Made by a program: the position numbers and the translations under genes
From: a virus
Taxonomy: Duplodnaviria; Caudoviricetes
Strand: one strand, 5' to 3'
IMG/VR virus record: IMGVR_UViG_3300033067_001565
Coordinates: 1-42,488 of that record
Length of the DNA: 42,488 bases
The notes under the pieces: generated by a model
Told to the model about the DNA's origin: nothing
What the model saw: only the letters and a program-made list of their open reading frames with translations
Databases searched by the model: none
Shown: positions 1 to 42,488 of the stretch, piece after piece
Layout of the letters: each line of letters opens with the position of its first letter
Numbering within the stretch: the stretch's first letter is position 1

Positions 1-51
1 AGCTCACCGGGTGATGTGTGGTTGTGCGGAGCTCACCGGGTGATGTGTGGT
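1..51 (+). repeat. 22-bp perfect direct repeat AGCTCACCGGGTGATGTGTGGT (1-22 and 30-51)
   Basis: Seen directly; period is 29 bp. Confidence 0.9.
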
Positions 52-77
52 AACTCAACATCTGCTGAACAGCTCGG
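1..77. repeat. Terminal direct repeat, left copy (circular-assembly overlap)
   Basis: Bases 1-77 are identical to 42412-42488. The length matches a common assembler k-mer, and an ORF reads in frame across the junction. Confidence 0.95.
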
Positions 78-747
78 CACGCTCATGGACGGCAGTATCG
101 CCGACCTCGTGTTCACCGACCCGCCATATGGTAATAACCTCGGTTACGGACGCGGCCAGCTCGGCGAGCGCCACATCATGGGCGACGAGGATTGCTCCGT
201 GCTTCAGGGGTTCGTCGGCCCAGCGGCTTCTCATCTTCGCAATAACGCGCACTTCCTAGCATTCACGCAGTGGCGCACGTTCAGCCCGCTGGAGAAAGCA
301 TTTATCGATGCCGGCCTGAAACTCCGCACCGTGGTGGTTTGGGATAAGAAAAACGCAGGCCTATCCGGTGGTGGTTTCGCCGAACAACACGAGCTGCTGT
401 TTATCGGTATAAAGGGCAAAGCAAAACAGAATCACTACAGCGGCAACGTTTGGACGGTTTCGCGCGAGAACAAAAACCGCGTCGATTCTCCGCATCCTCA
501 CCAGAAGCCGATCGAGCTGCTCGAACAAGGAATTCGGATGTGCCTTACCGGTGACGTGGTGCTGGATTGCTTCGGCGGCTCAGGCTCCACGCTCATCGCA
601 TGCGAAAATCTGGGGCACAAAGCGCACCTGATGGAACTCGACCCGAAATACGTCGACGTAATCGTGAAGCGCTGGCAGGCGTTCACCGGGCAACAAGCGC
701 GGCTTGAATCAACGGGAGAAACATTCGCTGAGCGGAAGGCTGCATGA
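1..747 (+). CDS. DNA amino-methyltransferase (N6A/N4C, beta class), catalytic part
   Basis: GDVWLCGAHRVMCG, then catalytic motif IV TDPPY, then HPHQKP, and SAM-binding motif I DCFGGSGST followed by MELDPKYVDVIVKRW. Confidence 0.92.
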   Translation, partial: SSPGDVWLCGAHRVMCGNSTSAEQLGTLMDGSIADLVFTDPPYGNNLGYGRGQLGERHIMGDEDCSVLQGFVGPAASHLRNNAHFLAFTQWRTFSPLEKAFIDAGLKLRTVVVWDKKNAGLSGGGFAEQHELLFIGIKGKAKQNHYSGNVWTVSRENKNRVDSPHPHQKPIELLEQGIRMCLTGDVVLDCFGGSGSTLIACENLGHKAHLMELDPKYVDVIVKRWQAFTGQQARLESTGETFAERKAA

Positions 748-881
748 ACGTGATCGAACTGAAATATCATCCCAAGGATGAGCCCATACCGCACGGATGG
801 GTGTTGTCATCCACGCTGCCCTGCCATCATGGAAACTACAGCGTCCTCATCAAGCGTGAAGCCAAGGAGCGCGCAGCATGA
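744..881 (+). CDS. Hypothetical protein, 45 aa (MNVIELKYHPKDEPIPHGW...)
   Basis: ATGA overlaps with both neighbouring genes; fills the gap between methylase and terS. Confidence 0.65.
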   Translation: MNVIELKYHPKDEPIPHGWVLSSTLPCHHGNYSVLIKREAKERAA

Positions 882-1384
882 GCGACGAAGGCAAACAGGC
901 TTCAATCGCCGCGCTTGAGCGTAGCCGCGCCGCTACACAATTCGGCGGTGAGCGGGGAAACATCCCGAACCACTTGCCCGGCGGTGCCGGCATGAAGCGA
1001 AACAGCGTGCGCCATGCCCTGCGCTATCTCGCCGGCGTGCCGATCGACGTGAAGAACGGCGGCAAGATCGTGTTGCCTGAGCAGCCCACGCCATCCCAGC
1101 TCATCGCCGCAAACGCTCTCACCAAGGCCACCAAGGGCGATATGCGTGCGGTGGAGTATGTGACGGAGCAGATCGACGGCAAGCTCATTCAGGGCAACGT
1201 CAACGCGGAGTTCGACCCGAGCAAAATGAGTGAGGAGCAACTCGATGAAGCTATCCGACAATTACAGCAGGCACTCAGCGAAGGGGATGCTGACGGAGCT
1301 GATGCTCGAGGCGGTGAAGCGCAAGCAGCTGAATCAGGAGCGCAGCAAGCAACTCCAGCAGCAGCAGGTGGCGAAGCTCAGTAA
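878..1384 (+). CDS. Terminase small subunit (probable)
   Basis: AAGGAG RBS; lies directly before terL; TQFGG..GN motif and KATKGDMRAVEYVTEQIDGK helix are typical of TerS-like proteins. Confidence 0.7.
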   Translation: MSDEGKQASIAALERSRAATQFGGERGNIPNHLPGGAGMKRNSVRHALRYLAGVPIDVKNGGKIVLPEQPTPSQLIAANALTKATKGDMRAVEYVTEQIDGKLIQGNVNAEFDPSKMSEEQLDEAIRQLQQALSEGDADGADARGGEAQAAESGAQQATPAAAGGEAQ

Positions 1385-2651
1385 GGTCTGGGATAGGCCG
1401 AAGCTTTACCCCAAGCAGGAAACGGCCATCTTCTGCAGCGAGCGTTACGGCCTTTGCGAAGCGTCAACGAAAGCCGGCAAGACCCACGGCTGCATCATCT
1501 GGCTCGCGGAGCAGGCCTTCAAGTGCTCGGCCGGCCAGAGCGTGTGGTGGGTCGCGCCCGTCAGCATCCAAGCGAAGATCGCCTTCCGCCGCATGAAGCG
1601 CCTGCTCACCGAGCAGCTGGGCGCGGAATCATTTACGGCCACCCAAAACCCCATGACGATCCGCCTCACCGAGAACAACGCGCTGATCGAGTTCAAGTCG
1701 GCCGAGAAGCCCGACAACCTCTACGGCGACGACGTTTACGCAGCCGTCTTCGATGAGGCCTCCCGCGCGCGCCCGGAATCATGGTATGCGCTTCGCTCAA
1801 CGCTCACCGCCACCAACGGCCCCTGCCGCATCATCGGCAACATCAAGGGCAAAAAGAACTGGTTTTATGACATGGCGCGCAAGGCCGAGGCCGGCGAGCC
1901 GGGCATGCATTACAGCAAGCTCACCGCGTACGATGCCATCCAAGGCGGAGTGCTCAAGCAGGAAGAGATCGATGCCGCGAAGCGCGAGCTTCCCGAGGCG
2001 GTATTCAACGAGCTGTATTTAGCCATCCCGAACGATGACGGCGGCAACCCCTTTGGCCTCAAGGCGGTGATGGCGCGCGTGAAGCCCCTCTCGTCACTGC
2101 CGGCGGTATGCTTCGGCGTGGATCTGGCGAAGTCATCCGACTGGCTCGTGATCATCGGCCTCGATGTGAATGGCGACGTTTGCCACTTCGAACGCTTCCA
2201 GCTGCCATGGGCCTTAGCCGAGCAGCGCATCCTCGCCGCGATCGGCACCGGCGTGCCCTGCCTCATCGACAGCACCGGCGTGGGCGACCCGATCGTTGAG
2301 CGCCTGCAGCAGGTCAACGGCATGGTTGATGGCTACAAATTCACGGCCACCAGCAAGCAGCAGCTGATGGAAGGCCTGAGCGTCGCGATCGAGCAGCAGC
2401 TGGTGGGCTATCCCGACGGCGTGATCACCATGGAGCTCAGCTCCTTCGAGTATGTCTACACCCGCACCGGCGTGAAGTATTCCGCACCACAAGGCCAGCA
2501 CGACGACTGCGTCTGCGCCCTCGCGCTTGCCGTTCGCAAGTTCACCGACAGCAGCGATGGCCGCGGCTTTATGGATTACTACGCCACACAGGCGGCCGAG
2601 ATCGATCAGGCGAATGAGTTAGCAAAACAGCAGGGGCGCTTGCCTGCATGA
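1287..2651 (+). CDS. terL: Terminase large subunit
   Basis: Walker A ASTKAGKT, Walker B AAVFDEA, nuclease motifs GVDLAKSSDW, IDSTGVGD and HDDCVCALALA. Start placed at ATG 1287 after AAGGGG. Confidence 0.93.
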   Translation: MLTELMLEAVKRKQLNQERSKQLQQQQVAKLSKVWDRPKLYPKQETAIFCSERYGLCEASTKAGKTHGCIIWLAEQAFKCSAGQSVWWVAPVSIQAKIAFRRMKRLLTEQLGAESFTATQNPMTIRLTENNALIEFKSAEKPDNLYGDDVYAAVFDEASRARPESWYALRSTLTATNGPCRIIGNIKGKKNWFYDMARKAEAGEPGMHYSKLTAYDAIQGGVLKQEEIDAAKRELPEAVFNELYLAIPNDDGGNPFGLKAVMARVKPLSSLPAVCFGVDLAKSSDWLVIIGLDVNGDVCHFERFQLPWALAEQRILAAIGTGVPCLIDSTGVGDPIVERLQQVNGMVDGYKFTATSKQQLMEGLSVAIEQQLVGYPDGVITMELSSFEYVYTRTGVKYSAPQGQHDDCVCALALAVRKFTDSSDGRGFMDYYATQAAEIDQANELAKQQGRLPA

Positions 2652-2668
2652 GCCTGACGCGCGATAAT
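2640..2668 (+). promoter_or_regulatory. Candidate sigma70 promoter upstream of portal
   Basis: TTGCCT-17 bp-GATAAT, 20 bp before the portal ATG. Confidence 0.4.
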
Positions 2669-2688
2669 AACACCACACCACGGGGGAC

Positions 2689-4257
2689 ATGATGCCAAAG
2701 GGCGGCAAGCAGCAGTCGATCAATCCGAACTTCATCACCCGCGTCGCTCAAGGCGTGCAATACGCCATCAAGGGCATCGATGCGATGACATGGTTCTCGC
2801 CCCAGCAGCCCCTCAACCCCGTTGCTCCCGAAAGCGTCGCCGGCCGCATCTGGGATTATCAGCCCGGCTACAACCTCAACATCGGCCCGCGCCCCAATAC
2901 GGGCGGATCGGATATCTATACGCTGCTGCGCGCCCTCGCTGACGTGGATATTGTTCGCGCCGTCATCGAAACCCGCAAGGATCAGATCGACGCGCTGCCG
3001 TGGGACGTTAGGCTGAAAGAGGGCACCAAAGGCAACAAGGCACAAAAAATACTCGAGATTAAGACATTTTTGCAACAGCCCGACGGCTACCACACCTTCA
3101 ACCAGTGGGTCGGCAAGCTCCTCGAGGATATGTTCGTCATCGATGCCGCAACCATCTATCGCCGGCGCGACATGGGAGGCCGCCTGATCGCCCTCGACGT
3201 GATGGATGGGGCCACGATCGCGGTGAAGATCGACGAGGCCGGGCGCATCCCGCTCGCCCCGGATGTGGCCTTCCAGCAGATCCTGCACGGCATCCAAGCC
3301 GTTGACTACGACACGACCGAGCTCTTCTTCATGCCGCGCAAGCTGCGTAACAACACGGTCTATGGCTACAGCCCGGTCGAGCAGATCGCCGCCACCATCA
3401 ACCTGATCTACAAGCGCCTGATCAGCCAGACCGCGCAGTATGACACGGCTAACATCCCGCCGGGCCTTCTCGAGTTCCCGATGACGATGAACGAGAAGCA
3501 GATCAACGATTTCATGAAGGTGCTGAATAGCCGCCTGTCGGGCAATCTCGGTGAGCAGGCAAAGCTTTTCCCGGTCCCGTCCGGCACGAAATATCAGGAG
3601 ATCAAGAAGCCCACGCTCATCGAGCAGCAGGTGGAAGAATGGCTCACCCGCGTCGTCTGCTTCGCCTTCAGCATTAGCCCGCAGCCCTTCGTCAAGGAGA
3701 TGAATCGCGCCACGGCCGAAACGTCTCACTCGACCGCGATCACCGAAGGCCTCACCCCGATCATGCTGTGGCTGAAGCGCATCTTCGATCGTGTCATCGC
3801 CATCGACATGGGCGAGCCCGATATCGAGTTCACGTGGATCGATGACAAGGAGCAAGACCCCAAGGTGCAGATGGAAGTGCTCACCGGCTACGCCGCGAAA
3901 GCCGTGCTGTCGATTGACCGGGTGCGCGATCATATCGGTGAAGAGCCGCTCGGGGGCGCATTCGCTGTGCCAATGGTGCTCACCGCCACCGGCTATGTCG
4001 CCGTGAAGTCGCCAGAGGAGCAACAGGCCGATGCCGACGCGGCCGCTGAAATGGCGCAGATGGCCCTCACCGCTAAATCGAAGGACGAGGAAAAAGATGG
4101 CAAGAAACCCGGAGATAAGCCTGCCGATAAGCCTGTGGCTGACGATGGCAGCGCTGCTGCTGATAAGCATCATCATCGCCTCGCAGCTTCCTATGATAAC
4201 CTCGCGAAAGGGGTCCGCCGGAAGCCCGGCGCAATCCCTTTTCCCGCAAAGCAGTAA
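2689..4257 (+). CDS. Portal protein
   Basis: Follows terL; 522 aa; YGYSPVEQI motif, NIPPGLL, and portal-type C-terminal SIDRVRDHIGEEP. Confidence 0.9.
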   Translation: MMPKGGKQQSINPNFITRVAQGVQYAIKGIDAMTWFSPQQPLNPVAPESVAGRIWDYQPGYNLNIGPRPNTGGSDIYTLLRALADVDIVRAVIETRKDQIDALPWDVRLKEGTKGNKAQKILEIKTFLQQPDGYHTFNQWVGKLLEDMFVIDAATIYRRRDMGGRLIALDVMDGATIAVKIDEAGRIPLAPDVAFQQILHGIQAVDYDTTELFFMPRKLRNNTVYGYSPVEQIAATINLIYKRLISQTAQYDTANIPPGLLEFPMTMNEKQINDFMKVLNSRLSGNLGEQAKLFPVPSGTKYQEIKKPTLIEQQVEEWLTRVVCFAFSISPQPFVKEMNRATAETSHSTAITEGLTPIMLWLKRIFDRVIAIDMGEPDIEFTWIDDKEQDPKVQMEVLTGYAAKAVLSIDRVRDHIGEEPLGGAFAVPMVLTATGYVAVKSPEEQQADADAAAEMAQMALTAKSKDEEKDGKKPGDKPADKPVADDGSAAADKHHHRLAASYDNLAKGVRRKPGAIPFPAKQ

Positions 4258-4283
4258 TCCGGGGCCGCATCAAGTTTCGTAGG

Positions 4284-4997
4284 ATGATGGAGCCCATCCT
4301 GAAGCAGGCCGCGAAAGACGTGGCGGCTCAGGTAAGAAAAGGCGAACTGCTCAAGCTGCGTAAGGCCGCCGACGATATCGATCTCAGCGCCTTCGATGCC
4401 ATCATCGAAATGGCCCCGCGCATCATCGAGCCCGTGGGCGTGGATGCATCCATCCGTACCGTCAAGCAGCTGGGCCTCTTCGATAACGACCAGCTGGTGG
4501 ATCAGGTCAGTCAGCGCGCCGTGGATTACGCGCGCGAGCGGGCGGCCGAGCTGGTGGGCAAGCGCGTGCTGGCGGACGGCACGGTCGTCGACAACCCCCG
4601 GGCCGAATGGCGCATCGATACCACCACGCGCGACGAGGTGCGCCGCATCATCAGCCAAGGCCTCGAGGACAATATCGGCCACGACGATATCGCCGATCAG
4701 ATCGAGGCAAGCTTCACCTTCAGCCCGGAGCGCGCCGAGATCATCGCCAATACCGAAATCGCCATGGCAAACAGTCAGGCTACGCTCGACAGCTATCACG
4801 AGGCCCGGGACGTGGCCGGCGTGAAGGTGAAGAAGGAATGGCAGGCGGATGAAGACCCCTGTGAAGATTGCATTGCCAATATGGATGCCGGCGCGATCGA
4901 GCTCGAGGATGAGTTCCCCTCCGGCGATGACGCGCCGCCGGCGCACCCGAACTGTGAATGCGTCCTTTTACCGGTGGTGGATGATGAAGACGCTTAG
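4284..4997 (+). CDS. Head morphogenesis / minor head protein (Mu gpF / SPP1 gp7 family)
   Basis: RAEIIANTEIAMANSQA, KKEWQA, CEDC and PPAHPNCECVL motifs. Confidence 0.9.
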   Translation: MMEPILKQAAKDVAAQVRKGELLKLRKAADDIDLSAFDAIIEMAPRIIEPVGVDASIRTVKQLGLFDNDQLVDQVSQRAVDYARERAAELVGKRVLADGTVVDNPRAEWRIDTTTRDEVRRIISQGLEDNIGHDDIADQIEASFTFSPERAEIIANTEIAMANSQATLDSYHEARDVAGVKVKKEWQADEDPCEDCIANMDAGAIELEDEFPSGDDAPPAHPNCECVLLPVVDDEDA

Positions 4998-5313
4998 CAA
5001 TAAACTCTGCACGCTCGGGCCGACGCATGCCCACTGGTGCCCAGCATGCAAGGAGCTGCACGGCTTCTGGGTCGATAAGCCGAATCCCGATAACGGTGCG
5101 CGCTGGACGTTCGACGGGAATCTCGATGTGCCAACCTTCAACCCCAGCATGAATATCCGGGCGGAGTTCGCGCCCGAGGATGGCGGCCCTTTTGTTTGTC
5201 ACTATTTCCTGAAGAACGGCGTGATCCAATATCTGAACGACTGCACGCATGAGATGGCCGGAAAAGAAATCCCACTTCCCGACCTGCCCGCATGGGCCCA
5301 GAGCCGCCGATGA
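4981..5313 (+). CDS. DUF6527-like Cys/His protein
   Basis: HWCPACKELH...WTFDGNLDVPTFNPSM...CHYFLKNGVIQYLNDCTH. Start at ATG 4981 or 4984. Confidence 0.7.
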   Translation: MMKTLSNKLCTLGPTHAHWCPACKELHGFWVDKPNPDNGARWTFDGNLDVPTFNPSMNIRAEFAPEDGGPFVCHYFLKNGVIQYLNDCTHEMAGKEIPLPDLPAWAQSRR

Positions 5314-5570
5314 AGGGTGAGCGTGTTCTCGTTGATGATGAGCTCGGCACCGTAGGTATGAAGCCCGGGCAGTATGGCTACTGGCGGGCGGCCGGGCATT
5401 GGGTGGCGCGCACCCCGAACGGCGAGCATGCGAACCTAGCCGCCCATGAGATCACCGACCATGGCGATGGCACGATCACGGTCAGCCCCTCGATCGGCGT
5501 GCGCAAACCCGGGCTTGTGGACTTTCTGTATCACGGCTGGCTCGAGCGCGGGGTGTGGCGCGATGCGTGA
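5310..5570 (+). CDS. Second DUF6527-like protein
   Basis: ATGA overlap with the previous gene; GTITVSPSI...YHGWLERGVW matches the family's T-x-x-P-S-I / H-x-W-L-x-x-G pattern. Confidence 0.55.
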   Translation: MKGERVLVDDELGTVGMKPGQYGYWRAAGHWVARTPNGEHANLAAHEITDHGDGTITVSPSIGVRKPGLVDFLYHGWLERGVWRDA

Positions 5571-5604
5571 TCAATCCTGCCACGAGCGACGGGAATAATC
5601 ATCG

Positions 5605-5790
5605 ATGGCCGATCCCTTAGTCACCGCGCACTTCTCGGATATGCTGGAGCCGGATGCGGGCGATCGCGAGATCCATGTCGGGGCTGCCCGGGGCATGGTG
5701 AATAACCAGATCAATCTCAAGTTCACCGCTGGCTCCTTCATTCAGGATCTGGCCTGTCGCGTCGCGAACTGGCAACGGCCAGAAATTTAA
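5605..5790 (+). CDS. Hypothetical protein, 61 aa
   Basis: ORF fills a gap on the coding strand; no motif recognised. Confidence 0.4.
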   Translation: MADPLVTAHFSDMLEPDAGDREIHVGAARGMVNNQINLKFTAGSFIQDLACRVANWQRPEI

Positions 5791-5870
5791 GGGGTTAATT
5801 TTTCGATAGCGGGAAACCCCGCCATTGCGCTAAAGTGGCCTTCAGCAGTTATCGACCGGGGGGATCGTAA

Positions 5871-7586
5871 ATGCAGAAGGCCGTTCAGGGTAGTGAGATC
5901 AGGGTATTCTTGCCGATTCGCAAAGTCGATGAGGCGAAGCGCATGGTCTATGGCACCCTCACCGCAGAGGTCGTCGACAAGTCTGGCGAGATATTCGATT
6001 ACGACAGCGGTAAAGAAGCCATACAGAAGTGGATGGATGAGCAGGAGAAGATCTCCGGCGGCAAATCCAAGGGCAACCTCCGCGAGATGCACAGCAACAT
6101 CGCCGCCGGCAAATTCACCGATATCGTCTTCAATGACGACGAAAAAACCATCGAGGGCGCTTCCTATATCAGCGACGATTCCAGCTGGCGCAAGGTGCTG
6201 GATGGCACCCTGACCGGCTACAGCATCGGCGGCGGCTATGCCAAGCGCTGGAACGATGAGAAAGACCCAAGCGTAAAGCGCTACACCCCCGAGATCACCG
6301 AAGTTTCACTTGTCGACAATCCCTGCGTGGGCGTTGCCACTTTCGAAGTGGTGAAGGCCGACGGCTCAGTCGAGCTACGCAAATTTCAAACCAGCGCACA
6401 GGAGGCGCAAGACATCATGGATCCAAAAGCAAACGAAGCGACCGTTACCCCCGCAGCCGAGCAGAAGCTCGAGCAATTCTGGAAAGCCAACGACGGCTCG
6501 TATCATGCGAAGAAGAAGGACGCGATCGCGCGCAACGCCGATCTGCTCACCAAGTCGGCAAGCCAAGCAGCCGACAACGCCGTAACCGCGCTGGATGATG
6601 CGATCGCCGCACAAGAAGCGCCGCCCGCCGAGCAAGTAGCTCCGGCGGCTGCTGATGCCCCAGCTGCTGATCCTGCAGCTGCACAAGAACCCGCACTGAC
6701 AGACTCTGCTGCAGCAGCGTCTGGTTCCAATTCGGACGGCAGCGGTACCGAGGGCGGCAGCGATGCCCCCTCGGGGGTTGCCGATAAAGCCGCACCGGTG
6801 CAGGATCTCAAGAAGGGCCTGTATGACGTGGCCCGCCTCGCGAACCTCATTCAAGAGCTGACATGGCTCCAGCAGTCGAACGCGTGGGAAGCAGAGTATG
6901 AAAAAGACGGCTCGACCGTGCCGGCGCAGCTGAAAGAGGGCATCGTCGCCATCTGCGAGGCGCTGAAGAACATGGTGGCGGAAGAAACCGCCGAGCTCTT
7001 CCCGGCCGAGGACGTGATCGAGGTGATCGAGAAGGGCATCAGCCTCGATGGCCTCGCTAAAATGCTTACCGGCGCGAACGCTGAAACGCTCGAGAAAGCC
7101 AGCAAGGAACAGAAGGCGCACCTGAGCGCGATCGCAGATCATCACGGCGCGATGCAGAAATGCATGGATTCCATCGGCAAGTGCCTGAAGGCGATGGGCT
7201 GCGATACTGATGCCGCCACGCTGAAAGAGGACGATGGCGCGGATTCCGAAGTGACGAAGATGGCGAAGGCAGCCGGCATGACACCGGATGATCTGCTTGC
7301 CCGCGCGCTGGCCTTCGAAGGGCTCAGCAAGAAATTCGAGGCGGTCGCCCCGGCGATCGAAACTCTCACCAAACGGATCGAGAAGGTGGAACGTGTACCC
7401 GCACCGTCGAAGGGCATCGTCAACACTGCGCTCGTAAAACGTAACGGCAACGAGGGCATCAGCAGCCCCGTCGATGTCGTAAACCAGCAGCTGGCAACCG
7501 GTGCTTATTCGCCGGAGCAGTCGAACGAAATGATGGCGAAAGCCCTCATGGCGGATGCGCTGCAGAAGCCGGTAAAACTCACCTAA
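5871..7586 (+). CDS. Prohead protease (XkdF-like serine protease) fused to an acidic scaffold region
   Basis: IRKVDEAKRMVYG, NLREMH, GTLTGYSIGG and EITEVSLVDNPC motifs; long Ala/Pro/acidic and coiled-coil C-terminus; precedes the capsid gene. Confidence 0.88.
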   Translation: MQKAVQGSEIRVFLPIRKVDEAKRMVYGTLTAEVVDKSGEIFDYDSGKEAIQKWMDEQEKISGGKSKGNLREMHSNIAAGKFTDIVFNDDEKTIEGASYISDDSSWRKVLDGTLTGYSIGGGYAKRWNDEKDPSVKRYTPEITEVSLVDNPCVGVATFEVVKADGSVELRKFQTSAQEAQDIMDPKANEATVTPAAEQKLEQFWKANDGSYHAKKKDAIARNADLLTKSASQAADNAVTALDDAIAAQEAPPAEQVAPAAADAPAADPAAAQEPALTDSAAAASGSNSDGSGTEGGSDAPSGVADKAAPVQDLKKGLYDVARLANLIQELTWLQQSNAWEAEYEKDGSTVPAQLKEGIVAICEALKNMVAEETAELFPAEDVIEVIEKGISLDGLAKMLTGANAETLEKASKEQKAHLSAIADHHGAMQKCMDSIGKCLKAMGCDTDAATLKEDDGADSEVTKMAKAAGMTPDDLLARALAFEGLSKKFEAVAPAIETLTKRIEKVERVPAPSKGIVNTALVKRNGNEGISSPVDVVNQQLATGAYSPEQSNEMMAKALMADALQKPVKLT

Positions 7587-7610
7587 TCAACAATTCCTAA
7601 GGAGGGAATT

Positions 7611-9200
7611 ATGTTCGTTCAAGGCTTGAAAGAGGGCGGTCCGGAAATGATGAAGGCTGCGCTCGCCAAAAACTTCGCGCTCTCGCGCAATCTCAATCAG
7701 TGGGATGACGTGAGCAAAATGGATGACCTGAAAAAGGCAGCCATGACCACGGGCGCAAATATCGTCGGCTATGACCTGCAGGCCCCGGCCCGCTTGCTCC
7801 TGCCGGTGATCACCCCGATCCGCAACAGCCTGCCGCGTCGCAGCCGCGCCGCTAACCCGGGCACCCAGAGCAACTGGAAAGTCATCAACGCCTCGGCGTT
7901 TGTGGATTCCGGGTACTCGCAGATGGGCTGGACCAACGAGGGCGCACGCGCACCTCAGTTCAGCTACTCGGCAGTCAACGCCTCGGCCGCTTACCAGACG
8001 ATCGGTGCGGAAGATGCGCTGACGTGGGAAGCTGAATCGGCATCGCAGGGCTTCGAGGATGCGAACGGTCTGGCGACCTTCCTCCTGCTCCAGCAGATGA
8101 TGATCAAGGAAGAAATGGCGCTGCTCGCTGGTAACTTCTCCGTTACCCTCGGCACCCCCGTCACCCCGACCGTATCGGCATCGGGCTCGGGCGCTACCCT
8201 TCCGGCTGCGACCTATGTGGTCTATGTGGTTGCCCTTACCGTGGAAGGCTACGCGCAATCCAGCGTGTCGCTCGCGGGTGTTGCTACCACGAAGACCATC
8301 GTCGGTCCGGATGGCAAAACCTCCACGATCAACGGCGGTTCTTCGGCTAAGTCGGCGGCTTCCGCTGGCCAAGCTGTAACCCTCGGCCAAACGCTCTTCG
8401 CTAACACCACCGTCATCAACGGCGCAGTGGCTTATGCGTGGTATGTCGGCACCGCGGGCAACGAAGTGCTGCAAGCCATCACCACGATCAACTCGGCCGC
8501 CTTCTCGGCTCCGCTGATCGCTGGCACGCAGGCTGCAACCTCCGTCACCACCGACCACTCGAAGAACAACGGCACGCTCGGTGGCGGCACCGGCCAAGTG
8601 ACTGCGTTCGATGGCCTGCTGTCGCAGACCTACACCGCAGCTGCTGGTGGTAACGCCTATGTGAAGGCGCTTCCGACCGGCACCCCCGGCACGGGCACCA
8701 AGCTCACCAGCACCACTAAGGGCTCCGTCACGGAGATCGACACCCTGCTGCTCTATCTGTGGCAGACGTGGCGCATCTCGCCGACGAAGATGTGGGTGAA
8801 CGCGCAGGAACTCAACAGCCTGACGACCCTCTGCTTGAACACCTCATCGGCTCCGCTGCTGCAGGTTCTTTCGGATGGCAAAGGCCTCGAGATCGGTGCA
8901 AACCAAGTGCTCCGCTTCTACAACAACTTCTTCGCAATGGGCGGCCAGCCCGTGAAGATTCCCGTGCTTCTGCACCCGCAGATCCCGCCTGGCACGATCT
9001 TCTTCCAGTGCGAGACGTTGCCGTCGACCTACGTCACCAACGAAACGCCGAACGTGGCAGAAGTGCTTACTCGTCGCGATTACTACCGCGTCGACTGGCC
9101 CGTCACCACGCGCGAACGTCAATATGGGGTTTATAGCGAAGAAGTGCTCGCAGTTTACGCTCCCTTCGGCTTCGCGATCCTCACCAACATCGCGCCGTAA
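7611..9200 (+). CDS. Major capsid protein with an inserted beta-rich domain
   Basis: Strong AAGGAGG RBS, biased codon use, YDLQAPARLLLPVITPIRNSLPR and YGVYSEEVLAVYAP; followed by a terminator. Confidence 0.85.
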   Translation: MFVQGLKEGGPEMMKAALAKNFALSRNLNQWDDVSKMDDLKKAAMTTGANIVGYDLQAPARLLLPVITPIRNSLPRRSRAANPGTQSNWKVINASAFVDSGYSQMGWTNEGARAPQFSYSAVNASAAYQTIGAEDALTWEAESASQGFEDANGLATFLLLQQMMIKEEMALLAGNFSVTLGTPVTPTVSASGSGATLPAATYVVYVVALTVEGYAQSSVSLAGVATTKTIVGPDGKTSTINGGSSAKSAASAGQAVTLGQTLFANTTVINGAVAYAWYVGTAGNEVLQAITTINSAAFSAPLIAGTQAATSVTTDHSKNNGTLGGGTGQVTAFDGLLSQTYTAAAGGNAYVKALPTGTPGTGTKLTSTTKGSVTEIDTLLLYLWQTWRISPTKMWVNAQELNSLTTLCLNTSSAPLLQVLSDGKGLEIGANQVLRFYNNFFAMGGQPVKIPVLLHPQIPPGTIFFQCETLPSTYVTNETPNVAEVLTRRDYYRVDWPVTTRERQYGVYSEEVLAVYAPFGFAILTNIAP

Positions 9201-9221
9201 GCGATCTGGTAGGACTGCACT

Positions 9222-9260
9222 AAAAAAGGGGGGCGCTCACTCGCGGAGCGTCCCTCTTTT
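9222..9260 (+). terminator. Intrinsic terminator after the capsid gene (possibly bidirectional)
   Basis: AAAAAAGGGGGGCGCTC-actcgcg-GAGCGTCCCTCTTTT hairpin. Confidence 0.85.
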
Positions 9261-9321
9261 CATAAGATGCGAGATAGGCTATACCTGAAGCCCCAACCCT
9301 TTAACTGAAACGGAGCATCCC

Positions 9322-10191
9322 ATGACAAACACGCCTATCCTCGTCGCTATGATCCACAACGACGCGACCAGCGCGACCGTCGATTCGGTCGTTTATCTGC
9401 CCAACGACAAGGGCATCTTCGAAATCCCGCAGGATAAGGCTGACCAGCTTATCCCACATGGCTTCCGCTTCCCGGAAGTGGAAGGTGAAGCGCACCCTGA
9501 AACCGAGCCCGCGCCCTCGCAAATCGAGCCGCTCGCGCCGCGTGATAACCCGGATGTGGTAAGCCCGCAGGAAGCGCATGACGCTGGCCAGCAACAAGCG
9601 CCGCAGCTGCCGGCGGATGAACCCGCTCTTTCGACCGCTGTGCCCGTTGAGGCGAACAGCACCACGATCGTGGAAGTGATGGGCGACGGTCAGGCTTTGC
9701 ACGACACGGGCGAGCCTGTAGCCCCAAACGCCGCATCCGAAATCTCGGACCCGGCTTCGCCTGCCGATGTCCCTGTCACCGAGCCCGCTCCGGCTGCTTC
9801 GCCTGCGGCTGCTGAGATAACCGCACCCGCCGATGCATCAGCACCTACTGCCCCGTCTGTGGAAACGGCTGCTGATGTGGCCGATGCGAACGCCGCAGCT
9901 GCTGCCTCCCCCGCGCTCGATGCCGTGACCACCGCGCCGGATTCGCTGGCCGAGAAGTCGGATGGCATTGCACCCGACACCGCGCTTGTCGAAATCGCCG
10001 GCCTCAACGGCTCGAGCATTCAGCCCTCCACCTTCGATCTGGCGGACGGCACCACGCTGCAGCTGGGCGTCGTGATCGCCAAGGCCTTCCAAAGCACCGG
10101 AGCGACCGTTGAAGAATGGAACGCGCTCGATGATGCGACCCGCGAAGGCTTCATCGCCGAAGTCGTCAAAGGCCTGCCCCTGAAGGCGTAA
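9322..10191 (+). CDS. Acidic Ala/Pro-rich protein, probably virion-associated
   Basis: GGAG RBS; two small folded-looking ends joined by a low-complexity linker; lies between capsid and adaptor genes. Confidence 0.75.
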   Translation: MTNTPILVAMIHNDATSATVDSVVYLPNDKGIFEIPQDKADQLIPHGFRFPEVEGEAHPETEPAPSQIEPLAPRDNPDVVSPQEAHDAGQQQAPQLPADEPALSTAVPVEANSTTIVEVMGDGQALHDTGEPVAPNAASEISDPASPADVPVTEPAPAASPAAAEITAPADASAPTAPSVETAADVADANAAAAASPALDAVTTAPDSLAEKSDGIAPDTALVEIAGLNGSSIQPSTFDLADGTTLQLGVVIAKAFQSTGATVEEWNALDDATREGFIAEVVKGLPLKA

Positions 10192-10216
10192 ACAAACTGG
10201 GAAGGATACCGCGAGG

Positions 10217-11023
10217 ATGGAGCAGCTCACCACGCTGAAAGCCTTGAAAGAATGGCTCGGGGATGGAAATTCAACCACCAACGATGCCCTCTACACGAGG
10301 CTCATTGAGCAGGCGAGCCGCTTCATCCTAAATTATATCCAATGCCAGACGCTTTTTAAAACCGCCGTTACCGAGCCGCGCGATGGCTTCGGCGGCCAGT
10401 CGATGATCCTGAGCCAGTTCCCCGTCGCCACCGTGAACAGCGTCAACATCGATGGCGTGAATATCCCGGCCGCAGCGAGCGTCAATTCTTCGGGCTATCG
10501 CTCGGATATATGGAACGTCGCGAACCCTCCCGCGCCGCAGGCTGTCGTGCTCAACGGCTATGCCTTCAACCGCGGCCTCGCGAACGTCGTCTTCAATTAC
10601 ATCTATGGCTTCTTCATCACCGACGAGCCGCAGACCGTGCCCAGCAGCGATCTCTATAACGTCAATGTCAGCGCCCCGTATGGCAACTGGGGGCGCGATG
10701 ATGGCGTGAAGCTGGCGAACGGCACCGTCCTCACCAAAGTCGCGAAGAACCCTGCCGCGCTTCAGTATTGCATCGTCGATGGCACCTATCAGTTCAATGC
10801 CGCTCAGGCGGGCGCTGCCGTGCTGATCAGCTATAGCTACGTGCCGGCGGATATCGAGCAGTGCTGCATCGAGCTTGCCGGTGAGCGCTTCCGCTACAGC
10901 AAGCGCATCGGCCAGCAGAGCAACAGCAGCGCCGGCCAGATCACCACGAGCTTTTCGCTGAAGGCCATGCCGGATTACGTGAAAGAGATCCTCGACCTCT
11001 ATGTCTCGAATATCTATATATGA
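10217..11023 (+). CDS. Head-tail connector/adaptor (gp6/gp15-like) with an inserted module
   Basis: LTTLKALKEWL, DALYTRLIEQASRFILNY, VPADIEQCCIELA and MPDYVKEILDLY motifs. Confidence 0.85.
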   Translation: MEQLTTLKALKEWLGDGNSTTNDALYTRLIEQASRFILNYIQCQTLFKTAVTEPRDGFGGQSMILSQFPVATVNSVNIDGVNIPAAASVNSSGYRSDIWNVANPPAPQAVVLNGYAFNRGLANVVFNYIYGFFITDEPQTVPSSDLYNVNVSAPYGNWGRDDGVKLANGTVLTKVAKNPAALQYCIVDGTYQFNAAQAGAAVLISYSYVPADIEQCCIELAGERFRYSKRIGQQSNSSAGQITTSFSLKAMPDYVKEILDLYVSNIYI

Positions 11024-11502
11024 TCAGCGTTAAAATAGACGATACCAAGCTGCAGGCCACCTTGAGCGCCATGCCCGCGAAGATCCGCGCGAGCGTCTAT
11101 AAAACCGTATTTTCGCTGGCCCTGCAGATGGAGCGCTATATCAAGCAGGATAAGCTGCAGGGGCAGGTGCTGAATCACCGATCGGGAAATCTGCAGCGCT
11201 CAATCCAGTCGCAAGTCATTCAGGGCGACACCTTCGTGCGTGGGCGCGTCTTCAGCTCGGGCGATGTGAAATACGCGGCCATCCATGAATATGGCGGCCG
11301 GATCCCGGCGCATATCATCTATCCGAAGAACGCCGAGGCGCTCAGCTTCATGATGAATGGCAAGCGCGTCTTCGCGAAATACGTCAACCACCCGGGATCG
11401 CAGATGCCAGAGCGCAGCTTCATGCGTAGCACCCTGCGTGACTTCCGCGGGCAGATCACCGAAGGGCTCGCCAAGGCCGTAGCTGATGCGGTGAAGATAT
11501 GA
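11020..11502 (+). CDS. Neck / tail-completion protein (HK97 gp10-like)
   Basis: RSGNLQRSI, VKYAAIHEYGG and MPERSFMRSTL motifs. Confidence 0.8.
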   Translation: MISVKIDDTKLQATLSAMPAKIRASVYKTVFSLALQMERYIKQDKLQGQVLNHRSGNLQRSIQSQVIQGDTFVRGRVFSSGDVKYAAIHEYGGRIPAHIIYPKNAEALSFMMNGKRVFAKYVNHPGSQMPERSFMRSTLRDFRGQITEGLAKAVADAVKI

Positions 11503-11963
11503 CGCAGGTGGTAACACTTGAAAGCATCATGGTGGCGCTGGAAACGCTGCTCAAGCAGCTGACGACGAATAACTCCGGCTTCAAGGTGGTCAGCCGCCGC
11601 TTCAAAACGCCAGACCAGCTCGCCGACGGCCAGCTGCCCGGGCTTTATCTGCTGCAGGGACCCATCACCACCGTGCGCCAAGGCGGATCGCCGCCCATCC
11701 AGACGATGACGGTCTGGGCCTTTATCTATACCGATCCGGCCCCGAGCGACGTGCTGCCATCCACCACGCTCAACAAAGCGCTGACGGATTTCAACGCGGT
11801 GATCGCCCCCTCGCCGCAGTTCCCATTTCAGGATCAAACCTTGGGCGGCCTTGTTTCACGTTGCTGGATTGAGGGCGAAACGATATATGATAGTGGTGAG
11901 ATTCAGCCGCCGGGCATGGCCATTGTCCCGCTGCGAATTCTGATACCAACGCTTGCGCTTTAA
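11499..11963 (+). CDS. Tail terminator (probable)
   Basis: Position before the tail tube; QTLGGLVSRCWIEG motif. Confidence 0.65.
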   Translation: MTQVVTLESIMVALETLLKQLTTNNSGFKVVSRRFKTPDQLADGQLPGLYLLQGPITTVRQGGSPPIQTMTVWAFIYTDPAPSDVLPSTTLNKALTDFNAVIAPSPQFPFQDQTLGGLVSRCWIEGETIYDSGEIQPPGMAIVPLRILIPTLAL

Positions 11964-11973
11964 GGAGCACGCC

Positions 11974-12159
11974 ATGTCGAACGAGAAAGCCATCCTTGCA
12001 AAAGTCGATGTCGTCATCGAGCGCTCGTTCAATCACCTGACACCCGGCACGCCGGATTATGGCTACATGCAGCAGTTCAAGGCAGACTTGCGCGCCGAGC
12101 TGGGCATCACGCCGGATGCTGAACCAAAGCCGATCGTAAAGGTCGAAAAAGTAAATTAG
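11974..12159 (+). CDS. Hypothetical protein, 61 aa
   Basis: AAGGAG RBS before ATG 11974. Confidence 0.7.
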   Translation: MSNEKAILAKVDVVIERSFNHLTPGTPDYGYMQQFKADLRAELGITPDAEPKPIVKVEKVN

Positions 12160-12182
12160 ATTCATTTTAACGGGGGACCATC

Positions 12183-12917
12183 ATGACACAAGTGAACTTC
12201 GGATCCGGCACGCTCGTCGGCATTCCCAGCGGCGCAAACCCAACTCCGATCCAGTTCGGTGTGCTGCAATCGGTTGAACTCGATATCGGCTACACGCTGA
12301 AGGAACTCTATGGGCAGAACCAGTCGCCCGTAGCCGTTGCCCGCGCAGCGCAGAAGATCACCGGGAAGGCGGCATTCGCCAACATCTCGGCGGCGGCCTT
12401 CAACAGCATCTTCCTCGGCGCGACGCTCGCCACCGGCGGCCAGCTGCAGACCGTCAACGAGGCGGCCAGCATCCCGACCACGCCCTATCAAGTCACCGTC
12501 GCCAACTCGGCGAACTTCGTGCAGGACATGGGCGTATTCTTCGCGGCCACCGGCCAGCAGCTCACCCGCGTCGCGTCGGCACCAGCCACCGGCCAGTATA
12601 GCGTCGCAGCGGGCGTTTATACCTTCGCCGCGGCTGATACCACCAAGGGCGTGCTGATCAACTACACCTACACGGCCGCCACGGGTGCGAACAAGATCAC
12701 CATCGGCAACCCGCTGATGGGCGCAGGTCCGACCTTCCAAGTAAACCTCGCGAACACCTACAACAGCAAGGTGATCAACTTCCAGCTGAACGCCTGCACC
12801 GCGAACAAGCTCAACCTGCCCTTCAAAAACCAAGACTTCGTTATTCCCAACTTGGAATTTGAAGCTTATGCTGATGCCTCCAACACTGTCGGGATCATCA
12901 CGACGACCGACCTCTAA
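12183..12917 (+). CDS. Major tail tube protein with an inserted module
   Basis: FGSGTL, FGVLQSVELDI, KELYGQNQSPVAVAR and FVIPNLEFEAYAD; located before the chaperone and tape measure genes. Confidence 0.82.
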   Translation: MTQVNFGSGTLVGIPSGANPTPIQFGVLQSVELDIGYTLKELYGQNQSPVAVARAAQKITGKAAFANISAAAFNSIFLGATLATGGQLQTVNEAASIPTTPYQVTVANSANFVQDMGVFFAATGQQLTRVASAPATGQYSVAAGVYTFAAADTTKGVLINYTYTAATGANKITIGNPLMGAGPTFQVNLANTYNSKVINFQLNACTANKLNLPFKNQDFVIPNLEFEAYADASNTVGIITTTDL

Positions 12918-12931
12918 GGAAGGCCTAGCAC

Positions 12932-13408
12932 ATGAGCAACACGCAAACCATCACCCTCGGCGATCGCTCCTTCGAAATACCGGAGCTGCCGCTGGGGGTG
13001 ATGCGGAAGATCTGGCCGATCAGCGCTCGCATGTCCCTGCGCGCGAAGGCGGCCAAAGCGACCGGCGACCAGCTCGAGCTCGTGAAAGCCACCAGCAGCC
13101 CGGACAATATCGACGACGCGATCGAGATCGTCTTTTTGGGCATCAGCTTCGGCACGCCCAGCTTCAAGCGCGAGGAGCTCGATAATATCATCTGCGACCT
13201 CAACGAGATCATCATCGCTGCGCTGATTGTTTCCATGCAGGCGGGCGGCAAGAAAGAGGGCGACAAGCCTGCGGGGGAGCCCCTGCTGGAGGTGGCGACA
13301 CCTCCGATCCAGCAGAGCCAGATTGGGATCGAATCATCGCCGATATCTGCTGCGACACCGGATGGAAGTGGGACCACGTCGAGTGGACCGTCACCGCTCG
13401 AAAACTAA
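12932..13408 (+). CDS. Tail assembly chaperone (gpG-like)
   Basis: Lies between tail tube and tape measure; AAGGAAGG RBS. Confidence 0.75.
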   Translation: MSNTQTITLGDRSFEIPELPLGVMRKIWPISARMSLRAKAAKATGDQLELVKATSSPDNIDDAIEIVFLGISFGTPSFKREELDNIICDLNEIIIAALIVSMQAGGKKEGDKPAGEPLLEVATPPIQQSQIGIESSPISAATPDGSGTTSSGPSPLEN

Positions 13409-13563
13409 GCGCCTTAAATGCATGCTGGCGCGAAAACCCTCCTTTGCGTATTCTAGGGCGTATGTTTACGGGCTATAAAGGCCCGACGGAAAAACAGGCC
13501 GAATCCGACGCTGGCATGCAGGAACTGCTGACACGCTTCGAGGATGGCCTGATCAAGGGATAA
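13273..13563 (+). CDS. -1 frameshift extension of the tail chaperone (gpGT-like)
   Basis: The -1 frame is open 13186-13563 (DWDRIIADICCDTGWKWDHVEW...WRENPPL...FEDGLIKG*) with no ATG before the conserved-looking part. G GGG GAG lies at 13273-13279. Confidence 0.7.
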   Translation, partial: GGAPAGGGDTSDPAEPDWDRIIADICCDTGWKWDHVEWTVTARKLSALNACWRENPPLRILGRMFTGYKGPTEKQAESDAGMQELLTRFEDGLIKG

Positions 13564-13581
13564 CGGGGTCGGGGGGCACCA

Positions 13582-15741
13582 GTGTCGGATGAAAACAATG
13601 TTCAGGTAACATTCGGCGCGGACACAGGCAAAGCCGAAGGCGGAATCAATACCATCAAAAGCCGCTTGGGTGATCTATCAGAGGTCGCCACCAAAGCCTT
13701 CGAAGCGAACCAGATCATCGAGTTCGGTGAAAGGCTGGAGGAGCTCGGCCACAAGGTGATCGAGTTTGCCGAGAAATACGCCCAGATGGGTGAAGATGTT
13801 TCCCGGGCGACGAAGATCCTCGGCATGTCATCCGATGAGTTCCAGAAGTTCGCCTTCGCCGTGAAGATGACGGGCGGCTCGGCCGATACCGCCGTGCAGT
13901 CGATGACGCGCTTCGAGAAGAATATCGGCGACGCGGCGCGCGGCGCAGGCGAGGCAGCCCCCTACTTCAAGAATATCGGAATCTCGCTTGCCGACCTGAA
14001 GAACAGCTCGCCCGACCAGATCATGATGAAGGTGGCGGATGCCTTCCACAATAGCGCCGACGGCGTGGAAAAAACCAACATCGCGCTCGCGATCGGCGGC
14101 CGCGGCTTCGCCCAGATGATTCCCGTGCTCGATCAGGGCAGCCAAGGTCTCGAGCATTTCAACGAGCTGCTGAAAGAAACCGGCGACGAGCTCACCGGGC
14201 GGCAGGTTGAGGCCTTCGAGCAAAGCGACGAGAAGCTGAAACTGATGAGCAGCGCGTTCGAGGGCGTGGGCATCACCATGTTCGACGCATTTCGGCCGGC
14301 GATCGATAGTGTCGTGGACGGGGTCACATCGCTCATCGAGGGCTTCAACGATTCACTAAAGCCCGGCGGCGATCTGCGCGAGGTGCTGCAGGGCATCATC
14401 CTTGTGCTGGATCTCTGCATTCACAGCATCGACCTCATCATTCAATCCATACGCACATTCGTCGATGTGACGCTCTATGGCATCGAGCTGATCGATATCG
14501 CATGGGATACGCTCGGGCGCGTGATGGATGACGTGCTGTCGGGTAAATGGAGCAAGATCGATGCCGATTATAACGCGGGCCTGAAGCGCCTCGAAGAATC
14601 CACCGAGAAGTCGATGGATCGCATCAAAAAGCACTGGCAGGGCTTCAACGAGCGCGGGAAGAACATGGGCGAAGGCCTTGCGAATTTCGGCGGCGAGGGT
14701 GAAGGCGAGGGCAACGGCGGGAAGCCGAAGCCCAAGCTTAAGCCTCCGCAGGATCCGAACGCGCTGAAAGAAGCGGCGCAGGAAGCCATCAAGATCAAGC
14801 AGCAAGAAATCGAGATGAAGCGCAAGCTAGATGATCTCGATCTGGCAAACCAGAAGAACGCGCTCGATGCTGGCGTGAAGATGGGCCTCATCACCGAGGA
14901 GCAGAAGTTCGCGATGCTGCAGGATTTCGCGAACAAGGAATATCAGATCGATTTGCAGGCTTTGAATGAAGAGATGCAGGTGAACGGCCTGAAGAAATCC
15001 CAATATCAGAAGCTACTCAACGACAAACTGATCCTCGAAAAGAAGCACCAGAATGATATCGCCGCCATCCAGCGTCAGGCGCAGATCGCCGAGATGCAGC
15101 GCTACCAGCAAGTCTTCCACACGATCGACAGCTCGTTCAAGAGCATGATTCAGGGCGTGCTGCAGGGCACGCAGACATGGAATCAAGCGCTGACTAATAT
15201 GTTCAGCAACATCCTCGTCAGCTTCGCAGGCATGCTGGAAGAGATGGCGATGAAGTGGCTCGAGAACCAGATCATGATGGCGATCTTCGGGCAGACCGAG
15301 GCCATGAGCATCATCGCGGGCCATGCCGCCGAGGGTGCTGCGGCCGCCTATGCCTCGACCGCTGCCATCCCGATCGTCGGCCCAGCCATGGCCCCGGGCG
15401 CGGCTGCGCTGGCGTATGCCAATATCCAAGCCTTCCAAGGCCTCGCCTCGTATGACGTGGGCACCAACTTCGTCGAGAAAGATCAGGTCGCGAAAATCCA
15501 CGAGGGCGAGCGCGTGATGACGAAGGGCGAGAACCAGATATTCACCAACGTAATGCGGCAGGCGCAGGATCCGACAAACAAGCCTTCGGCATCGGAGGGC
15601 GATATCCACCTGCATGTCCACGCGATCGATGCCGCTGGCGTTAAAAAGTTCTTCATGAATAATAAACACGTCGTCGCGGGCGCGGTGCGATCGGCCGCCC
15701 GTAACGGCGACAGCAGCTTCAACCACTTGATGAAGGCGTGA
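13582..15741 (+). CDS. Tape measure protein, 719 aa
   Basis: Long helical, Ala/Gly-rich protein; AAIPIVGPAMAPGAAA and YDVGTNFVEKDQVAKIHEGERVM C-terminal motifs. Confidence 0.9.
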   Translation: MSDENNVQVTFGADTGKAEGGINTIKSRLGDLSEVATKAFEANQIIEFGERLEELGHKVIEFAEKYAQMGEDVSRATKILGMSSDEFQKFAFAVKMTGGSADTAVQSMTRFEKNIGDAARGAGEAAPYFKNIGISLADLKNSSPDQIMMKVADAFHNSADGVEKTNIALAIGGRGFAQMIPVLDQGSQGLEHFNELLKETGDELTGRQVEAFEQSDEKLKLMSSAFEGVGITMFDAFRPAIDSVVDGVTSLIEGFNDSLKPGGDLREVLQGIILVLDLCIHSIDLIIQSIRTFVDVTLYGIELIDIAWDTLGRVMDDVLSGKWSKIDADYNAGLKRLEESTEKSMDRIKKHWQGFNERGKNMGEGLANFGGEGEGEGNGGKPKPKLKPPQDPNALKEAAQEAIKIKQQEIEMKRKLDDLDLANQKNALDAGVKMGLITEEQKFAMLQDFANKEYQIDLQALNEEMQVNGLKKSQYQKLLNDKLILEKKHQNDIAAIQRQAQIAEMQRYQQVFHTIDSSFKSMIQGVLQGTQTWNQALTNMFSNILVSFAGMLEEMAMKWLENQIMMAIFGQTEAMSIIAGHAAEGAAAAYASTAAIPIVGPAMAPGAAALAYANIQAFQGLASYDVGTNFVEKDQVAKIHEGERVMTKGENQIFTNVMRQAQDPTNKPSASEGDIHLHVHAIDAAGVKKFFMNNKHVVAGAVRSAARNGDSSFNHLMKA

Positions 15742-15744
15742 CGC

Positions 15745-16374
15745 ATGTCCAGCTCCGTGTTTCCCACATTGCCCGGCCTCGAGTTCCCCGTTCAGCGCAC
15801 GCCGATGTGGCGCAACCAGCGGCAGGACAGCTTCGGTGGCCTGCAGACATCGGTCGCTTACTGGTCGTATCCTAAATGGGCATGGGAATTGAGCTACAGC
15901 GTGCTGCGCGAGGGCACCTTTGGGATAGGTAGCTTCACCGAGCTGACGCAGCTCCTTGGCCTATTTCAATCGATGCGCGGGGGGTACGATTCCTTTCTCT
16001 ACACCGACGCGGATGACAATGCCGTGGTGGATCAGGTGCTGGGCATCGGCGATGGGGTCACAAAAGACTTCCAGCTCGTGCGTTCCTATGCCAACTTTAT
16101 CGAGCCGATGTTCGCGCCAAATACCGTCACCAACGTGAAAGACAACGGAGGCATCGTCAGTGGCGCGAACTACACCGTCAACGCATGGGGATCCGCGAAG
16201 CCCGGCGTGATCAGCTTCGTCACCGCTCCGGCAAGCGGCCATGCCATCACCGCCACTTTCTCGTTCTACTTCCCGTGCCGCTTCGATGATGATAGCATGA
16301 CTTTTGAAAAGTTCCTGAACCAGATGTTCGCGAATAAAAGCGTGAAATTCACCAGCATCAAGCTCGGGGTGTAA
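15745..16374 (+). CDS. Distal tail protein, DUF2460 (GTA-like)
   Basis: FPTLPGL, LLGLFQSMRGGYDSFLY, GIGDGVTKDFQL and FYFPCRFDDD motifs. Confidence 0.88.
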   Translation: MSSSVFPTLPGLEFPVQRTPMWRNQRQDSFGGLQTSVAYWSYPKWAWELSYSVLREGTFGIGSFTELTQLLGLFQSMRGGYDSFLYTDADDNAVVDQVLGIGDGVTKDFQLVRSYANFIEPMFAPNTVTNVKDNGGIVSGANYTVNAWGSAKPGVISFVTAPASGHAITATFSFYFPCRFDDDSMTFEKFLNQMFANKSVKFTSIKLGV

Positions 16375-17255
16375 TGAAGCCAGTCAGCCCTGCATTGCTC
16401 GCCCTGCTCGCGACCCGGCAGTTCTACCGGGTGACGCTTTACACCTTCCAGCTGGTGGGCGGTGGCGTGCTGCGGTACTGCTCGGGCGATCGCTCCATCA
16501 CCTATCTGGGAAACACCTTCTCCGCCGGCGGAGCGACCGGTCCTTATTTCGAGCTCGACGGCGAGAAATCCATGGCGCACTGGAAGGCCGGCCTCGAGGT
16601 CGATACTTTCGACGTGAGCGTTGCGCCGGGGACGGGCACGGTGAGCGGTCTGAGTTTCTTCAACGCCATCAAGCAGGGCTTATTCGACGGCGCGGATGTG
16701 ACGGTGGAGCGTCTTTATATGCCGACCTATGGCGACACATCGCCCGGCTCGATCGTGTTATTCAACGGCACGATCACCGCCATCAACCCAGCCGGCGCGA
16801 GCCGCTTCACCATGACGCTCAGTTCGTGGATCGAGCGCCTTAACATGAATTTCCCGCGCAACCTCTATCAGCAAAACTGCATCAACACGCTGGGCGATCC
16901 GGCATGCGGCATCGATCTCAGCGCCTTTGCCGTGCCCGGCGTGGTGCTCGCGGGCGGCGATGCGGGCCTGATCTATGCCTCCTTCCCGCAGGCCAGCGGA
17001 TATTTCACCGCCGGCAAGATCGTCATGACTTCCGGCGCGAATAACGGGCAGGCGCGCGGAATCCGCACCTTCACCGGTGGCAACTCTTCGAACTTCCAGC
17101 TGCTGGTGCCGCTGCCGGTCGCCCCGGCCCCGGGCGATACTTTCACCGCATACCCGGGCTGCGACAAGACGATCGGCACCTGCTTCCAGCGTTTCAATAA
17201 CCTCGCGCGCTTCCGCGGCATGCCCTTCATCCCCGAGAACACGACGGCGGCGTAA
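16374..17255 (+). CDS. Tail tip/hub protein, DUF2163 / BR0599 (lambda gpL-like, four Cys)
   Basis: YQQNCINTLGDPACG...GCDKTIGTCFQRFNNLARFRGMPFIP. Confidence 0.9.
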   Translation: MKPVSPALLALLATRQFYRVTLYTFQLVGGGVLRYCSGDRSITYLGNTFSAGGATGPYFELDGEKSMAHWKAGLEVDTFDVSVAPGTGTVSGLSFFNAIKQGLFDGADVTVERLYMPTYGDTSPGSIVLFNGTITAINPAGASRFTMTLSSWIERLNMNFPRNLYQQNCINTLGDPACGIDLSAFAVPGVVLAGGDAGLIYASFPQASGYFTAGKIVMTSGANNGQARGIRTFTGGNSSNFQLLVPLPVAPAPGDTFTAYPGCDKTIGTCFQRFNNLARFRGMPFIPENTTAA

Positions 17256-17741
17256 ATGGATGAGCTCGAGCAGCAACAGCGCAACACCGTCGTCGCCCTA
17301 GCCCGGACATGGGTCGGCACACCGTATCGCACCGGCGCGTGCGTGCGCGGGCCCGATGGCGGCGTGGATTGCGCGAACCTGCCGGCGGCCGTGTATCAGG
17401 AAGCAGGCATGGTGGAGAAGTTCGAAGTCGAGTATTATCCGCCCGACTGGCATCTGCATCAGGGGGCCGAGCGTTACCTCAACCGCGTGATGATGTATGG
17501 CCGCGAGCTGCCCGAGGGCGAGCTTCCCAAGCCCGGGGATATGGTAGTCTGGCGCTTCGGCCGCTGCTTCGCCCATGGCGCGATTGTCGTCGAATGGCCG
17601 CGCGTCATTCATGCCTTCGTTCGTACGCCATGCGGATATGCCAACGCGGAGCAGGATCATCTGCTAAAATATGTCGGCGAGAACGGGCCAGACAAAGGCA
17701 AGGAGCGCGTGCGGAAATTCATTACGCTGTGGGGGCGCTAG
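17256..17741 (+). CDS. NlpC/P60 cell-wall peptidase, tail associated
   Basis: ARTWVGTPY, GVDCANL, PGDMVVW and HGAIV..VIHA give the Cys-His-His triad. Confidence 0.92.
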   Translation: MDELEQQQRNTVVALARTWVGTPYRTGACVRGPDGGVDCANLPAAVYQEAGMVEKFEVEYYPPDWHLHQGAERYLNRVMMYGRELPEGELPKPGDMVVWRFGRCFAHGAIVVEWPRVIHAFVRTPCGYANAEQDHLLKYVGENGPDKGKERVRKFITLWGR

Positions 17742-20700
17742 ATGGGGTTTTTACTCGGGGGTGCTAAGACGCAGGCAAAGCAGGCACCGGCCGTCGGCGG
17801 CATGCAGGTGCAGACTTCCGCTTATGGCAAGGTGATCGCGGTCGTCTTCGGCACCACGCGCATCGCGCCGAACCTGCTGGGCTATTATGACTTCCTCGCT
17901 ACACCGCAATCCTCGGGCGGCCGCGCGGGTAAAGGCGGCGTGGGCGGTGGCGGTGGCGGCAAGGGCGGACAAGGCGGCCAAGAATATCTCTATCAGGCCT
18001 CCATCCAGTTCGCGGTATGCGAAGGCCCGATCCAGAAATTCGGCACCGTATACAAGGACAAAAACGTCACCTCGACGGCCGAGCTGGGCATGTCGACATT
18101 CCTCGGCACATATCCGCAGGCGGCATGGGATTATCTCGTCAGCAACCATGGCAGCACGGCCGCGCAGATCACCGTGCCGAGCGTCGCGCCCTATCAGGTG
18201 CAGATTTCAACGCCTAACACCTTCATCGCGGATCTTGGCATCGTGGGGCCACCATCGGTCGCCACCTTCACCCGCGTCAGCGTGTCGCCGGGCCCCGGGC
18301 AATACAGCCTCAACGCCATCTATAATTACGCTTATTCCGATTACACCTTCAACACCGCCGACCGCGGCAAGACGGTGATCATCCGCTATGTGAACGGCTA
18401 TAATGGCGTGCAGGCCAGCGTGCAGCAAATCATCCCGACGAGCGGCTCGCCCGTCATCCGCATCAACGCCATGAATGGCTTCGCGCTCACCGATCAGGGC
18501 GTGACCTCCACCAATATCGGCTACATCCCCGTGACGGGCGCGCCGGCGGCGAACCAGTACCGCGTCATCGGCGGTCTCTACACGTTCAACGCGGCGAACG
18601 CCGGTGCAGTGCTGACGGTGAATTATGCCGCTACCGATACCGCCAAACCATTCCAAGCGATCGGCTACACCGGGCTCGCGCATGCAGATGTGGCGAATTA
18701 CCAGCTTGGCAATAGCCCGCACCTGAGCAACCATAACTTCGAGATTTACGGCATCTACTCGAACAGCGTCGCCGGCTCGCAGGACGCGGACCCGTCCCTC
18801 GTCGTCACGGCCATCACCAGCGATGACAAGTTCGGCGTGGCCTTCCCGCTATCGAAGTGGGGCGACTTGACGACATATCAGAATTACTGCCTCGCCACCG
18901 GGCTGTTGATTTCGGCCGCGTATGCCGAGCAAACTCCTGCGAATCAGGTGCTCGAGGATATCGCCCTTGCCACCAATTCGGAATTTGTCTGGTCCGGAGC
19001 GACGCTAAAATTAGTTCCTTATGGTGACACAATTGCAACAGGAAACGGCAAGACCTACACTCCGCCTAGCGTTCCGCTCTTCACCATCACGCTGAACGAC
19101 CTGATCTTCTCGCCCGGCGACGACCCGGTGCAGCTCAACCGCAAAAACGTGTCGGATTCCATCAACAGCATCAAGCTCGAGGTGCTCAACCGGACGAACC
19201 AATACTCCATCGCGATCGTGGAAGCGAAAGATCAGGCGGCGATCGATGCCTATAAGCTGCGCCAGAATACGGCCTCGCAGACGCATCTGTTCACTGACAT
19301 GGCCGCTGCCACCACCAGCGCAAACTTGCAGCTCCAGCGCCAGCGCATCCTCAATCAATACACCTTCACGCTGGTCGAGCCGTATATCGTCCTCGACCCC
19401 ATGGATGTGATCAGCATCCCCATGCCTGACGGCACGCAGCAGCTGGTGCGCATCAAGGAGATGGATGAGAACGACGATGGCTCGATCACCTTCCAAGCTG
19501 AGGATTATCTATCGGGCGCAGGCACGGCCGCACCGAGCTATAGCTTCCAGCAGTGGGGTGGATTCTCGGCGAACTACAACTCGGATCCGGGCACCGTCAA
19601 CACACCCGTCATCTTCGAACCCACCGCGCAGCTGGCCGAAGCGCTCGAGGTGTGGCTCGGCGTATCCGGCGGCGATAATTGGGGCGGTGCGGATGTTTAT
19701 ATCAGCAACGACGGCGATACCTACGCATTCACCGGCCGCATCACCGGCCCTGCTCGCACCGGCGTGCTCACCGGATCCATGCCGACGGCGATTGAAGCGC
19801 CCACGGGCCCGACTATCGACACCACGACCGTCGTCGGCGTTGATCTCAGCCAGAGCAACGGCGAGCTGCTTTCGGCCTCGCAGCAGGAGGCGCTCAACCT
19901 CGCGACGCTCTGCTGGATCGATGGCGAGTTCATGGCCTATCAAAACGCCACGCTCACCGCGGCAAATAAATTCGACCTGTCCTTCTTCGTGCGTGGTGCC
20001 TATGAAAGCGACATAAGCGCGCATGCGGTGGGCTCGCAATTCGTGCGCTGTGATGACGGCCTGCTAAAGATACCGTTCACGCAGGACCGCATCGGCCAGA
20101 CGCTCTATATTAAATTCCTGTCGTTCAACGTCTATGGTGGCGCGCAGCAAGCGCTCGAGACAGTGAGCGCCTTCACCTACACCTTCCAAGGCACGGCCTA
20201 TAAATCGCCGCTTCCCGATATCACGAACCTGCGCCAGCTCTTCATTGCGCAGATCGCGCAGATCGTTTGGGACGAGGTCGTCGACTTCCGCCCGGTGCTG
20301 TATGAAATCCGCAAGGGCCCGACTTCGGATTCAGGCCAGATCATGGGCCGTTTCGCTCACCCTCCCTTCAATCTCGTGGGCGATGACAGCTACTGGATCG
20401 CAGCCTACTCGCAACCCGTGCCCGGCCTGCAGGTCTATAGCGAAAACTGGTTCGGCGTAACCGTGCTCGGCTCATCGCTCACCGATAACGTGATTGCCAG
20501 CTGGGACGAGCGCGCAACGGGCTGGAGCGGAACTTGCAGCGGTTACGCGGCAGTCGTCGGCAGCGAGGTTGTCACGACAGGCACGGGCAACTTCCTAGGC
20601 ATCACTGATTTCCTCGGTCTGATGGATTTCCTTTGGAATGGCGGTCAGGGCAACGGTACCTACACGATCCCCACTGCGCACCGCATCATCCTCACCGTGG

Positions 20701-21269
20701 CAACGCCGTGCCCGGTGCTGATTTCATGGACCGCATACGGCCAGCACCCGGGTCTATCGTTCCTCGCCTATCCTGATTTCCTCGCTGTGACCGACATTCT
20801 CGATCTTGGCTCGAGCGTAAATATTGACGTTTATCCCGAGATCCGCATGAGCCAAGATTTCGGCGCGACGTGGGGAGCTTGGCAGAAATATGTCGCGGGG
20901 GTCTATGTAGGCAATGCCTTCGATGCGCGCGTGCAGCTGATCACCTACGACCCGACCGTGCAGGCGCATCTTTCGCAGCTGGTTTTCAAGGTCGACGTTC
21001 CCGATCGCGTGGATCATTACACCAACCTCGCAATCGGCACCGGCGGCCTAAGCATCACCTTCAAACTGGACGGCACCGTCACGGCTGCGCCGTTCAATGG
21101 GGGGCCGGGCGGCGCGCTGGTTCCGAATATTCAAGTCACAATCTTGAATGCATCACCGGGGGACGATGTGGTAGTGTCATCCGTGACGCTTTCAGGCTGC
21201 ACGGTGCAGGTCGTCAATGGCGGCAGCCCGGTAGCACGCAACGCAAACGTCATAGCTCAGGGGTTCTAA
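17742..21269 (+). CDS. Central tail tip / host-specificity protein (gpJ-like / GTA megatron-like)
   Basis: 1175 aa; QTSAYGKVIAVVFGTTRIAPN, CEGPI, WIDGEFMAY and YIKFLSFN motifs; follows NlpC/P60. Confidence 0.88.
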   Translation: MGFLLGGAKTQAKQAPAVGGMQVQTSAYGKVIAVVFGTTRIAPNLLGYYDFLATPQSSGGRAGKGGVGGGGGGKGGQGGQEYLYQASIQFAVCEGPIQKFGTVYKDKNVTSTAELGMSTFLGTYPQAAWDYLVSNHGSTAAQITVPSVAPYQVQISTPNTFIADLGIVGPPSVATFTRVSVSPGPGQYSLNAIYNYAYSDYTFNTADRGKTVIIRYVNGYNGVQASVQQIIPTSGSPVIRINAMNGFALTDQGVTSTNIGYIPVTGAPAANQYRVIGGLYTFNAANAGAVLTVNYAATDTAKPFQAIGYTGLAHADVANYQLGNSPHLSNHNFEIYGIYSNSVAGSQDADPSLVVTAITSDDKFGVAFPLSKWGDLTTYQNYCLATGLLISAAYAEQTPANQVLEDIALATNSEFVWSGATLKLVPYGDTIATGNGKTYTPPSVPLFTITLNDLIFSPGDDPVQLNRKNVSDSINSIKLEVLNRTNQYSIAIVEAKDQAAIDAYKLRQNTASQTHLFTDMAAATTSANLQLQRQRILNQYTFTLVEPYIVLDPMDVISIPMPDGTQQLVRIKEMDENDDGSITFQAEDYLSGAGTAAPSYSFQQWGGFSANYNSDPGTVNTPVIFEPTAQLAEALEVWLGVSGGDNWGGADVYISNDGDTYAFTGRITGPARTGVLTGSMPTAIEAPTGPTIDTTTVVGVDLSQSNGELLSASQQEALNLATLCWIDGEFMAYQNATLTAANKFDLSFFVRGAYESDISAHAVGSQFVRCDDGLLKIPFTQDRIGQTLYIKFLSFNVYGGAQQALETVSAFTYTFQGTAYKSPLPDITNLRQLFIAQIAQIVWDEVVDFRPVLYEIRKGPTSDSGQIMGRFAHPPFNLVGDDSYWIAAYSQPVPGLQVYSENWFGVTVLGSSLTDNVIASWDERATGWSGTCSGYAAVVGSEVVTTGTGNFLGITDFLGLMDFLWNGGQGNGTYTIPTAHRIILTVATPCPVLISWTAYGQHPGLSFLAYPDFLAVTDILDLGSSVNIDVYPEIRMSQDFGATWGAWQKYVAGVYVGNAFDARVQLITYDPTVQAHLSQLVFKVDVPDRVDHYTNLAIGTGGLSITFKLDGTVTAAPFNGGPGGALVPNIQVTILNASPGDDVVVSSVTLSGCTVQVVNGGSPVARNANVIAQGF

Positions 21270-21270
21270 T

Positions 21271-22917
21271 ATGTCACAAACCACACCAATTATGCCGACA
21301 ACAGGGGTCTACGGTGGCCTCGCTGCAGCGGGTTATATCAACGCCGGCTTCGACACGCTTAATACCTGCTGGCTTGGTGCGACTGCGCCGAGCGATGCGC
21401 CAAACGGCATCCCGAAACAGGGGCAATTCTGGATTGACACCTCGACCGCAGGATACCTGAAAGTGAAACGCTACGACGGCGCGAGCTGGGTGCTCGAGAG
21501 CACGATCGACACCACGAACCACCTCCAGATCGCCCCGATCGGCGGTGGCGTGAATAGCATCGCCGGCGCGGCCACTACTGACCTCGGAACGAAAGCGGAG
21601 GCGCTCATCAACATCACGGGCGCGGGCGCGACGATCACGAGCCTAGGCAGTTCGCAGCCGACCGGTCAGGCGAAAGTCATCGTCTTCGCCGGCATCAACA
21701 CGCTGACCTATAACGCCACCAGCCTGATCATCCCGGGCGCGGCGAGCATCACCACGGCCGCGGGCGATAGCGCGATCGTTATGCCGCTCGGCTCCGGCAA
21801 CTGGAAGGTGATTTCGTATATCTCCGCCACTTCAAACACCACGGCGATCAGCGCCACCTCCATCAATGGCGGCCAGATCGCGGGCTTCCGCAACCGCATT
21901 ATCAACGGTGATATACGCATCGACCAGCGTTTTGTCGGCACCTCAGTGACCCCTTCAGGCGCAGGGACGAATAACTATATCGCCGATCGCTGGAGTGCTT
22001 TCATCCAGCAGGCTTCGAAATTGACATTCCAGCAAGTCGTCGACGCGCCGGCTGGCTTCAAATATTCGCTAAAAGCAACCGTTGCCGCGCAATATACGCC
22101 ACTCACCGGCGACACGTTCAGCATCCAGCAGCGCATCGAGGGGCAAAATATCGTCGATTTAGCCTTCGGCACCGCAAGCGCGCAGACTATCACGGCCACG
22201 ATATGGGTGAAGGGATCGGTCGCAGGAAACTACACGTGCTTCTTCATCAACGGCGCTGCAAACCGCTCATATTTGGGCGTGCTGCCAGTGACGACTTCAT
22301 GGGTCAAGCAAACCGTCACGCTCATCGGAGACACATCAGGGACATGGACCACCGACAACACGACCGGCATGTTCTTCGGCATTTCGCTGGGCGGCGGTGC
22401 CACCTTCCAGACTACGACCGGATCGTGGCAGGCGGGCAACTTTATCCAAGGCAGCAGCGCGGTGCAATTCGTGTCGCAGGTAAACGGCTCGACCCTGCAA
22501 TTCACGGGCGTGCAGCTTGAGCTGGGCAGTATCTCCACGCCGTTCGAGCAGCGCCCTATTGCGACCGAGCTGGCTATGTGTGAAAGATATTATCGCAAGA
22601 GCTTCCCGCAGGGAGTGGCTCCAGCGCAAAGTGCGGGGCTCACCGGCTGCCTTGCCGCGGTTGCTTCTGTTACCACAACGCAGACGATGGGCTATTATTG
22701 GAAGTTCGATCTTCCCATGCGCGCATCGCCTACGATTACCACCTATAACCCCAGCGCTGCGAATGCAAACTGGCGAAACAACGGCGGCTCCGATGTCACC
22801 GTCAGCGTCGATCCGGACAGCACAAAAAGCGATGGCGGCGTTCTCATCTATTCGACCGGGGCCTTAACGGTGGGGGCACGTCATTACATCCACGCCGCAG
22901 CAGATGCCGAGCTGTAG
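21271..22917 (+). CDS. Tail fibre / receptor-binding protein
   Basis: GQFWIDTS N-terminus, FRNRIINGDIRIDQR...ADRW and VQLELGSISTPFEQRPIATELAMCERYY modules are common in phage fibres. Confidence 0.8.
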   Translation: MSQTTPIMPTTGVYGGLAAAGYINAGFDTLNTCWLGATAPSDAPNGIPKQGQFWIDTSTAGYLKVKRYDGASWVLESTIDTTNHLQIAPIGGGVNSIAGAATTDLGTKAEALINITGAGATITSLGSSQPTGQAKVIVFAGINTLTYNATSLIIPGAASITTAAGDSAIVMPLGSGNWKVISYISATSNTTAISATSINGGQIAGFRNRIINGDIRIDQRFVGTSVTPSGAGTNNYIADRWSAFIQQASKLTFQQVVDAPAGFKYSLKATVAAQYTPLTGDTFSIQQRIEGQNIVDLAFGTASAQTITATIWVKGSVAGNYTCFFINGAANRSYLGVLPVTTSWVKQTVTLIGDTSGTWTTDNTTGMFFGISLGGGATFQTTTGSWQAGNFIQGSSAVQFVSQVNGSTLQFTGVQLELGSISTPFEQRPIATELAMCERYYRKSFPQGVAPAQSAGLTGCLAAVASVTTTQTMGYYWKFDLPMRASPTITTYNPSAANANWRNNGGSDVTVSVDPDSTKSDGGVLIYSTGALTVGARHYIHAAADAEL

Positions 22918-23382
22918 GTGAATGAGATTGCACATATCGCCCTCGGCATCGCGCTGGGGGCGCTTGGAAACGCCGCATGGGGGCAGGATGGCGGCAGGCG
23001 CTGGCAGGCCATCATTCTCGTTTCTTGCGGCTGTGTTGTAGCGAATCCACAGTTCGCGCCATGGCTTCCGTTGATCGGCCTGCTCTACTGGCTCTTCCGC
23101 TTTCAGGGCACGGGCGCAAGCTGGCTCGCCTTCCACACCGGCCGCAACCGCATGAAGGCGATTCTGCGCGGGTGGCCGCTGCTGCCTTTCGCTGCATTCT
23201 TCACACTGATCGATCACAAGGATGTCCACATGATCCTTGCCTTCGGATTTCCTGTTTTAGCTTATTTTTACTATCTTTCGTGGAAGCTTGCCCCGAAAAT
23301 ATGCACTGCCATTTCCGAGCTGCTTGTGGGCGCATATCTCGTCGCCGTCGCAGCTGACTGGACCGGATGTCAAGTCGTCTAG
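22918..23382 (+). CDS. Multi-pass membrane protein of unknown function
   Basis: 154 aa with several hydrophobic segments; abuts the fibre stop codon; terminator downstream. Confidence 0.65.
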   Translation: MNEIAHIALGIALGALGNAAWGQDGGRRWQAIILVSCGCVVANPQFAPWLPLIGLLYWLFRFQGTGASWLAFHTGRNRMKAILRGWPLLPFAAFFTLIDHKDVHMILAFGFPVLAYFYYLSWKLAPKICTAISELLVGAYLVAVAADWTGCQVV

Positions 23383-23391
23383 CTCCAGCTC

Positions 23392-23423
23392 GGGGGAGGC
23401 CTTAAAAACCTCCCCCTCTTTTT
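23392..23423 (+). terminator. Intrinsic terminator
   Basis: GGGGGAGG-ccttaaaaa-CCTCCCCC followed by TCTTTTT. Confidence 0.85.
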
Positions 23424-23512
23424 GCCCAACTCTTTTTTACAAGCGCGACGGCCGCCTGTTGTGGTATTCCTTCAAGGGCAGACATAAAAAATCGATTCGG
23501 GGGGATCGGGGC

Positions 23513-23881
23513 ATGGATGAGACAATTAGCGCGGCCGCCGCAGCTTCGAGCGCTTTCACCGGTGCAAAAATATCGACCCTGACCGCCGGCGTGATAGGTG
23601 CCGCGCTTTCGCTGAGATTCCTGCGCCGGGAAATGTCGGTTGTGGAGGTGCTTACCACCATTCCATCCGGGGCCGCGATGGCCGTTTACGGGGCTCCGCT
23701 GGCCGCATGGTGGTTCAATATCCTCGAACAACAGGTTGTAATTGCGCTTGGCTTCTTTATAGGATTATTCGGACTATCGTTATGTGCCGCTGCGTTCGAA
23801 GCGATACGCGAGGCGAAGCCTTGGCAATTCGTGATGGGCAAGTGGGGCGGCGGAAACCCAAGCTCGGGAGACAAGCCATGA
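23513..23881 (+). CDS. Holin (probable)
   Basis: 122 aa with about 3 TM segments (AGVIGAALSLRF, GAAMAVYGAPL, LGFFIGLFGLSL); upstream of the endolysin. Confidence 0.7.
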   Translation: MDETISAAAAASSAFTGAKISTLTAGVIGAALSLRFLRREMSVVEVLTTIPSGAAMAVYGAPLAAWWFNILEQQVVIALGFFIGLFGLSLCAAAFEAIREAKPWQFVMGKWGGGNPSSGDKP

Positions 23882-24201
23882 TGCTGATTCCTTTGATCAC
23901 CCTTTTCGCGACGGGCTTCATCTTCTTCGTGACATCCCTGTCGATCCTTTCGCGATGCGTGAATGACGGGCTGCTGATGAAGTTTGGCCTGATCCTGATG
24001 AGCGTTGCATCCTTCGGCAGCGTCTGGAAGCAGATCGAAGGCGGCCCGAATCAGGGGGCCATGTCCGTCATGGTGATCGGCGGCGCGATCGTGCTCGGTG
24101 CCTATATCAAAACGCGCCTGAAGGGGCAGCACATCTGGACACCTCATAAACCTATCCGGGGGGATATTGCATGCAGGGCAGCGACACCGCGCTGGAGATA
24201 G
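23878..24201 (+). CDS. Second membrane protein of the lysis cassette (holin partner / antiholin candidate)
   Basis: ATGA overlap; three hydrophobic segments and a basic C-terminus. Confidence 0.6.
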   Translation: MMLIPLITLFATGFIFFVTSLSILSRCVNDGLLMKFGLILMSVASFGSVWKQIEGGPNQGAMSVMVIGGAIVLGAYIKTRLKGQHIWTPHKPIRGDIACRAATPRWR

Positions 24202-24608
24202 ACCTTCACCGCGAGCCATCCCAGAATAGCACGCCCGGCCTCCTGTCATTCAACGGGCTGACCTTCTACACCCTCGAGGACATCGAGCGCGGCGGTGGCG
24301 ATCCGTTGACAGTTTCGAGCTGGAAGGTTGACAAGGAAAGCGCCATCCCGCGCGGGCGCTACGAGATAATCAACAGCATGAGCAAGCGCTTCGGCAAGGT
24401 ATTGCCCGAGATCAAAGGGGTCGACGGCTTCACGGGCGTGCGCGTGCATGGCGGAAACAAAACGAAAGACACCGACGGCTGCGTGCTCGCCGGGCTTAAC
24501 CGCGGCCCCGACATGATCTGGAATTGCGAAAAGGCCGTGACTGCCGTCATCAACGCCATCGCTGCGGCTGCAAAAGAGGGCCGCCGGGCCTTCATCACGA
24601 TTCACTAG
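24171..24608 (+). CDS. Endolysin candidate, DUF5675 family
   Basis: YTLED, SAIPRGRYEI and FTGVRVHGGNKTKDTDGCVLAG motifs; lies between holins and spanins. Confidence 0.82.
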   Translation: MQGSDTALEIDLHREPSQNSTPGLLSFNGLTFYTLEDIERGGGDPLTVSSWKVDKESAIPRGRYEIINSMSKRFGKVLPEIKGVDGFTGVRVHGGNKTKDTDGCVLAGLNRGPDMIWNCEKAVTAVINAIAAAAKEGRRAFITIH

Positions 24609-24617
24609 GGGGAAGGT

Positions 24618-24956
24618 ATGGAACTGCTGCAAAAATACCTTGGAACCCGGTTTTCCTTCTATAGCATCGCCGCCCTCACCTGCGCGCTGCTGATCGTCTA
24701 TGGTGTCTTCCACATCAAACTCCAGCTCGCCGCGGCCGAGGTCACTTCCCTCAAGGGCGAGCTTTCAACCTGCCATGCCTCGATCACCGTGCAGAATGCG
24801 GCCGTAAAAAATTTCGCCGCGAATTGCACCGAGCGCTCCGGCCGGGCGGATGCAGCTGCTGCCTTCTCGCTGGTCGAATCCGAGAAGGAACGCGCGAAGA
24901 TCCTCCAGTCCGAGCCGGGCGTGAATTCCATGAATGCATTTTTCGGGGGGATATGA
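24618..24956 (+). CDS. i-spanin (Rz-like)
   Basis: One N-terminal TM segment followed by a coiled-coil-like region; follows the endolysin. Confidence 0.7.
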   Translation: MELLQKYLGTRFSFYSIAALTCALLIVYGVFHIKLQLAAAEVTSLKGELSTCHASITVQNAAVKNFAANCTERSGRADAAAAFSLVESEKERAKILQSEPGVNSMNAFFGGI

Positions 24957-25240
24957 TGCGCCCAATCCTTATCGCGTTGCTACTGCTGGCCGCTTGTGGT
25001 GGTGCGGAAGACACGAAAACCACCTTCGTCAACGTGCCTGTCACCGTGCGCGCGCAAGCACCTAAGCAGCTGCTCGCCCCGATCGAGCAAGAGCCGCCTG
25101 CCTTCATGGATCCGGCTGGCCCCGGCGCATCGAGCGCCCTCGACAAAGTAAACGAGCTTAAGCTGAAGCTCTACGTCGCCGCGCTCAAGCAGCGCATCGC
25201 CGCGTGGACCGCTTGGGCTTCCAGCGGCAAGGGGGAATGA
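24953..25240 (+). CDS. o-spanin lipoprotein (Rz1-like)
   Basis: MMRPILIALLLLAAC lipobox; Pro-rich body. Confidence 0.75.
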   Translation: MMRPILIALLLLAACGGAEDTKTTFVNVPVTVRAQAPKQLLAPIEQEPPAFMDPAGPGASSALDKVNELKLKLYVAALKQRIAAWTAWASSGKGE

Positions 25241-25596
25241 TGATCACGCCGTATTATGTCGAGATCGCGCTGTATCAGGGGACCACGTTCGACCCGGTCT
25301 TCGTGCTGAAGAATCCGGATGGCAGCCTTGTCAACCTGACGGGAAAAACCGGGCTATGGAAGGTCTATAAGAACAAGGGCGACGCGCAGCCGGTGATCAC
25401 CTTCAGCACGGCGGATGGAAGCCTCGTTTTCGGCGGCGTAAACGGCACCATGCAGCCGATCTACCCGGCCGCCAGCAGCACGCCCGACAAGCTCCCGGCC
25501 TTCAACGGATATCACGACCTGCGCCTGACCGACACGGCGCTGGTGCGCACCGATCCGCTCCTCTACGGCCCCTTCAACTTCAAGCAGTTCCCATAG
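25237..25596 (+). CDS. Small beta-rich protein, possibly an adaptor/anchor for the following fibre
   Basis: IALYQGTTF...PDGSLVNLTG pattern typical of fibre-anchoring (BppU-N-like) domains. Confidence 0.55.
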   Translation: MMITPYYVEIALYQGTTFDPVFVLKNPDGSLVNLTGKTGLWKVYKNKGDAQPVITFSTADGSLVFGGVNGTMQPIYPAASSTPDKLPAFNGYHDLRLTDTALVRTDPLLYGPFNFKQFP

Positions 25597-25603
25597 GTAT
25601 ATC

Positions 25604-28138
25604 ATGGCCGATCCCGTTGTAGTGCAGCTCGTCAGTCAAGCCGTGGTCGTCACCATGGCGGCGCAGCAAGGCATCCCGGGAGCGGCGGGTGTGGGCGTGC
25701 CCGCCGGCGGCACGACGGGTCAGGTTCTCGCCAAGGCCAGCAACAACAGTTATGACACGGTCTGGGTGACTGGCGGGGGAGGCGGCGGAGCGTCATGGGG
25801 CGGAATCACCGGCACGCTGTCGGCGCAGACCGACCTGCAGAATGCGCTGAATGCGAAAGCAAACCTGAGCGGAGCAGCTTTCACCGGGGCCATCACCGCT
25901 ACGAATCTTTCAGGCACAAACACCGGCGATCAGACGATCACCCTCACTGGCGAAGTCACCGGATCCGGCACCGGCTCTTTCGCAACGACCGTCAGCAACG
26001 CCGCCGTCATCAGCAAGGCCCTCACCGGATTCGTCAGCGGCGCGGGCACGATCACGGCCACCGACACGATCCTGCAGGCCTTCAACAAACTCGACGGCAA
26101 CGTGGCCGGCAAGGTCTCGAGCTCGCTGCTGGGTCAGGCGAACGGGGTCGCCACGCTCGATGCCACCTCGAAGATCCCGCTATCGCAGATCCCGAGCTCC
26201 ATCCTCGGCGCGGCGATCTATCAGGGCACGTGGAACGCCACCACCAACAGCCCGTCGCTGGCCTCGGGCGTGGGCACCAAGGGCAATTATTACGTCGTTT
26301 CCGTCGCCGGCAGCACGAATCTCGACGGCATCACCGACTGGAATATCGGGGATTGGGCGATCTTCAGCGGCACCGTCTGGCAAAAGGTCGACAACACCGA
26401 TGCCGTGATCTCGGTGAACGGGTTTGTCGGGGCCGTCACCATCAGCACCATCACCGGCAACGCCGGCACGGCCACCGCCCTGCAGAGCGCGCGTAGCATC
26501 AACGGCGTTTCTTTTGATGGCACCGGCAACATCACGATCACGGCTGCACCATCCGGCGCTGCCGGCGGCGAATTGGGAGGCACCTATCCGAATCCTTCGC
26601 TAAGCAACGCCGCCGTGATCGGCAAAGTGTTGACGGGCTACACCAGCGGGGCAGGCACCGTTGCCGCCACCGATAGCATCCTACAGGCCATCCAGAAGCT
26701 GAACGGCAACGACGGGCTGCTTGCGCCCAAGGCCTCGCCGACCTTCACGGGCAATATCACTACCGCGCTCACCTTGGGCAGCGTTGTCATCATCGGCGCA
26801 TCGGGCCTGCTGACACAGGATAACGCCAACTTCTTCTATGATGCGACAAACAAGCGCTTGAGCGTCGCCACGAATAACGATCTGACAGGCACCGACGCAG
26901 TGAATATTTATGGCGAAGTCGATTTTTACCAGCCTAACAGCGCGATGGGATCGGTCGGCGCGACAAGCGTTTCCGGGCCGAGCATATCGTCCTCCCGCGG
27001 CACTGGCCCCTCACCTACCATCAATCTCGACGGCGATCTGCTGGGCGGCACGCAATGGTTTGCCTATAGTGGCGGCACACCGGCCTATAACGCGCATGCT
27101 GGAATTTACGGCACCGCGAAGGGCTCGACGGCAGCAAACCTCGGCGGCCAGATTGATTTTTACACCAAGGTGGATAACGGTGCTTTGACGAAAGTGATGA
27201 CGCTCGCCAATGACGGCGGCGCGATTCATACATCCAGCAGCGCCCTCGCATTTGCCGTCGGGCAAACTGCTGCCGGTGTCAACCCGGCCCTCGCCGTTGA
27301 TTGCTCGACTGCCTCAAGCATCACCGGTGTCATCATCAAAAGCGCCGCAACCGGCGGGGGCATCACACTCACCGCGACAGGCGGCACAAACGAGAACATC
27401 ACCGTCAGCAGCAAAGGCACGAGCGGTGTCGCCACCCTTACATCAGGCGGAACCGCAACAGTCACGGGCGGCTCTTTCGCAAACCTGCTGGCGAACGGTT
27501 CGGGCGTTTCCGTTTCTTCGTCTACCATCACGCTCGCTTATTCATTCCGCGGATTCAACGCGAACCCATGCATCACCTTCACCGGTAACACCGACAGCAA
27601 CCTAACGGCATCAACGGAAGCGCCGAGCATTGTGCTTAACGTCGGACAGGTGAAGACGCACAACACCGGCGCAGTCACCTTGCAGCGCGATTTGATTTTT
27701 ACGCCCAGCACGCATGCCTATGTCGCCGCCAGCGCCGTCACCGAAATGAACGGCATCAACATCGTCGGTGCACCGAAGGCTGGCAATTTCAATACCTCGA
27801 CGAATATATCGGCGCTAAAGATCAGCACCGCCAGCGTCGTCACCGGCACTGGATCGGCTACAAACTCTTATGCGATCTATGCCGAGGCGATGAGCGGAGC
27901 CACCAATAACTATCTCGCCGCGCTCATGGGTGCCGTCGGCATCGGCACGGCCTCGCCGGATGCAAGCGCGCTTCTCGATATCACCAGCACCACCAAGGGC
28001 GTGAAGCTGCCGGTGATGACAACGACGCAGAAGAATGCTATTAGCAGCCCAGCAGAAGGCCTGCTTGTGTATGACGTGACGCTGCATAAATTGAGTGTGC
28101 GAACAGCGGCGGCTTGGGAAACTGTAACCAGTGTTTAA
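25604..28138 (+). CDS. Second long fibre / adhesin-like protein, 844 aa
   Basis: Gly/Thr/Ser/Ala-rich chain of fibre-type motifs (GGTTGQVLAK, WGGITGTLSAQTDLQNAL, GVATLD, YQGTWNA, ITGNAGTATAL, VGIGTASPDASALLDI). Confidence 0.8.
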   Translation: MADPVVVQLVSQAVVVTMAAQQGIPGAAGVGVPAGGTTGQVLAKASNNSYDTVWVTGGGGGGASWGGITGTLSAQTDLQNALNAKANLSGAAFTGAITATNLSGTNTGDQTITLTGEVTGSGTGSFATTVSNAAVISKALTGFVSGAGTITATDTILQAFNKLDGNVAGKVSSSLLGQANGVATLDATSKIPLSQIPSSILGAAIYQGTWNATTNSPSLASGVGTKGNYYVVSVAGSTNLDGITDWNIGDWAIFSGTVWQKVDNTDAVISVNGFVGAVTISTITGNAGTATALQSARSINGVSFDGTGNITITAAPSGAAGGELGGTYPNPSLSNAAVIGKVLTGYTSGAGTVAATDSILQAIQKLNGNDGLLAPKASPTFTGNITTALTLGSVVIIGASGLLTQDNANFFYDATNKRLSVATNNDLTGTDAVNIYGEVDFYQPNSAMGSVGATSVSGPSISSSRGTGPSPTINLDGDLLGGTQWFAYSGGTPAYNAHAGIYGTAKGSTAANLGGQIDFYTKVDNGALTKVMTLANDGGAIHTSSSALAFAVGQTAAGVNPALAVDCSTASSITGVIIKSAATGGGITLTATGGTNENITVSSKGTSGVATLTSGGTATVTGGSFANLLANGSGVSVSSSTITLAYSFRGFNANPCITFTGNTDSNLTASTEAPSIVLNVGQVKTHNTGAVTLQRDLIFTPSTHAYVAASAVTEMNGINIVGAPKAGNFNTSTNISALKISTASVVTGTGSATNSYAIYAEAMSGATNNYLAALMGAVGIGTASPDASALLDITSTTKGVKLPVMTTTQKNAISSPAEGLLVYDVTLHKLSVRTAAAWETVTSV

Positions 28139-28147
28139 GGGGATTTT

Positions 28148-28441
28148 ATGAGCAGCAAGGTCGCAGATTACACGGCAGCAGGAAAACTGAAGCCGGATCC
28201 GGCCGATGACACGCGCTCGATCTTCACCATCGAGATGAGCATAGACAACGGCCTTATCGAAGAGGGGGCCATCGAGTTAGCGGCTTATGGCAAGGGCTGG
28301 GAGGGCACCGAAAGCGCGGCGGATTTTCTTATTGCATGGGCGAAAAAAGATGCTGCCGACACGGCGCTCATGGTCGCTACCGCAAAAGCGCAGCAACAGC
28401 TGGATGAGCAAATGCGAAACTCTTTTGCATCGAAACTATAA
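28148..28441 (+). CDS. Hypothetical protein, last gene of the late operon (possible fibre chaperone)
   Basis: AAGGGG RBS; directly after the fibre gene. Confidence 0.65.
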   Translation: MSSKVADYTAAGKLKPDPADDTRSIFTIEMSIDNGLIEEGAIELAAYGKGWEGTESAADFLIAWAKKDAADTALMVATAKAQQQLDEQMRNSFASKL

Positions 28442-28449
28442 AGCCGTTA

Positions 28450-28884
28450 TTAGGCCGTGCGCTCGATGACAGCGCCAAGCTTGCCGTCAACAAATCCGTG
28501 ATTGACGATGAATTTACGCACCGGCTTGCAATTATTTCCGTAGTATGAGGCCGCGGCCGCCATCTTCGCCACGCCCTCCTCGATGAAAACCCGGTCGCCC
28601 ACGGTCTCCATCACATCAAAGCCATATTTGCTCGATCGCTTTGTTTCGCTGCGCTTCAGGGGCGTGATCTTCTTGAGTGTGGGCTTGGGGGTGCGGGGCA
28701 GCGCGATCGGAGCGCTGTCGATGACGCGCAGGGCTTGCGTCAGGGTGCTCATCCAGTTCTCGTGCCGGGTGATGAAGCGGGCGAGGTCGTCATAGCCATT
28801 AGCCGCTGATAGGTCCGCCGCCTGCTGTGGGGTTAGCTCCTGCAGGCGGTAAAGCTTGCCCTTTATTGACGCTATTACGTCCAT
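28450..28884 (-). CDS. Hypothetical protein with a basic C-terminal domain
   Basis: GGGGAC RBS; SKYGFDVMETVGDRVFI resembles small phage DNA-binding domains. Confidence 0.65.
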   Translation of the reverse strand: MDVIASIKGKLYRLQELTPQQAADLSAANGYDDLARFITRHENWMSTLTQALRVIDSAPIALPRTPKPTLKKITPLKRSETKRSSKYGFDVMETVGDRVFIEEGVAKMAAAASYYGNNCKPVRKFIVNHGFVDGKLGAVIERTA

Positions 28885-29038
28885 CCGTCCCCCGGCGCTT
28901 CGCGATCATGGCTGCAAAAATGTCAACACATTGCTCGCATATTAGCACAGATTTCTCGATTGCGCTCCTGACATAATTGAAGTCCGGGAGGGGGTGCTGC
29001 TCATCGGTGCATCCGCAAAATGAGCAACGGGCTTTCAT
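28799..29038 (-). CDS. ClpX-type C4 zinc-finger protein
   Basis: RCSFCG...VLICEQCVDIF motif; start taken as MKARCSFC. Confidence 0.7.
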   Translation of the reverse strand: MKARCSFCGCTDEQHPLPDFNYVRSAIEKSVLICEQCVDIFAAMIAKRRGTDGRNSVNKGQALPPAGANPTAGGGPISG

Positions 29039-29193
29039 TGCTTGCGCCTGTGAATCCATACGCCGAAGCGCAGGCCGTTTTTATAGCCATCCTCAAAAAA
29101 CACCGAAGCGATGGCAAATATGAAGCCTACGATTACAGCGGGAAGCGTAATCATCCACAGAAGAACGCACGCTGCATTTTTGAAGCTATCCAT
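29035..29193 (-). CDS. Small membrane protein, 52 aa
   Basis: AGGAG RBS; hydrophobic ACVLLWMITLPAVIVGFIFAIASVFF. Confidence 0.55.
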   Translation of the reverse strand: MDSFKNAACVLLWMITLPAVIVGFIFAIASVFFEDGYKNGLRFGVWIHRRKQ

Positions 29194-29671
29194 GCGCCAG
29201 CTCCTTGCGCCTCTCGCGCCGAAACAAGCGGCGGATATTCTTGAAACGCCGATCGGTGACGAGGGCGATCTCTTCCGGCGAAAGTTTTGCTGCAACCTGC
29301 TTAGCGTCACCATAGACATGCAAGAAAGACGGGGGAGGCGGTGTTTCATCGAGCGGCAAAAAAATGTTTAGCTGGGCGCGCAGCTTCTCGGTTTCAGCGA
29401 TGAGCTCGCAGATGCGCTTGAAGTCGGAGGCCTTCAGTTCCTTCAGCGCTTTATTCTGCTCGAGGAGGAAATCCTGCTCCTTGTCTTTCAGCTGCCACAC
29501 CGACCACGCATGATCTGCGACCGGAAAGGCATAGCGCGCGAGCTCGCCTGATCGCCGGGTAAGGTTGATGCCGCGCCCCCGAGCCCAGCGCTCGAAGTCG
29601 TTACGCTGGGGCGTGTTTCCCTCGGGTAGCGGGCACCCGTTGATGCAGTTCTCGTCGTGTTTATGTGTCAC
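29186..29671 (-). CDS. Hypothetical protein
   Basis: GTG start after AAGGAAG; overlaps both neighbours; RNDFERWA..AWSVWQ motif recurs in phage early proteins. Confidence 0.65.
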   Translation of the reverse strand: MTHKHDENCINGCPLPEGNTPQRNDFERWARGRGINLTRRSGELARYAFPVADHAWSVWQLKDKEQDFLLEQNKALKELKASDFKRICELIAETEKLRAQLNIFLPLDETPPPPSFLHVYGDAKQVAAKLSPEEIALVTDRRFKNIRRLFRRERRKELAHG

Positions 29672-29823
29672 TTGCTGGCTTCCTTCCTAATGGTCTGGGG
29701 TTCATCACAGTTAAACTGGCAGGTGCCGTAGTCGAGGCTGCTCCAGTCGATCGGGCCGCCCGTGGGCTGACATGCTGAAAGCGACAAAGCCATCGCCGCC
29801 AGCGTTGCCAAGATCAGCCTCAT
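29668..29823 (-). CDS. Small lipoprotein, 51 aa (MRLILATLAAMALSLSAC-QPTGGPIDW...)
   Basis: Not in the ORF track. Signal peptide with LSAC lipobox; ATGA and GTGA overlaps with its neighbours. Confidence 0.7.
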   Translation of the reverse strand: MRLILATLAAMALSLSACQPTGGPIDWSSLDYGTCQFNCDEPQTIRKEASK

Positions 29824-30134
29824 TTCGCGCGCTCCTCATCAATCTTCGCCTGAATCTTCTCCTCGCCCCGGCCGAACGGCGCGAGCGACGCTTGGATTTC
29901 TTCGTCGGTTTCGTCGGCCGCAATCATTCTCCGCAGGATCTCGAGCTCGTCTTTTTGCCAACGGCCAGTGCGCGGCTCGATCTCTTCCTGCTCTGCGCCG
30001 CCATCCGGTGCGGGCTCGTTATGCTGGGCCACCACGAAGTCAGCGGCTGCGATGATCTCTTCCTGACCACCGCCCATGGCAAAGCCCTTGAGCAGCCCTA
30101 AATTCCATTCCAGTGATTGTTTCTCGATCGCCAT
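29820..30134 (-). CDS. Hypothetical acidic protein (possible C-terminal HTH/Myb-like helix set)
   Basis: CAGGAG RBS; GRWQKDELEILRRM...GRGEEKIQAKI. Confidence 0.65.
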   Translation of the reverse strand: MAIEKQSLEWNLGLLKGFAMGGGQEEIIAAADFVVAQHNEPAPDGGAEQEEIEPRTGRWQKDELEILRRMIAADETDEEIQASLAPFGRGEEKIQAKIDEERAK

Positions 30135-30156
30135 TGCCTTCTCCTGTTGGGTTGAA

Positions 30157-30735
30157 TTATTCCGCGCCGAAGCCGTCCTTGATCAGCTCGTCGATATTGC
30201 AGTGGTGAACCTTGAACCGCAACACCCAGACGAAGGGGTTGACATCCCACGCGCCTGATCCGTGCAGTTTATCCCAGAGCGCAGCATAGGCCTTCTGATA
30301 AGCTTCGCCGATGAAATAGCGGCTCTGCCCAGCAATCGCTTCATAGGCCTGCTCAGAGCTAATGCCCTCGGCCAGCACATCCTCGTGCGATATCTCCTTC
30401 AGCTTTTCACTCTTCACGCCCGTGAGCTCGAGCGTCATGCGGCTCATCCAGCGGGGCATATACATATTCGAGCGAGGCTTGCCCATACCACTGAAGGGTG
30501 AATCGCCGTCGGCGGTGTAGTGGATCTTAACGTTCGGGGCGGTCACGCCGCTGGGCGAAACGCTGTCGAGATATGCGGGGAGCTGGTAGTCCTCGCGGAC
30601 ATAAAGAAGCTCGCCCACCTCACCGAAGGGGCAGGTCGCCGCCTTCATCGTGCGTCGCGTTTGCGTTTTTACGCCCTTTTTAAGCGCACGAATCATCTCG
30701 GGGGAGAACAGGATAGGCTTGCCCATCGTTTGCAT
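30157..30735 (-). CDS. ASCH/PUA-like phage protein
   Basis: KPILFSPEMIRALKKGVKTQTRR, CPFGEVGELLYVRE, MPRWMSRMTLELTGV and WDVNPFVWVLRF. Confidence 0.8.
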   Translation of the reverse strand: MQTMGKPILFSPEMIRALKKGVKTQTRRTMKAATCPFGEVGELLYVREDYQLPAYLDSVSPSGVTAPNVKIHYTADGDSPFSGMGKPRSNMYMPRWMSRMTLELTGVKSEKLKEISHEDVLAEGISSEQAYEAIAGQSRYFIGEAYQKAYAALWDKLHGSGAWDVNPFVWVLRFKVHHCNIDELIKDGFGAE

Positions 30736-30739
30736 GGCG

Positions 30740-30910
30740 TTACGTCCTTTCGCGGAAATGGATGGCCGCGACCAGCTTGGGGTTGAAGGTGTAGTGGTGC
30801 CGACCGTTGTCGATCGTGACGGTCAGCGCCGGATCTATGGTTTCGAAGGTGCCATCCTGAAAGACAATCAGGGCCTCAAGGTCGGATGCGGGCTTGTTAT
30901 CGTTGCTCAT
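30740..30910 (-). CDS. Hypothetical protein, 56 aa (MSNDNKPASDLEALIVFQDG...)
   Basis: Not in the ORF track; ATGA overlap; fills a gap in the leftward operon. Confidence 0.55.
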   Translation of the reverse strand: MSNDNKPASDLEALIVFQDGTFETIDPALTVTIDNGRHHYTFNPKLVAAIHFRERT

Positions 30911-31200
30911 GGTTTTTCCTGATGATTGCAGATGGTGACCGTCACGCTTGACTGGCCCGGGCCGAGCGAAACGCTGTCAGATGGAAAGCCCTTCCAGTGG
31001 CTCTCGAGCGGGCCGCCCTTGCTAGTCATCATATCTAGTATGACATAGGGCTCGAGGAGCTTGCCGAATAAAGCGCTTATGCTCGCCCTGATCAGGCGAT
31101 TAAATGCGGGCTTCAGTTCACGAATGAGTGCATCGCGTCGCCATGCTTCCATGCGGCGGCGCGCGCGCTTTATCTGTTGCCGACGTTTACGCGGGTTCAT
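30907..31200 (-). CDS. Hypothetical protein, Arg-rich N-terminus
   Basis: Translationally coupled ORF. Confidence 0.55.
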   Translation of the reverse strand: MNPRKRRQQIKRARRRMEAWRRDALIRELKPAFNRLIRASISALFGKLLEPYVILDMMTSKGGPLESHWKGFPSDSVSLGPGQSSVTVTICNHQEKP

Positions 31201-31421
31201 ATCTTCAGCCCCTTCCCCTTCATAAATTCAGCGATCGTGGCCATGTTCGCGCCGCCATTCCACAGCGTGGCGATCTGATCTGCGTCGCTGCGAGATTGAG
31301 CGTAAAGGATCATCACGCGCTGCTCGCCCCGGTAGCAGAAGATGCGCCATGGTTGCTGCTTGCCGCGCTGATCAAACATGCCCGGCAGCACTTCGGCGTT
31401 TTGATTGTGCGGCTCATTCAT
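31197..31421 (-). CDS. Hypothetical protein
   Basis: Translationally coupled ORF. Confidence 0.55.
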   Translation of the reverse strand: MNEPHNQNAEVLPGMFDQRGKQQPWRIFCYRGEQRVMILYAQSRSDADQIATLWNGGANMATIAEFMKGKGLKI

Positions 31422-31999
31422 CGCGCAGCCCTCGCCTGCTCGATGGCCGTTTGAAGTTCATCCCAAGCCGCGCGCTCGCCGCCTGCATCCGGGTGCATTG
31501 TCTTCACCAGCTCGCGGTATTTGAACTCGATGCTGCCCCGAAGCTCGAACTCTGAAACGCCCAGCACTTTCCACCAAGGGCGAGCAGCTGAAGAGGAAGG
31601 AGCAGGCAGCGCGGTGAACCCGCTGAAGGCCTGCTCCACCATGGAGCCGCCACCCCAGCGTTCTAAGCCTCGCAGGGCCTCGATCGTCAGCGTCAGCGCG
31701 CGCAGGTTATCCTCGATGCGATCCCAGCGATCGCAGGCGAAACATAGCGGCCGTTTTTTAATGGCGAAATAAATCGCTACACCTTTGATCTGAGGCTGGG
31801 ATCGGTTAGCGTATGGCGCGCCGTCCTGACGCAGCTGAAGGTTCGTTGAAAGGACGATGTCGGTGGCACCGAGCAAGTTAAGCTCGCGCATCAGCTTTTT
31901 GCGCTGCGTGTCAAAGCCCGTTGCCTTGAATGGCGCGCGCTTAGGCCATGCGGTGACGGGGCGGCCGTGGGGCCATTGTAATGGATATGCGGTCGTCAT
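31418..31999 (-). CDS. DnaJ (J-domain) containing phage protein
   Basis: AYPLQWPHG N-terminus, FACDRWDRIEDNLRA, and a C-terminal J-domain WWKVLGV...YRELVKTMHPDAGG. Confidence 0.88.
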   Translation of the reverse strand: MTTAYPLQWPHGRPVTAWPKRAPFKATGFDTQRKKLMRELNLLGATDIVLSTNLQLRQDGAPYANRSQPQIKGVAIYFAIKKRPLCFACDRWDRIEDNLRALTLTIEALRGLERWGGGSMVEQAFSGFTALPAPSSSAARPWWKVLGVSEFELRGSIEFKYRELVKTMHPDAGGERAAWDELQTAIEQARAAR

Positions 32000-32000
32000 G

Positions 32001-32261
32001 TTATGCTCCTTCCGCCACGCGCATCAGCAGATCGGCGGCTTCTTTCAGGGTTGCTTTCATCTTCGTCGGCATGGCATCAGCCTCGTTCATCTCGAGCGTG
32101 CGCCACTGGCGGCTGCAGTCACAGCATCGGCGGTTGCGGGCGATCGTGCCGTCCTCAACGCCGCCCATGCGTTTATTGTTTCGGCCACCGCGATAGTCGA
32201 GGCTTCCGTTGTGGGAATCCTTGACGCATGTGTTGGGTGATCTGCATTCAGGGCAGCGCAT
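32001..32261 (-). CDS. NrdR-like Zn-ribbon protein
   Basis: MRCPEC..TCVKDS...RNRRCCDCSRQWRTLE. Confidence 0.7.
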   Translation of the reverse strand: MRCPECRSPNTCVKDSHNGSLDYRGGRNNKRMGGVEDGTIARNRRCCDCSRQWRTLEMNEADAMPTKMKATLKEAADLLMRVAEGA

Positions 32262-32264
32262 GAT

Positions 32265-32534
32265 CTATTTCTCCTTAACAATATGCGGGAGTTTCGAGAT
32301 GAGATTGCGGGCCGCCTGTGTTGCCAGCTCAGTCGAACTCAACACCATTCCATTACGCATACTTGGTGCCAAAATACGGGAAATCTCCTCCTCGCTGATA
32401 CGCGGCAGCGAAGTCATGGCAGCCTTGAAGCCTTCCCATTGCTTCTGGTAGCACGCATAACCGCGTTTATTCCTATAATATTTCGGCACACCCAAGGCTT
32501 GCTGAAAGGCTGCGTGCATCTGTTCTTCTGTCAT
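32265..32534 (-). CDS. Hypothetical protein
   Basis: GAGG RBS; in operon; visibly more AT-rich than neighbours. Confidence 0.6.
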   Translation of the reverse strand: MTEEQMHAAFQQALGVPKYYRNKRGYACYQKQWEGFKAAMTSLPRISEEEISRILAPSMRNGMVLSSTELATQAARNLISKLPHIVKEK

Positions 32535-32544
32535 GACCTCATCC

Positions 32545-32850
32545 TTAGTGGGCTTGGGGGTTATCTGAAGCGCTCGGCATGAGCACCGGTGCCGATATAT
32601 CGCCCGGCTTCGCGCTGGCGATCATCGACATGGCCTGAATGACGAAGGCGCTGACGATCGGGTCCGTCATCATGGCAACGGCGAGCTGAATAAATGATTC
32701 GCCGCGCATGCTGGATTTATAGAGCATCACCTCGTGGTCGGTCGGGGCCTTTACCGCAACGAGAACGTCATAGCCCGCGCTTTTCGCCATGATCTCTACG
32801 GTCTGGGTGAAGTTCAGCAGCTTCAGCTTTTCTTGCTCGGCTATCGGCAT
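32545..32850 (-). CDS. Hypothetical protein
   Basis: GAGGA RBS; in operon. Confidence 0.6.
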   Translation of the reverse strand: MPIAEQEKLKLLNFTQTVEIMAKSAGYDVLVAVKAPTDHEVMLYKSSMRGESFIQLAVAMMTDPIVSAFVIQAMSMIASAKPGDISAPVLMPSASDNPQAH

Positions 32851-33038
32851 TTCTTCCTCGCTTTTTTGTGTTCGGCATCCATGAATCGCTTGTGCGCGCG
32901 ATATTCATATTCGTGCGTCGTCACCCACTCGCCGCTCGCTTTGTCATACTGACGCGGGATCCCGAGCGGATCGCTCGTGTCGAACCAGATCGACCCGTCT
33001 TTCGGCTTTGTTGGCTGAACTGTTGAGGGTTTCTCCAT
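32841..33038 (-). CDS. Hypothetical protein, 65 aa
   Basis: Coupled ORF; PTKPKDGSIWFDTS resembles a fibre-type motif. Confidence 0.55.
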   Translation of the reverse strand: MEKPSTVQPTKPKDGSIWFDTSDPLGIPRQYDKASGEWVTTHEYEYRAHKRFMDAEHKKARKKCR

Positions 33039-33515
33039 CTATGCCCCATAATAGGCCGGGCTGCCTTGCGGCGGCAGCGTCTGCTTTTTCTTGATCGGCG
33101 GCAGGCCCGTCGCGCGCTGCGCCTCGCATAACTCGATCACGCGCCGGCATTCCGCCACATCGAACAGATCAAGGCTGCATGCGCCGAGCTTTATGCCCAT
33201 GGTGGCAGCGAGCCATTTATACCCGTGCAGGCGCGCTTCTTTCTTCTTCACGTCGTGCCTGACCATGCTTTGCCATAGCGGATTGAATGCCGCCTGCGCC
33301 GCCTTTTTGCATTTACGCAGCTCCGCATTCGCCAAACGGCCGAGCGGGATGAAGCGCGAGGAATTTCTATCGCAGAAGACCCACGCACCGCACGGCTCGC
33401 AGACCCACGCCGGACCGTAATTGTGTCCGTCGCAGATCCACGAGCTGTCGAGCGTCAGCACCGACGGTTTTTCGCAGTAAGGGCAATCAGGCGCTGGGTG
33501 CTGCTGCTGGGCCAT
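33039..33515 (-). CDS. Zinc-finger protein, DUF3268-like
   Basis: CPYC, WVCEPCGAWV, PLGRLANAELRK..AFNPLW and YKWLAATMGI motifs. Confidence 0.82.
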   Translation of the reverse strand: MAQQQHPAPDCPYCEKPSVLTLDSSWICDGHNYGPAWVCEPCGAWVFCDRNSSRFIPLGRLANAELRKCKKAAQAAFNPLWQSMVRHDVKKKEARLHGYKWLAATMGIKLGACSLDLFDVAECRRVIELCEAQRATGLPPIKKKQTLPPQGSPAYYGA

Positions 33516-33517
33516 CG

Positions 33518-33781
33518 CTAGGCTTTCTTCAGATCAGGGTTAGCGTAGTGACCGGCCTGCAGCTGATTCTCGCCCGGTGCTGCCTTCGGTGTTTCGCTGG
33601 CGTAGTATGCCTTCACGCCCGGAACGGGGCGGCCGATGTTGTAATAAGCGTTCACGATCGGGCGCAGCTTGTGGTGGTCGACACCGGCGACCTCCGGGAA
33701 GGTGTCAAGGACCGCCTTTTCGTCGGTCACTTCGATCGTCAGCATCTTGCGTACGATCTTCTTCTGGGGTTTTTCACTCAT
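33518..33781 (-). CDS. Hypothetical protein (start at MSEKPQ; longer ORF extends to 33877)
   Basis: GGAG RBS before ATG 33781; IEVTD...IGRPVPGVKAY. Confidence 0.6.
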   Translation of the reverse strand: MSEKPQKKIVRKMLTIEVTDEKAVLDTFPEVAGVDHHKLRPIVNAYYNIGRPVPGVKAYYASETPKAAPGENQLQAGHYANPDLKKA

Positions 33782-33876
33782 TAAAATCTCCGTGGTTTCG
33801 TGGTTGATAGAGGTGGGCTTGTAGGCCGTGAGCAGCTGCTTCACGCGGTAGTAAAATTGTTTCAGGCGCTGCAGCA

Positions 33877-34125
33877 TTATTCCGGGACGAAGCCGTTATC
33901 CTCGGCCCATGAACGCAGGGTTTTATTATCAAATACATCTTCTGGGTCGTTGCTTCTGGCCCATTCAATGAGATCCTTCTCCGCGAAGATGTCATCGGGC
34001 TGCTGCCTTCTGGCCCATTCTTTCAGCTTTTCCTCATCAAAAATATCCTCGGGATCGCAGTTATCCGTAATAGCCTCGATGACAGCCTCGCTGATCTTGC
34101 TGTCCTGATTTGTGGTGGTCGCCAT
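33877..34125 (-). CDS. Acidic protein with three 18-aa repeats
   Basis: AAGGA RBS; PEDIFDEEKLKEWA / PDDIFAEKDLIEWA / PEDVFDNKTLRSWA. Confidence 0.7.
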   Translation of the reverse strand: MATTTNQDSKISEAVIEAITDNCDPEDIFDEEKLKEWARRQQPDDIFAEKDLIEWARSNDPEDVFDNKTLRSWAEDNGFVPE

Positions 34126-34153
34126 ATTTACATCCTTCTGTTGGTGGTTAAAA

Positions 34154-34873
34154 TTACATGCCAAAGGGCAGCTCCCCCGAGCGGGGGCGCTGGTAGTAAT
34201 TCGCATCGAGGATGTGCGCCGGCAGCTTCTTCACCGGGCGCTCCTCTACGTTGCCCAGCTTCACCAGCTGGTCGATCTTTTCATTCAGCAGCTGGTCGAA
34301 GCCGGTGAGGGCGGCCGCGAGCTTCTCGATGAATTTCTCGTCGCGCTCAACGCGGATCCGCGCGCTGGGCATCTCGGGGTAGTACGAGAACCAGTCGACC
34401 CACGCCGCGCCGCTGATCAGCATCTGGCCCTGCACCTGCGGGATATATTTCGGATTCATCTTCTGCATGAGCAGAAACTCGATATGGACCGCCGGGTTCT
34501 CGGGGCACTTGATCTCGGCGAGCCCGACCATCTTCTCGCCATCATAGACGCGCGCATCGGGTGACGCGCCCTGCGTGATCGCATCGTTCGTGAAGAAGCC
34601 GCCGTGCAGCACGTCGAGGCCGGTTTCAAAGCGATACAGCGCGATCGCTTCTTCTTCATACTGCTCGCCCCATTGCATGGCGTAGGTATTGAACTCGCGA
34701 TCGATCGAGCGGCCTAGGATGAGCTCCGCCAGCAGGTGATTCGCGTAGCCATCTGCTTGTGCAGATTCCGCCCCCGACTTCGTGATGATCTTTTCGAAGT
34801 TCGAGGTGGTGGCTACTCCTGCGCGAGCGTGGAACCAGTCAGCGCTGCGGTGCTGTATATCGAACCAATTCAT
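34154..34873 (-). CDS. YqaJ / lambda-exonuclease family recombination nuclease
   Basis: QHRSADWFHARAGVATTS, MQWGEQYEEEA, GASPDA, EIKCP and YIPQVQGQM motifs. Confidence 0.92.
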   Translation of the reverse strand: MNWFDIQHRSADWFHARAGVATTSNFEKIITKSGAESAQADGYANHLLAELILGRSIDREFNTYAMQWGEQYEEEAIALYRFETGLDVLHGGFFTNDAITQGASPDARVYDGEKMVGLAEIKCPENPAVHIEFLLMQKMNPKYIPQVQGQMLISGAAWVDWFSYYPEMPSARIRVERDEKFIEKLAAALTGFDQLLNEKIDQLVKLGNVEERPVKKLPAHILDANYYQRPRSGELPFGM

Positions 34874-35616
34874 TTCGCGGCCGCCTTTCTTTTCAGCGCC
34901 ATGTAAGCTTTTGGGTAGTCCTTCATGGGGATGTTCTCGACGCAATCGACCGCCATATATTCAAGGAATTTTTTAGTGTCGCCGCCCGTTTCGCGTAGCG
35001 CATCCTTGATCTCTTTCGCCTGACTGTCATCGATCTTGATGTGCTTCAGCAGGCCATCGTCATCCTCGCCCTCGGCCACGATGTTGAGCAGGCTGCAGAC
35101 GTTGTGGCGCTTGCCGAAGGAAGCGGTGGAAGCGGCCGCCTGCAGTGCCGATTTCAGGGCATTCGTCTGATCATAGGGCAGCGGGATGGATACCGAATCT
35201 TGATGGCCGCTGCGGTGCTTCAAGATGGAGGTGATCACCATCTTGCCGTCCTGATCCTTGCGATCGTGCTGAAGCGAGAAGCCATACTTTTGAAGCAGCG
35301 GCCGGATCACTGTGTCGATATCCTCGTATTTCATATAACGCGAGGTCACGTCGCCATTCTTGTTTTTGATCTCGCCCCGGGCCGTGATGCGCGGCATTTC
35401 CTGCTGCAAATCGGCCAGCGCTTGATCGTATTTTATTTTAGCGTCGCGCTCCATCATCGTGATCTGAATGTTGAGCAGCTTCTCGATGCGATCGGGATCC
35501 ACGCTGGGGTCGGCCGCCAGCTCCGCGATGCGCGCGATCATGGCGCGTTCGGTGGTGGCCTCGGCCTGCGTGGTGAGCGCCGTTTGCTGGCTTTCTTGTG
35601 TGACGATATCGTTCAT
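34870..35616 (-). CDS. erf: ERF-family ssDNA annealing protein
   Basis: YMKYEDIDTVIRPLLQKYGFSL, LKHRSGH and ASTASFGKRHNVCSLLNIVAEGEDDDG; adjacent to the exonuclease. Confidence 0.88.
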   Translation of the reverse strand: MNDIVTQESQQTALTTQAEATTERAMIARIAELAADPSVDPDRIEKLLNIQITMMERDAKIKYDQALADLQQEMPRITARGEIKNKNGDVTSRYMKYEDIDTVIRPLLQKYGFSLQHDRKDQDGKMVITSILKHRSGHQDSVSIPLPYDQTNALKSALQAAASTASFGKRHNVCSLLNIVAEGEDDDGLLKHIKIDDSQAKEIKDALRETGGDTKKFLEYMAVDCVENIPMKDYPKAYMALKRKAAAK

Positions 35617-35637
35617 AAAATTCCTTTTGGGGTTGAA

Positions 35638-35937
35638 TTAAAATGTGCGGCCAAACTTCTCGATCTGGATCTTCTTAGTGATCTCATCGAGGTTTTTTTC
35701 GTAGGGCGCTTTCGATGCCAGCACCGCAGATCGCAGATCGGCGCGCAATATCTCGGCGCGTTTCTGCAGCAGAATCCATTTCGGATCGCGCCGCTCTTCT
35801 CTCTGAAGGGCATCCAGCTCCTCGATGAGTTCCTCCAGCGCCTTTAGGGCTCTTTTCTCCGGGACCGCTAAATCCTTAATTCGCGTTTCGGCGATTTCGC
35901 GATCCATCTCTAGGTCTTCAAGTGATTCGCGGGCCAT
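35638..35937 (-). CDS. Coiled-coil hypothetical protein
   Basis: AAGGA RBS before MARESLEDLE. Confidence 0.65.
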   Translation of the reverse strand: MARESLEDLEMDREIAETRIKDLAVPEKRALKALEELIEELDALQREERRDPKWILLQKRAEILRADLRSAVLASKAPYEKNLDEITKKIQIEKFGRTF

Positions 35938-35939
35938 GG

Positions 35940-36209
35940 TTAAATCCTTTTCTCGATGGAGGTGATGATGCGTTGAGCGTGGCGGATGAGCGCGGTGATC
36001 GCCCACACCCGGCCCAGCTCGTCGGTGAAGCCGCGCTTGCTGAAGTCGCGCTCGAGCGACACGGCGTAAAGCGCACGCAGGGCGGCGAAAACATTGTTCC
36101 ACGCCAGCTCGTAACGCGCCTCGGCCGACAGATCAGGCGGCGGTGCGGGCGGATTTGATGTGTCGACCATAACAATCTCCCGGCTTTTAATGCTGATGAC
36201 GTTGCTCAT
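35940..36209 (-). CDS. Hypothetical protein
   Basis: GAGGA RBS; coupled ORF. Confidence 0.6.
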   Translation of the reverse strand: MSNVISIKSREIVMVDTSNPPAPPPDLSAEARYELAWNNVFAALRALYAVSLERDFSKRGFTDELGRVWAITALIRHAQRIITSIEKRI

Positions 36210-36385
36210 TTTTTCCTCGTGACGATGTTCACCATCTGCCCGAGATACCAGATCAGCACGCAGGGCAGGATGACGGGCAGGAAGGGGATGAGCACAATGG
36301 CCCAGAAAAAGCCCTTGAAGAAGGTCGGCGCTACGTCCGGGCCTATCTCATTGCGGGGGTCGATGTTGCGGCGGGAGCGGCTCAT
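36206..36385 (-). CDS. Small membrane protein, 59 aa
   Basis: MSRSRRNIDP... with hydrophobic FFWAIVLIPFLPVILPCVLIWYL. Confidence 0.55.
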   Translation of the reverse strand: MSRSRRNIDPRNEIGPDVAPTFFKGFFWAIVLIPFLPVILPCVLIWYLGQMVNIVTRKK

Positions 36386-36510
36386 TTCGCCCCCTGCTGC
36401 GCGGCATAAACCGCGCGATAGACGTTCACCTCGTGGATGGCAATCGCTGCCATGATCAGCATGCAGATCAGGTGGGGGATGCCGGCGTTGTAAATGGTCT
36501 TCAGCTTCAT
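36382..36510 (-). CDS. Small hydrophobic protein, 42 aa (MKLKTIYNAGIPHLICMLIMAAIAI...)
   Basis: Not in the ORF track; CAGGAG RBS; ATGA overlap with the next gene. Confidence 0.55.
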   Translation of the reverse strand: MKLKTIYNAGIPHLICMLIMAAIAIHEVNVYRAVYAAQQGAK

Positions 36511-36573
36511 GTTCTTCTCCTGTTGTGTCGCTGGCTAGGTCGACCGGGGGGATCTTCCTAGCCAGCTTCTCAT

Positions 36574-36933
36574 TCAACCAAGCAGCTCGCGATCGCGGGC
36601 CTCCGCAACGCGATGCTCATCGCGCAGGCGGAAAAGCTCGCTTAGCAGCTCCATGTGGTTGAGTGGTTCGTCGGCATACGCATCGAAGAGCTGGTGAAAC
36701 TGCTCGAGGCGGTGCTTCGTGATGCCGTGGCGGCGCTGCTCGCCCTTGAGGGCTTCGGTCTGCTGGTGGGCATAAGCGGCCGTTTTAGAGCCGTCCTCTA
36801 TCGCTTGCAGGGCCATCCTGCGATAGCGCGATAAATCGCTTTCAGGGCGCGGCGGAAATTGAATATCCAGATCACGCTTCAAGCGATCATACCACGCTTC
36901 GTCGCCAAACTCTTTTTTGTGCTCAGGGCGCAT
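36574..36933 (-). CDS. Hypothetical protein
   Basis: GGAGG RBS; in operon. Confidence 0.65.
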   Translation of the reverse strand: MRPEHKKEFGDEAWYDRLKRDLDIQFPPRPESDLSRYRRMALQAIEDGSKTAAYAHQQTEALKGEQRRHGITKHRLEQFHQLFDAYADEPLNHMELLSELFRLRDEHRVAEARDRELLG

Positions 36934-37230
36934 CTATGCCTCCCCGCGTGCTTTGCGAAGGGCGGCTTTAAGTTCATCAGGATAGAGGCGTGTGCCTTTT
37001 TCTGCGAAAGACAAAGCCTGTTCTACAGCCCGCACCAAATCCTCATGCGTATTGCAGGCGCGGACGATTTCATCCGCATGGTGCTTCATAATTCCGCGAG
37101 CAATAGGAGTTTCAAGTGGATTTCCGCCCAACTCGTTCACCGTGCGCTTATATAGCGTGCCGGTAAGCATTCCCCCTTCTGCAACGAAATAATAGTGAGG
37201 GATCGGCGTGTGTTTCGTTTCCTGTGTCAT
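36934..37230 (-). CDS. Hypothetical protein
   Basis: KHTP...ADEIVRACNTHEDLVRA...LRKARGE pattern common in phage early proteins. Confidence 0.7.
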   Translation of the reverse strand: MTQETKHTPIPHYYFVAEGGMLTGTLYKRTVNELGGNPLETPIARGIMKHHADEIVRACNTHEDLVRAVEQALSFAEKGTRLYPDELKAALRKARGEA

Positions 37231-37231
37231 G

Positions 37232-37465
37232 TTACGCCCCAATAATGCGAGTGATTTCTTGCGGGCGGCAGGCTACGCGACATGAATCTTTCATGCCCAT
37301 GTAACGGTCAACGCTGATGATTGCGAGGCCGTCTTTCTCGCCGACATAAACGCCGCGCATGCCCATTTTCGCTTTGGCATGATAGAAATTTACGCGCTGT
37401 CCAACTGTGGGGGTGAGTGCGGCAGCAGGTTTTGCTGGTGCCTTAAACTCAATAACGTGTGCCAT
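37232..37465 (-). CDS. First gene of the leftward early operon, 77 aa
   Basis: AAGGAGA RBS before MAHVIEF; promoter upstream. Confidence 0.7.
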   Translation of the reverse strand: MAHVIEFKAPAKPAAALTPTVGQRVNFYHAKAKMGMRGVYVGEKDGLAIISVDRYMGMKDSCRVACRPQEITRIIGA

Positions 37466-37525
37466 AATCTTTCTCCTTGGCAAAAGGCGGTTTATAAAAC
37501 GTCGGCTTGATCACCAACGAGGCCG

Positions 37526-37554
37526 ACCATAAAGATGGGCTTTATAGTCGTCAA
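37526..37554 (-). promoter_or_regulatory. Leftward sigma70-like promoter (PL-like)
   Basis: On the minus strand TTGACG-17 bp-TATGGT; overlaps the palindrome ATAAAG-atggg-CTTTAT. Confidence 0.7.
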
Positions 37555-37589
37555 GCATAAAATCGTAAATCTGGCTTTATTGTTTTTTC

Positions 37590-37619
37590 TTGCGTATTTT
37601 TGCCACGTGTGTTTACGAT
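37590..37619 (+). promoter_or_regulatory. Rightward sigma70-like promoter (PR-like)
   Basis: TTGCGT-18 bp-TACGAT upstream of the cro-like gene. Confidence 0.55.
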
Positions 37620-37644
37620 GCGCCTCCCTGACCGGAGAATTCTA

Positions 37645-37839
37645 ATGAAGCTAAAAAAATGGTTTAAGCGGCAAAAAGACCTAGGAAAGCCTGTATCTAA
37701 GGCCGAATTCGCGCGCAGCTGCGGAGTAAGCGCCCCGACAGTGTTTAACTGGCTTAAAGGCGGCATTCCCGACAAGGACACGATGCCGCTGATCAAGAAA
37801 GCCACTGAAGGTGAAGTGACCCCCAACGATTTCTATTAA
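37645..37839 (+). CDS. Cro-like HTH regulator, 64 aa
   Basis: GGAGA RBS; SKAEFARSCGVSAPTVFNWLKGG HTH; IKKATEGEVTPNDFY end typical of Cro/YdaS. Confidence 0.85.
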   Translation: MKLKKWFKRQKDLGKPVSKAEFARSCGVSAPTVFNWLKGGIPDKDTMPLIKKATEGEVTPNDFY

Positions 37840-37862
37840 CCACAACCCCCAAGGAGTAGCCC

Positions 37863-38288
37863 ATGCGTAGTGAAGCAGCCCAACAAGTCGACAAGAACGT
37901 CGAGCAGATCCTGAAGAACCAGAAAGCAGGAAAACTCGTTAATCGCGGAAAAGATGAAGAGCAGCTCGATCAGCTGCCAAACGGCAAAGCAACCGTTGTC
38001 TTCACCAAGGACCAGCTGGTGAAATTCAAGCAGCAGATCGAAAGCGCGATCGAGCGCAAAAACCGCTCGAAAGAGGTCTATGACAAGGACAAGGGCGCGG
38101 TCGCCACGGCCTATGCAAACGCGGCGAAGGCCGGCGTGCCGAAAGACGAGCTGAAATTCATCATCGAGAAGCACTCGAAATACGACGAGGACTTCAAGCA
38201 GGGCGTGGGTGCGCTGGAAGAAATGCTCGGCCTCGAGCCTACCTTCCATTTCGTCGAGCCGGAGGGCCACGACGCGCTCAAGCATTAA
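37863..38288 (+). CDS. Possible divergent GapR (DUF2312)-like DNA-binding protein
   Basis: AAGGAG RBS; DQLVKFKQQIE...AYANAAKAGVPKDELKFII...LEEMLG resembles the GapR pattern. Confidence 0.5.
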   Translation: MRSEAAQQVDKNVEQILKNQKAGKLVNRGKDEEQLDQLPNGKATVVFTKDQLVKFKQQIESAIERKNRSKEVYDKDKGAVATAYANAAKAGVPKDELKFIIEKHSKYDEDFKQGVGALEEMLGLEPTFHFVEPEGHDALKH

Positions 38289-38358
38289 TTGATCAGTAAC
38301 ACACCAACCCGCTCGGTCGCCCGGCAAGCAAACCACATAACAAAAACAGGAGTTCAAT

Positions 38359-38616
38359 ATGCCTACAGATCAGCACCTGCCCCACAACCAGCGCGTGGCG
38401 GTGGGCGAATATAATCCGGTGGCCGATGCGAACGGCGTGCTGCCGGGCGATGATCGCGTGAAGGGCCGCGTCTGCGGCTATCAGGACACGGGCCTGTCGC
38501 CGCTTTCTTACCTTGTCATGAAAGAGAGCGACGGCACCTGCGAATGGTTTCTCGGTGAGCAGCTGGAGACCATCGAGGAGCCGGCAGCGGATCCGGTCGA
38601 AGGCGCGCCCGCATAA
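38359..38616 (+). CDS. Hypothetical acidic protein
   Basis: CAGGAG RBS. Confidence 0.7.
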   Translation: MPTDQHLPHNQRVAVGEYNPVADANGVLPGDDRVKGRVCGYQDTGLSPLSYLVMKESDGTCEWFLGEQLETIEEPAADPVEGAPA

Positions 38617-38617
38617 A

Positions 38618-38684
38618 ATTGCCGATTACATCCCGGCAATGAGCCGGGGCAGCGGTTCCAAGGCAGACGCTGCCCCGGTTTCTT
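38618..38684 (+). terminator. Double hairpin; the second is terminator-like
   Basis: ATTGCCG/CGGCAAT (38618-38640), then AGCCGGGGCAGCG/CGCTGCCCCGGTT (38642-38680) followed by TCTT. Confidence 0.6.
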
Positions 38685-38712
38685 CACCACTCACCCCGAA
38701 AAGGAAATCCCC

Positions 38713-39045
38713 ATGCAAGTCAATCTGAACAAAGCCCTCACCGGTGCCGATGAAAAACCCATCCTCGAGGATGGCAAGGAGCTGATCCTGACCGATATCG
38801 TCGTGAAGGTGCTCGAGGCCAATTATCCCGGCGATGAGCAGGTGGGCTTCATGAAGAAGCTCGACCGCGCCAAGCTTGCCCGCAAAATCCGCAAGGCCGA
38901 AGGCGTGCTGGATCTTCGCAGCGACGAGATCACGCTGATCAAGGATCTGGCCGGCCGCTCGGCATCCGCCCATGCGTGCCTTTGCCTCGAGGAGCTGCTC
39001 GAGCCACCCGCCGAAACCGCGAAAGACACGAAAAAAAAGGACTAG
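38713..39045 (+). CDS. Hypothetical protein
   Basis: AAGGA RBS; 110 aa. Confidence 0.7.
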   Translation: MQVNLNKALTGADEKPILEDGKELILTDIVVKVLEANYPGDEQVGFMKKLDRAKLARKIRKAEGVLDLRSDEITLIKDLAGRSASAHACLCLEELLEPPAETAKDTKKKD

Positions 39046-39084
39046 CCGTCCTCACTGAAACCGCCACAACATCAGGAATTGCAC

Positions 39085-39498
39085 ATGGAACACGCCGATT
39101 ATCACCCAGCGCCACGCCATCAGGCCACCGCGCGCACCGACCTGCCGGCGCAACGCATGCGCCTCACCCACCGCAACAAGCTGAAGATCGCCCGCCGGCA
39201 GCGCATGAAAGAGGAGCTGGTGCGCTATATCGGCCTTAACCCCGGCGTGGTGCCGCCGGAGGTCGCCGAGGCCTTCCTGCGCCATGGCAAGAAGCTGACC
39301 GATCTCTATGTCATGATGGACGCGAAAAACCAATACACCCGCGTCGAGCTCATCCCGGAGCACATCAAGCGCCAAGGCCGCGCGCTCTTCCGCAATTACC
39401 TGAACGCCGTTCTCGAGCGTCGTCGCCTGCGTAAAGCAAAGGCCACGCGCGCAAGCCAGAAGTCCGCCCGCAAGATCAACCGCCGGGCGATTGCATGA
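39085..39498 (+). CDS. Very basic hypothetical protein
   Basis: CAGGA RBS; Arg/Lys-rich. Confidence 0.65.
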   Translation: MEHADYHPAPRHQATARTDLPAQRMRLTHRNKLKIARRQRMKEELVRYIGLNPGVVPPEVAEAFLRHGKKLTDLYVMMDAKNQYTRVELIPEHIKRQGRALFRNYLNAVLERRRLRKAKATRASQKSARKINRRAIA

Positions 39499-39704
39499 GC
39501 ACGCTGGCAATGATGGAGGAGATCGTCGGGATCCACGAGCGGGCGATCCACGCGGGAATCATCAAAAAGCTCGTGCAGGTCGGTCGCATCCTGCCGGGTG
39601 AGCAGGTCGCGGATGTTCGCATTGATCTGGTGGTTCCGAATGCGCCGGCACAATTTCTCGAGCAAGCCGTCTACACCTTCCCGGATTACGGAGCTCGCGC
39701 ATGA
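39495..39704 (+). CDS. Hypothetical protein
   Basis: ATGA-coupled. Confidence 0.6.
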   Translation: MSTLAMMEEIVGIHERAIHAGIIKKLVQVGRILPGEQVADVRIDLVVPNAPAQFLEQAVYTFPDYGARA

Positions 39705-39880
39705 AGACGCTTTATAACATTTCCGATCGCCACCTACGCATGCTTCATTATCGTCTTAGGCTGCGCAAGCGCCAACAGGGCTTTCTACACGCAAACGATG
39801 TTAAGATTCTTAACCGGATTGTAGGCGAAATCGAGCGCCGGGCGTGGGTGAAGAAATTTTACGCGGGGCTCGTTCGATGA
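39701..39880 (+). CDS. Hypothetical basic protein, 59 aa (MKTLYNISDRHLRML...)
   Basis: Not in the ORF track; GGAG RBS; ATGA overlaps at both ends. Confidence 0.6.
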   Translation: MKTLYNISDRHLRMLHYRLRLRKRQQGFLHANDVKILNRIVGEIERRAWVKKFYAGLVR

Positions 39881-40080
39881 TTGACGATGACGGAATCAAG
39901 CGCGATAAGCGGCCAAACGCTTCGCAAATCTTCATGGAAACGCTGCAGCGCGGCCTCGACAAGATCATGCGCTATTCCGAGATCGCCGCCATGGCCGGAC
40001 AGCCGATCGCGTTTCATTACAGCGAGCACAAAAGCTGCCGGGGCATTCAACTGATTACCATGACAAGGAGCGAGCCATGA
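39877..40080 (+). CDS. Hypothetical protein
   Basis: ATGA-coupled (MIDDDGIKR...). Confidence 0.55.
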   Translation: MIDDDGIKRDKRPNASQIFMETLQRGLDKIMRYSEIAAMAGQPIAFHYSEHKSCRGIQLITMTRSEP

Positions 40081-40310
40081 CGTGCAAAACCGTGACCATC
40101 GAAAAAACGAAAATGATCATCTGCAGCCGGGGCCATAGACCTATTCGCTGTAAATGTGGCAAGCCGGGAAATCTTTTGTGTGACTACCCCATCACCGGCG
40201 GCGAGCAGGGCCGCACCTGCGACAAGGGAATTTGCGAAACGCATACCACAAAAATCGGCGACCTAGATTATTGCCCAGTCCACGCTAAAATGGCGGCCGC
40301 GGAAAAATGA
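40077..40310 (+). CDS. Cys/His-rich zinc-finger protein
   Basis: CKCG..LLCDYP..TCDKGICETH..DYCPVH. Confidence 0.7.
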   Translation: MTCKTVTIEKTKMIICSRGHRPIRCKCGKPGNLLCDYPITGGEQGRTCDKGICETHTTKIGDLDYCPVHAKMAAAEK

Positions 40311-40717
40311 GCGGCCGCATCCACCATCGCAAAGGCGCGCACTGGACGATGCAGCGCACCGTTGTGCCCAAGGAAGAGCGCACGAGCCCCGATGGCATCC
40401 TACACCGCACCAAGGCCGAATGCACCCGCTGGAACCGCTTAAAATGGCTGGAGGCGCAGGGCCTGATCATCGACCTTCACCGCGAAATCCGGCTGCCCCT
40501 GCAGAGCCCGGATGGCAAGATCGTCATCCGCGGCATCGAAAGCGGCCGCGTGCTCACCTATACCCCCGATTTTATCTACATGCGCCGTCTTGACGATTCT
40601 TCGGACTGGACTCGTATTTATGAAGATATTAAAGGGTTTATGACAGATACCCAGAAGCTGCGCCTTGCCGTTTTCGAGGCGCTTTATGGGGTAAAAGTAT
40701 TTGTGAACAAGGTATAA
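40307..40717 (+). CDS. DUF1064-like PD-(D/E)xK endonuclease
   Basis: DGILHRTKAECTRW..L, TYTPDFIY and YEDIKG motifs. Confidence 0.8.
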   Translation: MSGRIHHRKGAHWTMQRTVVPKEERTSPDGILHRTKAECTRWNRLKWLEAQGLIIDLHREIRLPLQSPDGKIVIRGIESGRVLTYTPDFIYMRRLDDSSDWTRIYEDIKGFMTDTQKLRLAVFEALYGVKVFVNKV

Positions 40718-40769
40718 GCCTATGTTCACATCCGAAGCATCTGCGCCCGTTTCCTCGGGGGCAAGCTGC

Positions 40770-40868
40770 TGCTGGGGATAGGTTAGCTGCCGATAAGCGT
40801 GTCTCGTGTCACGTTTCCCCAGCATAAAAACACACGAACAACCCGCCGGCAACGGCACACGAGGGGAG
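40770..40868 (+). ncRNA. Candidate structured cis-regulatory RNA upstream of the replication initiator
   Basis: 9-bp outer stem, inner hairpins, and a loop complementary to two downstream sites, one abutting the SD sequence (see findings). Confidence 0.55.
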
Positions 40869-40874
40869 TGAATT

Positions 40875-41624
40875 ATGGCCGACCATTATTACAGAAGAAA
40901 CGCCGATCGCGCACTGGTGGGGATGATGCCCCTGACGCTCGAGGAGCGGGGCGCTTATGGCACCATCATTGATCTGATTTACAGCCGCACAAACCGCCTT
41001 GTCGATGACGACGCGGATCTCTGCTCATACCTGCGATGCGATATCCGCGTCTGGCGGCGAATCAAGGCCCGGCTTTTGGAGCTCGGAAAGATCCACATCG
41101 AGGACGGTTTTATCCGCAACCGACACGCGACCGAAGAGATCAACTCGCGCAAAAAGGGTGGCCGAACCGGGCAACTTCCGCTGGACTTAGGCGACACTTC
41201 CGCCGAACTTCCGGCAAACTTAGGCCGAACTTATGGCCCTACCTGCACCCCTAAGTCGGAACCACAATTAAGTAAAAACAAAGACATGGGCGGCGCGGCC
41301 TCGCACGCGCGCGCAAACAGCAAAGCATATAGTAATAAGAATATTAAACCCCTTACCCCTTTGGAGCGCCCACCGAACGATGATTTAATGAATTATGAAA
41401 AATTGGTGTTGTTTGCTTGCTGGTTGCTAGGGCGTTCAAGCCTAGCCGCATCTGAGCAGCAGATCCTCACCGAATGGCTCGAAGCGGGCTATGATCTCAA
41501 CGCCAGAGCCGGCGATCTTGAACGATCGATGACGCGATATCGAGAACTGAACCATGGCGAACGGCCGAAGACCCTCAGCTATTTCACGCCGATGATGGCC
41601 CAAAAGCACCGGAGGTCGTCATGA
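40875..41624 (+). CDS. Replication initiator, DUF1376/YdaU family
   Basis: YYRRN...LTLEERGAYGTIIDLIY...WRRIKARLLELGKI..DGFIRN N-terminal domain; internal iteron array. Confidence 0.85.
   Translation: MADHYYRRNADRALVGMMPLTLEERGAYGTIIDLIYSRTNRLVDDDADLCSYLRCDIRVWRRIKARLLELGKIHIEDGFIRNRHATEEINSRKKGGRTGQLPLDLGDTSAELPANLGRTYGPTCTPKSEPQLSKNKDMGGAASHARANSKAYSNKNIKPLTPLERPPNDDLMNYEKLVLFACWLLGRSSLAASEQQILTEWLEAGYDLNARAGDLERSMTRYRELNHGERPKTLSYFTPMMAQKHRRSS
41171..41236 (+). repeat. Six 11-bp iterons (putative replication origin)
   Basis: ACTT cores at 41174, 41185, 41196, 41207, 41218 and 41229, followed by A-rich tracts. Confidence 0.75.
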
Positions 41625-41887
41625 TCACCCTCGATCGCACCGAAGACGGGCTTCACGTCATCGCCTGTTGCCTCGTCATCACGGCCTTCGGCAAACCGGT
41701 GATTCTCGTCGCCAAGCACCGCCTATCGCTGAACGCAAAGCAGGCCGGCGAGGAGATGAGATCATTCCAGCAGATCGCCGCGAGGTCGCTTGAGAACGCC
41801 GGGTTGCTACAGGGCATCCCACGAGAGCGGACGAGGCGCTACATGGCGCTCAATCACGAAAGCCCCAAGCGCACGAAGCCCGCATGA
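41621..41887 (+). CDS. Hypothetical protein
   Basis: GGAGG RBS; ATGA-coupled to the initiator. Confidence 0.65.
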   Translation: MITLDRTEDGLHVIACCLVITAFGKPVILVAKHRLSLNAKQAGEEMRSFQQIAARSLENAGLLQGIPRERTRRYMALNHESPKRTKPA

Positions 41888-41908
41888 TCTGGGTATGACG
41901 CTCAAAAC

Positions 41909-41937
41909 TTGCATAAACCAGCGTTCAAAGTTATGGT
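41909..41937 (+). promoter_or_regulatory. Candidate promoter for the methylase/late operon
   Basis: TTGCAT-17 bp-TATGGT, with the same -10 hexamer as the leftward promoter. Confidence 0.55.
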
Positions 41938-41961
41938 TAATTCAGCACTTGGGGAATCTTT

Positions 41962-42411
41962 ATGGTGATGGGTCGGGGGATCGAATGGGCAGGCAGGACC
42001 GTCAAGGTTGCTGATTTAAGGCCCTATGAAGCGAATCCTCGAACAATTGGGGCCGAGGCCTATAACCGCCTCAAGAAAAGCATCACAGAAGACGGCTATC
42101 ATCAGCGGATCATCTGCACGCAGGATCTGCGCGTCATGGGGGGGCACCAGCGCATCAAGGCCCTGACCGAGCTGGGCATCGAGGAGATCGAGGTGCTCAC
42201 CCCTGATCGCGAGATCACCGACGAGCAGTTCAAGCGCATCCTCATTCGCGACAACATCGAGGCCGGTGAATGGGATCTCGAAGCGCTGGGCGGCCTGATG
42301 TCGGTCGGCGAGCTGGTTGAGCTCGGCGTGCAGGAGGATCTCTTCCCGAAAGTCGAAAAGAAGGGCCTTGTCGATGAAGATGAAGCGCCAGAGTCCCCAG
42401 CGAATCCAGTA
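41962..42411 (+). CDS. ParB-like N-terminal part of a ParB/DNA methyltransferase fusion (joins 1..747; about 398 aa in total)
   Basis: Not in the ORF track. ATG at 41962 follows GGGGA. Translation VKVADLRPYEANPRTI...RVMGGHQRIKALTELG...LIRDN is ParB/Srx-like. The 450 nt continue in frame into position 1. Confidence 0.85.
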
Positions 42412-42488
42412 AGCTCACCGGGTGATGTGTGGTTGTGCGGAGCTCACCGGGTGATGTGTGGTAACTCAACATCTGCTGAACAGCTCGG
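42412..42488. repeat. Terminal direct repeat, right copy (circular-assembly overlap)
   Basis: Identical to bases 1-77. Confidence 0.95.

Follow-up and report, generated by a model that had tools for sequence, protein, structure and literature searches.

The int-alpA motif is reportedly due to Weinberg et al. 2017. In Rfam, the family is catalogued as RF02996 and is typed as Gene; sRNA. The accessible part of the main text of PMC5737381 does not contain the name int-alpA, and PMC12370729, in the portion available, lists int-alpA in STEC genomes without a function. In our literature search, which covered few subscription papers, neither a functional study of int-alpA nor a bacterial leader controlled by its own homodimerisation was found. 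RNA dimers have been raised as possible concentration sensors (PMC9104694, partial text). Retroviral RNAs dimerise through GACG tetraloops or through palindromic loops, for example GUGCAC (PMC5874298, excerpts), and an umbravirus dimer loop is marked by palindromes that are kept via covariation (PMC10484742, excerpts).

Here, we analyzed a leader RNA in a virus record of the Caudoviricetes. The whole stretch of DNA analyzed, 42,488 nucleotides, is called the window. A preliminary description of the locus had proposed a structured leader whose loop pairs with two downstream sites and controls translation of an initiator gene, and had called for a comparison with Rfam and for an analysis of covariation between the loop and its targets. 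We report that the element is a probable divergent int-alpA RNA, that its doubled target is a family trait, and that the loop of its second hairpin is self-complementary in most relatives.

Position and fold of the leader

The features of the locus are as follows.

40307..40717, + strand: upstream DUF1064 / Holliday-junction-resolvase-like gene, with its stop ending 52 nt ahead of P1
40746..40759, + strand: small upstream hairpin; its strand 40750-57 could pair with 40860-67 in the Shine-Dalgarno (SD) sequence; found at this locus only and possibly a chance feature
40770..40824, + strand: three-way junction core, int-alpA-like, with P1 formed by 40770-78/40816-24 and with the junction strands UA, GAUAA and U
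40781..40791, + strand: P2 hairpin GGU-UAGCU-GCC, with the palindrome AGCU in the loop UAGCU; predicted homodimer (kissing) loop
40797..40814, + strand: P3 hairpin, placed by the family register; 40802-09 is the specificity loop, which can pair with site 1 or site 2
40832..40837, + strand: site 1, a putative decoy on which the loop would be parked; its distance of 16 nt to the junction is the family mode
40838..40869, + strand: P4, a stem of 40838-44 with 40863-69 over part of the SD, with an inserted GNRA hairpin and with site 2 as a bulge
40845-56, + strand: GNRA hairpin inside P4
40857..40864, + strand: site 2, overlapping the 5' half of the SD
40861..40868, + strand: SD, 6 nt ahead of the ATG, read from the sequence
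40875..41624, + strand: DUF1376 protein of 249 aa, with a predicted N-terminal winged helix, a disordered linker and a helical C-terminal domain

The stems, loops and sites of the preliminary description were all found in place. The core 40770-40824 folds at -24.7 kcal/mol (z -4.3), and none of 200 shuffles was equally stable. As had been claimed, the P3 loop is complementary to both downstream sites, with 6 bp at site 1 (40832-37) and 7 Watson-Crick (WC) pairs plus one G-U pair at site 2 (40857-64). Site 2 had been said to run into the SD; the overlap is real but limited to the SD's 5' half. The hairpin with a GNRA cap reported between the sites is also present, and it can be placed more precisely inside the further stem 40838-44/40863-69. 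This stem belongs to P4, which the preliminary description did not contain; in the window, P4 leaves ACACGA as a 6-nt bulge. The predicted strength is -11.2 for site 2 against -7.8 for site 1, unless P4 forms, in which case both sites offer the same hexamer.

When the 50-nt tail was dinucleotide-shuffled 5000 times, two sites of at least six pairs arose 167 times; among 3396 tiles of the window, 10 had them. Thus, from this locus alone, the doubled target is suggestive and modestly beyond chance. It is the family data below that make it decisive.

Several other features of the region were noted. One 5-mer occurs twice in P3 (40798-40802 and 40805-40809), so that, once P3 is opened, its 5' strand would be a further possible partner for both targets. 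A strong hairpin at 40702-40730 spans the DUF1064 stop codon (z -5.7; 0/200 shuffles); it could form only while the DUF1064 gene is not being translated. No promoter-like site was found on the minus strand over the element. A tRNA-like reading was rejected because ARAGORN called 0 genes, and a hammerhead-like core was dropped because the first junction strand has only 2 nt.

Relationship to int-alpA RNAs

The comparison with Rfam retrieved int-alpA. The RF02996 model matched the element over its full length (1-71) with 30.1 bits (E 2e-4), below the gathering threshold of 35.8 bits, and at the gathering level no family matches the window element. The novelty that had been implied for the RNA is not supported, since it is int-alpA-like; we class it as a divergent member of int-alpA with a score short of the formal cut-off. 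This assignment, made on sequence and predicted fold, agrees with the junction: the UAG and CGA-A-AG strands of the int-alpA three-way junction P1-P2-P3 are present in the window, and the Rfam consensus ends in site 1. The window differs by an A-U closing pair, a 1-nt last junction and the inserted GNRA hairpin. The Rfam model has 71 positions and stops before P4 and site 2, and its structure line as shown carries no pseudoknot.

We also built a model, R1, from 67 relatives with the window left out, although the pattern used to select these relatives had been derived in part from the window. With R1, the element scored 35.4 bits (E about 2e-9) and the next match in the window had an E of 0.35. 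Thus, the element is the only significant match, i.e. one copy, in the window.

By a 19-nt core pattern, about 1300 viral and about 400 genome stretches were estimated, with 118 and 121 loci, respectively, among the matches listed. The record titles among these listed matches belong to Pseudomonadota, Desulfobacterota, Bacillota, Planctomycetota, Acidobacteriota and Nitrospinota; 45 of the 221 distinct matches did not parse as a junction. When 20 pattern loci were compared with the Rfam cut-off, 16 passed at the site, one was below it and three had no match; these three have the A-U closing pair of the window. An int-alpA match over the cut-off was present in 39/50 viral records and 44/50 genomes. 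The int-alpA-type RNAs, including that of the window, are located before genes of phages and mobile elements.

The preliminary description had pointed to a likeness with the duplicated-target logic of the C4 and CI RNAs of P1 and P4. Membership of that group received no support from Rfam: C4, c4-2 and CI antisense RNAs are absent from the five matches obtained at E up to 10, and the repZ/repBA pseudoknot (PK-repZ) did not match the element. A blastn search of the leader against phages gave only matches at E 7, a window-specific P3 pattern gave three unrelated matches and a tighter subtype pattern none, and the contigs of three runs contained no variant of the leader.

In three loci (L085, L086 and L098), the RNA directly follows phage tRNA arrays. 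Some elements or genomes carry multiple copies (L327, L328; G080, G086, G089), whose P2 loops and P3 codes often differ. Two loci (L492 and L520) keep the core and have seemingly lost the downstream targets; these may be decayed or trans-acting.

Two alternative targets of the P3 loop

The family was assembled from 240 rows, of which 6 at edges, 13 duplicates and 45 unparsed were dropped before counting, and the non-redundant set has 100 members. A target was called when a complement of the P3 loop scored at least 5 in the 70 nt counted from P1's 3' strand. Two such separate targets were found in 84/100 members, compared with 14.8±3.2 for swapped loops (maximum 26 in 200 swaps), with 8 at an upstream control position and with 10 further downstream. 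In a second set, assembled with P2 disregarded, the count was 129/170, against 22.9±4.6 with swapped loops. Thus, the doubled target, as read from these sequences, is a family trait.

Both helices use at least four common loop bases in 79/82 members, so the two pairings are mutually exclusive. Covariation between the loop and its targets was analyzed in 27 alignable relatives. Two-sided changes were observed at 5/7 positions of the loop:site-1 helix, 3/6 of the loop:site-2 helix and 3/4 pairs of P4, and the pairing cells amount to 85% and 71%.

Site 2 ends 4-11 nt ahead of the predicted start in 61/81 members. It overlaps an SD-like tetramer in 66/72, a count made without a control; these 72 members comprise 61 different core sequences. 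Site 1 lies 13-18 nt from the junction in 102/133 members and this distance is not correlated with the length of P1 or P3 (rho 0.13), whereas the spacer to site 2 can be as short as 3 nt or as long as 62 nt and accommodates insertions such as the hairpin of the window. The P4 duplex, formed by the spacer with the SD-to-start stretch, has -4.26 kcal/mol compared with -1.85 for swapped sequences, and reaches -4 kcal/mol or better in 42/72 members, against 11 when swapped. Site 2 sits in the loop of P4 and is mostly unpaired (0.77).

Since the loop covaries with both targets, the loop bases are common to both helices and site 2 overlaps SD-like sequence, an alternative-pairing translational switch is likely for this family. 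This part of the preliminary description is supported. In the comparison of strength, site 1 mostly equals or exceeds site 2 (89 members versus 32, and 37 versus 28 with 15 ties in the other set), and a timer model, which has site 2 always stronger, was rejected. An upstream anti-SD strand as a family trait was likewise rejected (-7.30 own versus -7.34 swapped, n=71); the window's strand, 40750-57, is the strongest of the 71 members. Coupling to upstream translation was found not to be universal.

The display of site 2 in a hairpin loop would also suit a short junction RNA that is released by termination or trimming after P1, lacks site 1 and acts in trans through P2 docking and site 2 binding, in the manner of processed P4 CI RNA. 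The sRNA type given by Rfam points in the same direction, as do U-rich tails after P1 in 33/170 members against 11 at the control position, and CI RNA itself is processed out of the very transcript that it targets (PMC4825925, part of the text). However, a tail with at least five U is absent in 137/170 members. In the window, the linker after the core is A-rich and the search called no intrinsic terminator on the + strand. We consider a released RNA quite improbable.

Self-complementary P2 loops

The preliminary description did not mention the self-complementarity of the P2 loop, which is newly noticed here. A 4-nt WC palindrome was found in 41/59 distinct P2 interiors, compared with 16.8±3.2 in shuffled ones (maximum 30 of 5000). 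The further controls gave 24.1 when the end letters were kept and 10.7 in flanking hairpins. A 6-nt palindrome occurred in 19/59 distinct interiors, against 2.5 when shuffled. When only strictly unpaired P2 loops were counted, 38/53 were palindromic, against 14.2.

These counts refer to a set in which P2 was left free. It was obtained from 357 matches: after 5 at edges, 36 duplicates and 107 unparsed were dropped, 209 were kept on P1 and P3 alone. With one vote per cluster (136 clusters), 90 loops were palindromic, 16 were GACG and 30 were neither. After removal of the AGCU loops, palindromes remained in 60/106 clusters, against 28.8±4.4. Thirteen of the 16 possible palindromic 4-mers are used by P2 loops. 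In 14 clusters, the P2 loop differs between close relatives; 8 of these clusters have a palindrome or GACG in both forms, and in 6 one form has neither. Copies found by Rfam with long P2 stems have loops such as CC-UCAUGA-A. Of the 101 unparsed pattern matches, 40 also have a palindrome, which is more than shuffling predicts; missed members are probably among them, but this control is weakened. These comparisons indicate that the P2 loop is kept self-complementary through sequence change, or is GACG.

The window has the commonest P2 loop, UAGCU. For its core, RNAcofold predicted -56.9 kcal/mol for the homodimer against 2 x -24.7 kcal/mol for two monomers, and a P2-linked dimer is predicted to be favoured by about 7.5 kcal/mol. 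What counts against a dimer is the small size of the window's loop, whose 5 nt offer no more than the 4 WC pairs of AGCU. In co-resident copies, the P2 loops are not always different and several AGCU-AGCU pairs occur. No cis partner of the P2 loop, downstream or in P3, is preferred (3.98 versus 3.99).

The palindrome might have another role, for example as a DNA operator just downstream of a promoter, in a leader that is purely a cis switch or rheostat. Upstream translation, a ligand, a protein, temperature or kinetics would then make the loop exchange between its sites. The loop can reach both of them in cis, and the conserved junction bases could bind a factor. A -10-like hexamer is found just before P1 in 50/165 members, against 6-16 in four other bins, and upstream stop codons are often at most 31 nt away. 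In the window, the upstream stop lies 61 nt from the core, which counts against this reading; the window also lacks the family's promoter at P1, a point against the dimer model proposed below. A DNA operator is less probable: in 45/61 occurrences the palindrome and the flanking stem do not share a centre, which breaks the DNA dyad, and GACG, the commonest alternative, is an RNA kissing loop and no DNA palindrome. Furthermore, the regulated proteins are mutually unrelated. A purely cis mechanism appears unlikely.

Genome context and the downstream gene

The DUF1376 gene lies directly downstream of the leader, as had been noted. Its product matches a primosomal protein in PHROG (E 8e-11), whereas a fold search with a model of the protein gave no match at E up to 0.001. 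The predicted domains fit a phage replication initiator of the O / DnaD-like type, and we take the protein as a likely, putative initiator. The closest DUF1376 homologues (P0002-P0004) have about 50% identity. At 80 more distant DUF1376 loci, which by eye mostly overlap the upstream stop, no significant model match was obtained (best L007, E 0.074). Thus, the RNA is no general feature of DUF1376 genes. At 378-466 of L007, a variant leader precedes a DUF1376 gene; its P2 loop is that of the window, its junction is different and it has a single loop target, at the SD.

Pfam was run on 96 downstream frames of the family. Sixty-three frames, many ended early by the end of the locus, had no match. 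The 33 matched frames comprise 18 of the nuclease type (HNH/GIY-YIG/NUMOD/AP2), 7 initiator-like (HTH_36, DnaD_N, DUF1376, Rep_O), 2 Rha/KilA-N and 6 other proteins.

The ends of the record overlap exactly over 77 nt (1-77 = 42412-42488), so that the record (42.4 kb) is circularly complete. It is nevertheless labelled linear and 70% complete. A ParB-like frame at the record end continues at the record start. Divergent early operons about 120 bp apart lie at 37483-37839, with one Cro-like HTH and no repressor gene. A 109-nt imperfect direct repeat (73%; 25994-26102 / 26603-26711) was observed within a long tail-fibre-like frame.

The preliminary description had considered that the leader might provide immunity in a phage without cI. 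The complete circle with one Cro-like HTH and with no match to a tyrosine integrase, resolvase or S24 peptidase in the window would leave room for an RNA-based immunity in place of cI. However, the window phage shows no sign of lysogeny and has only one copy of the RNA. In addition, family members lie before genes of several kinds, nucleases and antirepressor types among them, and a P22-like phage whose annotation includes CI, Cro and CII carries, in its lysis region, a copy that is 93% identical to member L096. An immunity function is most improbable.

Proposed mechanism

The predicted parts that comparison of relatives bears out, namely the fold, both pairings of the P3 loop, P4 and the palindrome or GACG bias of P2, can be combined as follows. 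A lone transcript would keep its P3 loop parked on the site 1 decoy and would be translated through the weak P4; such parking is likely because site 1 is made first and is usually as strong as site 2 or stronger. Two transcripts would kiss through P2, and this docking would shift the P3 loop from the decoy to the SD hairpin of site 2. With the loop on site 2, the SD would be hidden and DUF1376 translation shut down. The outcome would be a concentration-dependent repression, which is a negative feedback on dose-sensitive proteins. In this tentative reading, which we favour while rating it somewhat short of probable, the leader is a sensor of its own concentration and the dimer formed via P2 represses DUF1376 translation. 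In the cell, the dimer would presumably be coupled to the switch with this polarity, and the site-2 pairing might be made within one transcript or between the two transcripts of the dimer.

A cis pseudoknot would agree with the fixed distance of site 1, and a rigid swapped dimer would do so equally well. Thus, the polarity could be reversed: the monomer would hide the SD by pairing its own loop with site 2, and in the dimer the loops would be captured on site 1, so that the gene is on only at a high transcript level, late in infection. The comparative evidence for both pairings and the P2 palindromes fits this polarity equally. It also has parallels in T4-type homing endonucleases, which are silenced until late by RBS hairpins (PMC2988022, partial text), and in umbravirus genome dimerisation, which activates and does not repress (PMC10484742, partial text). 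However, site 1 is transcribed first and is usually stronger, and a nascent monomer should take it if it is reachable. An initiator is also needed early, as in lambdoid phages. The reversed polarity is unlikely in our judgment.

Returning to repression by the dimer, we lean slightly towards extending it to the whole family. The int-alpA RNAs would then be a widespread protein-free 'RNA quorum' device, in which palindromic or GACG kissing dimers count transcripts and a re-codable anti-SD loop acts as the switch for translation. The products controlled in this way would be replication initiators and selfish nucleases, in phages and mobile elements from many phyla of bacteria.

Comparison with known systems

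With this proposal, an orphan RNA motif of several phyla gains a concrete and cheaply testable mechanism. Pattern scans for one subtype alone gave an estimate of about 1300 viral stretches. If the mechanism is true, it provides a protein-free feedback loop for dose-sensitive genes, and its two re-codable address loops would be a useful synthetic part.

The C4 RNA of P1 is a processed or leader RNA that pairs with repeated targets in its own transcript. P4 CI does the same and acts through transcription termination at seqA/seqC (PMC4825925, available part). Both have a fold unlike that of the present RNA, in which one loop has two alternative targets. In the IncI/IncB repZ pseudoknot and its Inc antisense RNA, a leader loop also pairs beside the RBS of a replication gene; there, one target is used, the pseudoknot activates and a counter-transcript blocks, whereas the present RNA has two targets and no antisense gene was found (PMC8383071, available part). 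The RBS hairpins of T4-type homing endonucleases are similar in that a leader structure throttles translation of nuclease genes, but they are simple and are released by a late promoter, with neither a tertiary switch nor a dimer loop described in the accessible part of PMC2988022.

The closest parallels to P2 are the retroviral DIS, with palindromes in HIV-1 and GACG tetraloops in MuLV (PMC5874298, excerpts), and the umbravirus ATS (PMC10484742, excerpts). As in P2, the hairpin loop is self-complementary through sequence change and has 1-2 unpaired flanking bases, with GACG as an alternative. Those loops serve packaging or subgenomic transcription in eukaryotic RNA viruses, according to the same excerpts, whereas here the process concerned would be a bacterial translation start. 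The resemblance is best regarded as an analogy.
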